Source of the DNA: a virus | Taxonomy: Duplodnaviria > Heunggongvirae > Uroviricota > Caudoviricetes | Virus record (IMG/VR): IMGVR_UViG_3300012940_000021 | Span: 63,912 to 127,911 of that record | Direction: 5' to 3' (one strand) | DNA length: 64,000 nt | In this document: one piece after another, positions 1-64,000 of the stretch | How the letters are laid out: each line of letters starts with the position of its first letter | Numbering within the stretch: position 1 is the stretch's first letter | Position numbers and translations under genes: made by a program | Notes under the pieces: model-generated | Told to the model about the DNA's origin: nothing | Seen by the model: the letters and a program-made list of their open reading frames with translations, nothing else | Databases searched by the model: none

Positions 1-115
1 GGGACATCAAGGCTCGCGTCTTCAGACGCTCGACCTTGATTTCGAGGCCGGACTCCAGCGTGATTGGAGTGGCCTCGGCGGCGATGGTGTCGATGTCGTT
101 GTTGCCGGTCGTCAT
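1..115 (-). CDS. 5' end of a gene running off the window (N-terminus MTTGNNDIDTIAAEATPITLESGLEIKVERLKTRALMS...); unknown function, lies downstream of the putative major tail gene (tail assembly chaperone position)
   Basis: ATG at 115 (minus) preceded by CAGGAGAG Shine-Dalgarno; coding-like GC3-rich frame continues to window edge. Confidence 0.4.
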   Translation of the reverse strand, partial: MTTGNNDIDTIAAEATPITLESGLEIKVERLKTRALMS

Positions 116-166
116 GCGACTCTCCTGTTCATCGGTGTTGGGTTATGCGGTGACCTCAGACGAGGA

Positions 167-745
167 TCAGATCGGGCGGCTCAGGAGCCGTCCGACGGCC
201 TTGGTCGGCTGGCCGGTGAGCGAGTCGAGGACGGGGTTGCCCGCCTCGTCGGTGTCGCTGAACAGCGCCGATCCGTTGTAGTTGAGGAGCAGGCCCTCCT
301 TGTACGACGGACCGTCGAAGGAGAAGGGCTGGAACTGGACCTTGTAGAGGATGAAGTCCAGGTAGCGCACGAGGCCGTCGCGGTCCTTCGAGGGCACGCG
401 GATGAGCATCGGGCGTGGAGCGGTGTTCATCGTCCGCTCTTCCCAAAGCGGGAGCGAGAAGGTCTCGTTGTCGCCGCCGCCCGAGGAGGTCACGACCGAG
501 CCGGAGATCAGCGCGAGCGTGCGGAACGGGATGTAACCGCCCTGGATCGTGACGTTGACCTTGTTGGCCCAGTACCACGTCGAGAGGATCGTGTCGTCGC
601 CCGTGTTGTCGTAGCTGTCCTGGTCCAGCTCCAGCGAGCCGGAACGGATGCCGTAGATGTCACCGAACTCCTCTTCGAGGCCCGTGGAGCCGTCGAGGAT
701 TGCGGCGTGGGAGAGGGAGAACCCCTCCACGATGGGGCTTGCCAT
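167..745 (-). CDS. hypothetical virion structural protein, 192 aa; possible major tail subunit
   Basis: ATG at 745 with AAGGAGA SD 6 nt upstream; conserved promoter-like motif plus hairpin ~65 nt upstream; position after head-tail genes and before chaperone-position gene. Confidence 0.5.
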   Translation of the reverse strand: MASPIVEGFSLSHAAILDGSTGLEEEFGDIYGIRSGSLELDQDSYDNTGDDTILSTWYWANKVNVTIQGGYIPFRTLALISGSVVTSSGGGDNETFSLPLWEERTMNTAPRPMLIRVPSKDRDGLVRYLDFILYKVQFQPFSFDGPSYKEGLLLNYNGSALFSDTDEAGNPVLDSLTGQPTKAVGRLLSRPI

Positions 746-804
746 TGCTGTCTCCTTCAGAGCCGTGTCGAAGCCGATGCCTGGTACGGGCCAAGGCCCG
801 ATTT

Positions 805-825
805 CTCTATGTGATATCGGCCTCA
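805..825 (-). promoter_or_regulatory. left-arm conserved motif copy 1 (minus strand GAGGCCGATATCACATAGAGA), followed by GGGCCTTGGCCC hairpin and SD of gene 167-745
   Basis: near-identical 18-20-mer found 6 times, always in gene orientation upstream of starts. Confidence 0.6.
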
Positions 826-1036
826 GTCGCTCGGAGTGGCGACGGCGGTCTCTACCAGTTCCCCGGCGAGGTTGTAGCGGTGGAGGACCCGCGTCACCAC
901 ATCGCCGCGCTGGCGCATCGTTCGCTTGCAGTCGTCGCAGGCGAACTCGATGAGGTTACCCTCGACCACCTGGGGCTTCCCGCCCGAGAGGAGCAGCTTC
1001 GACAGGAGCCGCCGTGGACCAACGGGGCACCGGATC

Positions 1037-2197
1037 TCAACTGTCTGCATGGAACCCATCCCGTCGAGCCATCTGGGCCAGCGTCCAGAGCCGCTCGCCC
1101 TTCTCTGGAAGGGCCTCCCGCAGCTTCAGGAACAGGTTCTCGACCACCTTGTCCCACGAGTGCGATGCGGGCACGACCTGGGCGGCGATGTGGCCCTTCT
1201 CCCGGACCTCCGCTCGATTGCGGAAGCAGTGCAGCATCAGCTCCGCCAGGTGCTGCACGTCGGCGCGAGCGTTCAGGGTCTCCTTGTGGTAGATCGACTC
1301 TGGAGCGAGCGAGTAGTTGAGCGGGTAGGCATAGTCGGGCGACAGCCATTGCTTGTGCCCCGCCCAGTTGGTGGCGATCACCGTGCCGCCCGTGCTCATG
1401 AACTCCAGGGCGGGCATGTTCTTCCCCTCGCCGCGAGAGGGGGCGAGCAGCACGTGCTGGACCTTGTAGAACTCCTTCACGACCGAGGTCGGCCAGATGT
1501 CGTAGAACACCCGGAGCGACGTGTACTCCTGGCCGGTCTCCGGGTCCGTCTGCCGGTAGAGGTCTTCGATCTTGTGGTGCAACCCTGGGGCCGTCGTCTT
1601 CAGGCTGAGCCGCGCCCAGCGGTCGAACTCGGGGTCGGCCTGCTTGGCGCGGTTGAACGCCTCGATGGCGACGAAGGGGTCCTTGCGCTCGGAGAGCACG
1701 CCGATCATGAAGAAGTAGAACTCGCGGCAGTCCCAGTCCCGAGGCAGCTCCGGCCACTCGGTGGGATCGAACCCGCCCTGCTGCACGAAGATCGGCCCCT
1801 TGTAGTAGGGCCGGAAGGAGTCCACGTCGATGTCGGAGTAGCCCACGAAGGCGTCGAACCGCTTCAGGCGCTTGCGGAGGGTCTTCAGCGGCTTCTTGTC
1901 CATGTTGAGCACGTTCGAGTACTCCCACATGGTCCAAGCGATGCTGACCCCGCAGTTGCGGACGACCTCCTCCTTCGCTTCGAGGGCCATCGGGTCCACG
2001 TGGTTGATGAAGAGGTCGAAGGGCGCTCGCAGCTCCTTGGAGAGGAGCATCGCCACGTCCTCTGGAAGGCCGGAATCGACGTGGGTGGGGGACACGTAGA
2101 CATCGGCCCCCCAGCGCATGAGCGCCTGAGCCAGACCGATGCCGTCGTTGCCGTAGCCCGAGTATCTCGACAGCGGGATCTTCAGCAGCACCTTCAT
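1037..2197 (-). CDS. glycosyltransferase, GT-B fold family 1/4 (386 aa)
   Basis: C-terminal motif LAPSRGEGKNMPALEFMSTGGTVIATNWAGH resembling the GT4 E-X7-E nucleotide-sugar binding signature; full-length ORF. Confidence 0.8.
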   Translation of the reverse strand: MKVLLKIPLSRYSGYGNDGIGLAQALMRWGADVYVSPTHVDSGLPEDVAMLLSKELRAPFDLFINHVDPMALEAKEEVVRNCGVSIAWTMWEYSNVLNMDKKPLKTLRKRLKRFDAFVGYSDIDVDSFRPYYKGPIFVQQGGFDPTEWPELPRDWDCREFYFFMIGVLSERKDPFVAIEAFNRAKQADPEFDRWARLSLKTTAPGLHHKIEDLYRQTDPETGQEYTSLRVFYDIWPTSVVKEFYKVQHVLLAPSRGEGKNMPALEFMSTGGTVIATNWAGHKQWLSPDYAYPLNYSLAPESIYHKETLNARADVQHLAELMLHCFRNRAEVREKGHIAAQVVPASHSWDKVVENLFLKLREALPEKGERLWTLAQMARRDGFHADS

Positions 2198-2230
2198 GTG
2201 GACCTCCTGGGTCTCTCTTGTTTTCAGAAA

Positions 2231-2740
2231 CTACGGCTTGTTCACGCCGTAGGTGAGTCGCCCCATGTACGCGCCTTCGGCGTTGCTGATCGGGGAGAAG
2301 GTGGGACCGTCGAGCCGCTGGCTGCCGGTGATGGGCACCCCCGTCTTCGAGGCGATCTGCTCAGCGGTGCCCCAGATGTAGATTTCGCCAGAGGGCGTGC
2401 CGGAATCCACCAGATGCAGGTGCTTGTCCACGAACGCCTGGATGTCCTCGATCTTCTTCTTGGCGTCGAACTTCTTGATCGACTTGTCGGAGTTCCGAGT
2501 CGGGTCGGCCCAGATATCCACGAAGAGGCGAGGGAACCGCATGGTGTTGTGCTGGTTCGGCGTCGTCCAGGTGTCCTCCTCGTTGACGACGATGAGGCAC
2601 CTGCCGGTGTTCTCGACCTTGACGTTGACCGGGTGCTCATCGAAGATCCACGTGTCCCAGCTCTGCGAGCGCCCGAGGAGAGCACGCAGACCTTGGTCCT
2701 GGGCAAGAAGATTTCGAACGGCGAGGGAGAGGTCGGTCAT
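2231..2740 (-). CDS. hypothetical protein (169 aa), head-tail joining/tail region
   Basis: start MTDLSLAVRNLL... ATG at 2740 overlapping stop of upstream gene (ATGA coupling). Confidence 0.55.
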   Translation of the reverse strand: MTDLSLAVRNLLAQDQGLRALLGRSQSWDTWIFDEHPVNVKVENTGRCLIVVNEEDTWTTPNQHNTMRFPRLFVDIWADPTRNSDKSIKKFDAKKKIEDIQAFVDKHLHLVDSGTPSGEIYIWGTAEQIASKTGVPITGSQRLDGPTFSPISNAEGAYMGRLTYGVNKP

Positions 2741-3120
2741 CCTGCCAGTCCCTTCTTGACGGCGGCGATCCACTGCTCGTGGAGGACTCCGAGGCCAGCC
2801 ATGAAGTCGTGGTTGCCGTAGTGCTCGTCCGGCTCGCGCCGCTGCTCGTAGATCGCGTAGTCCACGGGGTTGTTCGGCCCTGTCGAGGGTCCGCCGTACT
2901 CGATGGTGCCCTCCCAGGTGTGATCGAGCTTGTCGGTGGAGGTCTCCTCCTTGCCGGACCCCTTCAGCGAACCGGTCTGGACGTGGACCTGGGCCTGGGT
3001 GATGCCGAAGCCCTCGCTGAGGACGGCACCGAGCAGAGCCTGGGTCTTCGCGTCGGGCATGCCGATGATCCGATCCAGCTCCTTGTCGATCTCGCTCCAG
3101 TCGCTCTCGATGCGGATCAT
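2737..3120 (-). CDS. hypothetical protein (127 aa), head-tail region
   Basis: MIRIESDWSEIDKE...; ATG at 3120 overlaps TGA of upstream gene (ATGA). Confidence 0.55.
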   Translation of the reverse strand: MIRIESDWSEIDKELDRIIGMPDAKTQALLGAVLSEGFGITQAQVHVQTGSLKGSGKEETSTDKLDHTWEGTIEYGGPSTGPNNPVDYAIYEQRREPDEHYGNHDFMAGLGVLHEQWIAAVKKGLAG

Positions 3121-3602
3121 GGCTCGTCCTCGATGGGGTCTTCGATGGGGTCTTCGATGGGGTCTTCGATGGGGTCTTCGCCCGGCCAGTTGTTCTGGGT
3201 CAGCTCCTGGCCGGTCTCGGTGATCTGGACCTCGATGTGATGCCGGGAGGAGAAGCCCACGGCCTCGTCCGGGATGGCTCGGATCTCGAAGGTTCCCTCG
3301 ACCGGAATCTCGTTCTGCTCGTTGGGGATGGCGACGATCCGGTCCCCCGCCTTGATCGGAGCGTAGGGGTAGGTGAACATGACGCCGATCCGGTCTGGAG
3401 CGCGCCCGGCGACCGGAGCCGGTGGGATGTCCTTCCCCTGCCGGATGAAGTTCATGTCGAGGCGGCACTTCAGGAAGTGCAGCATGTCGTTGAGCGCCGG
3501 GTCTTCGTCCGTCGCCTGGGCGTAGTCCATCACGGCCTCGCCGTCGGTCACGACGAGCTGGATGCGCTCGACCCGCACCGCCGAGTTGAACAGGTGGTCC
3601 AT
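3117..3602 (-). CDS. hypothetical protein (161 aa) with C-terminal (EDPI)x4 repeat
   Basis: complete ORF, coupled to neighbours; ends ...EDPIEDPIEDPIEDPIEDEP. Confidence 0.6.
   Translation of the reverse strand: MDHLFNSAVRVERIQLVVTDGEAVMDYAQATDEDPALNDMLHFLKCRLDMNFIRQGKDIPPAPVAGRAPDRIGVMFTYPYAPIKAGDRIVAIPNEQNEIPVEGTFEIRAIPDEAVGFSSRHHIEVQITETGQELTQNNWPGEDPIEDPIEDPIEDPIEDEP
3128..3180. repeat. perfect tandem 12-bp repeat (gatggggtcttc x4) encoding EDPI x4 at the C-terminus of gene 3117-3602
   Basis: directly visible in sequence 3132-3179. Confidence 0.9.
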
Positions 3603-3605
3603 GGG

Positions 3606-4157
3606 CTACTCCTGGTAGTACTGCGATCCGGGAGCCGGGTCGATGCCATAGGTGAAGTACTGGGAGAGCCGGATGTCGGCGGGCGAGAGGTAGTCCACGT
3701 TCCCGTTGCTGCCCGGAACGAAGACGCCATCGTTCTCGAACATCTCGATTCCGCCACCGCCGAACCCGATCTTGGCCGGGTCCACGTCGCCACAGACGGA
3801 GAGGTCCGCGATGGCCATGTCGAACCACGAGACCCCGGTGGGCAGTCCCATCTGAACGGCCTTGGCCATCTTCGAGTACGAGTAGGAGCCGATGGTCTCC
3901 GAGTTGAAGGGGGACGCGAGGACGGTCTGGTACGGAGCCACGAGATGGATCGCATCGGCCATCGACAAGATGGCGAAGTCCACGAGCTGCTTCTGGTCAT
4001 CCGTCAGGTCATCTGGAGATGCCAGGCAGGTGCCCAGCTTGAAGAGCAGAAGGGCCTGGGGGAGGGCGGAGTTCTCCACGTAGGCTTGCGGGAACGACGC
4101 CAATGGTCGCCCGGTGAAGTCCGCCAGGTCCTGGCGCGTGTACGTCTTGTAGCCCAT
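3606..4157 (-). CDS. hypothetical protein (183 aa), possible head-tail connector/adaptor
   Basis: complete ORF following capsid-proximal genes. Confidence 0.5.
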   Translation of the reverse strand: MGYKTYTRQDLADFTGRPLASFPQAYVENSALPQALLLFKLGTCLASPDDLTDDQKQLVDFAILSMADAIHLVAPYQTVLASPFNSETIGSYSYSKMAKAVQMGLPTGVSWFDMAIADLSVCGDVDPAKIGFGGGGIEMFENDGVFVPGSNGNVDYLSPADIRLSQYFTYGIDPAPGSQYYQE

Positions 4158-4177
4158 CCCCCAGTCCCTTCTCTTGG

Positions 4178-4828
4178 TCAGGCTCGAACGATGGGCACCC
4201 GGCGACCGCGACGGGCATCCGCCTTGGCGATCTCGTCATCGAACTTCTCGTGGCGCAGGCCGACGAACGGGCCGGGGGCGATGTACTGCTTGCCCCAGCG
4301 GTCGTACTGACCCTGCACGTCGTGCGCCAGGTCGAGCCAGGACTCGCCCCGACGGTTGACGGTGCGGAGGTAGTCCGGGCTTCCCTTGACGAACTCCAGC
4401 TCCTGGCCCCGATACCAGACCTCGCCCAGCGCGGTGAAGCCGTCCAGCACGACGTGGATCAGAATCTTCTCGCCGTCGGCCACGGTGTCCGAGTACACCG
4501 GCTCGGCGTGCTCGACAGCGGCGGCGGTGCGGCGAGCGAGCTGGTCCTCCAGGTCCTGGATCTCGCGCTGCTTCTCCGTGAGAGGCGCGGGAACCGCTGG
4601 AGTGGCCGCGAGGGCTGCCTTCAGCTCGCGGATGCGTCGGTCCTCGGCATCCTCCTCCACGACGACGGACGGGGAGGAGGTCCCGGCATCCAGCTTCTCC
4701 GGGGCGTCCAGAGGGTCGGCGTCGGGAGGAGACACCGGCTCTGGAGTCGGCTCTGGAGTCGGCTGCTCGGCGTCGTCGTTCGTGAGATCGAGCAGGTCAT
4801 CGAAGTTGTCGGGAGTGTTCTCGGCCAC
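4178..4828 (-). CDS. hypothetical acidic protein (216 aa) downstream of major capsid gene
   Basis: GTG at 4828 with AGGAGG SD 8 nt upstream and conserved motif immediately upstream; longer ORF to 5056 overlaps capsid gene and is rejected. Confidence 0.5.
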   Translation of the reverse strand: MAENTPDNFDDLLDLTNDDAEQPTPEPTPEPVSPPDADPLDAPEKLDAGTSSPSVVVEEDAEDRRIRELKAALAATPAVPAPLTEKQREIQDLEDQLARRTAAAVEHAEPVYSDTVADGEKILIHVVLDGFTALGEVWYRGQELEFVKGSPDYLRTVNRRGESWLDLAHDVQGQYDRWGKQYIAPGPFVGLRHEKFDDEIAKADARRGRRVPIVRA

Positions 4829-4847
4829 TGGTGCGCCCTCCTGGGGG

Positions 4848-4868
4848 TCTCTATGTGATATCGGCCTT
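4848..4868 (-). promoter_or_regulatory. left-arm conserved motif copy 2 (GAAGGCCGATATCACATAGAGACC)
   Basis: identical core to other copies; sits between capsid gene stop and next SD. Confidence 0.6.
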
Positions 4869-4941
4869 CTGGTCGATGCCCTTAGCGTACAAGCGGGAGG
4901 CCCCCGCTCCGTAGAACGAGGGCCTCCGCGTGTGGGCTGGC

Positions 4942-6054
4942 TCAGGCAGCCTGCGTCACGTTGCTGACGTAGATGAACTGCTCCGGGCGCGTGATGACCG
5001 GCAGGAGGTTCCACTCCAGCAGGTACTGCCGCGCCGACGGGTCCTTGTCCTTCCACGTCTTGGCGAACTTGCCCGTGTAGTTCTCCGGGGCCTCGTCATC
5101 GGCGGTGGGGCCGATGAAGACCTCGATGGGGCGGTTCTCCGTGAAGTTGCCCAGGACGAGGGCGTCGTCCGCGAGGAAGAGCTGCTCCTGGCCGGGGTCC
5201 GTCGGGGACGACGTGTAGGCCGCGCCTGCCGCGTCGTACACCGCCTCCTGCGGACGCCAGTTGAGACCCATGAAGCCCGGCAGCACGCCCGTCTGGTAGT
5301 ACTGGTCCTTCATGCGGTCGGAGAGCAGGATGCCGCCCTGGGTGCCGGGGGCGCTGAGGCCCGCGTTGGCGAACGAGTCGAAGATGTACGCGATGGTCTT
5401 CTCCGTCGCGTAGGCATCCTGCGCCTCGACGCGACCGTCGCGGCGGATGAGGCGCTTCCACGCCCGGATGTCCTCCACGATCTGGCCCGGAGCGGCGCTG
5501 TCCCAGCCGACCGACGGGGACGGCTTGTGGGACGGCAGGAACTTGTAGTCCACCGTCGCCTGGACATCCGGGTAGTCCAGGACCAGCTCACCCGTGAGGG
5601 CCTGCCAGATCATGAACTCCGCGAAGTTGTCGAAGCGCTGGTTGAGGTCCGCGACCTCGCGCAGGACGGCCTCCTCGGCGCGCCGGTTGGCCAGCTCGCT
5701 GATGGAGTTCGCCGCCTGGCGGAGCCAGTGAAGAGTGGTCGGCTCGAAGACCTTCTTCTCCCGGAGGTAGACGAAGGCCGCGCTCTCGGTCGAACGACCG
5801 AGGCGAGGCACGATGTGCGCCTCGGAGTTCGGCACGTTCGGGCGAGCGATGGCACGCGAGCCACGGATCACTTCCCACTGGACGGTGGGGAAGGGGTGCG
5901 GCGTCTGCGGGATGCGGCTGAGCATCTCCAGCGACTCTGGGGCCGTGAAGCGCTCGACCACACCACGGAGAACCGTGGGCTGGAGCAGGGAGATCTCGGG
6001 CACTGGAATCATCCTTTCGTTGCGCCAGAGCTTGACTGGGTTGAGCAGCGACAC
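4942..6054 (-). CDS. major capsid protein (370 aa)
   Basis: size, position after scaffold/decoration genes and before head-tail genes; abundant-protein codon usage. Confidence 0.65.
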   Translation of the reverse strand: MSLLNPVKLWRNERMIPVPEISLLQPTVLRGVVERFTAPESLEMLSRIPQTPHPFPTVQWEVIRGSRAIARPNVPNSEAHIVPRLGRSTESAAFVYLREKKVFEPTTLHWLRQAANSISELANRRAEEAVLREVADLNQRFDNFAEFMIWQALTGELVLDYPDVQATVDYKFLPSHKPSPSVGWDSAAPGQIVEDIRAWKRLIRRDGRVEAQDAYATEKTIAYIFDSFANAGLSAPGTQGGILLSDRMKDQYYQTGVLPGFMGLNWRPQEAVYDAAGAAYTSSPTDPGQEQLFLADDALVLGNFTENRPIEVFIGPTADDEAPENYTGKFAKTWKDKDPSARQYLLEWNLLPVITRPEQFIYVSNVTQAA

Positions 6055-6190
6055 CTGGCGGTGCCCGACCTGCGCCCCACCGCGAAGGTGGTCACTTGGC
6101 TGGTCTGTTTTCGAGTTGTCCGGTTGGGCTACTCGCGGATCGGCTGGGGCTTTCGACCCAGCCTCACCGTCAGTCTCCCGACCCCTCGGA

Positions 6191-6583
6191 TCAGAACTTG
6201 AAGGTTCCGATGACCGAGTTCACACGAGCGCCGAGGACGTTCGTGAGGGTGACGCCGGAGTTGGCCGACGAGACCTTGGCGAGCTTGGCGATGCCCGTGA
6301 GGACGATGTTCGCCTGCCATGCCTGGCCGTCGGGGTCGGTGCCGGTGTCGGTGGTCTGACGCAGGAGGCCCTCGGCGGTGTTGTCCGTCGCCACGACGTA
6401 GTGCTTCGTCGAGGGGTCCTGCTTGATGAGCGTTCCGAGGAGGAGGACACCCTGGCCGGGCTTCAGCGTGACGCCCTTCTGGGTGTAACCGACCGTGGAG
6501 AAGAGCAGCTCGTCATCGACGGACGTGGCGCTCTTCGCGTAGCCGGGAGCTGGCATCGCGTTGCCGGTGTAGGGGATGGACAT
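6191..6583 (-). CDS. putative head decoration protein (130 aa)
   Basis: small Thr/Gly-rich protein between scaffold and capsid genes (lambda C/Nu3-D-E type order). Confidence 0.4.
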   Translation of the reverse strand: MSIPYTGNAMPAPGYAKSATSVDDELLFSTVGYTQKGVTLKPGQGVLLLGTLIKQDPSTKHYVVATDNTAEGLLRQTTDTGTDPDGQAWQANIVLTGIAKLAKVSSANSGVTLTNVLGARVNSVIGTFKF

Positions 6584-6627
6584 TTCGAGGTTCTCCTATT
6601 CGAGTGGGTCGGTGACTGAGGGGCGGG

Positions 6628-7152
6628 TCAGGCGCGAACCTTCGCGCTGGTCTTCTCGGCGGCGATGTTCGAGAGGCGGGCGATCTCCTGCTCGACGGTC
6701 TCCTCGTGGGACTCGTCGGCGGGCTGGAAGCCCTCCTCGACCGAGAGCTTCACGACGGGCTTCTCCGGGATGAGCTTGTCGAAGAGGTCCTTGTTCGTGA
6801 GGCGGAGTTCGAGCATCGCCTCCTTGTCCTTCGGGAGGATGAAGCCGGAGAGCGAGAGCTTCTCGACCTCGGCCTGCGCCTCCTTCTTGGCAGCCTCCTC
6901 GCGGATCTCGTTGACGCTGTTGGTCAGCTCCACGATCTTGTTGCCCGCCTCGGCCACCGCACCGATGAGGGTGTCGGCGTCCACGGTCTCGTCCGTGTTG
7001 GAGAGCTTCAGCAGGCCGGTGCCCACCAGCTCCTCCTGGATCTTGTTGGACAGCGCGAGCGCCTTGTCCGCCTCCGCCGCCTTCGCCTGGAGCGCGGCCA
7101 CGTCGATGCCGTGGTCCGTCTTCAGCTCCGCGAGCAGTTCATCGAGAGTCAT
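6628..7152 (-). CDS. possible nested in-frame scaffolding protein (174 aa, MTLDELLAELK...) made from an internal start, lambda C/Nu3-like
   Basis: internal ATG at 7152 preceded by AAGGAAGAGGAAG and, ~50 nt upstream, an extra copy of the conserved motif inside the coding region. Confidence 0.35.
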   Translation of the reverse strand: MTLDELLAELKTDHGIDVAALQAKAAEADKALALSNKIQEELVGTGLLKLSNTDETVDADTLIGAVAEAGNKIVELTNSVNEIREEAAKKEAQAEVEKLSLSGFILPKDKEAMLELRLTNKDLFDKLIPEKPVVKLSVEEGFQPADESHEETVEQEIARLSNIAAEKTSAKVRA

Positions 7153-7737
7153 CGTGACTTCCTCTTCCTTGGTCTCGGTGGCTGGTGTCAGGACCACCAT
7201 CTGGTTTGTGATATCGGCCCCACGAGCCGACGCTGCGATGACCTCTTCGAATCCGTCGAGGTCGGTGACGTAGGGACGGTTGGTGATGGCCGTGTGAAGG
7301 AGGGTCGGTCCCACCTTCTGACCGGTCTTGGTGTCGGTGTAGTTCAGGTGGAGCATGGCGCTCGCCCCGAGCAGGGTCTTGCCCACCTTGTCCGCGTCCT
7401 CGGTGCGCACGTCGATGTCGGCGTAGAGACCCTTCGGGGTCTTCACGAGGTTGATGACCTCACCAATGTTCCGGTCCGGGTCCTCGGTGTGCTCGTTGTT
7501 CGGTCCCGCCTTCGGGACCTGAACGATGTCGGCCACCTTGTTGCTGAAGTTGGTGATGAGGGTGTCCACGAACTCCTCATCGACCTTCACCTTGCCGCCC
7601 TTGACGCCGGGGTAGATGAGGTCGCCGTAGTGCAGGATCTGCTTGCGGAAGACGCGACCCTGCTTCGAACGCGACAGCGGAATGAAGCCCTCGTCCTTCG
7701 TGGGAGGGACGATAGCGAAGCCATCGAAGTCGGTCAT
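6628..7737 (-). CDS. capsid maturation protease/scaffold fusion-like protein (369 aa): N-terminal globular domain plus C-terminal Glu/Lys/Ala-rich coiled-coil scaffold domain
   Basis: ATG at 7737 directly abutting conserved motif (leaderless arrangement); C-terminal half strongly coiled-coil-like. Confidence 0.55.
   Translation of the reverse strand: MTDFDGFAIVPPTKDEGFIPLSRSKQGRVFRKQILHYGDLIYPGVKGGKVKVDEEFVDTLITNFSNKVADIVQVPKAGPNNEHTEDPDRNIGEVINLVKTPKGLYADIDVRTEDADKVGKTLLGASAMLHLNYTDTKTGQKVGPTLLHTAITNRPYVTDLDGFEEVIAASARGADITNQMVVLTPATETKEEEVTMTLDELLAELKTDHGIDVAALQAKAAEADKALALSNKIQEELVGTGLLKLSNTDETVDADTLIGAVAEAGNKIVELTNSVNEIREEAAKKEAQAEVEKLSLSGFILPKDKEAMLELRLTNKDLFDKLIPEKPVVKLSVEEGFQPADESHEETVEQEIARLSNIAAEKTSAKVRA
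7201..7221 (-). promoter_or_regulatory. left-arm conserved motif copy 3 (GGGGCCGATATCACAAACCAG) located inside the protease/scaffold ORF
   Basis: 13-mer core TGTGATATCGGCC identical to intergenic copies. Confidence 0.5.
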
Positions 7738-7757
7738 GCTATGTGATATCGGCCTCT
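7738..7757 (-). promoter_or_regulatory. left-arm conserved motif copy 4 (AGAGGCCGATATCACATAGC) immediately followed by ATG of the protease/scaffold gene
   Basis: motif-CATAGC-ATGACCGAC identical to copy at 26211. Confidence 0.6.
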
Positions 7758-7828
7758 GCGCCGCATACTTGACCATCTCGCAGACATGCCGAAGGCCCCC
7801 GCCGAAGCGAGGGCCTCCGTGCTCCCGG

Positions 7829-9064
7829 TCAGACCGAGTTGACGAACCGCTGGAAGGCGCTCCAGGTCATCTTGCCGGGGATGCCGTCCACTGGACCCGC
7901 GTACCCCCAGTCGCGCTTCAGCCACCGCTGGAAGGCGCTCCAGGTGTACTTGCCCGGCACCCCGTCGATGGGACCGGTGTAGCCCCAGTACTTGGCGAGG
8001 AACCGCTGGAGCGCCTTGTAGGTGTTCGGGCCGGGGATACCGACCACCGGGCCGGTGTAGCCCCAGTCTCGCTTCAGCCAGAACTGGCCGCGCTTCCACG
8101 TGATCGTGCCGGGCACACCGTCGATCTGGGTCCGAGGCAGCGCCTCCTGAGCTGGAGCGGACGGCTTCGGAGGGTTCTTCAGCGCCTTCCCCGCCCGGCC
8201 CATGGCCGCGTAGGTGAGCGGGCCTGGAATGCCGTCCACGACTCCGGTGTAGCCGTACTCGGCCTTCAACCAGCGCTGCGTCGCTCCCCACGAGAGCTTC
8301 GCTGGAAGGCCGTCGATGATGCCGAGGTAGCCCCACTTCTGCTTCAGGAAGGACTGCATCGCCTGCCAGGTCAGGCGACCTGGAATGCCGTCGATGATGC
8401 CGGAGTAGCCCCACTGACGGGCGAGCCAGGTCTGGAGGCCCTTCCACGCCTCGATGCCTGCCGCACCCCCGAGGTTGTAGCCCGCCGTGCCGTCACCTGC
8501 GGGGCCGGTGCCGCCGCCCCCTGGAATCGGCGCTGGAGCCTGGCCCTGGCCGAGGATCTCCCGAGCGCGGTTGACGATCCAGTCCATGTTGAGGCCACCG
8601 GGGCAGGCGGTGGCGTAGGAGGCCCGGTAGCGGGTCCACAGCTCGCGGTGCCCCTCGACGGTCGAGGTCCGGTTGAGGTCGATGCCGTACCGGCGAGCCA
8701 CGTCGGCGCAGAGCTGGGCGACTCGCTCGTGCGCCTTCGAGGACACCGGCCAGTTTGGAGCGCCCGCCTCGTTCTCGATCTCCAGCGTGATGGAGCGGCG
8801 GTCGAAGGCTGCGCCCTTCCCGCCGTCGGTCGAGGACCCTGAAGTCCAGGCGCGGTCCTCCTCGTCCACCACGCCCGTGATGCGGCCCTCGTTCGAGACC
8901 GTGTAGTTGGAGGAGACCTGGCGCGAGCCGGTCACCATCATGTTGATGACCGCATCGTCGTTGGTCCCCGCCTGGTGGTGGAGCGTGATGTGGTCGATGC
9001 GTGCGCCCTGGCGAGCCGAGCGCTGTGGAGAGCGCCGGATCTGGTCGGTGAGTCCCGAGAACAT
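7829..9064 (-). CDS. endolysin: N-acetylmuramoyl-L-alanine amidase (Amidase_2/PGRP-type) with 6-7 C-terminal PG_binding_1-like repeats (411 aa)
   Basis: HITLHH...GHRELW...ACPGG zinc-ligand pattern of T7-lysozyme-type amidases; repeats WGYxGxxDGxPGxxTWxAxQRFL. Confidence 0.85.
   Translation of the reverse strand: MFSGLTDQIRRSPQRSARQGARIDHITLHHQAGTNDDAVINMMVTGSRQVSSNYTVSNEGRITGVVDEEDRAWTSGSSTDGGKGAAFDRRSITLEIENEAGAPNWPVSSKAHERVAQLCADVARRYGIDLNRTSTVEGHRELWTRYRASYATACPGGLNMDWIVNRAREILGQGQAPAPIPGGGGTGPAGDGTAGYNLGGAAGIEAWKGLQTWLARQWGYSGIIDGIPGRLTWQAMQSFLKQKWGYLGIIDGLPAKLSWGATQRWLKAEYGYTGVVDGIPGPLTYAAMGRAGKALKNPPKPSAPAQEALPRTQIDGVPGTITWKRGQFWLKRDWGYTGPVVGIPGPNTYKALQRFLAKYWGYTGPIDGVPGKYTWSAFQRWLKRDWGYAGPVDGIPGKMTWSAFQRFVNSV
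7832..8497. repeat. tandem ~75-81-bp coding repeats (peptidoglycan-binding modules) in the endolysin gene
   Basis: protein-level repeats ...DGIPGxxTWxAxQRWLK... x6-7. Confidence 0.7.
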
Positions 9065-9085
9065 GTTGGCCCCTTGTTTTTGGAA

Positions 9086-9361
9086 TTACTGCGACTGGTA
9101 CTGACTGCGGGCGTCGAGGAGGATCTCCTCCAGGTCGATGCGGTCATCATCGACCGATCCCCACCAGAAGCGGTGATTCGCGGAGCGTGTCTTCTCTTCC
9201 ACGAAGACATCCCAGGGAACGCTCGTGCCCTTGTACCCGACGATCTGCTCGCCCTGCTTCTGGAGCTGCTCGAAGCCCGGCTGGTAGAACACGTCACCGA
9301 CCTCGGAGAAGATTCCGACCGGTTCGCCCTCCAGGGTCTTGTGGATCAAGAACAGGGCCAT
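9086..9361 (-). CDS. hypothetical protein (91 aa)
   Basis: ATG overlapping TGA of upstream gene; complete ORF. Confidence 0.5.
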   Translation of the reverse strand: MALFLIHKTLEGEPVGIFSEVGDVFYQPGFEQLQKQGEQIVGYKGTSVPWDVFVEEKTRSANHRFWWGSVDDDRIDLEEILLDARSQYQSQ

Positions 9362-9657
9362 CAGAACTCCTTCATCGTCGTCTTGATGGCCTTCTCCTGC
9401 TCCGCCGAGAGGGGGGCGAACCGGAAGCGCCGACCCTCGGAGTGGAAGACCCAATCGCCGTCCTCGCGGACCATGATGTCCTCGGGGTAGAACACCATGT
9501 CCTTCATCGGCAGCGCCCAGCCGATGACGACCGTCTTGCCCTGGTCTTCTCCGACCTCGACATCGACCATCTCGAAGTTCGGGCGCTCGCCCTCCTGGGC
9601 GACGATCACACCGTGCGGGAAGGCCCGGTGAAGCTCCTCCTGAGTCACTTCGTCCAC
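9361..9657 (-). CDS. hypothetical protein (98 aa)
   Basis: ORF overlapping 13 nt with the end of the giant gene. Confidence 0.5.
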   Translation of the reverse strand: MDEVTQEELHRAFPHGVIVAQEGERPNFEMVDVEVGEDQGKTVVIGWALPMKDMVFYPEDIMVREDGDWVFHSEGRRFRFAPLSAEQEKAIKTTMKEF

Positions 9658-12600
9658 TGAGCCTTCACCTTCGCAATCGCTGCCTGCAAGTTTACGCGCA
9701 TGACGAACCGATCCTCGATGGGCAGTCCTCGGAGCATGGCGAAGCCGAGCGCCTTCATGCGCTGGATGGCCTCGTTCCGCTTCTCGGCGTTGTCGAAGAC
9801 GAAGATCTCCAGGTGGTCGAGGATCGACATCGCGTTCGGAACCATGGTCTCGTTGCTCGATCCGGTGAAGCTGGTCAGCGCCTTCAGCGGGTCGTACTTG
9901 TTCTGGCTCTGCTGGTCCGTGCGATCACCGAAGCGGTCGCCGGAGAACGAGTAGGTGTCCACCTGAGTGAAGACCGACGGGTTCCAGTAGGCCACGTGCT
10001 TGCCGTAGATCGAGCCGGAGAACTCGACGCTCGCCCCGGTGTGCGCGATGCGCGTGAAGACGCTGTTCGCGCCACCCGTCCCCTGGTCGGAGCCGGAGGA
10101 GGCACCCTGCTTGAAGTAGCCGAGGATGCGCAGACGCTCCTCCGTCGAGAGCATTCCACCCGACGTGATGTAGCGCAGGAGCGAGTCGTCCTTGCCGTTG
10201 TTGCCGATGGCCACCATGTGGCCCTTCTTCAGCACCTGCTCCAGGTCCACATCGATGCGCTCGTAGTACGGCTTGCCCGTGGCCAGCTCCGGGTTGGCGA
10301 GGTCCATGTGGTTGAACTTCGGCATGTGCTTGCCCTGGGCGATGAACGAATCGACGCGATCCTTGCCCCAGGCTTCCTCCGAGATGCTGCGGTAGAACGC
10401 CAGCTCTTCGGTGTCGCTCATGCTCAGGCCGATGCCTTCGATGAGGGTCCAGTCGGTGAGGTTCTCCCCGTTCGGTCCCTTGACCGTCTGCTTCTTGTCC
10501 TTCAGCTTCTTCAGGGCGCTCTTCACCGTGGCTGGGGCGCTCGACTCCGCGTAGGTGAAGATGACGCGCTCCCACATCGCACGCCAGTAGTTCAGCTCCG
10601 CCTGGGTCTCATCGGCCCCCGTGAGGTCGAGGCCCATGAGTTCGAGCTGGGACTGCACCCGAGCGAGCGAGGCTTCCTTGTCCGGCCCGACGAGGCGGAA
10701 CGACACGGTGCCGCGCTGCGACCGAGCGGTGTTCGTGCTCGTGGAGTTGCGGAAGAAGATGACCTCGCCGGACGGCAGCGTGATCCGGTACTCCTTGCCG
10801 GTGTGCCCGGACGTGCCCTCGTCCTTCGAGTTCTCGACCTTCAGACCACCCTCGTTGAGGGTGCCGCCCTTGCCCGCCGCAGACTGGACGGTGTACAGGA
10901 CCTCCTTGACCGCCTCCTGCGGCTCGGCCTCGACGTTGTTGGTCCAGCCGTCCGGCAGGGCGTTGGGGTCCACCGGCAGCGCCCCGACCGAGACCTCGGA
11001 CCCCTTGGACGAGAGCCACTGCCCGTTCGCCAGCTCGGTGTAGGTGATGCCGTCGGGGCTGACGATGATCCGCCCCTCGACCTTCGGAGCGAGGCCCTGG
11101 AAGACCGTGAAGTCGCCCTTGTTGGTCGTGCCTCCCTCGGAGATGGCCGTCTTCACCTTGCCGATCTGGGTGAAGTAGTGGTCCAGCATCATCTTGTACT
11201 GGGAGAGGTACTCCGGCGCGACTCGCTTGCCCGACGGGAACTCCACGTAGTCGGCGTTGCCCTCTGGCTCCAGGTCCGGCTTCCAGAAGGCGGCGTCCGC
11301 CAGGAGGGTCTGCTCCAGGCTGTTGAACGCCGAGATGATGTCGGGGTCGTACTCCTTGTCCACCGAGTTCTTGGTGACGTTCTTGCCCGCCGCCGTGATG
11401 GTGGACTTCCAGTCGTTCGTCGTTGGGAACTGTGCCTGGTTCAGGTAGATCGGCTGGGTGTTGACCGAGTTGACCTGAACCTGCTGCGCCTTCGGCTGGA
11501 GGAAGGCCAGCAGCTTGTTCTGGGCGAGGTCCCCGAGCGTGATCTGGCCCTTGTGCAGCTCCTCCCCGGTCTCGTTCTGCTCGGTCCAGAGCAGCGAGTG
11601 GCCGTTGTGGATCGAGGCGCTTCCGTGCAGCGGGGCGGCTCCCCAGACCTTGGTCTCGGCTGCCTTGTCGAGAACGCCCGGCTCGTCCCAACCGGAGATG
11701 TGCTCCTCGAAGACGGTCGGCGGCTCCTCGGGGAGTCCTCCGAATCCGGCGTCCTGGAAGATCTTGTCCCACATCTGGTCGATCTGCTCGACCAGCTTGC
11801 TCTTGCGGTGGAGGAACGCCTTCACGAGCTGGTCCGCGTTCGCCGGAGCATTGCGGTGCGTGAAGTGGGTCATGTAGTCCGGCACGTCCCAGTTCGTGCG
11901 GAACTCGACCGCCTCGCGGACCATCTGCTCGGCAGCGGCGTCGTCGGACTTCTGGATGCGGGACGCCGCCTTGCGGGCACCCTGGTACGCCTTGACGGCG
12001 GTCTCGTAGTCGATGGTGCCGTTGCGGATCTTGTCGTAGAGCTGGGTGTAGACCAGGGTGGCGTTCGTGTGCGCCGAAGCGTCCCCAGAGATGCCGTTCC
12101 AGTTGCCGTAGACGAAGAACGCCCGCCCCTTGTCGATGCCGACCACTCCGCCGCTCGGCGTCATCAGGAGGTTGTCCGGGTGGGTGTCGTCGTTGTCGAG
12201 CGCCCAGTCGAGCACGTGCTCAGCCGCGATGGCCGCGAGCTGCTTCTCGTTGAGGGTCTCCATTTGGATCTCGCCATCGCCGTTACCGGCGAACGACCCT
12301 ACGTTGTCCACGAAGTTCTGAATGAGTCCCTCGTGACCGTCCTCGGTGGTCGCCATGACCGTCTTGGCCGACTGGAAGCCCCACATCCGAGCCAGCTCGT
12401 TGGCCTTGTGCTCCATCTGGGCGCGGGCCTTCTGGTCCTCGCTGTTCCAGGGCTTGAAGATGTACTTCCGGTCGAACTGGTCCTTGACGAGCCAGACCTC
12501 GTGGCTGCCCTTGTCGATCTGCTCCACCTTGAAGTACTTGGGCTTGTTCAGCTCCTCCAAGTACGCGGCGTGCTTGGCGTCGAAGTAGGCGGCGACGATC

Positions 12601-15600
12601 TCCTCGGACTTGTACTTCGTGCTGTAGTCGGTGTTCGAGGGGTCCCACTCCAGACCCCCGACCGACGTGTCGTAGTTGGAGTAGAACTCCTTGAAGTCCG
12701 GGTCCTGGAAGTGGTCCTTCGCCCAGTCGGTCGTCACGTCGTAGGGGGTGGCCTTCCAGATGCTGCCCTGCGGCCACGGAGTGTCCGGGTTGTTTTCGAA
12801 AACGTGGTCGTAGCTCTTGGCGGGCTGCACGTCGTCGGTCCAGGTCGGAGCATCCGAGAGCGCGGCGTCGCCGTTCTGCTTGCGGACCTGCGCGAGCGCG
12901 GAGAGCTGGTCCACCTTCTCCTTCTGGCCCTGCTTGTGAGCGAGGACCCACTGGCGCTTCTCCGCGTTCGACAGGAACGTCGGGTTCTGCATCTGGGCCT
13001 TGATGAGGTAGTTCTGGATCTCCGGGAGGGATGGCTCGATGCCCGGCGAGGTCCAGTTGCCCTCCACCGGCTCACCTGCCGGAATCTCCCCCTCGACGGC
13101 AGGCCCCCAGGTGATCTGATGCGTGGCCTCGCTGCCCTCGTAGCCGGGGTGCAGGTAGCCCGAGTTGTGGGCCTTCCCCTCCTTGGCAGCCGCCGAGACC
13201 TCGATCTGGTAGAGCGCCTTGAAGTCGCCCTTCTTGAACGCCGCGACCCACTTCTGGCGCTCCCACTTGTCCATCTTGGTCAGGTGCTGGCCGATGATCT
13301 TGCCGTCACCGATGGACGCCGACGCCGCCTTGATGTACGAGCCGAGGGAGTTCTTGTCGTAGGAGTTGACGGTGAGCGCCGCGACCGAGGCGGGGAACTT
13401 GGCGTAGCCCATCTCGTTCCACTCGAAGAGGTCGGCGGCGTTCGCCTCGGGCGTGCTGGTGTCCACCCCGGAGAGGAGGCCGTCCATGGCCTCCTTCAGT
13501 GCCTGCACCGCGTTCTCGGGGGTGTTCTCCGTGAAGCCGTTCTCCGCACGCCACTTGACCCAGAGCGGCTGCTGCCAGAAGACGCCGAGGCTCTTCAGCT
13601 TCTCGCCCATGGCGTAGGCGCTCTCGTCCGTCACCGTGTCGAGGTACTGCCGAGCCTGCATCAGCGACGGGACGGTCGTCTGCGAGCCGAAGAAGAACAC
13701 CGACCCGGTGTAGCCCTCTGGCAGCACGGACATGCCGAACTTGTCCGTGAGCTGCCCCTTCGAGAAGAGCGTGTTGACCTTCTTCTTGTCGAACTCCACC
13801 GGGTCCTGGAGGCCGTGGCTGAGGACGTGCGAGTAGTAGGTGGCCCAGATGTTGGGCTGTTCCTCGGGAGGCTTGACCTCCTCCCCGGTCTTGGGGTCCG
13901 TGAAGTGCCACTTGCCGTCGGAGTGCTTCGTGGCCTCGTAGGGCTGCACGTACTCGCCGTCTTCGTAGTGCGAACTCGTGACCTCGTACTTCGCTCCCAC
14001 GCCTGCGGCGTTCAGCCAATCGGTTGTCGGGTAGCCCCCGATCTTGACCCCGGTCATGGCGGTCACGTCGGTCTTGGGCTTGAAGATCTTCGCCGTGTCG
14101 GTCGAGACCTCGTAAACCGCCGTCTTGGGGTTCTGCGGGCTTCCGGCGAAGTAGGTGCCCGGAGTGAGATCCGACACGACGACGGGCTTCTTCGGCGCGG
14201 CCTTCGCCGTGGGCGACGGGATGTCGTCGGGCATCCCGTGGTACTCCTTCATGCCCTTGTCGTAGTTCGTCTTCACCGCCTTGGCCGTGAGCTTCGACAC
14301 CCCGCCCTTGGTGTTGACGTAGACGCCCGTGCCGTCGGCGGCGACGACCATGTACGCCTTGCCTCCCGGCGAGGAGTACTTGCCGGGCACGATCTCCGGG
14401 TTCTCATTGAGGGTCGGGTTCTCCACCGGGGAGAAGTCCCAGTCGCCCTGCATGGCGTTGAACATCTCGGAGTCGTTCATGAACCCGAAGCCGTTGTCGG
14501 AGAGGTTGTCTCCCGTCTTGGCGTCGTAGATCGTCCAGTGGTCCTCCCCCTCCTTCACCGCGACCATCTGGAAGTCCGTGCCGGGCGCACCGTTCTGAGC
14601 CTTGGTGCCGACCGGAGCGTCCTGGACCACCTTCAACGAGAAGTCACCGTCGTCCTTGCTCAGCTCCTCCTGCTGCTTGTCCTGGAGCGCCGGAGGGGTC
14701 TTCGCGTAGTCGGGCAGCACGTCCGGCTTCGACTCGATGCGGAGGAACCCGTTGTCGATGGCCCCCGAGAAGGAGTCCTCGCCCAGCACATTTCCACTGC
14801 CGTCGTCGGTCCACTGCGCCGCGCTGATCTTGGTGTAGGTGTGCGGAATCCCTCCGGTGCCCTGCCAACGCACCACGGTTCCCACAGGGAGACCCGACAG
14901 CTCTTCGAGGCTCTTCACCTTCGGGTGCTGGATGTCGGTCTCCGTGCGGACCAGCTTGGCCTTCAGGAGGTCGATGAACTTCTGCTTGGTGACCGTCTTG
15001 TCCTTGTCGAAGCCGACGATGGAGTTCGGGTTGAGAGACCCGAGAGCGTTCATCTTCTTGTTCAGCTCGGACTTGAAGTTCTTGCCCTGGAACGATTCCA
15101 GGATGTCGATGGCCTGCTGGACCTGGGACATCGTGAACTCTCCGCCGTCCATGCCCTGCACGCCCGTGCTCTTCGGCGTCTTCGAGCCGATCCAGACCTT
15201 GGGGGCGTTCTCCTCCTCGACGCTCGTCCCTTCCTCGATGCCGATGGAGTCCTTCAGGTACTTGATGACGGCAGGCTTGGCCTTCAGATCCGGGTACTTG
15301 TTGAGCGCGGCGACCTTCAAGGACTCCTGGTTCTCGGCGCTCTTCAGCGGGTTGCTGTCCGGCAGCGCCTTCAGGCCGTAGCTGACGTGGAAGGACGAGT
15401 GCTCCTCCAAAGCCTTGTACGCCTCCGCGATCTGGATGGAGGACATGGCCGGAGCACCTGGCCAGAGCTGCTTGTCCTTGGCTCCGAAGCTGCTCTCCGG
15501 GGCCTTCGGCGCGACGTAGCGCAGATTCCCCGCCGCGACGGCATCGCCCATGTCGCCGGGCGTGAACGCCAGGTTCGGCCACTTCGGATCGTCGGCGGGA

Positions 15601-18600
15601 GCCTTCCAACCCTCCTCGGTCTTGTCCACGAAGTTGAGGAAGTTGCCCGCCTGGTCGAACATCGCCAGCCGCTGTCCCACCGGGAAGGCGTTGACGTGGG
15701 CCATCTTCGTGATGGCGTCGCCCTCGGCGTAGCCGAACTCGTTGACCTCGCTGGGGGACGGGACGTTCGGCTCCAGGGCAGGAAGCGAGAAGACGGTGAA
15801 CTTCTGGCTCTTGGCCGAGCCGGAGAGCTGCGACGCCGCGTAGACGTTGCCCCCCGGCGTGAGGAAGGCCCCGTTGTCGAGCTTGGTGTAGTAGGTCTTC
15901 GACCCGTCCTTCTTGGTGTACTCCAGCTTCGTGCCTGGCAGCAGCGACTCCAGGTCCTCGACGCTCGTGATGGTGTGACCCTCGCCCCACTCCCAGGGAG
16001 CCTGCTCCTCAGCCGACTGGCTCTGGAGCGGAGCCGGGACGTAGTAGTGCTTGTTCCCCCCTGGAGCGAAGAAGATGTCGTTGAGGGTGAGCATCCCGCC
16101 GTCCAGTCCAGACGGAAGCAGGGCGCTCCACTCGTCGCCGTCCTGGGCCTTCGTGTAGGTGATGATCTTGCCCTTGCCGGTGACCTCGAAGATCTGGTCC
16201 CCCGGCTTCGGGGCGTGGGTCACGATGTCCTTGTTGACCAGGACCGCGTTGGTGGGCACCCCCTCAGGCAGGTCGTCGTCCGTCGCCGGAGCCTCCGACT
16301 CGCTCGTCTGGTCGGGCACCAGATGCGGAGACTCCTCCGGCAGCGGGAGCGAGTAGTGCTCCGCGATGTACTTGCGACGGGCGAGGAGGGTGTTCGCCAT
16401 GGACTCGTCCATGCCGTACTCCGAGACCATCTCCTGGATGCGCTCGGGCGACAGGTTGACGATCCGCTGAGCACCGTCCAGCTCCTCGGCGTAGGTCATG
16501 TCCGATCCGAAGACCGCCGCCTTCTTGCCGGTGCGGTAGCTCTCCAGCTCGGTGACGCTCGGACCGAAGTCGGACCCCTTCGCGCTGCCCATGGCGCGGT
16601 ACTTCAGCGCGCCGCCGTTGTCGATGCGCCACGGGTTGCCGTCCTTGTCCGTGAGCACGTTGTCCCACGACAGTCCGAACACATCCCAGTTGGCCAGCCA
16701 GGCGTCGATGGCGAAGTCGCGTCGGACCTTGGAAAGCCACACCTGGTCGTTGAGCCGGGCCTGCATGTCCTGCTTGCCGTCCACGATCTTGGAGTAGATC
16801 TGGCCATCCGAGGCGACATCGACCTCGGGGGCGTTCACGCCCAGCTCGCGGTAGAGCGCGTTGGCCAGCGCCTCGTTGTTGCCGTGATCGGCGGTCTGCG
16901 GCTTCTTGACGTAGTACTTCGCCGGGCCGTCCGGCGTCGGCAGCTCGTAGAGGCCCCCCGGATTCGAGCCGCTCTGTCCACCGATCTTCTTCGCGCCCTC
17001 GTCCGTGATGAGACCGTGGCTGGGGATCGGCTCCTGAGTGGCCGGTGCCGGACCAGCCGTCAGGGCAGCGCCGTACTGCGCCAGCTCCTCATTGGAGTAG
17101 GTGTTGCCGTTCGCCCACGACAGCCACTGCCCGTTCGACTGCTTGGTGAGAGTCACGCCGTCGAGGTTCACCTGAGCGCCGGTCGGCGCGATGGCCAGGT
17201 GGTTGCGCTTCTGATCGACGGTCAGGTCCGGCGAGTTGAAGATCGGGGAGAAGCCCGAGATCGGCTCTCCAGGGTCGGCGGGCTGCTCCGGCTCCTGGGT
17301 CCCCGTCGGGGTCACGAGCGTGAGCTGATCGCGCATCGCGTACATGACGCCGTGGGACACAGGCTTCTTCTTGCCGCCCTGCGTCCAGGTGCCGTTCTCC
17401 TGCTTGCGGAACGGGACCTGACCCTCCTCCGGGATGAGCTTCGAGCCGACCGGAGCGTTCACCAGTGCGGTCGAGAACTCGACATCCGTCATCTCGGCCA
17501 ACGGCTTGTCGGCAGCCGGAGCCTCCTGAGGCTGCTGCTTGGTCGAGTTGCCCTTGAAGGCGTAGAGCTGCTCCGGCTGGTACTCGCCCTCGGAGGCCAT
17601 GACCGCCGTCATCAGATCTTCTTCGGTGACTCCGGCCTGCGGGTGGGTGAGGTTCTTCCACGAGCCGTCCGGCTGCTTCTCCACGAGGTCCGCCGCCTCA
17701 TAGTGCGGGGCGTCGCCGTCGGCGGTGTTCTCCTCGAAGTCCGGGTCGTAGCCGATCAGAATCTTGTCGCCCGGCTGGGCGTTCGTGATGTCGTCCTGGG
17801 TCGCCTCGGCGGTGTAGTCGTAGTCGCCGGGGAAGAGGTAGTGCGGGGATTCCTCGCTCAGGATGTCGAGCGGGGCCATGTCCTCGTGCCAGATGAGATC
17901 CGTCGAGTTGACGTTCGGCTCGTCCTCATCGACCTCCGGTGGCAGCGGCTTCGACTGCTTGGTGGCGTGGATGTAGACCTTCTCGGCACCACCGTCCACG
18001 ACCATCGCGTTCATGGCGACCTGGCCGAACCAGTCCTCGTCGTCATCGACGTTGGACCAGATGGCGAGGCCGTCCCCGGAGTCGGTCAGTTCGTACTCGG
18101 AGACCATCGCTCCGTTGTCGAAGGCCACGAGCACGCGGTCACCGATGGTGGAGACCTGCATGTGGCCGGGCGTGGCCAGCTCGGTGTAGTCGCCCTCGCC
18201 GGGCACGAGCTTGGAGGTCGAGCGGGGCTTGTCCCGCTTCGGCAGCTCCGGCGCGGGGCCATCTCCGATGTCCGGCGCGAGGATGGCGACGTTCTCCGAG
18301 GTCAGGTCGTTGCCGGTCTTGCTGGACTTCCAGGTCCCGTCCTCGTTCTTCGTGAGCGTGGCCTCGCTGTCCACCATGTAGATCTGGTGGCCGACCTCCG
18401 CGCTGTCGAGGAGTCGCTGAACCTCCGCCACGTTGGAGTTGCCGTTGATGGCGGAGATGTCCTTCGGCTTCGGACGCTTCGGCTTGGCCGGTGCCGGAGA
18501 GGGCTGCTCGGGCTGGGGTCCGTCCGCCAGCCCCTCCGGGCCGATGGCAGCCAGGAGCGCGTTGGTCGAGACCACGACCCCCGTGCTGCTGTCCCAGTCG

Positions 18601-20075
18601 CCGTCTTCACGCTTGGTGAACTCCCGGTCGCCATTCGTCTGGTGGATGACGTGACCGACTTCAGCCGCGTCGAGCAGCTCCTTGGTGTCGGCTTCGGAGA
18701 GGTCGGGACCGAGCGCGCTGAGGTCCGGCTGCTCAGTGGACTCCTGCGGAGCGGAGGAGTCCCCACCGTCGAGTGGAGAGCCAGCCGGAGCCTTCGGCTC
18801 CTTGCCCTCCTTGGCGATCTTCACGTCGCTGTTGTTGACCGCGATGGCGGACTTGAACGACTCGGCGTCGAGCTGGCCCCCGAACTGATTCGTCCAGGCG
18901 TCGCCCTCCTTGTCCTTGGTCCAGTTGGTCTTGTTTCCAGCGGGCGACGTGTACGTGACCTGAGCGCCGGGCAGCGCCTTGTCGATCCAGTCGTTCGTCG
19001 GGGTGTCGCCCACGGAGACAGGCGCGGGCTTGGAGGCTGCCTCTCCGTCGAGCGGATTCACCGACTTGCCATCGAGCGGGTTGTACTCCGGCTCCTCGGG
19101 AGCACCGATGGAGAGGATGCTCTTCAGGTGCGCGAGGTTGTCCGCGCTGACGCCCTGAGTAGTGCCCTCGTCCTGTCCGTCGAAGGTGCCTTCCGAGTTC
19201 TTCACGAAGGGGCGATCCGCCACCATGACGGTGACCCCCTCGGGAAGCCCTTCGAGCGCCTGCAACGCCTCCTCGAAGTTCATCTCCCCGAAGTTCATCG
19301 CCTCGGTGTTGGCGAAGGTCTCCTCGACCACGGAGATGTCGTCGTCGCTCGTGTCGGGCACGAGGTCACCGGAGTCGTAGAGGTCCTGGAGATCGGCGTC
19401 CTTCAGTCGCACCCCAAGATCCACGTGCTCCCAGGTGTCGTCCGCGAGCTTCTTGAACTGAGGGGTGCCTCGACTGTCCACGAGGGTCGCGCCCACCTTC
19501 AGGGCGTTGAGGCTGACCGACCCGCTCGTGGCCTCGAACTCCTCGACGGAGTAGTTCTCGTCGCCTTCGAAGTCCGGTCCGAACTTGTTTTGGAAAACAG
19601 CGGTGAGAGTCTTCGGGATCTCGATCTCGCCAGCCTCGTTGAAGGCGTGAACGGACCCGTCGGGGGTGACGACGTAGGCCATGCCCGGCTGAGAGGCCGG
19701 ACGGATGAGCTTGGAGCCGTTGGGCGCGGTGTACTTCGCCTTGCCGATGCTGAAGTGCTTGTTGCCCGTGAGCGTGGACTTCTTGATCTTGAGCTTCAGC
19801 TTCGGCTTCTCGGCAGGCTTCGGCGCGTTCTTCTCGGAGGCTGCCTTGCCGGAGATGGTGCCCTGCGACATGAAGCCGCCTGCGGCGCTGCCCGAGGAGA
19901 TGGCTCCCTGCGGAGGGGTGAGGCCCTGGGCTGCGGCCTCGGCGTTCTTGGCGTCGATGATGTCCTTGGTGATCGGAGCGCCGATGGGCAGCCCGTAGAA
20001 CTGAGCACCCTCCGGGGTGCGCACTCGACGGACGGCCAGCTCCAGGACCTGGGACTCGAACTGTTCGACGCTCAC
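9645..20075 (-). CDS. giant multidomain protein (~3,476 aa from GTG at 20075; longest ORF extends to 20273 = 3,542 aa). Candidate virion-packaged 'polyvalent' protein: N-terminal capsid-targeting-like motif, >=10 copies of a ~35-40-aa repeat, two HipA/APH-like kinase catalytic-loop motifs
   Basis: uninterrupted 10.6-kb frame directly downstream of MuF; GTG with GGAG SD after conserved motif+palindrome; motifs HVLDWALDNDDTHPDNLLMT...GGVVGIDKG and AIDAWLANWDVFGLSWDNVL...RIDNGGAL. Confidence 0.8.
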   Translation of the reverse strand: MSVEQFESQVLELAVRRVRTPEGAQFYGLPIGAPITKDIIDAKNAEAAAQGLTPPQGAISSGSAAGGFMSQGTISGKAASEKNAPKPAEKPKLKLKIKKSTLTGNKHFSIGKAKYTAPNGSKLIRPASQPGMAYVVTPDGSVHAFNEAGEIEIPKTLTAVFQNKFGPDFEGDENYSVEEFEATSGSVSLNALKVGATLVDSRGTPQFKKLADDTWEHVDLGVRLKDADLQDLYDSGDLVPDTSDDDISVVEETFANTEAMNFGEMNFEEALQALEGLPEGVTVMVADRPFVKNSEGTFDGQDEGTTQGVSADNLAHLKSILSIGAPEEPEYNPLDGKSVNPLDGEAASKPAPVSVGDTPTNDWIDKALPGAQVTYTSPAGNKTNWTKDKEGDAWTNQFGGQLDAESFKSAIAVNNSDVKIAKEGKEPKAPAGSPLDGGDSSAPQESTEQPDLSALGPDLSEADTKELLDAAEVGHVIHQTNGDREFTKREDGDWDSSTGVVVSTNALLAAIGPEGLADGPQPEQPSPAPAKPKRPKPKDISAINGNSNVAEVQRLLDSAEVGHQIYMVDSEATLTKNEDGTWKSSKTGNDLTSENVAILAPDIGDGPAPELPKRDKPRSTSKLVPGEGDYTELATPGHMQVSTIGDRVLVAFDNGAMVSEYELTDSGDGLAIWSNVDDDEDWFGQVAMNAMVVDGGAEKVYIHATKQSKPLPPEVDEDEPNVNSTDLIWHEDMAPLDILSEESPHYLFPGDYDYTAEATQDDITNAQPGDKILIGYDPDFEENTADGDAPHYEAADLVEKQPDGSWKNLTHPQAGVTEEDLMTAVMASEGEYQPEQLYAFKGNSTKQQPQEAPAADKPLAEMTDVEFSTALVNAPVGSKLIPEEGQVPFRKQENGTWTQGGKKKPVSHGVMYAMRDQLTLVTPTGTQEPEQPADPGEPISGFSPIFNSPDLTVDQKRNHLAIAPTGAQVNLDGVTLTKQSNGQWLSWANGNTYSNEELAQYGAALTAGPAPATQEPIPSHGLITDEGAKKIGGQSGSNPGGLYELPTPDGPAKYYVKKPQTADHGNNEALANALYRELGVNAPEVDVASDGQIYSKIVDGKQDMQARLNDQVWLSKVRRDFAIDAWLANWDVFGLSWDNVLTDKDGNPWRIDNGGALKYRAMGSAKGSDFGPSVTELESYRTGKKAAVFGSDMTYAEELDGAQRIVNLSPERIQEMVSEYGMDESMANTLLARRKYIAEHYSLPLPEESPHLVPDQTSESEAPATDDDLPEGVPTNAVLVNKDIVTHAPKPGDQIFEVTGKGKIITYTKAQDGDEWSALLPSGLDGGMLTLNDIFFAPGGNKHYYVPAPLQSQSAEEQAPWEWGEGHTITSVEDLESLLPGTKLEYTKKDGSKTYYTKLDNGAFLTPGGNVYAASQLSGSAKSQKFTVFSLPALEPNVPSPSEVNEFGYAEGDAITKMAHVNAFPVGQRLAMFDQAGNFLNFVDKTEEGWKAPADDPKWPNLAFTPGDMGDAVAAGNLRYVAPKAPESSFGAKDKQLWPGAPAMSSIQIAEAYKALEEHSSFHVSYGLKALPDSNPLKSAENQESLKVAALNKYPDLKAKPAVIKYLKDSIGIEEGTSVEEENAPKVWIGSKTPKSTGVQGMDGGEFTMSQVQQAIDILESFQGKNFKSELNKKMNALGSLNPNSIVGFDKDKTVTKQKFIDLLKAKLVRTETDIQHPKVKSLEELSGLPVGTVVRWQGTGGIPHTYTKISAAQWTDDGSGNVLGEDSFSGAIDNGFLRIESKPDVLPDYAKTPPALQDKQQEELSKDDGDFSLKVVQDAPVGTKAQNGAPGTDFQMVAVKEGEDHWTIYDAKTGDNLSDNGFGFMNDSEMFNAMQGDWDFSPVENPTLNENPEIVPGKYSSPGGKAYMVVAADGTGVYVNTKGGVSKLTAKAVKTNYDKGMKEYHGMPDDIPSPTAKAAPKKPVVVSDLTPGTYFAGSPQNPKTAVYEVSTDTAKIFKPKTDVTAMTGVKIGGYPTTDWLNAAGVGAKYEVTSSHYEDGEYVQPYEATKHSDGKWHFTDPKTGEEVKPPEEQPNIWATYYSHVLSHGLQDPVEFDKKKVNTLFSKGQLTDKFGMSVLPEGYTGSVFFFGSQTTVPSLMQARQYLDTVTDESAYAMGEKLKSLGVFWQQPLWVKWRAENGFTENTPENAVQALKEAMDGLLSGVDTSTPEANAADLFEWNEMGYAKFPASVAALTVNSYDKNSLGSYIKAASASIGDGKIIGQHLTKMDKWERQKWVAAFKKGDFKALYQIEVSAAAKEGKAHNSGYLHPGYEGSEATHQITWGPAVEGEIPAGEPVEGNWTSPGIEPSLPEIQNYLIKAQMQNPTFLSNAEKRQWVLAHKQGQKEKVDQLSALAQVRKQNGDAALSDAPTWTDDVQPAKSYDHVFENNPDTPWPQGSIWKATPYDVTTDWAKDHFQDPDFKEFYSNYDTSVGGLEWDPSNTDYSTKYKSEEIVAAYFDAKHAAYLEELNKPKYFKVEQIDKGSHEVWLVKDQFDRKYIFKPWNSEDQKARAQMEHKANELARMWGFQSAKTVMATTEDGHEGLIQNFVDNVGSFAGNGDGEIQMETLNEKQLAAIAAEHVLDWALDNDDTHPDNLLMTPSGGVVGIDKGRAFFVYGNWNGISGDASAHTNATLVYTQLYDKIRNGTIDYETAVKAYQGARKAASRIQKSDDAAAEQMVREAVEFRTNWDVPDYMTHFTHRNAPANADQLVKAFLHRKSKLVEQIDQMWDKIFQDAGFGGLPEEPPTVFEEHISGWDEPGVLDKAAETKVWGAAPLHGSASIHNGHSLLWTEQNETGEELHKGQITLGDLAQNKLLAFLQPKAQQVQVNSVNTQPIYLNQAQFPTTNDWKSTITAAGKNVTKNSVDKEYDPDIISAFNSLEQTLLADAAFWKPDLEPEGNADYVEFPSGKRVAPEYLSQYKMMLDHYFTQIGKVKTAISEGGTTNKGDFTVFQGLAPKVEGRIIVSPDGITYTELANGQWLSSKGSEVSVGALPVDPNALPDGWTNNVEAEPQEAVKEVLYTVQSAAGKGGTLNEGGLKVENSKDEGTSGHTGKEYRITLPSGEVIFFRNSTSTNTARSQRGTVSFRLVGPDKEASLARVQSQLELMGLDLTGADETQAELNYWRAMWERVIFTYAESSAPATVKSALKKLKDKKQTVKGPNGENLTDWTLIEGIGLSMSDTEELAFYRSISEEAWGKDRVDSFIAQGKHMPKFNHMDLANPELATGKPYYERIDVDLEQVLKKGHMVAIGNNGKDDSLLRYITSGGMLSTEERLRILGYFKQGASSGSDQGTGGANSVFTRIAHTGASVEFSGSIYGKHVAYWNPSVFTQVDTYSFSGDRFGDRTDQQSQNKYDPLKALTSFTGSSNETMVPNAMSILDHLEIFVFDNAEKRNEAIQRMKALGFAMLRGLPIEDRFVMRVNLQAAIAKVKAQWTK

Positions 20076-20087
20076 GACGCTCCAAAA

Positions 20088-20128
20088 TCTTCTGGCCAGA
20101 AGAATGTCTGCTCTGTGATATCGGCCTC
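20088..20128 (-). promoter_or_regulatory. left-arm conserved motif copy 5 (AGAGGCCGATATCACAGAGCAGACA) followed by 16-bp perfect palindrome TCTTCTGGCCAGAAGA, upstream of the giant gene
   Basis: seen in sequence. Confidence 0.6.
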
Positions 20129-20349
20129 TACTCGTCTTGCCGAACGGCCCCTGGAATCGCCTCGACCTTCTCCACAACCTCCGAGATCTCACCTTCGAGC
20201 AGGAGACCGCTTCGATAGACCGTCGTGGCGTCGAGTCCACCGAAGCGGTAGCTCTTTTCGGTGGTTCGAGCATCGAGAACTACGGCCAGCAGCCCAGCCG
20301 CTGCCGACGGCACCGAGTCGAAGAAGAATCTTGTGGTCGAACTAGCCAT
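20128..20349 (-). CDS. hypothetical protein (73 aa)
   Basis: ORF overlapping 8 nt with MuF stop. Confidence 0.45.
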   Translation of the reverse strand: MASSTTRFFFDSVPSAAAGLLAVVLDARTTEKSYRFGGLDATTVYRSGLLLEGEISEVVEKVEAIPGAVRQDE

Positions 20350-21145
20350 CGTCGCCTCCCCGACGCACGAACGAGATGATTCGCTGGAGGGTCCTCACGA
20401 CGGCCCGGAAGATCATGCCGGGCATCCTCTTCACGTCCTCGGTGGTCATCGTGAGCGCACCTGGCCCTGGAGAGTCGATGTCGAGTGTCTCCAGGGTGTT
20501 CGCCAGGGTCACGATGAGGATGGCGAGGTAGCACTGGCACCGAGGATGGCGAGGAGGTCCGAGCAGGTCCCCGTAGACCTTCAGCCGGTTGTCACCGGTC
20601 GGGAACTCCTCGTGCAAGCCGACCTCGGTGCCGTGGAGTGCGCGGCAGTACTCGCAAGGCGTGTTGTTGACGAAGTTCGCCAGCCAGATCTTGCGGACTC
20701 GGTAGCCGAAGTCCTCCAGCTCGGTGTACGCCTGGATCATCGCGTCGGTGTAGCCTCGCTGGGCTGCGACCCCGGCGCTGTGCTGCATCCGCAGGATGGC
20801 TCGACGGCGAGCCTTCTCGTCGCGGCTGCTCTTCTTGTACTCACGGAGATTCCGGCGCACATCCGCGAGAAGATTCTGGAGGTACTCGGAGTTGAAGATC
20901 TCCGTGGGCGTCCATCCGGTGAGGCCGGACTCTCGGACCGCATGCGCAGAGGCCACGGCTGCGCTCGCTCGGTAGGCGCTGCGCACGATGGCTTCGAGCT
21001 GCCAGCGCACCGACTGCGGGCTGAAGCGCCCCTGATCCCACGCATCGAAGGTCGCGGCAATCTGCTGCCGAACGGTGGCCTCCAGGGCGCGGGCAGCGAG
21101 ATGAGCCTGACGGGCAGCCCGGAGTTGTTCCGCGAAGCTCGCCAT
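20342..21145 (-). CDS. MuF-like head morphogenesis (minor capsid) protein (267 aa)
   Basis: C-terminal PCEYCRALHG...HPRCQCYL cysteine pattern of phage F-like/SPP1 gp7 family; position after portal. Confidence 0.75.
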   Translation of the reverse strand: MASFAEQLRAARQAHLAARALEATVRQQIAATFDAWDQGRFSPQSVRWQLEAIVRSAYRASAAVASAHAVRESGLTGWTPTEIFNSEYLQNLLADVRRNLREYKKSSRDEKARRRAILRMQHSAGVAAQRGYTDAMIQAYTELEDFGYRVRKIWLANFVNNTPCEYCRALHGTEVGLHEEFPTGDNRLKVYGDLLGPPRHPRCQCYLAILIVTLANTLETLDIDSPGPGALTMTTEDVKRMPGMIFRAVVRTLQRIISFVRRGGDDG

Positions 21146-21507
21146 CAGCCCTCCTCGGGCTTCTGCTCCTCCGCCGCGTCAGCCAGCTCCGAGAGCACTG
21201 GGGTGCCGGGACGAGCCTCTCGGAACTGCTTCACCGCATTGGTGAACTCGCTCTGGATGTCCTTCATGAGGGCCGTGTTGCCCGTGCGCTTGGCCTCCAC
21301 GAACTGAGCCTGGAGAGACTTCAGACGCTCGATGGTGACCGGACGAGCGCCGCCTTCTGGAGCCTCCTCTCCACCCCCGATTGGAGACCCGATGGGCTTG
21401 CCATACAGACGAGCGCCCGCATCCGTCGCCACTCGACGGACCGCCAGGCTCACGAGCGAGGAAAGCTCCTCGCGCTCAGTTGGAATCGACGGCATCGAGC
21501 AGGTCAC
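21145..21507 (-). CDS. hypothetical protein (120 aa) sharing an N-terminal ~30-aa motif with the giant protein
   Basis: SLVSLAVRRVATDAGARLYGKPIGSPI vs giant VLELAVRRVRTPEGAQFYGLPIGAPI (17/31 identical). Confidence 0.6.
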   Translation of the reverse strand: MTCSMPSIPTEREELSSLVSLAVRRVATDAGARLYGKPIGSPIGGGEEAPEGGARPVTIERLKSLQAQFVEAKRTGNTALMKDIQSEFTNAVKQFREARPGTPVLSELADAAEEQKPEEG

Positions 21508-23053
21508 CCGCCATCCTCATCAGCTCCGAGTAGGCGTCCAGCGGCTGAGAGAGCTGCATCGCCTGCTCTTCGAAGTCCCGGAGGGCCTGGTCCTCTGGAG
21601 AGGCCGGAGCTGGAGGCCCGCCTGGAGCCGGGGCCACTGGACCGCCAGGGAGTGGCTGACCGTCGGGACCCAGGGCCGGGACGGCTCCGCCTGCGGCAGC
21701 GGCGAGCTGCGCCTGAGCGGCTGCCTGCTCCTCCTCGATCCGACGATCCACTTCGTCGTAGTCGATCTCCAGGCCCATCTCCTCGGCCACGACCTCCTCC
21801 AGCGCCCGCATGAACTCGGGGGTCGCGTTGACGCTCTGACCCGCCGAGGCGAGCTTGTCGAAGGTGGCCGAGATGGCCTGCTTCTGCTCGTCGGTGAGCT
21901 TGCCCCAGGTGAAGGTCGGGTACTTGCCCCCGTCGAAGTTGAAGTCGATGAGCTGCGGGATGATGTAGTGGTTGATCTGGTTGGCGATGTCGTCCATGAT
22001 GGCGCGGAGCATCAGGATGAACATGTCGTCGCCCGGCTGGGCGAAGTTCACCATCGAGCCTTCGCCCTGGCCCGCGCCGGTCTCCTTGTCCATGAAGCCA
22101 GCGAGCATCGACTTCGACATCTGGTTGTTGTGGTGGTTGATGAGGTTCAGGTACTCGAAGGACCCGGCCTCCTTCAGCAGCTCCACCTTGAAGCCGTCCG
22201 GCACCATCATCCACTGGGCCAGGGCGAGGTTCGCCAGGTTCTGCGCGAACTCGCGCTTCGCACCCATCGAGGCGTTGGGCGGAACGGTGCCGATGCGGGT
22301 GCCGACGGCGGCTCGCTGCGCGGCCAGGTGGGCGGTGTAGTAGAGCTTGACCTTCTTGTCGTAGTGGTAGAAGGCGCTCTGGAAGAACGAGACCCCGTAG
22401 AACTTCCGCTCCTCCTCCTGGGCCGCGTAGTAGAAGCAGTACTCCGGCTCGATGTACACGTCGGTGACCTTGCCGCCGTTGGTGGCCCGCTGGCGGATGC
22501 CCGCGAAGCCACCGCCCTTGTCGGTGACGAAGGTGACGGTCTCGCTCGGGCGGTAGGCGAGCTTCTTCAGGGTGATCTTGCCCGCGAGCGGGCCGAACTC
22601 TGGACGCCAGAAGACCTTCTCGAAGGCGGCGAATCCATCGAACAGAGCGCCGAGGAGCTGACTCATGAAGCGGTGGAAGGTGACGCTCATGCCGCCCTGA
22701 GCTGGAGGCGTGTGGAAGACCTGCTCGATGAACTCGGCCTCCTTCTCCCCGCCGTCGGCGGGAACGAAGGTCGCCGTGCTGAGCGCGGCACGAATGGGCA
22801 GCGAGAGGAGTCGGAACAGCGCTCGCGCCTGACCGTCCATACGCCGCATCGTCACGAGCTGTCGGACAGTCGGCCCCATCTCCTCCGACTCGTCGCGGAG
22901 GATCTCCTGAAGCTCCTCGTCCACGCTCTTCTTCAGGCCGACCGAGAACGGACGGAATGGAGTCGTGAACGCGAGGTTCTGATCGACGCCCTGCTCGACG
23001 CCAAGCTCCGGGACCTCGGTCTTCTCCGGCGCAGTTACGTCTTCACCAGCCAC
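21476..23053 (-). CDS. portal protein (525 aa)
   Basis: size and position directly downstream of terminase large subunit; overlaps TerL stop. Confidence 0.7.
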   Translation of the reverse strand: MAGEDVTAPEKTEVPELGVEQGVDQNLAFTTPFRPFSVGLKKSVDEELQEILRDESEEMGPTVRQLVTMRRMDGQARALFRLLSLPIRAALSTATFVPADGGEKEAEFIEQVFHTPPAQGGMSVTFHRFMSQLLGALFDGFAAFEKVFWRPEFGPLAGKITLKKLAYRPSETVTFVTDKGGGFAGIRQRATNGGKVTDVYIEPEYCFYYAAQEEERKFYGVSFFQSAFYHYDKKVKLYYTAHLAAQRAAVGTRIGTVPPNASMGAKREFAQNLANLALAQWMMVPDGFKVELLKEAGSFEYLNLINHHNNQMSKSMLAGFMDKETGAGQGEGSMVNFAQPGDDMFILMLRAIMDDIANQINHYIIPQLIDFNFDGGKYPTFTWGKLTDEQKQAISATFDKLASAGQSVNATPEFMRALEEVVAEEMGLEIDYDEVDRRIEEEQAAAQAQLAAAAGGAVPALGPDGQPLPGGPVAPAPGGPPAPASPEDQALRDFEEQAMQLSQPLDAYSELMRMAGDLLDAVDSN

Positions 23054-24974
23054 CGCTCATCCCCTTCATTCCGATGGGCAACCCGAGGTTGCCCTGCCCG
23101 AAGCTCAGCTCCGCCATCCCGACCAGCGGGGCGACGGCATCCCCCACTTCGAAGAAGCCGACCCCGACTTCTGTGATCTCGTGCTCGGGGTCTTCCTCGC
23201 CTCCGAGGTTGATGGCTCCCACGATAGAGCACGCGAGTGCGTCAGCCTCGTCTTTCGACCCGCCAGGCGGGTGGTCCACCTTGCCCTTGTCGCCCCGAGA
23301 GAGGGCCTCCAGCTCATCCATCAGGCGCTGGCTGAACGGCATGTAGAGGCGCGACTCGCTCGCCACGTCCTTCAGCGTCTTCCAGATGTCGGGGTCCCGG
23401 TCCGTGCTCACCCGGTCCGATTCGATGCCGTGGGAGAGCAGGATCTGGATCGTGTCCGTGCTCTGGAACCCGTCGAAGGTGAAGGAGCCGATCCAGAAGC
23501 CCCGCTTGATGAGTTCGAAGGCGAGCATGCGCGCCCAGCGGATCTGGATCTCGCGGGGGAGCTTCGACCCGTCCTCGTCCTTGGCCGACACGTCCGCCTC
23601 GAACGAGATGGTGAAGTCGTTGCGCAGGATCGGCACCGTCGTCGGCACCTGCACGATGAAGCCGGTCTCGTCCTCGACCTCCGCGATGCGCTCCTCCCAG
23701 CGCTCCACGTGGCTCATGGCGATGCCCGCCCGGTCGCCCTTCACCGCGAGGTCTCCGTGCATGGCGTAGCGAGCGCCCGCGATGGGCTTGAAGTCTGGGT
23801 CGAAGGTGAACACCGGCTCCCAGCCGCGCACCGTCTTGCCGGTCTTGGGCGAGGTCACCGCCGTGACCCGGTAGTCGATCTGGATCGGTTGGTCGGCGCG
23901 GTCCACGGCCTGCTTGAAGATGACCGGGTTGCGGAAGTAGGCGTCGGTGGCTCGGGTCGGCTTGCACTCGTACATCGAGGCAGCCTCGTCCGGGTCCTTG
24001 TCGTAGTCCTCCTGGAAGTCCTCCGGCCCCTTCACGCGAGGGTTGACCTCCCACGTGGCCAGCGGGCCGGACACGTAGTGGATGCTCTTCTCGCCGTACT
24101 TGGCGATGGAGTCGCGGCCCTCCTTGGTCTGCTTCTGGATGGTCGATCCGAGGTAGCGGGGGTAGGAGATGGTGACGCGCTTGTAGGTCTGCGGGAATCG
24201 GGTCGAGGCCGACCCCTTCAGCATCTTCAGGATGGACTCGGCGGAGGTCGATGCCTCTCGGGCGCGATTGCCCAGACCGACCATCTCGTCCTTGGCGCGG
24301 AAGGCGTCGATCTCGTCCGCGACGCCGAGCATGATGTTCAGACCCTCCTGGCTCTCGGCGTCCGAGTGGCCGGAGATGGCGATGATGTGCTTGTCGTACT
24401 CGATGATGTTCTGCTTGGCGTCGGCCTTGTCCTTGAACCAGCCGCGCTTGACCGCCTCTCGCATCGGGGTGAAGAAGGCGTTCATGGCCTGCGCCGAGTT
24501 CGCCGCGATGTTGAGCAGGTGGATCGAGTCGAAGTCCGGCATCTGGAAGTAGCGCTGCGGCGACTTCATGCAGAGCAGGAGATACGCCACCCGGAGCGAC
24601 GAGAACCGGGCGATGGCGTCCTTGCCGGACCCCTTACCCCACTGGAGCGTGATGATGTTCTTGACCGGGATGTCCTTCGCCCAGTACTCCTTGGTCTTCG
24701 GGTCATCGAAGCCCTCGGCCATGAGCGGGTACAGGTCCGGGTAGAAGATTCGCTCGATGTGCCGGACCGCATCCTCCTGCACTTCGGAGAGGTCGATGTC
24801 GGGCAGGTTGAGGAACTTCGAGTCCTGGATGAAGGTGCGCAGATCCACCGGCTCCTCCCAGAAGATGTCCTCCAGGGGGGACGGTGGGGTCCAGACCTCT
24901 ACCTCCGGCTCTGCGAAGGCAGCCGACATCTCCAGCGGGTTGCGGATCAGCCGAGGCCCGAGTTCGAGAGCCAT
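23043..24974 (-). CDS. terminase large subunit (643 aa)
   Basis: Walker A-like LQWGKGSGKD, Walker B GVADEIDAF, C-terminal RNaseH-like nuclease region HGDLAVKGDRAG. Confidence 0.85.
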   Translation of the reverse strand: MALELGPRLIRNPLEMSAAFAEPEVEVWTPPSPLEDIFWEEPVDLRTFIQDSKFLNLPDIDLSEVQEDAVRHIERIFYPDLYPLMAEGFDDPKTKEYWAKDIPVKNIITLQWGKGSGKDAIARFSSLRVAYLLLCMKSPQRYFQMPDFDSIHLLNIAANSAQAMNAFFTPMREAVKRGWFKDKADAKQNIIEYDKHIIAISGHSDAESQEGLNIMLGVADEIDAFRAKDEMVGLGNRAREASTSAESILKMLKGSASTRFPQTYKRVTISYPRYLGSTIQKQTKEGRDSIAKYGEKSIHYVSGPLATWEVNPRVKGPEDFQEDYDKDPDEAASMYECKPTRATDAYFRNPVIFKQAVDRADQPIQIDYRVTAVTSPKTGKTVRGWEPVFTFDPDFKPIAGARYAMHGDLAVKGDRAGIAMSHVERWEERIAEVEDETGFIVQVPTTVPILRNDFTISFEADVSAKDEDGSKLPREIQIRWARMLAFELIKRGFWIGSFTFDGFQSTDTIQILLSHGIESDRVSTDRDPDIWKTLKDVASESRLYMPFSQRLMDELEALSRGDKGKVDHPPGGSKDEADALACSIVGAINLGGEEDPEHEITEVGVGFFEVGDAVAPLVGMAELSFGQGNLGLPIGMKGMSGGW

Positions 24975-24982
24975 GAGGAGAC

Positions 24983-25753
24983 CTACCGATTCTGGGCAGC
25001 GATGGCCTGGATGGTCTCCAGGTAGGACTTCCGGCTGGCGCTGAGGGTGAGCACGTCCTGGAGGAGGAGCTGCTCGATCTCGTTCAAGTCGTCGGAGTCG
25101 AGGTCGTCGTCTTCGGTCTCCTTCCAGACCTGCTCGACCTGCTCCGCCTCACCGAACATGACCTTGTTTCCCGAAACGGTGTACGGGATCTTCAGGAAGG
25201 ACTGGTTCGCGTCCTTGCCCTCGCACTCCACGATGATGAAGTCGCTCCACAGCTCCCGAATCCACCGGTACGGGTAGAGCACCGACGACGGCGCGGCGAT
25301 GTCCTTGGCGTCCTCGTGCAGCTCCTCGTACAGGTGCCGACGCTCGCGCTCCTGGGCGTCCCACGCCCGGCGCACGATCTCGGTGTTGAACGACCCGACG
25401 CTCGTGAGCATGAGGTAGTCGGAGCCGCTCTCGTGGGTAGCCCGGACGATCTTCTTCGCCTTGTTCTTGGCCTTCAGCGCCTCCCACGCGGCGGCAGCCT
25501 TCGCGGCCTTGGCCTGCGTGTCGGCATCCACGTCGTCCCCACCAGCCGCCCACTTCTTCACGCGGGAGACAGCGATGGCGATGGCCGACGACTTCGACTT
25601 GCCGCTGCGCATGACCGCCTTGGCGATCCGGCAGATGTAGTTCGGCAGCCCGCCGCTCTTCTCGACCCAGTTCTCTCCCGGCGACGAGTCCAGGGAGCAT
25701 CCGCTCCCCGCCGCGAGGAAGACAACGAGGTCGGTGTCGTGCTTATCCAGCAT
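24983..25753 (-). CDS. hypothetical protein (256 aa) between putative TerS and TerL
   Basis: ATG at 25753 with GAAGGAG SD. Confidence 0.55.
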   Translation of the reverse strand: MLDKHDTDLVVFLAAGSGCSLDSSPGENWVEKSGGLPNYICRIAKAVMRSGKSKSSAIAIAVSRVKKWAAGGDDVDADTQAKAAKAAAAWEALKAKNKAKKIVRATHESGSDYLMLTSVGSFNTEIVRRAWDAQERERRHLYEELHEDAKDIAAPSSVLYPYRWIRELWSDFIIVECEGKDANQSFLKIPYTVSGNKVMFGEAEQVEQVWKETEDDDLDSDDLNEIEQLLLQDVLTLSASRKSYLETIQAIAAQNR

Positions 25754-25763
25754 GATGCTCCTT

Positions 25764-26210
25764 CTACTGGCCGATGGCGGCGTACTTCTCCGCGAAGTGC
25801 CGACGGACGCGCTGGCGCTCGGACGCATCCGAGATGAGTTCCACGGCCTCCAGCGAGATCTTGGTGACCTCCTCCATGAGCGCGGCGCGGAGCTGCTCCT
25901 GGCTGACCTGGAGCACGCGGTTCCACTCCTTCAGCAGGTCGAGCCACTGAGCATTGAAGTCCTTCTCGGTGTTGACTCCGACCCAGCCGTGCTCCTCGCG
26001 GTACTTGATGATGAGGTAGCGAGTGACGATGCGCTCCAGCAGGATCTCCTGGGCGGTGTGCATCGGGATGCCGAAGGCTTCGGCGCGCAGGCGGCTCTTC
26101 AGCTCGTCGTGGAGCGCGAGCAGCTCGGGGTCCTGGGCGATGTACTCCGGCAGACGGAACGCTCGTTCGAGACCGTCAGCGGGTGCTGCATCGAGATCGC
26201 GGTCGGTCAT
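25764..26210 (-). CDS. hypothetical protein (148 aa), possible terminase small subunit by position
   Basis: ATG at 26210 immediately after conserved motif (leaderless arrangement identical to 7737). Confidence 0.4.
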   Translation of the reverse strand: MTDRDLDAAPADGLERAFRLPEYIAQDPELLALHDELKSRLRAEAFGIPMHTAQEILLERIVTRYLIIKYREEHGWVGVNTEKDFNAQWLDLLKEWNRVLQVSQEQLRAALMEEVTKISLEAVELISDASERQRVRRHFAEKYAAIGQ

Positions 26211-26230
26211 GCTATGTGATATCGGCCTCG
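26211..26230 (-). promoter_or_regulatory. left-arm conserved motif copy 6 (CGAGGCCGATATCACATAGC + ATG); its TAG is the stop codon of the upstream GT2 gene
   Basis: seen in sequence. Confidence 0.6.
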
Positions 26231-26946
26231 CGGAAGGTGGGCGACCCCCAGAACTGCTGGAAGTGCGGGTTTCGGAAGAAGTTCTCGGCGGTCCCGTGCG
26301 TGCCCACGACTCCGATGTGGTCCGAGCGAGGGGCGCACGGAACGGCGCACCGCAAGCCTCGCTGCGGCAACACCCTCGTGTTGAGGTTCCAGTCCCAGCC
26401 GGACTGGTGCCCCGGATAGTCGTTGAAGGTCGAGTAGTCGTGGTCCCACGTCGGGCTGATGACCTGCTCCCAGCGGTCGCGCCACGTGCCCCAGACCAGA
26501 GGGCTGAACTGCCGCGACCGCTGGACTACATCGGGCTGCGTGGGGTCGCTCGTCATCGTGTTGAAGGCGTTGACGGTGGCGATCTCTGGATCGTGCTCGA
26601 AGTGCTCGGACGACCACTCGAAGAACTTCAGGATGTCGTCGGACACCACGATGTCGTCCTCCGTGCGGACCACGAAGTCGAAGCCCTCGGAGAACAGGCG
26701 CTCGAAGACGACCCACGGGTGACGAAGCACTCCGTAGCGCTCGGGGTTGATGGTCAGCTCGATGTCGATCCCCATGCGATCCGAGAAGGACCGAATGATG
26801 TCGGAGACCGCACTCTGGAGAGGCGACGGCTCGATGGTGGCCAAGACGGTCCACCCCTCCAGACCCTGCACCGACTCCCACGAGACCAGCGAGTCTCGAA
26901 GGTAGTCGGGACGGTTGTAGGCCGTGAGGAAGAGCGCTCGCCGCAT
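26212..26946 (-). CDS. glycosyltransferase, GT-A fold (family 2-like), 244 aa
   Basis: N-terminal FLTAYNRPDYL and TEDDIVVSDD (DxD-like) motifs; upstream part of the long ORF is wrong-frame artefact. Confidence 0.6.
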   Translation of the reverse strand: MRRALFLTAYNRPDYLRDSLVSWESVQGLEGWTVLATIEPSPLQSAVSDIIRSFSDRMGIDIELTINPERYGVLRHPWVVFERLFSEGFDFVVRTEDDIVVSDDILKFFEWSSEHFEHDPEIATVNAFNTMTSDPTQPDVVQRSRQFSPLVWGTWRDRWEQVISPTWDHDYSTFNDYPGHQSGWDWNLNTRVLPQRGLRCAVPCAPRSDHIGVVGTHGTAENFFRNPHFQQFWGSPTFREADIT

Positions 26947-27719
26947 CAGAGGGTCTCCACTGGAGGGGCGGCTTCCACGACCGGCTCCAGGACCTCCACT
27001 ACCTCGCCCACCACGAGGTCGGGGATCGGAGTGGCGGTCTCCACGACGTTCGAGCGCCCATCCTTCTTGTGCCCCCAGTGGTGAACGGCGATGGTCTCTG
27101 GAGGGAGCTGGTCGAGGAACTCCTGGGCGTCGCCGCCCGGCACGATCCGACTCCAGTGGATCGGGTTGAAGGTCGGGACCGGGTAGACGTGGATCAATCC
27201 AGGATGAAGCCGAGCCTGCTCGGTCAGCAGCGAGGGGCCGGTGGTGAGGACCATCTCGGCGGTCGGGTTGGCAAAGTACTTCTCGGGGAGTCGGGCGAGC
27301 ACCTTGCCCCAGAACTCGTTCTGGGGATCTGGAGCGCCGAAGGCGGCGTTCACGATGTCCCCGATGTCGTTCTCGTAGGAGGCCCAGGCTCGGTCGGGCA
27401 GGTTCTCCGGCAGCGGGCGCACGGGCTGCATGTCGCAGTTCACGTAGACGCCGCCCCACTTGTGGACCAAGGCGTAGGCCACCACGTCCGCGAGCTGGAC
27501 GTACAGCTCGATGCCGTGCCGTCCGGCGTCCCGCTCGTAGAGGCTGTCGAAGACCGGCTTCAGGTCGGGGAAGTCGCTGAGGACGCTCTCGTCCCAGAGG
27601 AGGACCTGCCAGCCGGGGTTGAGGTCTTGCCACATCCAGCCGTAGACCTCGTACTCATCGGGGATGACCCGCCCGGCCCAGAAGCGGTGGATGATCCGGG
27701 TGTGGCCGAACTCGTTCAT
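26946..27719 (-). CDS. glycosyltransferase with DXD sugar-binding region (Och1/GT32-like), 257 aa
   Basis: RIIHRFWAGR...NPGW...LLWDE motif block typical of Gly_transf_sug family. Confidence 0.55.
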   Translation of the reverse strand: MNEFGHTRIIHRFWAGRVIPDEYEVYGWMWQDLNPGWQVLLWDESVLSDFPDLKPVFDSLYERDAGRHGIELYVQLADVVAYALVHKWGGVYVNCDMQPVRPLPENLPDRAWASYENDIGDIVNAAFGAPDPQNEFWGKVLARLPEKYFANPTAEMVLTTGPSLLTEQARLHPGLIHVYPVPTFNPIHWSRIVPGGDAQEFLDQLPPETIAVHHWGHKKDGRSNVVETATPIPDLVVGEVVEVLEPVVEAAPPVETL

Positions 27720-27723
27720 CGCC

Positions 27724-28641
27724 CTAGCCCCGGTAGTACTCGACCGTCCGTCGCACTCCCTCTGGAAGGGGGACGAACGCCCGGCCCTCTGGACCATAGA
27801 TCACGTTCAGGGTGCTCGGATCGGCCTTGACCACGGCCCCTGGAGTCTCGCCGGGTCGAAGTGGAAGGTGGACGATGGACCCCGAACCGACCTCCCGGAT
27901 GACTGCCTCCGCGATGTCGAGGACGGTGGTGTCAGCCCCGGTGCCTGCCTCCAGGACGTGGATGAAGTTCCCGTTCTGGGCGGTCGCGTAGAGGGCATCC
28001 ACCAGGATGTCGGCCACGTCGCTGACGAAGATCATGTCCATGATCTGCTGGCCGTCGCCGTAGACCTCGATGGGGTCTCCGTGCAGCGCTCGCATCACGA
28101 ACGACGGCATGATCTTGCGGACCTTGCTCGGACCGTAGGGAGCAGCGACCGACTGCCGAGGCCCGTAGGCGTTGAGCGCCCGGACGACCGAGATGTTCGT
28201 GCCCCGGTACTTGTTGAACATCCAGCAGAGGCGCTCGACCGTGGACTTCGAGATCGAGTAGGGGTTCTGCTCCCAGTGGTTGCCGACCGCGATGTTGACG
28301 CCCGGAATCTTGTACTGCGCCGCCGCCTCCAGGATGTTCAAGCCACCTTGGATGTTGGTCATGATGGCTGGAGTCGGGTTGCCGATGGTCTCCTGCGTGC
28401 CGAGCACTCCGGCCAGGTGGATGAAGGCGTCGGCGTGGGCCATGGCCTCGGTGACAGCGACCGGATCGCGCATGTCTCCGAGGAAGGCCGTGACCCCTGA
28501 AGGGTGCATGTGCGTCGCGGTGTGGTCGAGCACGAGCACGCGGTTCCCGTCCGCCAGGAGGCGCTCCACGACGTAGGAGCCGATGAAGCCTGCCCCTCCG
28601 GTGACGAGTACGGTCTGGTTCTTCACTGAGCGCTCCTTCAT
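27724..28641 (-). CDS. NAD-dependent nucleotide-sugar epimerase/dehydratase (SDR family), 305 aa
   Basis: VTGGAGFIGS Rossmann motif, YSISK catalytic YxxxK. Confidence 0.85.
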   Translation of the reverse strand: MKERSVKNQTVLVTGGAGFIGSYVVERLLADGNRVLVLDHTATHMHPSGVTAFLGDMRDPVAVTEAMAHADAFIHLAGVLGTQETIGNPTPAIMTNIQGGLNILEAAAQYKIPGVNIAVGNHWEQNPYSISKSTVERLCWMFNKYRGTNISVVRALNAYGPRQSVAAPYGPSKVRKIMPSFVMRALHGDPIEVYGDGQQIMDMIFVSDVADILVDALYATAQNGNFIHVLEAGTGADTTVLDIAEAVIREVGSGSIVHLPLRPGETPGAVVKADPSTLNVIYGPEGRAFVPLPEGVRRTVEYYRG

Positions 28642-29756
28642 CGTTCTCGCATCTCCGCGAGAGAGAGCTTGCGAGGGGGGCCTGCGGTGGGTTCGGCGGG
28701 TCTGGCCGAATCCGGTGGAGCGGGTACTACACCGGGGGACGAAACCGCCTTCCCCCGAGTGAACGCTTCAGCGATCAGGATAAGGGCCAGCTCCAGGTTG
28801 CCGCGAGGATCGGAAGACCCCCGAAGGCGGGTATTGACCTCCCACAGCGTCTTGACGGCGAAGAGCAGTCGTTCCTGCTCCAAACGCAGGGCGAGTTCGC
28901 GCCGTGCCTCGAACGAGGCCCCGGTCACCTGGAGGGTCCCTCCGGCCTTCAGCACGAACAGGTCTCGGATGCAGGCCACCAACTCGGCCTGGATCTGGGA
29001 GGGGGAACCGATGGTGGCTAGCTGCTCGTCCAGGAGAGCGAAGATGCGCTCGTGGTTGCCGGTCATCATGGCGGCGAGCAGCGCTGGGGCCGGGTCGTGC
29101 TCGCCCGCAAGCGTCGCGTAGCCCTCCAGGGTCGTGACACGAGCGCGCCAGGCCATGTCGAGCGACTGGATGGCGCGGCGGACGTTCCCGTCGCTGCGCT
29201 GAGCCAGGTGGTGCAGGAGCGCAGGCTCGACCTCGATGCCTTCCTTCTGCGCGATGACGACCAGGCGGTCCAGGACCTCCGCCGCCGAGACCGAACGGAA
29301 CTGGAACTCCACGAGCCGGGACAGGATGGTCTCCGGGATCTTGTGCGGCTCGGTCGTGACGAGCACGAAGACCGTCCCGGCAGGCGGCTCCTCCAGCGTC
29401 TTCAGGAACGCCTCGTAGCCCTGCTTCGTGATCGACTGCGCCTCGTCCAGGATGACGACTCGGTAGGAGCCTCCGGTCGAGTAGCGCACCACGTCGATGA
29501 GCTTGCGAATCTGATCGACGCCTCCGTTGCTGGCCGCGTCGATCTCGATGGTGTCGCTGGCGTCCATGGCCGAGGCCAGGATGCGCGCCGCCGTGGTCTT
29601 GCCGACGCCGGACGGGCCGGAGAAGAGCAGCCCCGGAGGGACGGACTCCGTGGTGACCATCTGCTGGAGCACGATGGCGTTCAGGCGCTGCCCGATCATT
29701 TCTGAAAACGAAGTCGGGCGGTACTTCAGAACGAGGGGCTGCCCGTCAGAGGCCAT
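28638..29756 (-). CDS. DNA polymerase III clamp loader subunit (DnaX/gamma-tau-like AAA+), 372 aa
   Basis: KYRPTSFSEMIGQ, GPSGVGKTT Walker A, VVILDEAQ Walker B, SRL sensor. Confidence 0.85.
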   Translation of the reverse strand: MASDGQPLVLKYRPTSFSEMIGQRLNAIVLQQMVTTESVPPGLLFSGPSGVGKTTAARILASAMDASDTIEIDAASNGGVDQIRKLIDVVRYSTGGSYRVVILDEAQSITKQGYEAFLKTLEEPPAGTVFVLVTTEPHKIPETILSRLVEFQFRSVSAAEVLDRLVVIAQKEGIEVEPALLHHLAQRSDGNVRRAIQSLDMAWRARVTTLEGYATLAGEHDPAPALLAAMMTGNHERIFALLDEQLATIGSPSQIQAELVACIRDLFVLKAGGTLQVTGASFEARRELALRLEQERLLFAVKTLWEVNTRLRGSSDPRGNLELALILIAEAFTRGKAVSSPGVVPAPPDSARPAEPTAGPPRKLSLAEMRER

Positions 29757-29994
29757 CTTCGATGTCCTGGGTCAGGTCATCGAGGAGGTCCCGACGCATG
29801 TCCTCGATCATGCGCTCCAGCAGCTCGGCCTCGTTTTTCGAATCTCCGTAGTAGAAGTCGAAGGCCAGCGTGATGTTGTCGTGGCACGCCTTGCAGGGCT
29901 GCTGCGAGATCAGGCAGTCGTTGTGGACTCCGAGCTGGTGCGCCTTGCGGAGCACCTTCCGGGGCATTCCGGGGTCGATCATCAGCTCAGCCAT
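29746..29994 (-). CDS. small Cys/His protein (82 aa), possible zinc-binding
   Basis: CLISQQPCKACHDN motif; overlaps neighbours. Confidence 0.45.
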   Translation of the reverse strand: MAELMIDPGMPRKVLRKAHQLGVHNDCLISQQPCKACHDNITLAFDFYYGDSKNEAELLERMIEDMRRDLLDDLTQDIEDGL

Positions 29995-30637
29995 CCTCGC
30001 GCACCTGCGTCTTCCCGTCCTCCAAGGTGAAGCGGTACACCTTGTCGGCATCTTCCGCGAACTCGGGCTGGTGGGTGACCATGAAGATCTGGACGCTCGT
30101 CTTGTCCACGATCTGGCGGAGGAACTCCCGGAGCGGGTCCAGGTACTCGGCACTCACGTGGGCGAAGGTCTCGTCCAGGATCAGGATGTTCTCAGTCTTC
30201 GTGCCCTTGGACAGGAGCATCACGACGAGCCGGAGCAGGAAGCCGATGGTCGCGGCCAAGCCGCCGCCTCGGGCCTCCATGACGTTGGTCTCGAAGACGC
30301 GGCCCTCCAGGGTCGTGCGGACGATGAACTCCACGGTCGCGGACTTGCCGCGCACCGCCTGGATGATGTGGAAGGACAGCGACTCATCGAAGATCGTCTG
30401 GAGTCCACGAGTGACCAGCTCCTCGATGATGCGCTGCGCCTTCATCTGCCGGTCCTCGCCCAGCGAGTTGAGCAGGATGGTCACCCGCTCCAGGGTCTCG
30501 ATGGTCTCGGCAAGGTCAGCGACCTCGGCCTGAAGCTCCTTGCCGCGCAACAGGGTCGCTCGCATCTCGCCTTGCTCTGCGTCGATGCGACGACGCGCTT
30601 GGCGAGTGCGGATGGTGAGGGTGTCGAGGTCAGCCAT
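29987..30637 (-). CDS. Rad50/SbcC-type ABC ATPase C-terminal lobe only (216 aa): coiled-coil, signature-like motif, Walker B, H-loop; no Walker A lobe
   Basis: GGGLAATIGFLLRL (signature-like), ILILDETFAHV (Walker B), FMVTHQ (H-loop); ATG 3 nt after right-arm motif. Confidence 0.5.
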   Translation of the reverse strand: MADLDTLTIRTRQARRRIDAEQGEMRATLLRGKELQAEVADLAETIETLERVTILLNSLGEDRQMKAQRIIEELVTRGLQTIFDESLSFHIIQAVRGKSATVEFIVRTTLEGRVFETNVMEARGGGLAATIGFLLRLVVMLLSKGTKTENILILDETFAHVSAEYLDPLREFLRQIVDKTSVQIFMVTHQPEFAEDADKVYRFTLEDGKTQVREDG

Positions 30638-30638
30638 T

Positions 30639-30657
30639 TCACGTTGTGATACGTCCG
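30639..30657 (-). promoter_or_regulatory. right-arm conserved motif (GGACGTATCACAACGTGAA) abutting start of 29987-30637
   Basis: core CGTATCAC shared by >=9 sites. Confidence 0.55.
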
Positions 30658-31088
30658 GCTGTAGGAATCGCACAGCGCGTAAGCGGTAATCGCTGGGGGT
30701 TTACAGCTCGGGATGTCTGGTGTATGCGCGCAGGCAGCCCCGCGCTCGCGGGAATCAGATGAAGTTGAATCTCTCCAGGTAGCGATCCAGAGCCTGGGAT
30801 GCTGGATAAGGCCCCTTACCCCACGCGGTGAAAAAATCTCACCCATGGTGGTGACTCGCCCGGTCTCGACGCCGTTGTCGAAGGTGGACGGCCAGGCCCA
30901 GATCTCAGCTCCCGGCTCGGATGCTCCCTGGAGAGCGAGTAGCACTCCAGTACAGCGACCGTCGCCTCCGAGGATTGCCCTTCGAGGGGTTCTCGCGGAT
31001 GGGAGAGGCTGGAGCGCCCGACGGCGCGGCCCCTACTGCTGCACGCAGTGCGAGTGAATGTACCCCCGGAGATGCTCCCTCGCAAGTC

Positions 31089-31130
31089 GAAGCCCCTCCA
31101 CTGCGTGCAGCAGTTCGGTGGAGGGGCTTC
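31089..31130. terminator. 13-bp perfect inverted repeat (GAAGCCCCTCCAC...GTGGAGGGGCTTC) with 16-nt loop in the 750-bp non-coding region; probable bidirectional terminator/boundary of the plus-strand island
   Basis: seen in sequence. Confidence 0.5.
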
Positions 31131-31151
31131 GCGCTGGAAACTGTACCGGAG

Positions 31152-31340
31152 TCAGCTTTGCTGGTCAAACTTCAGCGGCGTATCACTCCGAGAGGGCACT
31201 GCCAGCGCGACCTTGATCCGACGCCGCTCCTTGCGAGTCGGATCGGTGAGTGCGAAGTAGGCCCAGGTCGCAATCGTGATCGGGATCATCGCCGCCGCGA
31301 TCCAGAACGCGACGATGGCGAAGGTCAGGAAGGTGTCCAT
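31152..31340 (-). CDS. small hydrophobic protein (62 aa, two predicted TM segments)
   Basis: ORF with hydrophobic stretches; no clear SD. Confidence 0.3.
   Translation of the reverse strand: MDTFLTFAIVAFWIAAAMIPITIATWAYFALTDPTRKERRRIKVALAVPSRSDTPLKFDQQS
31177..31195 (+). promoter_or_regulatory. right-arm motif in plus orientation (CAGCGGCGTATCACTCCGAGAGG; 16-mer identical to copy at 41066-41083)
   Basis: seen in sequence; only plus-oriented copy, upstream of plus-strand island. Confidence 0.4.
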
Positions 31341-31360
31341 GAGTCTGGCACTCTAGCAGG

Positions 31361-31392
31361 TTGCAATTGTCATCCGCTAGGTATAGTCTGAA
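31361..31392 (+). promoter_or_regulatory. sigma70-like promoter P1 for plus-strand island: TTGCAA-15 nt-TATAGT, overlapping TTGCAATTGTCA element
   Basis: hexamers seen in sequence ~45 nt upstream of ATG 31431 (SD AGGAGGA). Confidence 0.55.
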
Positions 31393-31430
31393 TCACGGTC
31401 AACATTCATTTCCGAAAATAGGAGGACACC

Positions 31431-31796
31431 ATGGCCCAGCTCCCCGAAGGTCTCACCCAGAAGGACATCGACCGGCTCGCGCAGCTCGACGCCGGGATGA
31501 AGAAGCTCCAGGACGAGTACAACGCCCTGAAGGACAAGGTGAAGCGTGCCCATCAGGACGCGGGCCTCACCGGCAAGCAGACGCTCGTCTACCCGAGCGA
31601 CAAGTACGGGACCGTCATCGTGGACCTCAACGAGCAGAAGCGCGTGGACACCGAGGCCCTCATCAAGGCGCACCCCTTCGACAAGTTCCCGCAGTACTGG
31701 CGGATGCAGTTCGACCAGGCGGCGGTGGACGAGACCGTCCTCAACAAGTTCCGCACGAACGTCATCCCGACGCTCTCGATCAAGGTCGCGCAGTAG
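31431..31796 (+). CDS. hypothetical protein (121 aa)
   Basis: first gene of plus-strand island, strong SD. Confidence 0.65.
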   Translation: MAQLPEGLTQKDIDRLAQLDAGMKKLQDEYNALKDKVKRAHQDAGLTGKQTLVYPSDKYGTVIVDLNEQKRVDTEALIKAHPFDKFPQYWRMQFDQAAVDETVLNKFRTNVIPTLSIKVAQ

Positions 31797-31865
31797 GGGA
31801 GGGCACGCCGACAGAAGACGCCGACGAGCACCAAACCCAACGCCAGATCCTTCGAAAGGACATCC

Positions 31866-32846
31866 ATGTTCGTTCTTGCCATCATCGTCTTGCTGCTGGC
31901 CCTCGTGGCCTTCGTCGCCTCGTTCTTCATCCGGGTGACCGGCGAGCGCCGCAACCCCGAGACTCGGGAGTACGAGACCGTCGAGCTGAGGGGACCCACG
32001 CGGTGGACTCGCCTCGGTGCCTTCGGCGGATTCGTCCTCGGCGGTCTCTTCCTGCTGTTCGCGTCCTCCTACACCCAGGACCCCGGCGAGGCCAACGTGC
32101 TCCGCTCGTGGACGGGTGAGGTCGTCGGCTACGAGACCACGCCGGGCTTCCACCTGAAGGCCCCATGGGTGGACACCGTGACCTTCGACATCCGCAACCA
32201 GCGCGCCGTCTTCGTGAGCGAGCAGGTCGCAGGAGAGGGCGACAACGCGGGCGGCGTCGCGGATGGCCCGCAGATCACCGTGCAGGACGCCGAGGGCGTG
32301 ACGGCGAACATCGACATCGCCATCCGCTACAGCATCGACCCCGACGCGGTGGAGGGCATCTACGCCGACTACGGCAACGAGGAGAACCTGCGCTCGCGGC
32401 TCATCTTCAACGACATCCGCTCGGTCGTGCGCAACGTCCCCGGCTCGTTCGACACCATCGAGCTGCTGACGAACCGCACGGATGTCCAGAACGCCATCCA
32501 GGAAGCCCTGGAGGCGCGCTGGGAGGACGACGGCATCATCGTGGAGGACGTGGCGCTCCAGGAGATCCGCTACGGCGAGAGCGTGACCGCTGCCTTCGCG
32601 GCGGCGCAGGAGGCCCAGATCCAGGTCGAGACCGAGCAGGCTCGCCTGGAGGCCGTCCAGGTGTCGGCGCAGCAGAAGGTGGTCCAGGCACAGGCCGAGG
32701 CGGACGCCAACGCCATCCTGAACGCCTCGCTCACCCCGGCCATCCTCCAGCAGCGCTACTTCGACACGCTGCGTGAGCTGGCGGCGGCGGGCAACCTCGT
32801 CATCACCGACGGCACGAGCACCCCGCTGGTGCAGATTCCCCGGTGA
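31866..32846 (+). CDS. SPFH/band-7 (stomatin/prohibitin/HflKC-like) membrane protein (326 aa)
   Basis: N-terminal TM helix, band-7 core (LKAPWVDTVTFDIRNQ...), C-terminal coiled-coil/oligomerisation region. Confidence 0.75.
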   Translation: MFVLAIIVLLLALVAFVASFFIRVTGERRNPETREYETVELRGPTRWTRLGAFGGFVLGGLFLLFASSYTQDPGEANVLRSWTGEVVGYETTPGFHLKAPWVDTVTFDIRNQRAVFVSEQVAGEGDNAGGVADGPQITVQDAEGVTANIDIAIRYSIDPDAVEGIYADYGNEENLRSRLIFNDIRSVVRNVPGSFDTIELLTNRTDVQNAIQEALEARWEDDGIIVEDVALQEIRYGESVTAAFAAAQEAQIQVETEQARLEAVQVSAQQKVVQAQAEADANAILNASLTPAILQQRYFDTLRELAAAGNLVITDGTSTPLVQIPR

Positions 32847-33064
32847 TGAACACCCCGAAGTCCCTCGTGAGGGCGGGTGCGGTCCTGGTGGCCGTGCTCG
32901 CCCTCACGGGCTGTGAGCGCGCCGACGGCTTCACCGAAGAGGCCGAGCGGCAGTACACCATCGACTGCCTGGAGCTGGGCGGCGAACTGCGCGAGATCGA
33001 GGTTCCCGAGGTCAGCGCGCAGTGCGTCTTCACGTTCCCCGACCTCCCCTCCACTGACCAATGA
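32843..33064 (+). CDS. small lipoprotein (73 aa), translationally coupled to SPFH gene
   Basis: signal peptide with LTGC lipobox; ATGA start/stop overlap. Confidence 0.6.
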   Translation: MMNTPKSLVRAGAVLVAVLALTGCERADGFTEEAERQYTIDCLELGGELREIEVPEVSAQCVFTFPDLPSTDQ

Positions 33065-33465
33065 GCACTCGACTCGGACCCCTGTACCACTGGTCTCCAC
33101 GGGACCGGCTCAACAGCATCAAGCGTTACGGGCTGCTGCCCGGCAAGCGCAACATCCGAGGTCCCGTCTGGCACGGGAACGAGACCAACCCGAACATCGA
33201 CAACAACGAGGACATCGGGGAGGGGGAGTTCCTCCAGCGAGGCATCTGCTTCGCTCCAGACCCGGCTACGGCCTGGGACCTGTCGCACCGCATCTTCGAC
33301 GTGCCCGGCACCTACGACCTCTGGCAGGTCGTGCTGGAGGAGAGCGACGAGGTTCACATCCTGCCTCAGTGGGGGGCGCGCATCTGGGAGGTTCGCGTCT
33401 TCAACCGCATCTACAAGCGCCGCCTCATCTGGGTGGGTGAACGCACCATTCTGCCCCCCGACTGA
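33061..33465 (+). CDS. small protein (134 aa) with DarT/ADP-ribosyltransferase-like N-terminal motif; candidate toxin/effector
   Basis: LYHWSPRDRLNSIKRYGLLPG resembles DUF4433/DarT N-terminal NAD-binding motif; ATGA coupling to lipoprotein gene. Confidence 0.3.
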   Translation: MSTRLGPLYHWSPRDRLNSIKRYGLLPGKRNIRGPVWHGNETNPNIDNNEDIGEGEFLQRGICFAPDPATAWDLSHRIFDVPGTYDLWQVVLEESDEVHILPQWGARIWEVRVFNRIYKRRLIWVGERTILPPD

Positions 33466-33473
33466 GGGGTGGT

Positions 33474-33515
33474 GGCAATTGTCATCTATGCGATAGGGTG
33501 TCAATTGCAATCCCC
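33474..33515 (+). promoter_or_regulatory. promoter/operator region P2 with inverted pair GGCAATTGTCA ... TGTCAATTGCAA upstream of surface-protein gene
   Basis: two copies of the TTGCAATTGTCA-family element in opposite orientation; SD GAAGGGAGA before ATG 33553. Confidence 0.5.
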
Positions 33516-33552
33516 GTCTTGGGGAACAAGCTGGTCAACGAAGGGAGACCAC

Positions 33553-35481
33553 ATGAAGTTGAAGAAGATGTTGGCGGCGCTCTGTACGAGCGCGCTGATC
33601 GCAGGTGCTGCCGTCATCGGCATCGCCTCGGCGGCGCACGCCAGCGGGTCGGACAGCCCGACTCCGTACACGGTCGATGCCACCGGCATCACCCTGCCGA
33701 GTGGAGCGACCTTCCCGGACGGCGGTCACGTCAACATCAAGACGAGCGCCGGGGACAAGGGAATCCACTTCGAATCCCTCAACTGGCCCGACGACAACCC
33801 GAAGAAGTACTACATCGGCAAGTCGTTCATCCCGTGGAGCGCCTTCGGTCTGACCGGATGCTTCACGGTGACGTGGGTCCAGATCTCGATGTACAACGAG
33901 CACTTCGGTGATGGCGGGCAGTCGCCCATCCAGGTCGGAGACTGCGGCGAGGAGACCCCCAACAAGGTCTACGTCTGCAAGTACGTCGGGACCCCCGGCG
34001 TGAACGAGACCCTCCAGACGGGGAACAACCCCATCGAGGTCAGCGTGAACGCGATTCCGGGCTGGGACGGCACCACCATCCCGTTCCCCTTCGCGGATGC
34101 CCAGGGCAAGTCCGTGGTCATCGCGTTCTCGGATGGTCCCGGAGGAGGTCAGGGAGACGAGCCGGATCTGAGTGACTGTCCGACTCCCGAGGGTCCTCCG
34201 ACGGAGGAGCCGGAGTGCATCACCGCAGCCTGGCTCATGCCGGGTCCGTGGGTCGAGGGACAGGCCTCCTGGCCGCAGACGCTGATCGGCTTCGAGCCGC
34301 GTGCGTGTGGCGACCTGACCTGGCCGACGCCCGAGTGCGGGATCTCCATCCAGATCGACTCCTACAACGACAACGCCATCACGACGGCGCTCCTGACGCC
34401 GGGGAGGGTCCTCAACGGCCCGAACAACCCCCCGGAGTCGCTCTGGAGCGGATCTCCGGCGTGGCGGTTCGTCTACGGTGGGGATTGCCCGCCGCCCCCG
34501 GTGAACGAGTGCGTGGCCGGTGTCGGTGAGACCTTCACCAACGCCAACCCGATGATCGAGACCCCCGGTGCCAACCTCGGCACCTACACGGTCGAGTACG
34601 TCGAAGGCGCGGTCGAGCTGACGGTGGCTGACGGCAACTCGAAGATCAACCTCTCGTCGGGCAACCCCGGCTTCGCGCTCCACGACCTCGGTGTCCTCGA
34701 CATCCAGGCCACGGATCTGCACGACGCCTCGGACCCGTCGGGTGGCCTCGGACTGAACCTCTACGTCGATTTCGACAACGATGGTGATGTGGACGGCACG
34801 CTCGTCTACGAGGAGGTCTACGAGCAGGGTTCGGAGCAGGATCTCTGGCTGACCGGAGGCTCCGCGCAGTTCGTGAAGGACGCCGCGCCGGACACCAGTG
34901 GGGGCTTCGGCTCCGGCTGGCACGGCACGGCGAACGAGTGGCTGACGGAGTTCCCGGACGCTGAGGTCGTGGACTGGGCTGTCAACCTGGGTCGTTTCAC
35001 GGACTCGTCGTGGTCGCTGACTCAGGTCGGCATCAACTGCGCCGTGTTCGACTACGACCTGTACGTCGAGCCGGAGCCTGACCCCGAGGTCGTGACGCCG
35101 GAGGCCCCTGAGGCCACCGACGTGTGCGGCACCGAGGATGACGGCTACACGATCCCGGAGGACACCGAGGAGTTCGACTACTCGCTGTTCAACGACGACC
35201 GTGAGAGCGGCGTGGGCGAAGTGACGATCATCGCGGAGCCGAACGAGGGCTTCGAGGTCGCCACGCCTGGCGAGGGTGACACCTACGAGGTGGTGGAGGG
35301 CGTCGCGGTTTGGACGTTCGACTTCACCAACGAGGCGTGCCCGACCCCGACGCCGAAGCCCCCGGTGACCCAGGGGCTGGCCAACACCGGAGCTGAGATC
35401 GGGGCTGGCGTTCTCGCCGCCCTGGCCCTGCTGATCGGTGGCGGCGTCGCCCTGGGGATTCGCGCCCGCAAGAGTGCGTAG
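33553..35481 (+). CDS. secreted cell-wall-anchored surface protein (642 aa): signal peptide, Cys/Pro-rich central region, C-terminal LANTG sortase-type sorting signal + TM + basic tail
   Basis: MKLKKMLAALCTSALIAGAAVIGIASAAHA signal; C-terminus LANTGAEIGAGVLAALALLIGGGVALGIRARKSA. Confidence 0.7.
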   Translation: MKLKKMLAALCTSALIAGAAVIGIASAAHASGSDSPTPYTVDATGITLPSGATFPDGGHVNIKTSAGDKGIHFESLNWPDDNPKKYYIGKSFIPWSAFGLTGCFTVTWVQISMYNEHFGDGGQSPIQVGDCGEETPNKVYVCKYVGTPGVNETLQTGNNPIEVSVNAIPGWDGTTIPFPFADAQGKSVVIAFSDGPGGGQGDEPDLSDCPTPEGPPTEEPECITAAWLMPGPWVEGQASWPQTLIGFEPRACGDLTWPTPECGISIQIDSYNDNAITTALLTPGRVLNGPNNPPESLWSGSPAWRFVYGGDCPPPPVNECVAGVGETFTNANPMIETPGANLGTYTVEYVEGAVELTVADGNSKINLSSGNPGFALHDLGVLDIQATDLHDASDPSGGLGLNLYVDFDNDGDVDGTLVYEEVYEQGSEQDLWLTGGSAQFVKDAAPDTSGGFGSGWHGTANEWLTEFPDAEVVDWAVNLGRFTDSSWSLTQVGINCAVFDYDLYVEPEPDPEVVTPEAPEATDVCGTEDDGYTIPEDTEEFDYSLFNDDRESGVGEVTIIAEPNEGFEVATPGEGDTYEVVEGVAVWTFDFTNEACPTPTPKPPVTQGLANTGAEIGAGVLAALALLIGGGVALGIRARKSA

Positions 35482-35488
35482 TTCTACC

Positions 35489-35525
35489 CCTACCGAGAAG
35501 CCCCCTGGAGAGATCCGGGGGGCTT
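35489..35525 (+). terminator. stem-loop (AAGCCCCC...GGGGGGCTT) just after surface-protein gene
   Basis: seen in sequence. Confidence 0.5.
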
Positions 35526-35672
35526 CTTGGCGTGCGTGTCAATGTCCTCTGGACGGGGGACTTGTACCTGTAGTCTTCCTGGGAGTTGCGAAACCTCCGG
35601 CTCCTGCGGCGTCATAGTGGGGCTGGTCATCAGTCCCCTCGGTAGAACACAGGCCGACGCTGGGAGAGAAGA

Positions 35673-35954
35673 ATGGCCGATCTGACCGTCGAGAACATGT
35701 TCACCGAGCGGAGCTACGCCATCGAGGACCGGCTCCCCGTCGAGGCGCTCTCGGCGCTCGACCGCAAGCGGATGCTGGTCCACGTGCTGGCCGACATCAC
35801 TCAGAAGATTCTGAGCGCTCCAAGCGCCAACCCCGTGGGCCTCGCCATCACGGTCACTGTGGTGCCCGGCATCTGCCCTGAGCGCAAGCCGGATCTGCTG
35901 GTGACGGCGACGTGCCCTCAGTACGAGCTGGACGACTCGTTCTTCTCGCCCTGA
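35673..35954 (+). CDS. hypothetical protein (93 aa), last plus-strand gene of island
   Basis: SD GAGAGAAGA; complete ORF. Confidence 0.5.
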   Translation: MADLTVENMFTERSYAIEDRLPVEALSALDRKRMLVHVLADITQKILSAPSANPVGLAITVTVVPGICPERKPDLLVTATCPQYELDDSFFSP

Positions 35955-36181
35955 TCGAACAGCTCTGGAGCCAGTTCTTCGAGCGTGACGATCTCCACGT
36001 CATCTGGAGTACGCCCGTGCCGCTTGATGGCGATGTGGGCCGCGATGCCCACGCCAAGGAGCACAGCCGCGTAGGCTGCGCCGACGATCACGAATGCGAG
36101 CACCACGGCACCCCCTTTCGAGTCGGATAGTACGCCGAGAGGTTCCTGAGAACGCCCTCCCCCGAAAGGGTGTCACGAAAC

Positions 36182-36502
36182 TCAGTTGTCGAGGATGTGC
36201 TCGACCGCGAGCCACTTCTCCGTAGCGCTCGATCCCATGGTCCGCAGGGTGCGGATGGCGGCGAGCTTCAGCTCGGCCTGGTCTCGGTCCGGGAAGATCG
36301 CGTCCATGAGCGCCACGCGGTCGGAGTAGTACCGGTAGATGGTCGCCACCGAGCAGCCCGCGAGGGCCGCGACCCCATCGAAGTTGAAGCGGTCGCGGCC
36401 CACGTCCTCGTAGTGCTGTCGTGCAGCGGCCAGGATGGCCTCCACGCGGGCCTTGGCACGTCCCTGGACCGGAATGGCACGCAGGTTGGTATCGAGGCTC
36501 AT
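36182..36502 (-). CDS. TetR-family transcriptional regulator, short (106 aa)
   Basis: HTH signature GRDRFNFDGVAALAGCSVATIYRYYSDR; SD GAGAAGGAGAAGG. Confidence 0.7.
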   Translation of the reverse strand: MSLDTNLRAIPVQGRAKARVEAILAAARQHYEDVGRDRFNFDGVAALAGCSVATIYRYYSDRVALMDAIFPDRDQAELKLAAIRTLRTMGSSATEKWLAVEHILDN

Positions 36503-37125
36503 GCGGCCTTCTCCTTCTCGCTCGTCAGCCACTTCTGGACGAACTCCTGAGGGACCAACTGGCCCTCCCAGGCGTCGATCCCGACGTGGAGCTGGTTGGG
36601 GAACTCGAACTTCTCGTCGCTGTGGACGTGCCCGTGGACGAGTGGGAGGCCGAGGTTCGGCAGCCGGTACTGCTCGAAGCGCGGCTCCACGCGGTCGTAG
36701 GGCATGTACGGGAAGTGACTCAGCAGGAAGTCGATCCCGTTGAGCTTCCGCCGCAGGTACGGCTGGATGGTCTCGAAGTACTTCAGCCAGTGCGGCAGGA
36801 GCCGAGTCGAGCGCCGGTCCCACGGCCCGACCGGATCGTGGTTGCCCGCGATCAGGTGCTTGATGCCCGGACGCCGCTCGATCCAGTCGAGGGCGTGCTG
36901 CCCGCCGTTGATCGAGATGTCGCCCAGTACGAAGATCTGGTCGTCGTCGCGGAGCGTCGAGTCCCAGATGTCCGCGAGCCAGGCGTCGTGCGCCTCGGTA
37001 TCCGGCATGGCGACGGGACCGCCGAGCGGGTCGTCCGCCACGTTGTCCTCGTCGTAGAAGCCGCGAAGGCCCGCCACGAGGCGGTGACCGATGTGCAGGT
37101 CGCTGGTGTAGTAGATGCGGCTCAT
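36499..37125 (-). CDS. calcineurin-like metallophosphoesterase (208 aa)
   Basis: SDLHIGH, VLGDIS, GNHD, GHVH motifs. Confidence 0.8.
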   Translation of the reverse strand: MSRIYYTSDLHIGHRLVAGLRGFYDEDNVADDPLGGPVAMPDTEAHDAWLADIWDSTLRDDDQIFVLGDISINGGQHALDWIERRPGIKHLIAGNHDPVGPWDRRSTRLLPHWLKYFETIQPYLRRKLNGIDFLLSHFPYMPYDRVEPRFEQYRLPNLGLPLVHGHVHSDEKFEFPNQLHVGIDAWEGQLVPQEFVQKWLTSEKEKAA

Positions 37126-37535
37126 TTCGAGACCACCTTCACTTCGCGGGCGAATGCCTGGACCCACTCGGGGGCCTCGTGCAACTGGAGCCGACCGACG
37201 GAATCCATGAAGTCCCACGGGTTCGCCAGATCGACCTCGCAGGTGGCGGGAGCGTGCTCTGCGAAGAACTTCTCGTACCAGACCCGCCCCTCCCACCAGT
37301 TGTAGGTGTGGATGCGGATCGTCTGGGGCCAGAAGTTGTTGTCGCGCATCCACACGGCCACCCAGATGAAGGTCCAGCCCAGCGTGGCGTGCGCGTCGTA
37401 GTCGAACGAGACCACTTCGACGGTCTCGCCAGTCCGCTGAGCCTCTTTGAGCGCGAGGATGGCCTCCTCGACGGTCCACGCCTGACGGTCGTAGAACGAC
37501 GGGAGCGGGCGGTTGTCGTCAATCCAGAGCTTCAT
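37122..37535 (-). CDS. hypothetical protein (137 aa)
   Basis: GAGGAGG SD; ATGA coupling. Confidence 0.55.
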   Translation of the reverse strand: MKLWIDDNRPLPSFYDRQAWTVEEAILALKEAQRTGETVEVVSFDYDAHATLGWTFIWVAVWMRDNNFWPQTIRIHTYNWWEGRVWYEKFFAEHAPATCEVDLANPWDFMDSVGRLQLHEAPEWVQAFAREVKVVSK

Positions 37536-37548
37536 GATCCGCCTCCTC

Positions 37549-38352
37549 TCAGGCGTATCGGTATCGGTTGAAGTCGATGAGGATGTCCCAGGCTCGGGCA
37601 TCCCGGATCTCGGTGTCGAGCACGCCGAGCGAGAAGTTCATGTTGTCCTTGGCCAGGCCGAGGACCTGGCACTGGTGCCACTGCTCCCCGCGCTGGACGT
37701 TCAGGTGCTCGGTGACGAGGAAGTGGTAGTGCCCGTGCAGCAGAAGGCTCGGAGCGACCTCCTTGAAGGCCCTGGTGAGCAGCGCCCGTCCTTCGGCGGC
37801 GTACTCCAGGTCCTCCGGCGTGAAGCCGTTCGGGTTGCCCGCGATCCGGCGCTCGATCTCCTGGACGCCCCTGGGAGCGTCATGACAGACCATCACGTCG
37901 GCGTAGCCGCCGTCGATGACCTTCTGCACGTCCTCGTCGGTAATGGCCTCCTCCGGCCACCAGGACTTCGCCGCCGTCTTCAGCCGATAGGCCCGGTCCA
38001 CCGACGGAGCGCCGCCGAGAGCCACGAAGGACACCCCGTCCCACTCCCAGCGGTGGCCGCGAGGCGCGAGCAGGATGCGCTCGCGGAAGCGCTGCCAGCC
38101 GTCGTCCTGCACCGGCAGGGCGTTGATCTGGTCGTAGTCCTCATGGTTGCCGGGCACCACGTAGAGCTTCTGGTGGTAGTTCCGCAGCAGGATGTTGACC
38201 CGGTTCATCAGGCCGACGTTCTGCTCGCCGGGCCAGATGCCGAAGTCCCCGAGCTGGAGGATCGTGGTGACGCCCTCGCGGTTGAACTTGTTGAGGGCGT
38301 ACATCAGCCAGGCGTAGTTGGCATGCGTGTCGCCCAGGAGTCCGATCTTCAC
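37549..38352 (-). CDS. Ser/Thr-phosphatase-like metallophosphoesterase (267 aa)
   Basis: KIGLLGDTHANY, LQLGDFG, GNHED, GHYH motifs; GTG start in GTGA overlap. Confidence 0.75.
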   Translation of the reverse strand: MKIGLLGDTHANYAWLMYALNKFNREGVTTILQLGDFGIWPGEQNVGLMNRVNILLRNYHQKLYVVPGNHEDYDQINALPVQDDGWQRFRERILLAPRGHRWEWDGVSFVALGGAPSVDRAYRLKTAAKSWWPEEAITDEDVQKVIDGGYADVMVCHDAPRGVQEIERRIAGNPNGFTPEDLEYAAEGRALLTRAFKEVAPSLLLHGHYHFLVTEHLNVQRGEQWHQCQVLGLAKDNMNFSLGVLDTEIRDARAWDILIDFNRYRYA

Positions 38353-38630
38353 AGGTGCTTCCCCGCCTTCTCCGACACGTAGGCCCAGGTCAGGAACTTC
38401 TTCTGGCCCAGGGCCTGGAGCCGACGGAAGGCGTAGACGGTGCATTCGAGATCCCGGATGAGCTTCGCCGGGTCGGTGCAGTCGTCCATCCACACCACGT
38501 GCTCGCCCACCGTGACCTCCGCAACCCACGTCAGATCGACGCCGTGACCGCGCTCCGTGTAGAGCGCGCCCCGGACTGGGCCACTGGTCTTCTTGATGGG
38601 CATGTGTTCCTCTTTCTGACTATCGGTCAA
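38349..38630 (-). CDS. hypothetical protein (93 aa; alternative start MPIKK at 38603)
   Basis: first gene of operon downstream of TTGCAATTGC element. Confidence 0.5.
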   Translation of the reverse strand: MTDSQKEEHMPIKKTSGPVRGALYTERGHGVDLTWVAEVTVGEHVVWMDDCTDPAKLIRDLECTVYAFRRLQALGQKKFLTWAYVSEKAGKHL

Positions 38631-38637
38631 TCCTACC

Positions 38638-38658
38638 AGAAGATTGCAATTGCTACTA
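38638..38658 (-). promoter_or_regulatory. P3: TTGCAATTGC operator-like element / -35-like TTGCAA upstream of operon 38630->36182
   Basis: member of 5-site TTGCAATTG(T/A)CA family. Confidence 0.4.
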
Positions 38659-39183
38659 CTTCAGCCACGGGTTGCGCATCTGCTGGACCACGCCGATGAA
38701 GCCGTGCTCCCGGTCCTCCACGAAGAGCGGGGTCAGCATCGTCTTGGTGTCCTCGCCCACCTTGAAGATGACGGTCTCGACCTCGTAGGCCGACAGAAGA
38801 TCCGAGAGGTAGTGGTGGTTGACCACCCACTCCCGAGCCTTCCCGTTCCCGGCCCACTGGCACTCGATGACCTCCTGGCTGGCGTTCCCCGCCGCATCCT
38901 GCGCACGGACGGCGAGGGACCAGACGATCTGGTTCTGGGCGTCCCTCGGGCCGGGAACGAGGCGCAGAGCGATGGCGGCGGTGTCGGGGTCCGCGTTGAT
39001 GCGCACCCGCTTGACGGACTCGGCCAGCTCCAGTCGGTCCACGGTGAGTGAGAACGGATTCGAGAACGCCGCGCCGAAGATGAGGGTGTCCAGTTCTGGG
39101 AAGGGGATGAGCAGCCGCTGCGCGACAATGAAGTCCTCCCCGATTCTGAAAACGAGATGGATGTCGTCGTAGCCCATCTCCAT
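38656..39183 (-). CDS. dnaN: sliding clamp (DNA pol III beta-like) domain III portion (175 aa); same frame as 39220-39900, separated by one in-frame TAG
   Basis: beta-clamp domain III-like sequence; 36 nt (12 codons) in frame between the TAG and this ATG. Confidence 0.6.
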   Translation of the reverse strand: MEMGYDDIHLVFRIGEDFIVAQRLLIPFPELDTLIFGAAFSNPFSLTVDRLELAESVKRVRINADPDTAAIALRLVPGPRDAQNQIVWSLAVRAQDAAGNASQEVIECQWAGNGKAREWVVNHHYLSDLLSAYEVETVIFKVGEDTKTMLTPLFVEDREHGFIGVVQQMRNPWLK

Positions 39184-39219
39184 GAACTCGGCGTCGGTCT
39201 CGGTGAGCGCCTTCAGGAG

Positions 39220-39900
39220 CTAGTCGGTCACCTTCAGAGGGATCGAGACATCGGTGGTTGTAGCGACTACTCCTAGGTCGGCTCGGTGCAATCGCCCCCC
39301 ATCACACCCGGTAACGGTTTGGTTACGAACCTGGACCTGGGAGAGGGCGAGCCGGGCACTCGTGGACGCCGCCTTGCGGGCGATGCTCAGGGCATTCACG
39401 AATGGCCCGATGGCGACTGTCTGCAACTCGATGCCGCTCACGTCCAGGAGGGTGCTCAGCGAGTCCCCCACCGGAATCTGAACGGTCCACTGTGCCCGGC
39501 CCGACCGGATGATCGCCGCCGTGCCGATGACCTCGATTTTCGCGGTCGCGGACGGGGCGAGCTTCAGGATGTCTGAGATGCGCTTGGCGGGGACGAGAAC
39601 TGCCCCGGCCATGAGCACCGAGATGTCGTCCACGACCACGGAGACTGTCTGGTCGCCGTCGCTGGCGGTGATGCGCAGGTGCGCCGCCTGGGTGTTCGTA
39701 GTCTGGACGGCCTCCAGCAGCGCGTGAGCGGTGCCGGGGATGACCTCGCGCTGTGGGAGGACGGCGGCGGCACGCGAGAACAGGGCGAGGAGCTTCGACA
39801 CGCTCGCCTTGATGCTCAGCCTGGCATCGACGGGCAGGATCTCCGGGACGAACTCCGAGTCCTCGTGCTCCATCTCCACCAGCTCGGAGAGGTCAGGCAT
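39220..39900 (-). CDS. dnaN: sliding clamp domains I-II portion (226 aa) ending at in-frame amber codon
   Basis: LKLAPSATAKIEV...IRSGRAQWTVQIPVGD typical beta-clamp; stop TAG at 39220-39222. Confidence 0.65.
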   Translation of the reverse strand: MPDLSELVEMEHEDSEFVPEILPVDARLSIKASVSKLLALFSRAAAVLPQREVIPGTAHALLEAVQTTNTQAAHLRITASDGDQTVSVVVDDISVLMAGAVLVPAKRISDILKLAPSATAKIEVIGTAAIIRSGRAQWTVQIPVGDSLSTLLDVSGIELQTVAIGPFVNALSIARKAASTSARLALSQVQVRNQTVTGCDGGRLHRADLGVVATTTDVSIPLKVTD

Positions 39901-40267
39901 CCGGGATCGGGTCCCCCAGGTAGTCGAGCCGCTTCAGCTCCTTGCGGTAGACGTTGGCCCGATGGGTGAACGACTCGACGGCCTTCTCCAGGACCTTCCG
40001 CCACGGGATCAGGCCGGAGCCACCGTCGAACTCAACCGGCTCATTCCGGTCCACGAGCTTGACGAGGAGGGTCCGGCGCTCCGCCGTGGGCAGTTCGAGA
40101 ACGACGCCCCGCGTCCCGTAGGAGATGCCGTCCTGCTTGCCGTGCTCCCAGAGCACCTGCTGGCCGACGTAGTAGCGGTAGTGCTCTGCCGACCAGTGGT
40201 GCCGAGTGTTCCGACTCTGGTACGACTGCACGCCCTCCGGGACGGGGGCCTTGATCGTGGTGCTCAT
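39893..40267 (-). CDS. hypothetical protein (124 aa)
   Basis: ATGA coupling with upstream gene. Confidence 0.5.
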   Translation of the reverse strand: MSTTIKAPVPEGVQSYQSRNTRHHWSAEHYRYYVGQQVLWEHGKQDGISYGTRGVVLELPTAERRTLLVKLVDRNEPVEFDGGSGLIPWRKVLEKAVESFTHRANVYRKELKRLDYLGDPIPDA

Positions 40268-40506
40268 GCTCCTGCTTCCTCCAATGCCTTCTCGACCTCA
40301 GCGACGGCTGCATCCCGCTCGGCTTGCAGCTCGGTGAGCTTGGCGCGAGCCTCCTCCTTGGTCTTCACGCCGTAGTCAGCCAGCGTGGCGTTCGCCTGCG
40401 CGAGTCGCTCCTCGGCCTGGTCCTTCTCGACCTGGGCACGGGTCTTCCGGGCCGTCGCCTGGGAGATGGCTTGCCGCAGCTCGCGGATCTTGTCTTCGAC
40501 CGTCAT
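40264..40506 (-). CDS. hypothetical coiled-coil protein (80 aa)
   Basis: MTVEDKIRELRQAISQ...; ATGA coupling. Confidence 0.5.
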   Translation of the reverse strand: MTVEDKIRELRQAISQATARKTRAQVEKDQAEERLAQANATLADYGVKTKEEARAKLTELQAERDAAVAEVEKALEEAGA

Positions 40507-41054
40507 TCGAGTGCCTTTCGTGGAGTGAGCGTCTTGTCGATGAGGACGAGCCGTCCTGGAAGGCCCGAGTACGCGAGCGCCCTGGTGTCCTCCGCTCCGT
40601 AGGCCACCAGGCACGATGGAGCGCCCGAGTTGGCCTTCGCTGGCTCGAAGGTCAGGTCATCGAGGAACGTCAGCCGCCCCTTCAGGAAGAGCACTGAAGT
40701 CGCTCCCTCCCAGACGGTCTCGAAGAACATCTCGGTCTCGACCCGAGCGAAGATGAGCGCCGTCCCGTGACGGTGCTGCACCATCCTGCGCAGGAAGGGG
40801 TACGCCTCCTTGCCGTAGGGCGGGTTGCACCACACGCGGCCCTCCCAGGGCAGCTCCAGGCCGTCCTCGCCGTTCTCCAGCAGGAAAGTCCGGTCGGCCA
40901 GTTCCCACCCTGGAGCACCGCACGGGTCAAGATCGAAGTGCCCGAGGGACTCCACGAGGGGGCGCGGCGTCAGCCATCTGGTCTTGCGGATGTCGTTGCC
41001 CCCCAGGCCGTCGAGGAACCCCTTGAGCTTCGTGGGTTTCAGGTCCGTCGTCAC
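40503..41054 (-). CDS. DNA N6-adenine methyltransferase (phage Dam-like), 183 aa
   Basis: LDPC...WCNPPYG catalytic NPPY motif; GTG start with TAGGAG SD downstream of right-arm motif. Confidence 0.65.
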   Translation of the reverse strand: MTTDLKPTKLKGFLDGLGGNDIRKTRWLTPRPLVESLGHFDLDPCGAPGWELADRTFLLENGEDGLELPWEGRVWCNPPYGKEAYPFLRRMVQHRHGTALIFARVETEMFFETVWEGATSVLFLKGRLTFLDDLTFEPAKANSGAPSCLVAYGAEDTRALAYSGLPGRLVLIDKTLTPRKALE

Positions 41055-41065
41055 GTTGACTCCTA

Positions 41066-41083
41066 TTCAGAGAGTGATACGCC
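41066..41083 (-). promoter_or_regulatory. right-arm conserved motif (GGCGTATCACTCTCTGAA); its TGA is the stop of the Cas4-like gene
   Basis: 18-mer identical to copy at 42947-42964. Confidence 0.55.
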
Positions 41084-41939
41084 GCTGACCGTTGACCAGA
41101 ACAGGCTGGAACTTCGAGCAGGCGTGCTTGACCGGGCAGTAGCCGCAGAGGCTCGTGTCCTTACGGGGGGTCTTGTCGTCGCGCCAGATGTCGTTGGCCA
41201 TCCCGACGATGCGCGTCATGAGCTGCGCCCGGCTCTCTGGAGAGGGCGCGTAGGGGACAGTCGGACGCTTGCAGAGCGGCTGGAGCAGCCCGGTGCGGAT
41301 CGTCGGCTGACCGAACATCAGCTCCACGGCGAGGTCGTAGAAGCCGAGCTGGCCGATGGTCTTGCGCCAGTACGACTCGTCGCGGGTGTGCTTCACGTCC
41401 CAGACCCACCAGCGGCCCTTGTCGTCCCGGACGATGATGTCCATGAAGCCGATGAGCAGGACGGTCTCCATCCCGCCATCTGGATGTGGGATCGTCACGG
41501 GGGCCTGGAATCGGAAGTCCGGCTGGAACTCGTAGGGGATGACGTACTTCAGCAGGAGCGGCTCGATCTTCGTCACGGCCTCGATGCAGTCGCGGAGCAC
41601 CCGCTCGCGGTCCTGGCTGTCCTTCCAGCGCATCACGCCGGGAGGGACGCCCTTCTCTGGATCTCCCTCCAGAATCTTCTGCCGCTCGCGCTCCATGATG
41701 GTCTCGACCATCTGGGGCATGACGCCGCGCTCGTGCGAGCGCTCGTTGAGGAACTCCCGGACCACTCGGTCGGTGACGTTGCCGGGGAAGTAGTTCCGGG
41801 TGTTCTCCAGCGGGGCCTTCTTGCCGGTGCGCGTGAGGTAGCCCTTCTGCTTGCACTCCTCGTGCGTGCGAAGACCAGACCATGAGATGCGCAGGGTCAC
41901 GCGACCACACTCCTTGCAGACATCACGCCCGACAGCCAC
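41067..41939 (-). CDS. Cas4/RecB-family PD-(D/E)xK exonuclease with Cys cluster (290 aa)
   Basis: IVRDDKGRWWVWDVKHT nuclease core plus N-terminal Cys and C-terminal CGYCPVKHAC Fe-S-type cysteines. Confidence 0.6.
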   Translation of the reverse strand: MAVGRDVCKECGRVTLRISWSGLRTHEECKQKGYLTRTGKKAPLENTRNYFPGNVTDRVVREFLNERSHERGVMPQMVETIMERERQKILEGDPEKGVPPGVMRWKDSQDRERVLRDCIEAVTKIEPLLLKYVIPYEFQPDFRFQAPVTIPHPDGGMETVLLIGFMDIIVRDDKGRWWVWDVKHTRDESYWRKTIGQLGFYDLAVELMFGQPTIRTGLLQPLCKRPTVPYAPSPESRAQLMTRIVGMANDIWRDDKTPRKDTSLCGYCPVKHACSKFQPVLVNGQRRITL

Positions 41940-41943
41940 GGCT

Positions 41944-42492
41944 TCACGCGGCAGCCGGGAGGAGTGTGCGCCACTCCGACCAGTTCATGAGCCGACGCTG
42001 CGGGAGGCCCTGGTTGTAGGGCTGATCGAAGAGCACGTGCTCCCAGGTCGGGTCGGCCACGCCGTGGATCTCCGGCTTGTCGTCCACCAGGATGTCGCCC
42101 TGCACGAGGGTCTTGTCCTTCGTGATGATGACGCGCTCTCGCCACCCCTCTCCCAGGTGCTTGGCCACCCAGTCGAGCTTGTCCTGGGCGCAGGTGGGAT
42201 TCGTCAGCCACGGCGAGGTCACGATGAAGACCTCGTGCCCCTCGGCCTTGATGGCGCGCATGGCGTCGATCCAGCCGTCGATGGGGGTCAGCTCGGCGTA
42301 GAAGCCGGGGTGGTCCATGATCGCCTGGATGGCCTCGACCACGGCTGGAGGCTGGCCGTCGTAGAAGTTGAACGACATCCGCTCGTGCTTCAGAGGGATG
42401 CCGGGCACGTGCGCCCAGTTGGTCTGGATGTGCCAGTCGAAGTGGTTGTCCCACTCGCTGCCGACACCATCGAGGTCGGAGAGGAAGATCAC
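41944..42492 (-). CDS. 5'(3')-deoxyribonucleotidase, HAD superfamily NT5C-like (182 aa)
   Basis: MIFLSDLDGV HAD motif I, conserved family layout. Confidence 0.65.
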   Translation of the reverse strand: MIFLSDLDGVGSEWDNHFDWHIQTNWAHVPGIPLKHERMSFNFYDGQPPAVVEAIQAIMDHPGFYAELTPIDGWIDAMRAIKAEGHEVFIVTSPWLTNPTCAQDKLDWVAKHLGEGWRERVIITKDKTLVQGDILVDDKPEIHGVADPTWEHVLFDQPYNQGLPQRRLMNWSEWRTLLPAAA

Positions 42493-42710
42493 GGGGTGGC
42501 CCCCTCGGAGTGGTATCCCACCCAGTCGCAGGACAGACCGCCGCCGTAGCCCTGCTTCGCCCAGACGCAGGTGACGAACTTCCCCGGCTCGACCTCCTGC
42601 TGGAAGACGTAGTGGCTCTCCGGGGCGTAGGTCCCGATGGTCTGGCCCTCCGAAGCACAGCCGGAGAGCAGGAGGGCGGCGCTCGCCGCCACGAGGAGGA
42701 GTCGCTTCAT
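42489..42710 (-). CDS. small lipoprotein (73 aa)
   Basis: MKRLLLVAASAALLLSGC lipobox signal peptide. Confidence 0.55.
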   Translation of the reverse strand: MKRLLLVAASAALLLSGCASEGQTIGTYAPESHYVFQQEVEPGKFVTCVWAKQGYGGGLSCDWVGYHSEGATP

Positions 42711-42712
42711 GG

Positions 42713-42904
42713 TCACTTCCCGTCGAAGTCGATGGTGACGCCGCCGACGTTCATGCCGAGCGAGCCGTCGGAGAGGTCGATGGCGAGACCGCCACCCAGG
42801 CCCATCGTGAGGTCGCCTTGGGTGTCGATTCCGATGCGGCCCGAGTTGTCGCGCTGGCACTCGGAGTCCCAGCAGTTGAAGCGGTTGTGCGCCTTGCAGT
42901 TCAC
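42713..42904 (-). CDS. hypothetical small protein (63 aa)
   Basis: GTG start with GAGGAA; downstream of right-arm motif. Confidence 0.4.
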   Translation of the reverse strand: MNCKAHNRFNCWDSECQRDNSGRIGIDTQGDLTMGLGGGLAIDLSDGSLGMNVGGVTIDFDGK

Positions 42905-42946
42905 GGTTCCTCACAGGTGGATAGGGCTGTGGATAACTGATCGTCG

Positions 42947-42964
42947 TTCAGAGAGTGATACGCC
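42947..42964 (-). promoter_or_regulatory. right-arm conserved motif (GGCGTATCACTCTCTGAA), copy 2 of identical 18-mer
   Basis: seen in sequence. Confidence 0.55.
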
Positions 42965-43234
42965 TCAGAGGCCCTCCAGCCAACCCTCGACCGCAGTCTG
43001 ATGATCTGGATGGAGGAACACCCGGTAGCGGCCATCCTCGAAGTGTTGTCGGTCCATGATGTAGCCGCGCTCAGGCGGCACCGACGACGAGTACTCGAAG
43101 ATCACGTTCCTCGGTGAACGCGCCCATTCCTCCTTCTGGAAGGACTCGTGGAGCTGCCGAATCTTCTCGATGATGTCCGGGATCGGGCGCTGCCATTCCG
43201 GGACGTGGTTCGGGTCGATCTGGAAGTCCGACAC
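42965..43234 (-). CDS. hypothetical protein (89 aa)
   Basis: complete ORF; overlaps C-terminal part of HNH ORF in another frame. Confidence 0.4.
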   Translation of the reverse strand: MSDFQIDPNHVPEWQRPIPDIIEKIRQLHESFQKEEWARSPRNVIFEYSSSVPPERGYIMDRQHFEDGRYRVFLHPDHQTAVEGWLEGL

Positions 43235-43586
43235 GGCTCTCCTTCTTGCGCAGTGCGTACAGTTCTCGGCGGCGACGGTTCCGTCGCTCTCGTCGGGCGG
43301 CTTCGAGCGCCCGTTCCAATGCTGCCTGGCGCGCTCCCTCGCGGGCGTTGCAGCTCATGCACGCCGGACGGACGTTGCCCTTGGCGTACTTGCCGCCCTT
43401 CCGGCCTGGAATGGGATACCGGTCCTTCGTGATCTCGCTGTAGAAGAGCCGACGCCCGCATCCGAACGAGCACGGCACCGTGATGCCGTCCCCGAACTCC
43501 GCCAGCATCCAGACCTTCAGCGCCCGGCCCGCGTAGGAGTTGGGGCGCTGGTTCTTGTTCCCGGTCTTGCTCGCTCGCCTCACCAT
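43071..43586 (-). CDS. HNH endonuclease (C-terminal extent uncertain)
   Basis: PCSFGCGRRL...KDRYPIPGRKGG...NVRPACMSCN HNH zinc-finger pattern. Confidence 0.45.
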   Translation of the reverse strand: MVRRASKTGNKNQRPNSYAGRALKVWMLAEFGDGITVPCSFGCGRRLFYSEITKDRYPIPGRKGGKYAKGNVRPACMSCNAREGARQAALERALEAARRERRNRRRRELYALRKKESRVGLPDRPEPRPGMAAPDPGHHREDSAAPRVLPEGGMGAFTEERDLRVLVVGAA

Positions 43587-43712
43587 CCGAACACCTGCAC
43601 CACTCCGCATTCGCCGCAGACGGTTCCCATGCCGTCGCGGATCTGGCTGTCGATGGGATGCTGGCACTCTGGATCGCCGTAGCGAGGGAAGCGCGCCCTG
43701 GTGTCCTCGTCC

Positions 43713-44123
43713 TCAGACATCGAACCGCTCGCGGTCTCGGAGCCACTCCTCGAACGTCGGTGCCTTCAGGCGCTCTCCGATGATGTAGCGCTCCTCGTAG
43801 ACCCAAGTCTTGTACTCCTCGTACAGCTCGGGGAACCGCTTCGCCAGCACCATCGACCGAGGCATGAGCACCTTGGTCAGTCGGGCCTGGAGCCACGGGC
43901 GGAAGACTCCGATCAACAGGAGTCCGATGGCTCCTCCGCCGACCACTCCGAGAAGGATGCGCGGCGCGAGCGGCATGCGAAAGACGAGGAAGAAGAGCAC
44001 CACGAACAGCGCGAGCGTCGCCACGATGCTGAAGATCCAGGCGAGGACGACGGCGGCGAGTTCGGGGCCGACGAGCTTGGGACGAGGCTCCTCGTCCCGA
44101 CGGCGGGAGATGCGGATGGCCAT
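43713..44123 (-). CDS. membrane protein (136 aa, two TM helices)
   Basis: hydrophobic segments AAVVLAWIFSIVATLALFVVLFFLVF and LLGVVGGGAIGLLLIGVF. Confidence 0.5.
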   Translation of the reverse strand: MAIRISRRRDEEPRPKLVGPELAAVVLAWIFSIVATLALFVVLFFLVFRMPLAPRILLGVVGGGAIGLLLIGVFRPWLQARLTKVLMPRSMVLAKRFPELYEEYKTWVYEERYIIGERLKAPTFEEWLRDRERFDV

Positions 44124-44125
44124 GG

Positions 44126-44605
44126 CTATACCTCCGGGATGAGTGCGGTGCCCCTGCGGGGCGCGATCATGATGAACCCCATGCCCATCATCTGATCGGC
44201 CTGTTCGCCCTCGATGCCGAGCGTCTGCGGAGTGACGACCTCCCAGAGGCCCAGGTGGTTGCCGAGCGCCATGAACGCCATGGCGAGGCCCTGGTCCCCG
44301 ATCCAGCCGCCGAGTTCGATGTACGACGGCCCTCCGGCCAGGCGCTCCACCGGCTCGTCGGCGTGGTAGCCCTTCTCCGCTGCTCGGATGGCGTCCGCGA
44401 ACGCCTCGGCGGTGAGCGTGGAGTCGTCCTTGGCCTTGAACCGGAGGAAGCCCACGTCGATCCCTTCGTCGCTCTCCTTCGGGAGCTGGACGAGGTTGTT
44501 GCGGACGATCTCCGCGAGGGTCTGAATGCCGAGGTAGGGGTCGGCGGCGGTGTCGTTCACGGTGCCTCCTATGGGTTGATGCGGACGCCGTGCTCGTAGA
44601 GCCAC
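44126..44605 (-). CDS. hypothetical protein (159 aa)
   Basis: complete ORF. Confidence 0.45.
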   Translation of the reverse strand: MALRARRPHQPIGGTVNDTAADPYLGIQTLAEIVRNNLVQLPKESDEGIDVGFLRFKAKDDSTLTAEAFADAIRAAEKGYHADEPVERLAGGPSYIELGGWIGDQGLAMAFMALGNHLGLWEVVTPQTLGIEGEQADQMMGMGFIMIAPRRGTALIPEV

Positions 44606-44937
44606 TCCGCGATGGTCATGCGTCGGTAGGTGGTGTTCCGCGAGTTGTACTCCCGGAGGATGAGCGTGAGCCGCTCGACGGTCTCTCGCTTGTCGAAGTA
44701 GATGTGCTGGAGGGGGTCCTCCGGCTTCTTCTTGGGCCGCTTCGGTGCCGTCCCGGCGAGCCTCTCCATGAAGTTGTCGATGTCCTCGCTGGTCGGCTGG
44801 ACCTCAACCACTTGGCGTCCGACGATTCGCTTCGTCGGGATCAGCTCCGAAGTCGGCACAGTCCGACGTGGCGGCTCCTCCTGACGAGGAGGCGGCAGCG
44901 GCTTCTTGCGCCACGGCGGCGTGAACTCGATGGGCAA
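44569..44937 (-). CDS. hypothetical protein (122 aa)
   Basis: complete ORF. Confidence 0.45.
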   Translation of the reverse strand: MPIEFTPPWRKKPLPPPRQEEPPRRTVPTSELIPTKRIVGRQVVEVQPTSEDIDNFMERLAGTAPKRPKKKPEDPLQHIYFDKRETVERLTLILREYNSRNTTYRRMTIAEWLYEHGVRINP

Positions 44938-44982
44938 GGGGCGACCTCGTTTCCTAAAACTAGAGTTGACCTACGATCAGGA

Positions 44983-45411
44983 CTACAGCTTGCGCACCAT
45001 GGCCGAGGAGGCGATGGTCACCGGACCGCGCTCGGTGTCCACGTGCAGCCAGTGCGACCCCTTGTCGATGGTGGAGATCCGGCCCTTCAGCCAATCGCCG
45101 TTCTTCATCGCCTCGACCTCCTCGCCCTGGCGGTACTCCTTCAGCGGCGGCTGCGGGTTCTTCTCGGGCTGGGGCACGTAGTTCCGGCCCTTCCAGTTGA
45201 TGACCTTCTCGTCGGTCGATGCGAAGATCTCCGGGCCGAGCACGATGGTGTCACCCTCCAGGCGCGGATAGTCCACCGAGGCGTCGTCCTTGGGGGAGGG
45301 CTTAGCCCAGCCCTTCTCGACCAGCTTCTCCGCGAGCGCCGCCGCTCCGAGGTCGTTGCTGCCGTCCACTTCGCGGATGTCGGCGGCGAGGTCGTTGATG
45401 ATGTCGGTCAT
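44983..45411 (-). CDS. hypothetical protein (142 aa, MTDIINDLAAD...)
   Basis: ATG overlapping stop of upstream gene (ATGA). Confidence 0.5.
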   Translation of the reverse strand: MTDIINDLAADIREVDGSNDLGAAALAEKLVEKGWAKPSPKDDASVDYPRLEGDTIVLGPEIFASTDEKVINWKGRNYVPQPEKNPQPPLKEYRQGEEVEAMKNGDWLKGRISTIDKGSHWLHVDTERGPVTIASSAMVRKL

Positions 45412-45971
45412 GGGCGTGCTCCGTAGTTGATCTTGTTGACGGTGAGCTTCGAGCGGTTGAAGTAGGTCCCCAACTCCTTCAGCCACTTCTCCTTCGCGTC
45501 GGCCTTCACATAGGCCAGGGTCAGGTGGGGACGGTAGTCGGGGTAGGTGTTGACGTGCGGCAGCAGCTCCAGGCGCTTGTGCCCCTCCAGCAGCTCGTCG
45601 GTCACCTTGATGTGCGCGACGATGCAGGCATACGGCTCATCCTGGAACGGGGAGTCGAACGAGCCGAGCGACTCGATCTCCAGCACCGGGGGAGTCCAGT
45701 CCGCGAGCACGATATCCACGAGGGGCTTCCAGGTGACCGCGCTCTCCAGGAGGCCGTAGAGCAGCGTGACGTGCGCGACGGTCTCGGCCACCGCTCCGTC
45801 GATCCAGAAGCGCTCCTTGTTCTGGGCGAAGTACAGGTCGTCCTTGCCCTTGGTCACGAGGTCGGTGACGGTCAGGGGGTCCACGTCGAGCATGACGCAC
45901 CCCAGCTCGTTCACCTTGACGCCGAGCGCCGTGTAGACATCCGGGAACTGGTTGGCATTGAGGCCGGTCAT
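45408..45971 (-). CDS. 2H phosphoesterase superfamily protein (LigT/cyclic phosphodiesterase-like), 187 aa
   Basis: two H-x-T-x motifs: AHVTLLYG and PHLTLAYV. Confidence 0.6.
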   Translation of the reverse strand: MTGLNANQFPDVYTALGVKVNELGCVMLDVDPLTVTDLVTKGKDDLYFAQNKERFWIDGAVAETVAHVTLLYGLLESAVTWKPLVDIVLADWTPPVLEIESLGSFDSPFQDEPYACIVAHIKVTDELLEGHKRLELLPHVNTYPDYRPHLTLAYVKADAKEKWLKELGTYFNRSKLTVNKINYGARP

Positions 45972-46237
45972 ACGGGTTCCTTCTCGTGCAGGCGGTTGAT
46001 GGCCCCGATGTAGTCGAAGACGGCGTGGGCCTGCGCGGTCTCGTGGGTGGGGTAGGAGCCGTCCACCACGGCTTCGATGTGCTCCGTGCGGCCCCTGAGG
46101 GCCTCGACGCCCACCGTGAACCGCACGATGTCCCTGCCGGGCTTCAGGCCCCGCGTGGCGGCGTACTGGCCCATTCGCTGGGCGTTGCCGAAGAAGACGA
46201 TCACGAGGCCACCTTCGGACGGATGGCGGCGTACCAC
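45968..46237 (-). CDS. hypothetical protein (89 aa)
   Basis: complete ORF. Confidence 0.45.
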   Translation of the reverse strand: MVRRHPSEGGLVIVFFGNAQRMGQYAATRGLKPGRDIVRFTVGVEALRGRTEHIEAVVDGSYPTHETAQAHAVFDYIGAINRLHEKEPV

Positions 46238-46590
46238 CGGCTCATGAGCCAGGCGACCGCTGCCTCCTTGTGCTCGTGCTTCGGCTCGAAGGAGCGCATG
46301 ATCGTGTGCAGGTGCCGGAACGCGGCCTCACCGTCCACGTCGGGGCGCTGGTAGAGATAGCGGTCCTCCGGCCAGCCCTTGAAGAACCAGTCGCGCACGA
46401 AGACGTTCCACTCCGTCCGCCCGTTCATGTTGCGGAACTCCTCCGGGATCGAGTCCCAGGGCGGCAGGAGCTTGTCCAGGTGGCCGGGGAAGGCGTAGAG
46501 CACGTCGTCCACGACCAGGGGCTGGTCGTAGCCGTCGTTCAGCGGTGGCGGAGCCTCCCACTGGATCTCGGGAGCGTCGGATGTCGTCAT
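46201..46590 (-). CDS. hypothetical protein (129 aa)
   Basis: complete ORF. Confidence 0.45.
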   Translation of the reverse strand: MTTSDAPEIQWEAPPPLNDGYDQPLVVDDVLYAFPGHLDKLLPPWDSIPEEFRNMNGRTEWNVFVRDWFFKGWPEDRYLYQRPDVDGEAAFRHLHTIMRSFEPKHEHKEAAVAWLMSRWYAAIRPKVAS

Positions 46591-46868
46591 CGGCGTGGGG
46601 CCTTTCCGGTACGGAGGAACTGGGCGAGCTGCTCCAGCATCGCGGGGAACTGCTCGCGGAGCAGGGGGAGTAGCTCGGGGTTTTCCTCCAGCGAGCGGGT
46701 GAGGTCGTAGAGGGCGAGGTTGGCGGGGACGACGTGCTCCCTGGTGCGGTTGCGCTCGTCACGGATACCGAGCCGGTAGCCCTCCATGAAGTCTCGCTTG
46801 CGCAACTGCCGCCGACGCCCATAGCGCAGGAAGCGCTCCTTGTAGCCGCGCCAGGCGGTCTCGGCCAT
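46587..46868 (-). CDS. hypothetical basic protein (93 aa from ATG; GTG at 46883 in motif also in frame)
   Basis: starts right after right-arm motif. Confidence 0.45.
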   Translation of the reverse strand: MAETAWRGYKERFLRYGRRRQLRKRDFMEGYRLGIRDERNRTREHVVPANLALYDLTRSLEENPELLPLLREQFPAMLEQLAQFLRTGKAPRR

Positions 46869-46879
46869 CTCGATATCGG

Positions 46880-46897
46880 TCACGTGGGTGATACGCC
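46880..46897 (-). promoter_or_regulatory. right-arm motif (GGCGTATCACCCACGTGA); GTGA supplies stop of upstream and possible start of downstream gene
   Basis: seen in sequence. Confidence 0.5.
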
Positions 46898-47746
46898 TTC
46901 GTGGGTCACTCGGTACAGGGTCTCGAACAGCTCGCCGTAGCGCTTCCCCGGCGTGGTCTTCTCCATCCAGACCCACCGCTCCTTCGGATCGAGCTTCTTC
47001 ATCTCGGCGCGGAGGGCGACGAACTCCTGGCCCTCCTCGGTCTTGATCCACTCGGCTTCGAGAGCGCGGCGGGCCTCGGCAGCCTTGCGCTGCTCCTCCG
47101 CCTTGCGCTTGTTCTCTCGTGCCTTGCGGCGTCGCTCGGCCTCGTAGCGCTTGCGGGCTGCCTGCGCCTTGCGGTGAGCACTGCGGATGCGCTTGTCGAG
47201 ATGGTCGCCGCCGATGAGGATCGAGATCTCCACCGGGAAGAGCGAGTCCGGGAACCGGTTCTCCCACGTCACCTTCGGAGGCTGGTAGGGATAGCCCGCG
47301 TTGGTGTATCGGCCCCCGTAGGGGTCGTCTTTCGGCACGCGCTTCCGCTTGGCCCCCAGGAAGGGGTCCTCGACGCCCGACTCGCTCTGCGGGGGGAAGA
47401 ACTGGAACGGCTCTCGAATCCAGCCGGTGAACGTGATGTTGCCATCCCACGAGTGCTTGAACTGCACGCTGTGAAGGGCGACATAGAACGGCTTGGACAC
47501 GTCCCCCTCGTCATCACGTGCCCACGGGTGACGCAGCTCGATGAAGGCTCGGTTCGGCTCGCCGGGGTTGGCGTTCAGGGCACCGTTCATGACGTAGAAG
47601 AGCGTGCGGCTCAACTCGCTCGGCCAGCCGACCTCGTAGGAGAAGGCGTCGTCCAGGGAGATCTTGACGACGTAATCGACCGACTCTCCCTCCGCATCCT
47701 CGATGAGGTACGGGAAGAGGGGGCGCTTCAGCGTGATGGCGTTCAC
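46880..47746 (-). CDS. hypothetical protein (288 aa) with C-terminal Arg/Lys/Glu-rich coiled-coil
   Basis: complete ORF. Confidence 0.5.
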   Translation of the reverse strand: MNAITLKRPLFPYLIEDAEGESVDYVVKISLDDAFSYEVGWPSELSRTLFYVMNGALNANPGEPNRAFIELRHPWARDDEGDVSKPFYVALHSVQFKHSWDGNITFTGWIREPFQFFPPQSESGVEDPFLGAKRKRVPKDDPYGGRYTNAGYPYQPPKVTWENRFPDSLFPVEISILIGGDHLDKRIRSAHRKAQAARKRYEAERRRKARENKRKAEEQRKAAEARRALEAEWIKTEEGQEFVALRAEMKKLDPKERWVWMEKTTPGKRYGELFETLYRVTHEGVSPT

Positions 47747-48447
47747 GCCCCCTCCTCCCGAACGATCTGGGCGATGCGAGCACGCTCGTCGTCCGTCAGG
47801 GCCTTCCAGATGGCTCGCGCTCGGTCGGCGCGTTCCTCGGCCCAGACCGGCTCGGAGAGGTCGATGATCTCGCCCAGGACAGACGTGTCGTCCTTGCGCT
47901 CCCGGAAGACCTCCGTGGCGTAGAGGCCCCCTCGGGTGGCCTTGACCGCCCAGCCCGCGTCGATGACCGCCTGCTCCGCCTCTCGGCGCAGCCCGATGAC
48001 GTGAGAGCCGAAGGCTTCCGTGTCCTGGAGGTCTTCCAGGTCCGAGATGCTCACGAAGGTCTCGCCGGACTCCGCCTCACGTCCGAGGCTGGGATAGGCC
48101 GGGATCGTGTACGGCAGCACCACGCCGTGGCGCAGCTCGATGCTCGTGGCGATCTTGACCTCGCTGCCCTTGGTGTACTTCGGCTCCACGGGCTTCGGCG
48201 GGTCCCACTCGAAGTGGCGAGCGCGGTGCTCCTTGGACTGGCTCTCCCAGCCGAGGGCGTAGCGGTAGCACTCATCCACCGAGTCGCCGTTGGTCGGCAC
48301 CTTGGATCGGGGGTCCTCGCCGGGCATGACGTAGATCGGGTAGTTGTCGCCGGAGAACGAGTCCCAGGCCACGATCATGTGCGTCGCGCCGAGGCGTTCG
48401 CCTTCGTCGTAGGCCGCTTTGATGTCGGCTTCGAGCCAAGTCGCCAT
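47743..48447 (-). CDS. hypothetical protein (234 aa)
   Basis: AGGAGG SD; consensus sigma70-like promoter upstream. Confidence 0.55.
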   Translation of the reverse strand: MATWLEADIKAAYDEGERLGATHMIVAWDSFSGDNYPIYVMPGEDPRSKVPTNGDSVDECYRYALGWESQSKEHRARHFEWDPPKPVEPKYTKGSEVKIATSIELRHGVVLPYTIPAYPSLGREAESGETFVSISDLEDLQDTEAFGSHVIGLRREAEQAVIDAGWAVKATRGGLYATEVFRERKDDTSVLGEIIDLSEPVWAEERADRARAIWKALTDDERARIAQIVREEGA

Positions 48448-48451
48448 GGTT

Positions 48452-48500
48452 CCTCCTGATAGTTGACCTACCGTTAGCTTAGCACTCGGATTGCAATTGT
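48452..48500 (-). promoter_or_regulatory. P4 sigma70-like promoter TTGACA-16 nt-TAAGCT embedded in TTGACAATTGCAA element
   Basis: hexamers and spacing read directly; followed by AGGAGG and ATG 48447. Confidence 0.6.
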
Positions 48501-48599
48501 CAACTACGAGGGTCCTGGCGCTTCCTCTCGTCGGTGGCCTTCATGAGCACGTAGATGATCGGGAGGCCGACCACGAGGATGCCCAGAATGGAGAGCGCT

Positions 48600-48872
48600 T
48601 CAGCCATCGACGGCCTCCCCCGTCCTGGTCCAACCGAGGATGATGAGCTGCTGCACGACCATCTCGGCGTTCTGCCGGGAGACTCGATGGGACTCCAGGC
48701 GACGCACGGCCTCTCGGTACTCGTTTCCAGAAACCTGGAAGCGGGGGCACTGAGGATCGACGCACCAGCACACCCAGTAGTGGATGGCCTCGAAGTCCTC
48801 CTCTGGCCCCTGCGCCTGGTTGTTGACCGGGAGGGGGAAGTGCTCGGGCACTTCGACCATGGGGCTGGTCAC
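48600..48872 (-). CDS. hypothetical protein (90 aa)
   Basis: complete ORF (alternative frame 48541-48771 also open). Confidence 0.35.
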   Translation of the reverse strand: MTSPMVEVPEHFPLPVNNQAQGPEEDFEAIHYWVCWCVDPQCPRFQVSGNEYREAVRRLESHRVSRQNAEMVVQQLIILGWTRTGEAVDG

Positions 48873-49636
48873 GGAGAGACCTTCTCGCCGGAGTAGGTGG
48901 GGTCCCCGGTGAGCGGCGACAGAGCGGAGACCGTGCCGACCATCGACCGGGCCGGGTCCTCCAGATGCGCCTTGGCGAGCGCGAGGGCCATGCTGTGCTG
49001 GTTGCCGCTCGTGCCCTCCTCCCGCGAGATCTTCTTGATGGCCTCGGACTCGTGCTCGTTGATCTCGAACACGTCCTTGTCGAGGATGACCTCTCCGAGA
49101 GCGGCGTACTCGACGGCCAGCTCCGCGATGATCAGCTCATAGCCCCAACCGTCCGTCTGGAACTTCTCCCCTCCCGTCGCGTGGAATCCTTCGATCCGCT
49201 GGCGAATCCAGTCGGGGAGGGCGTCCTGACGCCGCTGCCAGTCGGCCCTGTTCTCCTCCAGGCGCTCCCGATTCTGGCGCTCGAAGGAGGCGACGAACGC
49301 CTCGTGCTCCCGCTGGAGGTCCTGGTCGCTCTTGCGGTCGTACCACCTGCCGTCGATGATCCAGCCGGTGATGTGGCTGAAGCCTCGGGTCTCCAGGATG
49401 AACGCCTTGCCTTCGGGCAGCAGGTCGTAGACCTCCTTCGAGCACCCAGCCGTCCAGCCGCTGGTGCCGGTGATGGCATACCAGTCGCTGCCCTCCCGGT
49501 GCTCCCGCTCCTTCACCCACTGGGCCTGAAGGCGGCGGTCGCTGTACGTCGGGATCTCCAGTACGGACATGAGCGCCGCGTGGTTGGCGTCGATCTTCTC
49601 CAGCTCGGCCAGGGCCTGCTCCAACTGCTCGTTCAT
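48869..49636 (-). CDS. hypothetical protein (255 aa)
   Basis: complete ORF. Confidence 0.5.
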   Translation of the reverse strand: MNEQLEQALAELEKIDANHAALMSVLEIPTYSDRRLQAQWVKEREHREGSDWYAITGTSGWTAGCSKEVYDLLPEGKAFILETRGFSHITGWIIDGRWYDRKSDQDLQREHEAFVASFERQNRERLEENRADWQRRQDALPDWIRQRIEGFHATGGEKFQTDGWGYELIIAELAVEYAALGEVILDKDVFEINEHESEAIKKISREEGTSGNQHSMALALAKAHLEDPARSMVGTVSALSPLTGDPTYSGEKVSP

Positions 49637-49645
49637 CTTGCTCTC

Positions 49646-50089
49646 CTATTCGAAGGTCACTGGAACTCGTCGCAGCCCGAGGATTCGGGCGACGAGCAAC
49701 CGATGGTGCCCGTCCCAGACTCGGCCATCTGGACCGAGCGACACTGGAGATGTCATGCCGTCGCGGGAGACCTCCCCCATGAGCCACACGATCCTCTCGG
49801 AGCGGTTCTCCACGAGCCAGGCGAAGGTCTGCTCCCACCCCAGCTCGTCGCCGTCCTTGTAGCGACGCAGGAGGTTCTCCACGGGCATGGTCTGCGGATA
49901 CCGAGGCGGGAGCGGCTTGCCCGTTGGGTAGAGGTCCTCGACGCGCACATAGCGGTCGGGGTTGACTGCTTGGTCGAGCCGGACGTGGGCATAGCCGCTC
50001 GGCATCAGCCGAACGAACGTGACCTCTAGGTCCTTCCGGCCCGATTGGCCGCGCCAGATGTATCTCTGACCGTCGATCAACTTGAACAT
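49646..50089 (-). CDS. ParB-like nuclease domain protein (147 aa)
   Basis: DGHHRLLVARILGL (ParB/Srx DGxHR motif). Confidence 0.55.
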   Translation of the reverse strand: MFKLIDGQRYIWRGQSGRKDLEVTFVRLMPSGYAHVRLDQAVNPDRYVRVEDLYPTGKPLPPRYPQTMPVENLLRRYKDGDELGWEQTFAWLVENRSERIVWLMGEVSRDGMTSPVSLGPDGRVWDGHHRLLVARILGLRRVPVTFE

Positions 50090-50304
50090 CAGAGGTCCCC
50101 CCAATCCGTGTACGTGACCGTCTTGGTTCTTTTCTGAAAACGTGCGTCCGGGTACTCCTGGCGCATGTCCTCCAGCCACTCCTCGACGGTAACCCCCTCT
50201 GGCCACTCAGGGCTGTCAATAGCGGGGGTCGAAATGACCGGCCCCCCAGGCCCCTTGCGGATGACGCGGTACTCGACCTCTTCTTCAGTCCAGTTCGCCA
50301 TCAC
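50089..50304 (-). CDS. hypothetical protein (71 aa)
   Basis: complete ORF. Confidence 0.4.
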   Translation of the reverse strand: MMANWTEEEVEYRVIRKGPGGPVISTPAIDSPEWPEGVTVEEWLEDMRQEYPDARFQKRTKTVTYTDWGDL

Positions 50305-50403
50305 GCATCCTCTCGTGGACGCGAGCCATGTGCCTGCCGAAGGCCAGGATGGTGCCAGCCAGCGCGACGACGACGGCTCCGAGGACGGCGAGGATGGCCT
50401 GCA

Positions 50404-50781
50404 TCAGAAGATCAGGTCGTCCGGCTGCATCTGGCCGATCTGGTAGCGCGGCTTGGGCTGGGCCTCCTCCTCATCCACCGGGTGGCGGCGAGGGTCGAAC
50501 GTGGCCTCGAAGAAGTACATGTCGCTGGGGTCGCTCGCCCAGTCCACCTTCGTGATGCGGTAGCGAGTCGAATGAGGCCCGTTGGGCAGCAGGAGCCAGT
50601 CGCCAGCCCGGATGCTCAACCCGAACAGGTGACCCTTGATCGTCATCCCACCGGAGTCCACGAGCTGGAAGTAGCAGGCGTAGCCCCAGATGTTGCCCCG
50701 GCTGTAGTCGTGGGTCTTCCCCGTGGCGGGGGGAAGCGCTGGCTCGCGCCTACGGCGATGGAACAGGTTGCGCAGGCCCAT
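50404..50781 (-). CDS. hypothetical protein (125 aa)
   Basis: in-frame ATG with coding-like composition; upstream part of ORF is artefact. Confidence 0.4.
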   Translation of the reverse strand: MGLRNLFHRRRREPALPPATGKTHDYSRGNIWGYACYFQLVDSGGMTIKGHLFGLSIRAGDWLLLPNGPHSTRYRITKVDWASDPSDMYFFEATFDPRRHPVDEEEAQPKPRYQIGQMQPDDLIF

Positions 50782-50783
50782 GG

Positions 50784-51041
50784 CTACTCCTCGAAGTCCT
50801 TCGTGTAGTCGTGCATGAGCGCACGAGCGACCGCGACGACCTTGGGTACAAGCGGGTCGAGTGGAGCAGCAACAGCGGCCTCGAAGAGGTCGATCATCCG
50901 CTCGGTCGTGGCCATCCACTGGCGGGCAGCGGCGGAGATCTGCTCGGGCGCGGTGTAGGCGAGCTTCGACTGGGCGTCGTGCAGTTTCTCGCGCAGGCTC
51001 TCGGCGCTCTCCAACAGGAACTGGGTATCGACTTCGTTCAC
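50784..51041 (-). CDS. hypothetical protein (85 aa), GTG start directly after right-arm motif
   Basis: leaderless-type arrangement. Confidence 0.45.
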   Translation of the reverse strand: MNEVDTQFLLESAESLREKLHDAQSKLAYTAPEQISAAARQWMATTERMIDLFEAAVAAPLDPLVPKVVAVARALMHDYTKDFEE

Positions 51042-51055
51042 GTGGGTGATACGCC
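51038..51055 (-). promoter_or_regulatory. right-arm motif (GGCGTATCACCCACGTGA) preceded by terminator-like hairpins
   Basis: seen in sequence. Confidence 0.55.
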
Positions 51056-51060
51056 GACCG

Positions 51061-51160
51061 GGTGTCCCCTGACAAGGGGTCAAGATTTGAAACTCGATCA
51101 GGCGACTGCCGAACTAGCCTTTAGGCTAGTTCGATTCTGAGAATCGGTCAAGTCAAGGTC
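51061..51160 (-). terminator. cluster of three stem-loops (CCCCTGACAAGGGG; GAACTAGCCTTTAGGCTAGTTC; GATTCTGAGAATC) in intergenic gap
   Basis: seen in sequence. Confidence 0.5.
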
Positions 51161-51307
51161 GTACTTCAGCAGCGCCCACTCCCGAAGCTGCTCAGCGAGC
51201 TTGTGGTCGCCTTCCTTCTCAGCACGGGCGATCAGGAAGCGGTACTCGCGCTCCAGCGTGGTCACGAACCAACCACTTCGGCGGAGCCGTCCCAGTGGAA
51301 CTCCCAA
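51098..51307 (-). CDS. hypothetical protein (69 aa)
   Basis: ORF. Confidence 0.35.
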   Translation of the reverse strand: MGVPLGRLRRSGWFVTTLEREYRFLIARAEKEGDHKLAEQLREWALLKYDLDLTDSQNRTSLKASSAVA

Positions 51308-51621
51308 ACGGGGAGATGGGTGCGGCAGCCGGAGCAGTACGTCAGGCCGTAGTACTTCGGGTCTCGGGCGAAGGTCTCCGCGATGGCGGTGGCCATGGTC
51401 GTCGCCGCACCACAGCCGCCGAGATTCGACAGGTGCTCGTTCAGGACGACGAGAGGCATCGGGGAGCCGTCGAGGGTGTACCTGTGGACGTAGGTCTTGC
51501 GCAGTGGTCGGACGAAGCCCTTGGCCCGCTCCTCCTCGCTGAGGACGAGGTACGCCTCCTGGAGGCCGTCCTTCCCCTCGGAGATGAGTCGTGGGTCGTT
51601 CGGGTCCGTGGTGATGGCCAT
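51262..51621 (-). CDS. hypothetical Cys-containing protein (119 aa)
   Basis: in-frame ATG (MAITTDPND...). Confidence 0.4.
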   Translation of the reverse strand: MAITTDPNDPRLISEGKDGLQEAYLVLSEEERAKGFVRPLRKTYVHRYTLDGSPMPLVVLNEHLSNLGGCGAATTMATAIAETFARDPKYYGLTYCSGCRTHLPVWEFHWDGSAEVVGS

Positions 51622-51641
51622 GGGAGCAGGGTATCGCTGGC

Positions 51642-51941
51642 TCAGCTCGCGGGACCGGACGCCACGCTCGACTGCAACTCGACCAGGCTGAGCCGCTGGA
51701 TCTCGACCCGCTCCTCGGTCCCGAGGGGAGCGCCGACGCCGTTCGTCGGACTGTTCGGGTCCTTCAGATGGGGGTACTTCGATTCGAGAAATAGCAGGTT
51801 CCTCCACCAGAGGTCGTACTCCTGGTCATCGACCTTGGCGACGCCGTAGTAGTACGCCTGCTTCCACTCCCGGATCTGGTCAGCGAGCTGCCGCATGTAG
51901 CGCTTCTGCCAGAGGTCCGAGGGGTAGACCGGCGTCCTCAT
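51642..51941 (-). CDS. NAD-dependent DNA ligase domain-Ia-like protein (99 aa), stand-alone
   Basis: LADQIREWKQAYYYGVAKVDDQEYDLWWRNLLFLESKYPHLKDPNSPTNGVG matches LigA N-terminal Ia domain pattern; no adenylation KxDG domain follows in frame. Confidence 0.4.
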   Translation of the reverse strand: MRTPVYPSDLWQKRYMRQLADQIREWKQAYYYGVAKVDDQEYDLWWRNLLFLESKYPHLKDPNSPTNGVGAPLGTEERVEIQRLSLVELQSSVASGPAS

Positions 51942-52104
51942 CGAGCGTGCCTCGGCGGAGGCTCTGGAGCACCGCTGGCGCGCCGTGTTGCGGCATCCGC
52001 GATGCCCTGCTCGATCAACGAGTCGAACGATGGCTCTGGAGCCGGATGCACTGAACGGGCCGCGAGCGCTCGTTGCAACTCCTGCTCGAAGAAGACCGGT
52101 CTGT

Positions 52105-52593
52105 TCACGGGTTCCTGGGTTGATGCCATGGCTTCCTCCACTCAATCCGGGGCAGAGCGCTCTGACGCTGGCGCTCTTCGTAGACGGCAAGTCGCGCCTC
52201 GGCTTCACTGACTACCTTCGGCTCGCCCACGGTCACGAACTCTTGAGGACGCATCACGGAGGGGGCGTAGGGAAGGAGATGAGGCAGCGACCCCGAGCGC
52301 TCTCGGGTCTTCGCCAGAGCGGCAGCCGTGCGCGGCCCTGGAATGCCGTCGATGGGTCCGAAGTACTCGCCCTTCGCGGCCAAGTCGGACTGGATCTCGC
52401 GCACCTTCTCCCGATCCTGCAACCGCTGAAGCTCCAGGAGAGTGGCGACCTCGTTCATCGAGGCCAGGGAGGTCTTCACCTGTCGCTCGACGGCCTCTCG
52501 CCGGTTCTTTTCCATCGCGGCGCGGACGAGAAGGTAGACGATGAACACGGCGAAGCTGCCGAGGCCAGCGGAGAGGACTGAAGTGATGTCCAT
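52105..52593 (-). CDS. membrane-anchored peptidoglycan-binding domain protein (162 aa)
   Basis: N-terminal TM helix; PG_binding_1-like GEYFGPIDGIPGPRTAAAL; GGAGG SD. Confidence 0.5.
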   Translation of the reverse strand: MDITSVLSAGLGSFAVFIVYLLVRAAMEKNRREAVERQVKTSLASMNEVATLLELQRLQDREKVREIQSDLAAKGEYFGPIDGIPGPRTAAALAKTRERSGSLPHLLPYAPSVMRPQEFVTVGEPKVVSEAEARLAVYEERQRQSALPRIEWRKPWHQPRNP

Positions 52594-52790
52594 CACGCCT
52601 CCCCCGACTTCAGATTCGCCTGCACTCCATCCAGCCGGGTGCGAACGCGATCCCAGAACTCCTCGGAGCCTATCTTCTCCGGCTCCATCCGGGCATCGTA
52701 TTCGTTGACCTCTGCAAGAACTGCCAGCCCCACGAGCGCCCGCCCGAAGGTCTTGGCGAGTTCGTCCATCATGGCTCGACTTCCTCCCAC
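52593..52790 (-). CDS. hypothetical protein (65 aa)
   Basis: ORF. Confidence 0.35.
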   Translation of the reverse strand: MGGSRAMMDELAKTFGRALVGLAVLAEVNEYDARMEPEKIGSEEFWDRVRTRLDGVQANLKSGEA

Positions 52791-53080
52791 TGGAGAGCCT
52801 TCCGGTCGAGCCAGACCTTGCTGACACCGATGGGCAGGTCACCGGAGGAAGCGGCGATGTGGACGAGCTGCTGCATCGTGCAGTCGAAGAGCCTGCCCTC
52901 CAGGCGCTCGGTGATCGGGTGCTGGAGCGTCCATCCGCTGTCGGTCACGCGAACGTAGTGGTCGGTGCCTCCGCACGCCTCGATGACGGCATTCCAGCCC
53001 GCCTGGAACATCGGGTCCACGGTGTCGTGCTTCGGAGACCCTCCGAAGAGGTCGTGGTAGGCATCCTTCATCGTCGTCAT
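52769..53080 (-). CDS. hypothetical protein (103 aa)
   Basis: ORF coupled to Mre11-like gene. Confidence 0.45.
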   Translation of the reverse strand: MTTMKDAYHDLFGGSPKHDTVDPMFQAGWNAVIEACGGTDHYVRVTDSGWTLQHPITERLEGRLFDCTMQQLVHIAASSGDLPIGVSKVWLDRKALQWEEVEP

Positions 53081-54129
53081 CCGACTTCCTCCAGGATCTC
53101 GATGGCGGTCTTCTTGACCTTCTCCGGTACGTCCTCGCGGCTCTGGATGTGCGAGATGACGTTGCTCGTGTTCGAGATGTCGAGCGTCGAGTGCCCGACC
53201 TCGGAGAGGAACGAGTCGAGCGAAATCTTGTCGGCCTTCTCCTCCGACGCCTGGGCGATCTTCAGGACCTCCTCGGCGGGCTTGTGCGGCACCGGGATCT
53301 CGATGAACCCAGGCTCGCCCAGCGTGGTGTAGCCGGTGCCGTCCGACATCTCGAAGCGCTCCTCCGCGCCGTCCGTCCAGAGGGCGACCTTGATCTCGCG
53401 CTCGATGTTGTACTCGGTCAGCGAGCCACGGGAGATGGCCCCCATGTTGGCGTAGGTCACGCCCTCGACCTCGAACACCGAGTGGTACTCGTGGATGTGC
53501 CCGTAGTACAGGAAGCCCTCGTTGCCCATCGCCGCCGACAGACCGTGCTCGCCCTGTGTGGGCACCAGCTCGAAGAGCTGCTTCTCGGCCTCGCCGGGCG
53601 GGTAGATCGGGGCGTGCGTGACCGCGAGCGAGCGCTCGGGGTAGCGGGGGTGCTCTTCGTCGTGCTTCGCCACGCGCCAGTTGTAGAAGGCGTCCATCGA
53701 GGCGGACTCGTCCGTGGTCCAGTTCGCCTGCCAGGGCACCCCGAACAAGGGCAGTCCGGTCTTGTCCCAGCCCACCAACTCGACGGCCCCGGCCTTGTAG
53801 AGCACCCCCAGCGGTTGCTTCTCGTGGACGGTGGCGAGCACGTCGTTCGAGATGTCGTGGTTGCCCGTGACGATGTAGAGCTTCAGGCCCTTCTTGCGGT
53901 AGTAGCGCACGACGGCGATCATCCGCAGGACCAGGGCGTGCGAGGTCTTCGAGGGCTGCTTGAAGTGGAACACGTCGCCCGCCCAGACGACGGCATCGAC
54001 TTTCAGCCGGTCGGCCTCATCCGCGATCCAGTAGAGCATCGAGATGATGTCGTCGGTGTAGCTCTCGGTGGCGTTCTTCGGGGGGCGGTCCATCACGTGG
54101 ATGTCCCCGACGCAGATGATCTTGGTCAC
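53077..54129 (-). CDS. Mre11/SbcD-like metallophosphoesterase nuclease (350 aa)
   Basis: CVGDIHV, AGDVFH, TGNHD, GHIHE phosphoesterase motifs. Confidence 0.75.
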   Translation of the reverse strand: MTKIICVGDIHVMDRPPKNATESYTDDIISMLYWIADEADRLKVDAVVWAGDVFHFKQPSKTSHALVLRMIAVVRYYRKKGLKLYIVTGNHDISNDVLATVHEKQPLGVLYKAGAVELVGWDKTGLPLFGVPWQANWTTDESASMDAFYNWRVAKHDEEHPRYPERSLAVTHAPIYPPGEAEKQLFELVPTQGEHGLSAAMGNEGFLYYGHIHEYHSVFEVEGVTYANMGAISRGSLTEYNIEREIKVALWTDGAEERFEMSDGTGYTTLGEPGFIEIPVPHKPAEEVLKIAQASEEKADKISLDSFLSEVGHSTLDISNTSNVISHIQSREDVPEKVKKTAIEILEEVG

Positions 54130-54145
54130 AGTGTCTCCTCAGGTC

Positions 54146-54445
54146 TTAGGCGGTCGTCGGGAGGGAGAACTCGTCACCGATGAGTTCTCCGTTCGGTCCC
54201 TTGCGTTGGCACTTCCAGGGGGTCTTCGGGGTCAGTGAGTAGTGCTGACGGTACGACCGGGACACAGACTTGCTGCGGTCGTCGGATCGCCGCATCTCGA
54301 CCGTCGTGTTATCGGCCAGCTTGACGAGTCGGTAGTAGGCGCTATGCCTCCAGAACCCGATCACCTTGATCTGGAGATGCTTCTCCAGGGCGATCACGTC
54401 TGCACTGTCCCAAGGCTGCACCCGGAGCACTGGATCACGCCTCAT
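54146..54445 (-). CDS. hypothetical protein (99 aa)
   Basis: in-frame ATG; upstream ORF part artefactual. Confidence 0.4.
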   Translation of the reverse strand: MRRDPVLRVQPWDSADVIALEKHLQIKVIGFWRHSAYYRLVKLADNTTVEMRRSDDRSKSVSRSYRQHYSLTPKTPWKCQRKGPNGELIGDEFSLPTTA

Positions 54446-54644
54446 CTCTCTCGACCTTCCAGTCGAGATCCCGGTGGTCCTCATTGTCGATGGTGCGCTG
54501 TGTGAGCATGCCCGCAGCCCCCACGATGACCCATCCGATGCTCGAAGCGAGCACCCGACCATGGATCACGTCGCCCTGATTGTTGGTGACGACGACCTTC
54601 TCCAGGTGCTTGTAGAGCGTCAGGTCATTCCCAAGGTGCTTCAT
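54435..54644 (-). CDS. hypothetical protein (69 aa)
   Basis: ORF. Confidence 0.35.
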   Translation of the reverse strand: MKHLGNDLTLYKHLEKVVVTNNQGDVIHGRVLASSIGWVIVGAAGMLTQRTIDNEDHRDLDWKVERDEA

Positions 54645-55115
54645 CCGAACAGCTCCCGCAAGGCAGCGAGCATGTCACGGAAGGCTTGCCCGAAATCCTG
54701 AAAGAAGGTCCGCACCGGGCCGGGTTCGCTGCTCAGGTGGATCTGGATCATTCTGTCTTCCCGTAGGGCGCACCGAAGTACTCGAAGGCGACGATGGCCT
54801 CACGCCGCACGAAGATCCGCTTCCGGGTGTCTCGGCGGAAGAACGGAATCCAGTGGAGTTCGGTCGTCGGCGTCCGTCACTTCTGACCCTTCGTCAGGTG
54901 CTTGAAGAGCACGTCCAGGGCCTCGCGGCGAGTGTTCCCTCCGCCGACCAGGCTGTCGTTCGCGTCGGAGGCGACCCAGCGAAGGAGCGGGCCTCCGGGC
55001 GGGGTCTTGCGCACGTGCCCGAGCACTGGACCGGACGGGCCGGTGCCGAGGTTGTTCCGGTCACGGACGACGCCGTTTCGAGAAACGTGGAGATGGTAGG
55101 TGGCCGTGGCGAGCA

Positions 55116-55298
55116 TCAGTCCCGCCCGATGACGTTGCGCTCGTCGGCGGTGAGCCGCATGGGCGCGAGCGGAGGCTGCACGTCGGTGCCTCCGGCCCGC
55201 CGCTGCCGACGGATCTCCCGGATGCGGCGACGGATGGCTCGCACGCGGGAGTAGTGCCACTCGATGACTTCGCGGAGTTCGCTCTCTTCGGGGTTCAC
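55116..55298 (-). CDS. hypothetical Arg-rich protein (60 aa), GTG start directly after right-arm motif
   Basis: motif-GTG arrangement as at 51041. Confidence 0.4.
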   Translation of the reverse strand: MNPEESELREVIEWHYSRVRAIRRRIREIRRQRRAGGTDVQPPLAPMRLTADERNVIGRD

Positions 55299-55312
55299 GT
55301 GTGTGATACGCC
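55295..55312 (-). promoter_or_regulatory. right-arm motif (GGCGTATCACACACGTGAA)
   Basis: seen in sequence. Confidence 0.5.
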
Positions 55313-55705
55313 TCTCGCTGGGATCTCGACAGGGGACAGGCTGCGGTGAGCGGGCCGCAAGCGGGGACGCTTCCCCGCCAGCTCGCGCTCGAACTTGTAG
55401 AGCAGGATGCGCTCGTCTTCCTGAGCCTTCGTTTCAGGAATCTTCTCGCTGCTGTGCCTCGGCAACTTCCCTCCTCAGTCGGTGCTCGCGGAACCGCAGG
55501 ATGGGCGGGACCGCGATCAGGGTGAAGGTGAGCGCGTTCACCAGGAACGAGATGGCCGTGAACACCGAGCCGCCCGTGGCCACGGTGACGAGGAAGAGCA
55601 CCAGGGTCGTCAGGACCCAGAGGACGCAGAAGCCGATCAGGACGGCATCCGCCTTCCAGGTCCGATGCCGATCCTCGGCGTTGCCGAACTTCAACTCCAG
55701 CCGTT

Positions 55706-55975
55706 TCACGGGAAGACAAGCTCCTCGCTCGGGACGTTCGCGGCGAGCGTGAAGATGCAGTGGATGGCGAAGGCGGACAGCTCCTCGCCGTCCTCGACCA
55801 GATCGAGCATCCCGAACAGCATGCGCTCGCCAGTGTCCCCCGTGACGTGGAGCGGCTGGCCGTCGCCACCGGAACGCAGCTCCTCGACCCAGCCCCGGAT
55901 GAACGCCGACCACTGATCGGACTTGGCGGTGAACGCCGGAGGGACCTCATCGGGCGGCGGAGGATTGAACGTCAC
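55706..55975 (-). CDS. hypothetical protein (89 aa)
   Basis: GTGA overlap with upstream gene. Confidence 0.4.
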   Translation of the reverse strand: MTFNPPPPDEVPPAFTAKSDQWSAFIRGWVEELRSGGDGQPLHVTGDTGERMLFGMLDLVEDGEELSAFAIHCIFTLAANVPSEELVFP

Positions 55976-56139
55976 GTCGGCTCCTCGATGACCTGCTCCA
56001 CGGGCTTGGCCGCGTAGATGCGCAGCTTGTACGGCAGCTCGACCTCAGCGACCACCTGCCAGTTCGCGTGCGGAGCCATGATGCGGATGCCGACCTCGGC
56101 CTTGACCGTGCCCTCGATGACCTCGCTGCTACGCGCCAT
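55972..56139 (-). CDS. hypothetical protein (55 aa; below ORF-track size cutoff)
   Basis: manually translated MARSSEVIEGTVKAEVGIRIMAPHANWQVVAEVELPYKLRIYAAKPVEQVIEEPT; good GC3 bias. Confidence 0.4.
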   Translation of the reverse strand: MARSSEVIEGTVKAEVGIRIMAPHANWQVVAEVELPYKLRIYAAKPVEQVIEEPT

Positions 56140-56731
56140 TGGTCATCACCCTCTTGCAGTAGCCACACTTCCCGCTGCCGTCATCGCGGTGCTTGATCGG
56201 GTCGTCGGGCATGGACGCGATGGGGCAGTCGTACTCCGGCGAGATCGGCTCCTTCGCGTCAGGGAAGTGCCGGTCGATGTGCTCGATGGCGGCGACGAGG
56301 ATGGACGCGGCCTGCTTCAGCTCGTGACGGACGGCTCCGGGGGACGAGACCTCGCCCAGGTGGCCCAGGATGTAGTGCGACTCCTGGATCAGGTGCCCGA
56401 GGCCCTCTTCGTCATCGTGCTGGATCGTGTAGCCCCGGTCGAAGTGCGTGAGCCGCTCGTCCCCGATCTCCAGGATGACGGCGGTCGTGGTGACCTCCTG
56501 CTCGGATGGCTGGGGGGTGCCCTGCTCGGCGTCGATCTCGCGGAAGCGCTCCAGGGCGGCGAGCAAGCCGCTCTGATCGAGCGAGTGCTGCCGGAAGTGG
56601 TAGCCGACCTCGAAGGCTCGGGCCACGTCGTCGTCCGTGTGGGGGCTGAGCGCGCCGAGGCTCTCGACGTACTCCTTGGCCAGGGTCTCGCGCTTCGGGT
56701 CCTGCTGGATGCCCTCGTAGAAGTCGGTCAT
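56129..56731 (-). CDS. hypothetical protein (200 aa)
   Basis: TAGGAGG SD after right-arm motif variant and hairpin. Confidence 0.5.
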   Translation of the reverse strand: MTDFYEGIQQDPKRETLAKEYVESLGALSPHTDDDVARAFEVGYHFRQHSLDQSGLLAALERFREIDAEQGTPQPSEQEVTTTAVILEIGDERLTHFDRGYTIQHDDEEGLGHLIQESHYILGHLGEVSSPGAVRHELKQAASILVAAIEHIDRHFPDAKEPISPEYDCPIASMPDDPIKHRDDGSGKCGYCKRVMTNGA

Positions 56732-56740
56732 CGTGTCCTC

Positions 56741-56962
56741 CTACCGTGTGATACGGCGCTGAAGGTCTTTCAGCAACGCTTCGGACTGCACGACGGTGAT
56801 GGCGGTGCTGCCGTGCTCCTGAGCGTGCTGCTCCAGCGAGTTGCCATCGACCTTGGGCGACGGGCAGCCGTCCTCGGTGCAGCGGAAGATGACCGAGGCG
56901 TTGGGGTCGGCTCCCTCCGCTAGCGGCTGGAGCACGAACGTGGTCTTGCGGTCGTTGGTCAC
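56741..56962 (-). CDS. hypothetical small Cys/His protein (73 aa)
   Basis: GTG in GTGA overlap; FRCTEDGCPSPKVDGNSLEQHAQEH. Confidence 0.35.
   Translation of the reverse strand: MTNDRKTTFVLQPLAEGADPNASVIFRCTEDGCPSPKVDGNSLEQHAQEHGSTAITVVQSEALLKDLQRRITR
56745..56759 (-). promoter_or_regulatory. right-arm motif variant (GCGCCGTATCACACGG) followed by TAGGAGGACACG-ATG
   Basis: seen in sequence. Confidence 0.45.
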
Positions 56963-57165
56963 TTCTGTCCTCTCAGGGCTTGGGCCATGGCCTCTTCGTC
57001 GGCAGTGAGCTTCCCGCCCCACCACTCCATGTGGTGCTCTCGGTTCCGGTGCTTGCCGGAGTGCCCCGGCGAGTACTTCCCGACGCCTCGGTCGCACTCG
57101 ATCAGGATTCCGTGCTTCAGCCCTCCCGGCCACGCCTGAGGGCAGGGGGTGTCACTCGCGGGCAT
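56959..57165 (-). CDS. hypothetical small Cys/His protein (68 aa)
   Basis: MPASDTPCPQAW...CDRGVGKYSPGHSGKHRNREHH. Confidence 0.35.
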   Translation of the reverse strand: MPASDTPCPQAWPGGLKHGILIECDRGVGKYSPGHSGKHRNREHHMEWWGGKLTADEEAMAQALRGQK

Positions 57166-57446
57166 CAGTACGCCTTCTTGTCGAAGCCGATGGGGTCGGT
57201 GTTCAGCGGGTCCTCCCACTGCTGCGCGGCGATGACGGCGCGGGTCAAGGTCTCGGCGTCGGTGCCGAAGTAGCAGTAGCCGTGCTCGTAGACCATGCCG
57301 TAGAGGTCCGGCACGGCCACGTGGACCCGCCAGTTGAAGATCTGCCGCACCACGTCGATGACGTACTCGTCGGTGCGCTTGACGATCCAGCCTCCCTGGA
57401 TCGGCTCCAGCTCGTCCCGGTCGAGCGTCTTCGGCTCAGGCATCAT
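57165..57446 (-). CDS. hypothetical protein (93 aa)
   Basis: in-frame ATG. Confidence 0.35.
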   Translation of the reverse strand: MMPEPKTLDRDELEPIQGGWIVKRTDEYVIDVVRQIFNWRVHVAVPDLYGMVYEHGYCYFGTDAETLTRAVIAAQQWEDPLNTDPIGFDKKAY

Positions 57447-58384
57447 CCCTCCCCAGTCCGTCCAGGCGGTCGAGGCGCGAGTACTCGGGGTTCGGGTCAT
57501 CCGCGACGACGTTGCGCTCCCACCACGCCCTCAGCGCCGCCAGGAGCCTCATTCCGAGCCTCGGAGGGCCGGGAACATCAACCCGGTCTTGCCGGGCCAC
57601 AGGTCGGCCTTCAGGGCGGTGGGGCGTTCCTCTCCGAGATCCTCGGGGAGCACGACGCGGAAGTTCTGCGAGCGCGTCCGGCCTTCCCAGCCCGCCCACT
57701 CGACCTCGACAGGCACTTCTCGGTCGCCGTAGACCAGCACGACGCCCTCGGGCGGGTGCATCTCGCCGCGCTGCCACGGCCACCGTCCCTTCGGGGCCTG
57801 ACGGGCTTGGCGCTCCGCTCCGGCGCGGTTGTCGGCCTGCCACGGGTCGATCATGTCGTTGCTCCTCTGCTCAGTCCACGGGTGGAAGGCCAGCCCTCCA
57901 GCGGTTCGTTCGTGACGCACACCGGCTCTTCCCAGCACCCGCTCTGGCACACGGGCTGCACCCCCTCTGGAAGGGGCTGCTTCAGGAAGGCGCTCTGGAA
58001 GTACGGGCAGGTGCCGTAGTCGGGGTCGTCCTCGAAATCTTCTCCGTCGTCAGCCAATGAACTCTCCGGCTCGGGTGTACTGCTCGGGGTAGCCGGTGGG
58101 GTTCGGATGACCCTTGGTCGGGTGCTCGGGGCGGAAGACGCACTGGCCCCGGTTGTCGAGCGGCTGCCCGCAACAGGTCGCCGTGCCGAACTCGCCGGAC
58201 GCGAGGAAGTCGGCTGCGTCGCGGTAGGCACGGGCGATGGCGGTAACGCTCAGGGGGCGACGATCAGGCACTGGGGGCCTCCTCGACGGCTCGGTAGGTC
58301 TCGGTCCACTGCGAACCCGACCACCAGCGCTCCAGGCCGGGTCGGTACGCCTTCCAGCCAGACGTGCGCTCCTCGGGCGCGTTG

Positions 58385-58756
58385 TCATCCAACGGAGACC
58401 TCCTGCGGCTCGATGTGGCCTTCGTCGTCCTCGTGGTCGTCGGCGTGCCCCGTCGCTCGGATGCATTGGAAGCGCACGATGCTGTCCTCGACGGCGACCA
58501 TGTGCTGGCACTGCCCCAGCTCCTCGGGGTACGGCTCGATCTCGTGCGGCTTCATGAGCCATCCGATGTCGTCCATGCCGAACACGACGGGGCCTGGCTT
58601 GGGCGCTCCCTCCCACTGCACACGGTAGGGCAGCTCCTCGTTCGGGTGCGTCCAGGTGATGACGCCCACGGTGCCTGCGGGAAGCCCGCTGTACTCGGTC
58701 GTCAGACGGACGGGCTGCCCCTTCCGCAGGGGCGGGCGGTACTTCGGTGCGGTCAT
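58385..58756 (-). CDS. hypothetical protein (123 aa)
   Basis: MTAPKYRPPL... Confidence 0.4.
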   Translation of the reverse strand: MTAPKYRPPLRKGQPVRLTTEYSGLPAGTVGVITWTHPNEELPYRVQWEGAPKPGPVVFGMDDIGWLMKPHEIEPYPEELGQCQHMVAVEDSIVRFQCIRATGHADDHEDDEGHIEPQEVSVG

Positions 58757-59349
58757 GCGAACCTCGCTGCGATGGTGTCGGCCAACCGGTTGAAGTCGTC
58801 CGGGTCGTTGTTCCACGCCGGGGTGCTCAGGTACTCCTGCCCGACCGGATCACCGGGCGCGAACGGTCGGTAGTCGAGGATCGTATCCCCGTCCTGGAGC
58901 AAGCGATAGGCGGGGTCGTTCGGGGTCCAGAGCTTGGTGATGGTCATCCCGACGGGGCCGGGCACGTTCAGCCGCCCCGGACGGTCGAACTGGTCGGCGC
59001 TGATGTCGATCAGGTGGCGGGGCTGCCCCGGCTCGCGCACGATGGCCACCAGATGCCCGTTCCAGCCGTCGGGGGGCACATCCCCCTGCCGGAAGCCGAC
59101 GCCCAGGTTGTACGCCTCGTCCGGCCACTGCTTGAACGGCACGTTCGCGTTCATGAGGTTCCAGGACAGGCGGTTCATGACGGCCACGCGCACCGGCTGC
59201 GGCCTCGCAGGGATGCCCAGGCGCTCGAACACGAGGAGTCCCAGCCGGGTGGACTCGATGCACGAGTTGACCTCGCACCACGACAGCACCGCGTTGCGGA
59301 CTTCGAGCGCGACCTCTCCGACGAGGGTCGTTTCCTGGGTCATCGTCAT
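58753..59349 (-). CDS. hypothetical protein (198 aa)
   Basis: TAGGAGG SD; upstream GGATGGCAAATGCCATCC palindrome. Confidence 0.45.
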   Translation of the reverse strand: MTMTQETTLVGEVALEVRNAVLSWCEVNSCIESTRLGLLVFERLGIPARPQPVRVAVMNRLSWNLMNANVPFKQWPDEAYNLGVGFRQGDVPPDGWNGHLVAIVREPGQPRHLIDISADQFDRPGRLNVPGPVGMTITKLWTPNDPAYRLLQDGDTILDYRPFAPGDPVGQEYLSTPAWNNDPDDFNRLADTIAARFA

Positions 59350-59389
59350 GCCGCCTCCTAATCGTTGACCTGGGGTCAGTTTACCACAT

Positions 59390-59407
59390 GGATGGCAAAT
59401 GCCATCC
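59390..59407. promoter_or_regulatory. perfect 8-bp-arm palindrome GGATGGCAAATGCCATCC upstream of gene 58753-59349 (operator- or terminator-like)
   Basis: seen in sequence. Confidence 0.35.
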
Positions 59408-61794
59408 GCTACAGGACGCCCTCGTAGGCGTAGCGGTGGATCTCGACCACGGGGAACGCCCCCTCGCGCTCGGGTCCGGCCTCCCGCCAGTGGACGACAT
59501 CGACGCGGCCCAGCCCTCTGCCGTCGTACAGGACCCATGTGCCGTCCGGTAGGCGTAGGTCGGCCATCGTGCTCCCGTCGTGGCGCACACGGCGCGTGGT
59601 GCCCGCTCTGGGGCCGTTCACGGGGGCCAGGACGGTCATAGCGACTTCACCAGGCAGTCGGGGCACGTCACGTCCTCCTCCTTGGTCGAAGCGCTGATCT
59701 TCGCCCTCTCCCCGTCGTCCGAGTGGAACCGGATGCCGCATGCGGTCGTCCACGGGGTCTGCTGCACGTCCCACAGGTGGACCGGCAGGTAGGTGAACTG
59801 GCTCTGTCGCACCGCTCTGTCGCACCGCTCGGTCAGTGGCTCGCTCCAGCTCGTCGGCGGCGAGTCCCAGGGCGGCTGCGAATCCGGCCTTGAACGCCTC
59901 GGCCTCTCTCGTTCCCATGCCGGGCCGGTAGAACCGCTGCCAGGCTCTCCCGACGGGCGTCAGGGGATCGTTGACCGGCTCCACGTGAACGGGGTCCGGG
60001 CCAGGGGTGCCGTTGCACTGCACGTCGGGGTAGGGGCCTTCGTTGAACACGACGGTGTGCAGGTGGGGCGCGTGCGGCTCTTGGCGTCCACAGTGGCTCC
60101 AGGTCCCTACGTCGCCCTCTGTCGGCTTCGGGGGCGGCGGGGTGTAGTCCTCCCGGAACATGGCGAACGGGTCGCGCTCGGTCACAGGTCCAGCCCTTCG
60201 GTCGGGTCGATGCGGCGTCGGAACCGCTTGCCGAACGATGCGCAGTCGGCCACCACGGTCTGGGTGCGTGCGGTCTCCGGTTCCGTCCGGTAGGTGACCT
60301 CGTGGACGCGCTCCCCGAACCGGTAGGTGCGCCACTCGACGCCCAGAATCTTCACGGCGCGCCCCTGGGAACCGCGCTGCTCCCAGATGTCGCCCGCCAC
60401 GGGGTGCGGCTTCGTGGGGTCGTGGACGGCCCGTGTCATCTCGTGAACTCCTCGACCGTGAGGTTGACGCGCTCCCCGGTCTCGTAGCTCCAGTCCACCA
60501 GCCCTCCGCCTCGGATGCGGACCTTCGTCACGCCCTTGGACGTGTGCGTCACCATGGTGATGCGCGCCCATCCCCACTCGTAGCGGTAGGCGGGATCGTC
60601 AGCCTCTGGCAGGTCCGTGGGCCACTGCTCGCGGGGGAGGTAGCGGATGCGCGCCCAGATCCCCTTGCCGATGTCCTGCGCGGTGAGGTCGCCTGCGCGC
60701 TTCCAGACGCTCTGCGCGGTCACTGCTCGATCACCTTCTCCACGGGAGTCCACGGTCCGGCGACCCGCGTGAGCAACTGCGCCTCCGGCCTGCCCGCCTT
60801 CATCGTTTCGGCCAGCAGGGGGTTCGTCGTGACGTAGGTGAGACCTGGCTGCGGGGAATCGAAGCCCCACTCCTGGGTCTGTGGCGCACGGGGCGCGAAG
60901 TCCTCCTCCAGTCCGATCTGAGCGGCGTCCGCGACCGCCTGCCGAATCTTGTCGCCTGCGAGGTCGTATGCCTCCATGACCTGCCGGGCGATCTGGTCGG
61001 CGCGCTCTTCAGCGGTCATCACATCTCCTTCAGGATGAGGTAGCTCTTCACGGGGCCGATGCGCCCGTGGGTCTTGCACTCCACGGGGTCGTTCGGATGC
61101 GCGGCCTTCCAGTCCCGGATCTGCGCCGCGTGCTCGTCGCACAGGTACATGAGCTGCCCGGTCGTCGCCTCGCACTCGGGGCCGTAGACGTACCCTGCGG
61201 GCCGTCGGCACCCCTTGGCCTCGCACGTGACGTTCTGGGGCTTGCCCAGTAGGAACCCGTCGCTCACCGGACTACCAGCCGCTCTGCGAGGGCCGCGTAG
61301 ACGGGGGCCTTCGTCCGCACGTCGGCATCCGCTGCCAGGTGCGCTGCGTAGCCGGACACGGTGGCGCGCTCGTCGTGCGCCTCGGGGAGGACCTGCGCCC
61401 CGCTCTCTTCGTAGACGGCGCTCATCGTGCTTCCGCCTCTCGGATGACGTACTCGACGGCGGGGCCGATGCACTCGGGCGAGCACGCATAGACGGCGGGG
61501 ATCGGGCCTCCTCCGCCTTCGTGGTGGTAGGTCCCCCTTCCCAGGTAGTACCCCAGGGCCGGTTCGTAGCGGCTCGTCACCCTCGGCGGCGTCCTGCACG
61601 CGGGGTTGTCGCACTCCATGACCTCGGCGCGGCGCTTGCCCATCAGTCGGCCTCCTCTCGGATGTGCGCCTTCAGGTCTTCCGTGGCCTCGTCGGCGGTG
61701 TCTCCCCAGATGCGCTCTCCGCAGTAGCAGTCCGCGTAGAACTGATCCCGGTTGGCGTCCCAGGTGGGCCGCGATGCGAGGGGGCGATGGTCGG

Positions 61795-62031
61795 TCACGT
61801 GCGATCCCCTCGGCTCTGCGCGAGGGTGGCGTGGATCTGCGCCCGCATGAGGGCGGCATCCTGCGCCTCCCGCTCACGGTGGAGCTGAATCATGATCTCG
61901 TCGGCGCTCCGGGTGAACCCCTGCGCGAGGGCGTGCTTGCGCGCCTCGTCCAGCTCTGCGATCCGCTGCGTGTGGAGGTCGGCCTGCGTCAGCAGCTCCT
62001 CGGCCTTGGCGTAGTGCTCTGCGGGGGACAT
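61795..62031 (-). CDS. hypothetical protein (78 aa)
   Basis: ORF downstream of motif + inverted repeat. Confidence 0.4.
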   Translation of the reverse strand: MSPAEHYAKAEELLTQADLHTQRIAELDEARKHALAQGFTRSADEIMIQLHREREAQDAALMRAQIHATLAQSRGDRT

Positions 62032-62073
62032 GTAAGCGGTAATCCTTTTTCGAGAAACGTCGTTACCGCTTAC
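62032..62073. repeat. 11-bp inverted repeat GTAAGCGGTAA ... TTACCGCTTAC separated by 20 nt; GTAAGCGGTAAT also present at ~30680
   Basis: seen in sequence. Confidence 0.5.
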
Positions 62074-62083
62074 GGGAGCGGCC

Positions 62084-62100
62084 TTCGTGAGTGATACGGC
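62084..62100 (-). promoter_or_regulatory. right-arm motif variant (GCCGTATCACTCACGAAGG)
   Basis: seen in sequence. Confidence 0.45.
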
Positions 62101-62145
62101 GATCCGGGGCTACCGGCAAGTCATATCACTCGGGCCGGGGGCGAG

Positions 62146-62799
62146 TCACTCCCACAGGTGCGCGTTCGCATGCGCCTGCAACCAGGCGTAGGGGTCCACA
62201 GGGACGCCCCCCAGGTGAACCTCGAAGTGCAAGTGGTTGCCCGTGCTGATCCCGGTGCTGCCCACCAGTCCCAGGACGGTGCCGCGCTCGACGTGCTGCC
62301 CCGGCTCGACCCGGATGCTGCCGTACTGCATGTGCCCGTAGACGGTGGTGACGCTCTGCCCGTCCAGGATGTGCTCCACGGTGACCGCCTGCCCCAGTCC
62401 TCCATTCGGGCCTGCCTGCGTGACGGTGCCGTCCGCGATGACCTCCACGTCCGTTCCGCCTCCAGGCGTGAGGTCCACGCCCTTGTGGTCGCTGCTCGCG
62501 CCTGCGGTAGGCGACACGCGCCACCCGAACCCGTCCGAGTAGTCGTAGGGCGTGGGTCCCGTCGTAGGCCACTGGATGACCGACACCATGGTGACGCCCC
62601 AGTCGTCGCGCTGCGGCTCGGGAACTACTACGTCGGCGGCGACCTCGAAGTGCTGTGCGGGCTGAGGCGCGTCATCCTGCGCCCCCATGATGACCTCTGC
62701 CGCTGCGGGGCCGGTTGGGAGGGCGACGGCGGTCCAGGCGAGCAGTCCAGACACCAGGGTCAGCACTCCGGGGAGCGCTCGAAGCTTCATGGCGGACAT
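62146..62799 (-). CDS. secreted M23 (LytM-type) metallopeptidase (217 aa)
   Basis: signal peptide MSAMKLRALPGVLTLVSGLLAWTAVA; HKGVDL...GNHLHFEV zinc-binding motifs. Confidence 0.75.
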   Translation of the reverse strand: MSAMKLRALPGVLTLVSGLLAWTAVALPTGPAAAEVIMGAQDDAPQPAQHFEVAADVVVPEPQRDDWGVTMVSVIQWPTTGPTPYDYSDGFGWRVSPTAGASSDHKGVDLTPGGGTDVEVIADGTVTQAGPNGGLGQAVTVEHILDGQSVTTVYGHMQYGSIRVEPGQHVERGTVLGLVGSTGISTGNHLHFEVHLGGVPVDPYAWLQAHANAHLWE

Positions 62800-62946
62800 G
62801 GGTCGAAATCTTCCTTCGGGTCGGGTCACGGTGCCCCTCGGCGGGGTCTCTTCCCTCCCAGTGGGCGCTTCGTTTCTCGATCTGAGGCGGTGCTACCTCG
62901 GCGTGTCGTGGGATCGACCCCCCGCATGGGGGGCAAATCCGAGTGG

Positions 62947-63918
62947 TCAGGGGGTCGTGGCGGATCTCGTCCAGGCGAGCATGGCTGCGGTGCGCTCGTA
63001 CAGGTCGTCCAGGGTGCCGGTGTTCTCGATCACGTAGTCGAAGTCGTCGGCCTTCAGGGTGACCTCTGAGGCGTGCTGCGCCACGTTGTGCGCCGCGAGC
63101 GCTTCATCCATGGCTGCAAGGGTCTTCGCCAGCCTCGGCGGCGTCTGAGGGGCCTCGGAGGGCCGCTCGATCCACACCAGGCGTCCGCCCAGTGCTCGAA
63201 CCATGTCGGCCTCGTTCTGGAAGCGGATGCCGGTGATGACGACGGGCTGACCTTCGGCCCACAGGGCCTCGATCCGTCGGCGGGCTGCCGTCGTCCAGGT
63301 GTCTTCGCCCAGCAGCTCGCGCCCGACCTCGGTGCCCAGGGCCTGCAACAGGCGTCGGACCTCTGGAATCCGCTTCGCCTCGGTGTACCCGATGGCGTCC
63401 GCGATCACTCGGTAGCGCTCGTAGCGGCTGCTCGTGCCCCATCCGACCTCGGCGGCGAGCGCTGCGCCTCCCTCGAAGTAGCAGTCGATGATCGGATTGA
63501 GCCGGTACAGGGCCTCTGCGAGGGTCTCGGCCATGAACGTCTTGGCGTACCCGTGCTTCTCGACCAGGCGATCCGCGACGGCATCCTTCCCGGCTCGAAG
63601 CCTCCCGCCGATGCCGATGAGGCGTAGGGACTGGATGGACACGGGCCTCGGCGCGTAGGGCTGCGGGGTCGGCGTGGCTCCAGGCGGGGGGAAGTACTCG
63701 TCGGGCAACTCTCCCGCCGCCAGGGTGTCGCTGAGGGCCTCTGAGCGCTGGATGCCGACGCCCATGTCGTTCAACGCGCTCTGGAGGGCCTGCGCCCGGC
63801 CTACGGCCTCCCGTAGGGCGCTGAGGTCCGGCTCCGGGGCCTCTGGCTCGCGCAGCTCGGGGGGAACCCGCCTCCGGCGCTCCTCGGCCTGCTCTGGAGT
63901 CTCGTCAACGTCCGGCAT
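62947..63918 (-). CDS. deoxynucleoside monophosphate kinase-like P-loop protein (323 aa; N-terminal ~100 aa low complexity)
   Basis: IGIGGRLRAGKDAVADRL P-loop resembling phage dNMP kinase GxxRSGKD. Confidence 0.55.
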   Translation of the reverse strand: MPDVDETPEQAEERRRRVPPELREPEAPEPDLSALREAVGRAQALQSALNDMGVGIQRSEALSDTLAAGELPDEYFPPPGATPTPQPYAPRPVSIQSLRLIGIGGRLRAGKDAVADRLVEKHGYAKTFMAETLAEALYRLNPIIDCYFEGGAALAAEVGWGTSSRYERYRVIADAIGYTEAKRIPEVRRLLQALGTEVGRELLGEDTWTTAARRRIEALWAEGQPVVITGIRFQNEADMVRALGGRLVWIERPSEAPQTPPRLAKTLAAMDEALAAHNVAQHASEVTLKADDFDYVIENTGTLDDLYERTAAMLAWTRSATTP

Positions 63919-63934
63919 GGTGCCCTTCCTGCTC

Positions 63935-63966
<32 letters not shown>

Positions 63967-64000
63967 GCAGCACAGAACGGGCCGCCCGTGCGGAGCAGCC

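Follow-up and report, generated by a model that had tools for sequence, protein, structure and literature searches.

The stretch of DNA analysed here (the window) covers 64,000 nucleotides of a phage of the class Caudoviricetes, has a G+C content of 65.5% and originates from a 127,911-nt JGI/IMG contig. On its minus strand, positions 38656 to 39900 hold a phage beta sliding-clamp gene, recognized from its translation, its match to PF00712 and its homologues, whose 414 codons plus stop are interrupted at codon 227 by an in-frame amber codon (TAG, 39220 to 39222, minus strand). The frame opened by the ATG at 39900 reads ...DVSIPLKVTD and then meets this TAG (39222-39220). As written, the N-terminal fragment is 226 aa long (39220 to 39900, minus strand) and, according to the ORF list and the AF2 domain map, comprises domain I and the first three-fifths of domain II. 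Exactly 12 sense codons, LLKALTETDAEF, separate the TAG from the first ATG past it (39183-39181, MEMGYDD...), which lies in the same frame and opens an ORF of 175 aa (38656 to 39183, minus strand) covering the last three strands of domain II and domain III. This frame ends at a TAG (38658-38656) that is followed directly by another one (38655-38653), the tandem TAG TAG at 38653 to 38658 (minus strand) being the natural terminator of the clamp gene. Translation and the ORF list showed that the original prediction was exact regarding the in-frame TAG that splits the gene, its coordinates and the 12 sense codons leading to the ATG. The TAG at 39222-39220 is the sole stop in the 64 kb that has the same homologous protein on both of its sides.

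About 27 codons located just upstream of this TAG (39250-39330, minus strand) are rich in A/T-ending codons (GTT CGT CAA GTT TGT GAT CGA TTG CGA CTA GGA GTA GCT ACA GAT). This patch encodes the most conserved motif of the clamp family, TGCDGGRLHR, and has a codon-model score of -0.38, versus +0.78 downstream. It is unrelated to the TAG, since it is identical in the intact allele described below.

The joined 414-residue product matched the Pfam domain PF00712 (DnaN N-terminal domain) with an E-value of 5.4e-8 (33.5 bits, for a cutoff of 24.4), and the clamp-family profile matched 51 solved beta-clamp (DnaN) sequences from the PDB, the best E-value being 3e-18. By its sequence, the joined product belongs to the bacterial-type beta sliding clamps of the DnaN family, with a fold modelled on a close homologue. 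A protein search returned 144 clamp homologues at E-values of 0.001 or better, 120 of which were listed and compared, the best match among these 120 being 74% identical. All but one of the 120 listed homologues (119/120) were one-piece chains of 380-440 aa, many of them found on contigs of 110-140 kb. The lone short homologue among them (P0119, 228 aa) begins around position 187 in the window protein, away from the break, and is carried by a 2-kb contig; it is probably a sequence cut off by the end of its contig. No stop and no split was found at the position of codon 227 among the 120 listed homologues. In the column corresponding to the TAG, these 120 homologues display Glu (113), Gln (4) or Asp (3). 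As Gln occurs naturally in four of them, an allele with CAG at this position is plausibly a working, tolerated form.

The structural context of the break was derived from an AF2 model of the homologue that is 74% identical to the window protein (P0001, pLDDT 87.6), and not of the window protein itself. This model consists of one chain with three tandem repeats of a double beta-alpha-beta-beta-beta unit, and Foldseek aligned it with DnaN structures at TM values of 0.79-0.87. Domain II extends from about residue 159 to 262 and the linker between domains II and III from about 263 to 283. The equivalent of codon 227 belongs to the second alpha-helix of domain II (residues 223-235), some 35 residues before the linker, and the HMM alignment to solved clamps also placed codon 227 in a helix ('...PrKgvtEL...'). 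The original prediction had put the TAG at the linker between domains II and III, but both the model and the HMM alignment locate it inside a helix of domain II. For the same reason, the proposed separation of domains I-II from domain III does not hold, the break being predicted to cut helix 223-235 within domain II. Bacterial DnaN and the phage-encoded copies have in common the three-domain clamp fold and a length of about 413 aa; the family to which the window clamp belongs differs in an extra N-terminal segment of about 25 residues, and the window copy differs in its interruption. Domain III of solved DnaN clamps supplies one face of the dimer interface as well as the partner-binding cleft.

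Microbacterium phage Magritte (133 kb) was the only relative found among deposited phages; in the terminase, portal and neighbouring genes it shares 75% DNA identity with the window. Its clamp, gp247 (OR553905; 4009-5247 of the fetched part L001), is a single protein of 412 aa annotated as 'ASCE ATPase'. This is a probable mis-annotation, as its orthologues match DnaN clamps by sequence and by modelled fold. Gene order around the clamp is conserved between the two phages: PD-(D/E)XK nuclease, Dam methylase, two small ORFs, clamp, small ORF and metallophosphatase.

A neighbouring gene of 124 aa was found identical on an ENA metagenome contig of 128,478 nt (ERZ27256362 k141_473844), on which the clamp is called as a single 414-aa gene. 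In a 1,351-base alignment of the window with this contig spanning the clamp gene, the lone mismatch was TAG in the window and CAG in the ENA contig, and both sequences agreed at 10,373 of 10,375 bases around the gene. Exact protein look-up retrieved the intact 414-aa clamp from both Logan (SRR7976140) and ENA, while the 226-aa and 175-aa pieces were found only in JGI/IMG, on one 127,911-nt contig. The uninterrupted full-chain frame, absent from the window clamp because of the TAG at codon 227, is present in the ENA and Logan assemblies. The comparison was extended to about 47 kb using the ENA contig and the Logan contig SRR7976140_23838 (60.8 kb), and just three SNPs and one difference in a 12-nt repeat unit separated the window from the ENA contig. 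The private SNP in the clamp gene affects the first base of codon 227 (T on the minus strand at 39222, A on the plus strand; C in the ENA contig, and an identical intact protein in Logan) and exchanges Gln for a stop. A second one, at 35727 (plus strand), lies in a 93-aa ORF of unknown function (35673-35954), where GAC replaces the CAC of ENA and Logan (His to Asp); exact look-up found the Asp variant only on the same JGI/IMG contig and the His variant in both Logan and ENA. The third, at 10553 (minus strand), changes codon 3241 of a giant ORF from GAC (Asp, in ENA and Logan) to TAC (Tyr). The repeat difference, at about 3130-3180 (minus strand), amounts to four units in the window versus three in the ENA contig. 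Its 12-nt unit, GAAGACCCCATC (Glu-Asp-Pro-Ile), is present four times at the C-terminal tail of a minus-strand gene ending near 3117, making up a small tandem repeat of variable copy number within the coding tail.

At the level of sequence, the TAG is therefore a single-base C-to-T difference private to one assembly, two other assemblies of essentially the same actinophage genome of about 128 kb (hereafter the twin genome) being intact. An intron, an intein or another insertion at the break was rejected, the DNA being colinear with the intact allele. Exact 41-base patterns with N at the variable base had no match in GTDB genomes, JGI metagenome contigs or IMG/VR that would reveal other carriers of either allele, and clamp peptide patterns retrieved no relative from IMG/VR. 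The gene-position index contained no record for the 226-aa, 175-aa and 93-aa products, the 3,542-aa ORF or a 283-aa ORF, and no literature was found on the sequencing run, the assembly or Magritte.

An in-frame TAG facing a Gln codon of a near-identical genome recalls those phages in which TAG has been reassigned to Gln, namely crAss-like phages, Lak phages and phAss-1 (bioRxiv 10.1101/2021.08.26.457843, PMC9523058, PMC10607447). Code 15 has been validated in crAss-like phages (PMC9523058), and phAss-1 displays in-frame TAGs in 41 ORFs (PMC10607447). The clamp TAG might accordingly be decoded, either as Gln by a phage tRNA (code 15) or by an efficient programmed readthrough, giving a full-length clamp; this was judged very unlikely. 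In its favor, the sister allele encodes precisely the amino acid assigned to TAG in recoded phages (PMC9523058), and this phage group possesses large tRNA arrays lying outside the window (31 tRNAs for the twin genome, 26 for Magritte), several members of which, including tRNA-Gln(CUG), are one base away from the anticodon CUA; an odd tRNA with an 8-nt anticodon loop is also encoded near the array. However, stop codon usage speaks against it. The 84 genes called in ENA over the region of the window end with TGA (70), TAG (12) or TAA (2), and none contains an internal stop. The original prediction regarded TAG as rare, yet this codon terminates about 14% of the genes, including the clamp gene itself, in tandem. 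Recoded phages carry dozens of in-frame TAGs, enriched in late genes, and avoid TAG as a terminator, whereas here only one TAG lies inside a gene in 64 kb and many genes still terminate with TAG. The interrupted gene serves replication and is not a late gene, and the phage is an actinophage of high GC content (65%). A codon-model scan of every stop in the window with coding-like flanks detected no other interrupted gene. The same-frame TAG junctions that it returned at 2231, 3606 and 56741 are ordinary gene ends followed by new starts, those at 2231 and 56741 having a Shine-Dalgarno sequence ahead of the start, and the junction at 31794, where two high-GC3 frames abut, was checked separately and is likewise an ordinary gene end and start. 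Genome-wide recoding was ruled out by this stop-codon census together with the lack of other in-frame TAGs, and no relative has a stop at the codon-227 site.

The search for an amber-suppressor tRNA, which the original prediction had suggested, revealed none in the sequences scanned. No tRNA gene is present in the 64-kb window, the array of its own contig lying outside of it. The array of the twin genome was reached via its Ro-like protein, and scanning 21.6 kb spanning it revealed 31 ordinary tRNAs, including Gln(CUG), Gln(UUG) and Glu(CUC), with no CUA anticodon among the 32 tRNA genes of the array region. The scanned parts of Magritte (about 109 of 133 kb) contained 26 ordinary tRNAs and no suppressor. 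A suppressor encoded in the unseen half of the JGI contig, for instance a tRNA-Gln(CUG) mutated to CUA, might read TAG-227 as Gln, but the chances of this are slimmer still; if true, it would represent an incipient first step of TAG-to-Gln reassignment in a high-GC actinophage still terminating with TAG.

An irregular tRNA-like gene of the twin genome (L009 17554-17628) is isolated from the main array, lying about 8 kb downstream of it. It scored 48.5 bits against the Rfam tRNA model, was left unassigned by ARAGORN and displays an 8-nt anticodon loop, AGUUAUAG, a G3-U70 acceptor pair, the alanine identity element, and no encoded CCA. Its role as an amber suppressor is unsupported, since AGUUAUAG fits U33 and a purine at position 37 only with the anticodon UAU.

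The original prediction had listed a sequencing or assembly error, a genuine nonsense mutation, possibly followed by re-initiation at the adjacent ATG, and amber readthrough or suppression. The first possibility and the point mutation as such are supported, given a C/T difference against two assemblies and no split relative, while readthrough, suppression and restart are not. A functional two-piece clamp, in which translation would stop at the TAG and restart at ATG 39183 and the two chains would assemble, is most improbable. Both pieces are indeed extended open frames that keep the same register, with an ATG close by, and the gene caller of the source recorded the 226-aa and 175-aa pieces as separate genes. 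However, pairing with the anti-Shine-Dalgarno sequence in the 20 bases before ATG 39183 reached -3.0 kcal/mol (-2.5 before ATG 39177), for medians of -8.2 kcal/mol at 82 true starts and -3.2 at internal in-frame ATGs. The pairing at ATG 39183 is weaker than that of 91% of true starts, and at ATG 39177 weaker than that of 93%. Re-initiation at the adjacent ATG, which has no Shine-Dalgarno sequence, is thus typical of an internal ATG in its signals and unsupported. Moreover, a restart at Met-240 would delete residues 228-239, most of the modelled domain II helix, so that the break falls inside a helix and not at a domain boundary, and no split is conserved: none of the 120 listed homologues is split here, and the start of P0119 does not coincide with the break. 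The intact allele being otherwise identical in DNA, nothing in the sequence is adapted to a split.

The TAG at codon 227 is most probably a plain premature stop and not a case of programmed decoding, and it reflects a mistake in the consensus if not a defective variant that truly exists. That it belongs to a real variant haplotype of the phage population, with a premature stop in a normally one-piece clamp gene, has about an even chance of being right and is somewhat more likely than a base-calling error, because the TAG is accompanied by two further missense SNPs private to this assembly, as well as by a change in repeat number. A consensus or assembly error, the phage itself having CAG and the T being an artefact of base calling, deamination damage or error correction, is nonetheless a substantial possibility, if short of an even one. 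CAG was found in the two other assemblies, and C to T is the classic change caused by cytosine deamination, which counts toward an error. Artefactual reads did enter the contig, as it holds a run of 29 G and unrelated sequence at the place where the other two assemblies stop or diverge. Every private difference alters a protein, and all three private SNPs are protein-changing (Q to stop, H to D and D to Y), as random errors also would be. If the clamp is essential, one would not expect a clamp-null phage to reach consensus frequency in a natural sample. On the other hand, both JGI and ENA recovered the genome of about 128 kb almost from one end to the other, with a Logan contig of 60.8 kb, which suggests a good depth; three consensus errors in 47 kb would be unusual at such depth, and the clean difference of one 12-nt repeat unit looks like strain variation.

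Under the reading of a real variant haplotype, a C-to-T transition would have turned the Gln codon 227 (CAG) of a one-piece clamp into an amber TAG. An origin from GAG, considered because the relatives have Glu, was dropped, as the twin genome has CAG, from which TAG is reached most simply. If the ancestor was instead amber and Gln a pseudo-revertant, the same two steps would be involved, but this is less likely since the defective allele must then persist. With the TAG read as a stop, the product would be a 226-residue fragment devoid of domain III and of half of domain II; such a fragment would for this reason be unable to close the ring, and the allele would presumably be null or very leaky. 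Its persistence might be explained by complementation from co-infecting intact genomes, by use of the DnaN clamp of the host, or by low-level near-cognate readthrough, in which tRNA-Gln(CUG) would restore the exact wild-type residue.

Nothing in the break of the window clamp falls outside known kinds; most probably it represents a common type of nonsense mutation or else an erroneous base. Amber mutants of T4 gene 45, which encodes a sliding clamp, are classical nonsense mutants of a phage replication gene, and CAG to TAG is a textbook route to amber. In both cases a one-base change produces a UAG inside a phage clamp gene, whose product is truncated when no suppressor is present. The T4 ambers were selected in the laboratory, whereas the amber of the window comes from a metagenome assembly, is a putative allele and has no known suppressor host. 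Should the amber allele prove genuine and frequent in the sample, the implication would be that this group of actinophages can dispense with the clamp encoded by the phage or has it complemented. A TAG facing a Gln codon can mimic recoding, and caution is called for: here, sister assemblies reveal a private difference of one base. The two 'genes' of the IMG record are best regarded as a single, disrupted clamp gene, and studies of the clamp family should use the intact sequence, with Gln at residue 227.

The end of the window has features of its own. After a poly-G tract of 29 bases (63935-63963) come 37 bases (to 64000) that bear no relation to the twin genome. The ENA contig diverges exactly at 63934/63935, into an 851-nt fragment with a DctM-like gene, and length arithmetic indicated that the Logan contig ends inside the G run. 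Poly-G is typical of two-colour Illumina chemistry, and the poly-G end of the window has the appearance of a linear phage genome reaching its physical terminus, with assembly junk attached.

The giant ORF that carries the SNP at 10553 (9645-20273, minus strand) has 3,542 codons and is called as 3,476 aa in the twin contig. On its upstream side lie terminase and portal-like genes, on its downstream side those for lysin, scaffold-like and capsid proteins, and it has no Pfam domain on record. The protein of Magritte at the matching position, gp17, measures only 1,991 aa. The strand opposite the giant ORF contains a stop-free shadow frame of 3,510 codons.

Finally, the motif CAATTGCAAT (at most one mismatch) occurs in four copies in the window, at 31360, 33502, 38643 and 48490, for 0.55 expected. 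Those at 33502 and 38643 each occupy a gap immediately upstream of a gene, one of them directly after the clamp gene, and those at 31360 and 48490 are located in stretches devoid of a high-GC3 reading frame. A similar motif, ATTGCAATTGC, was found upstream of a gene in the twin genome (L009, about 17650), and CAATTGCAAT may be a phage promoter or operator element.
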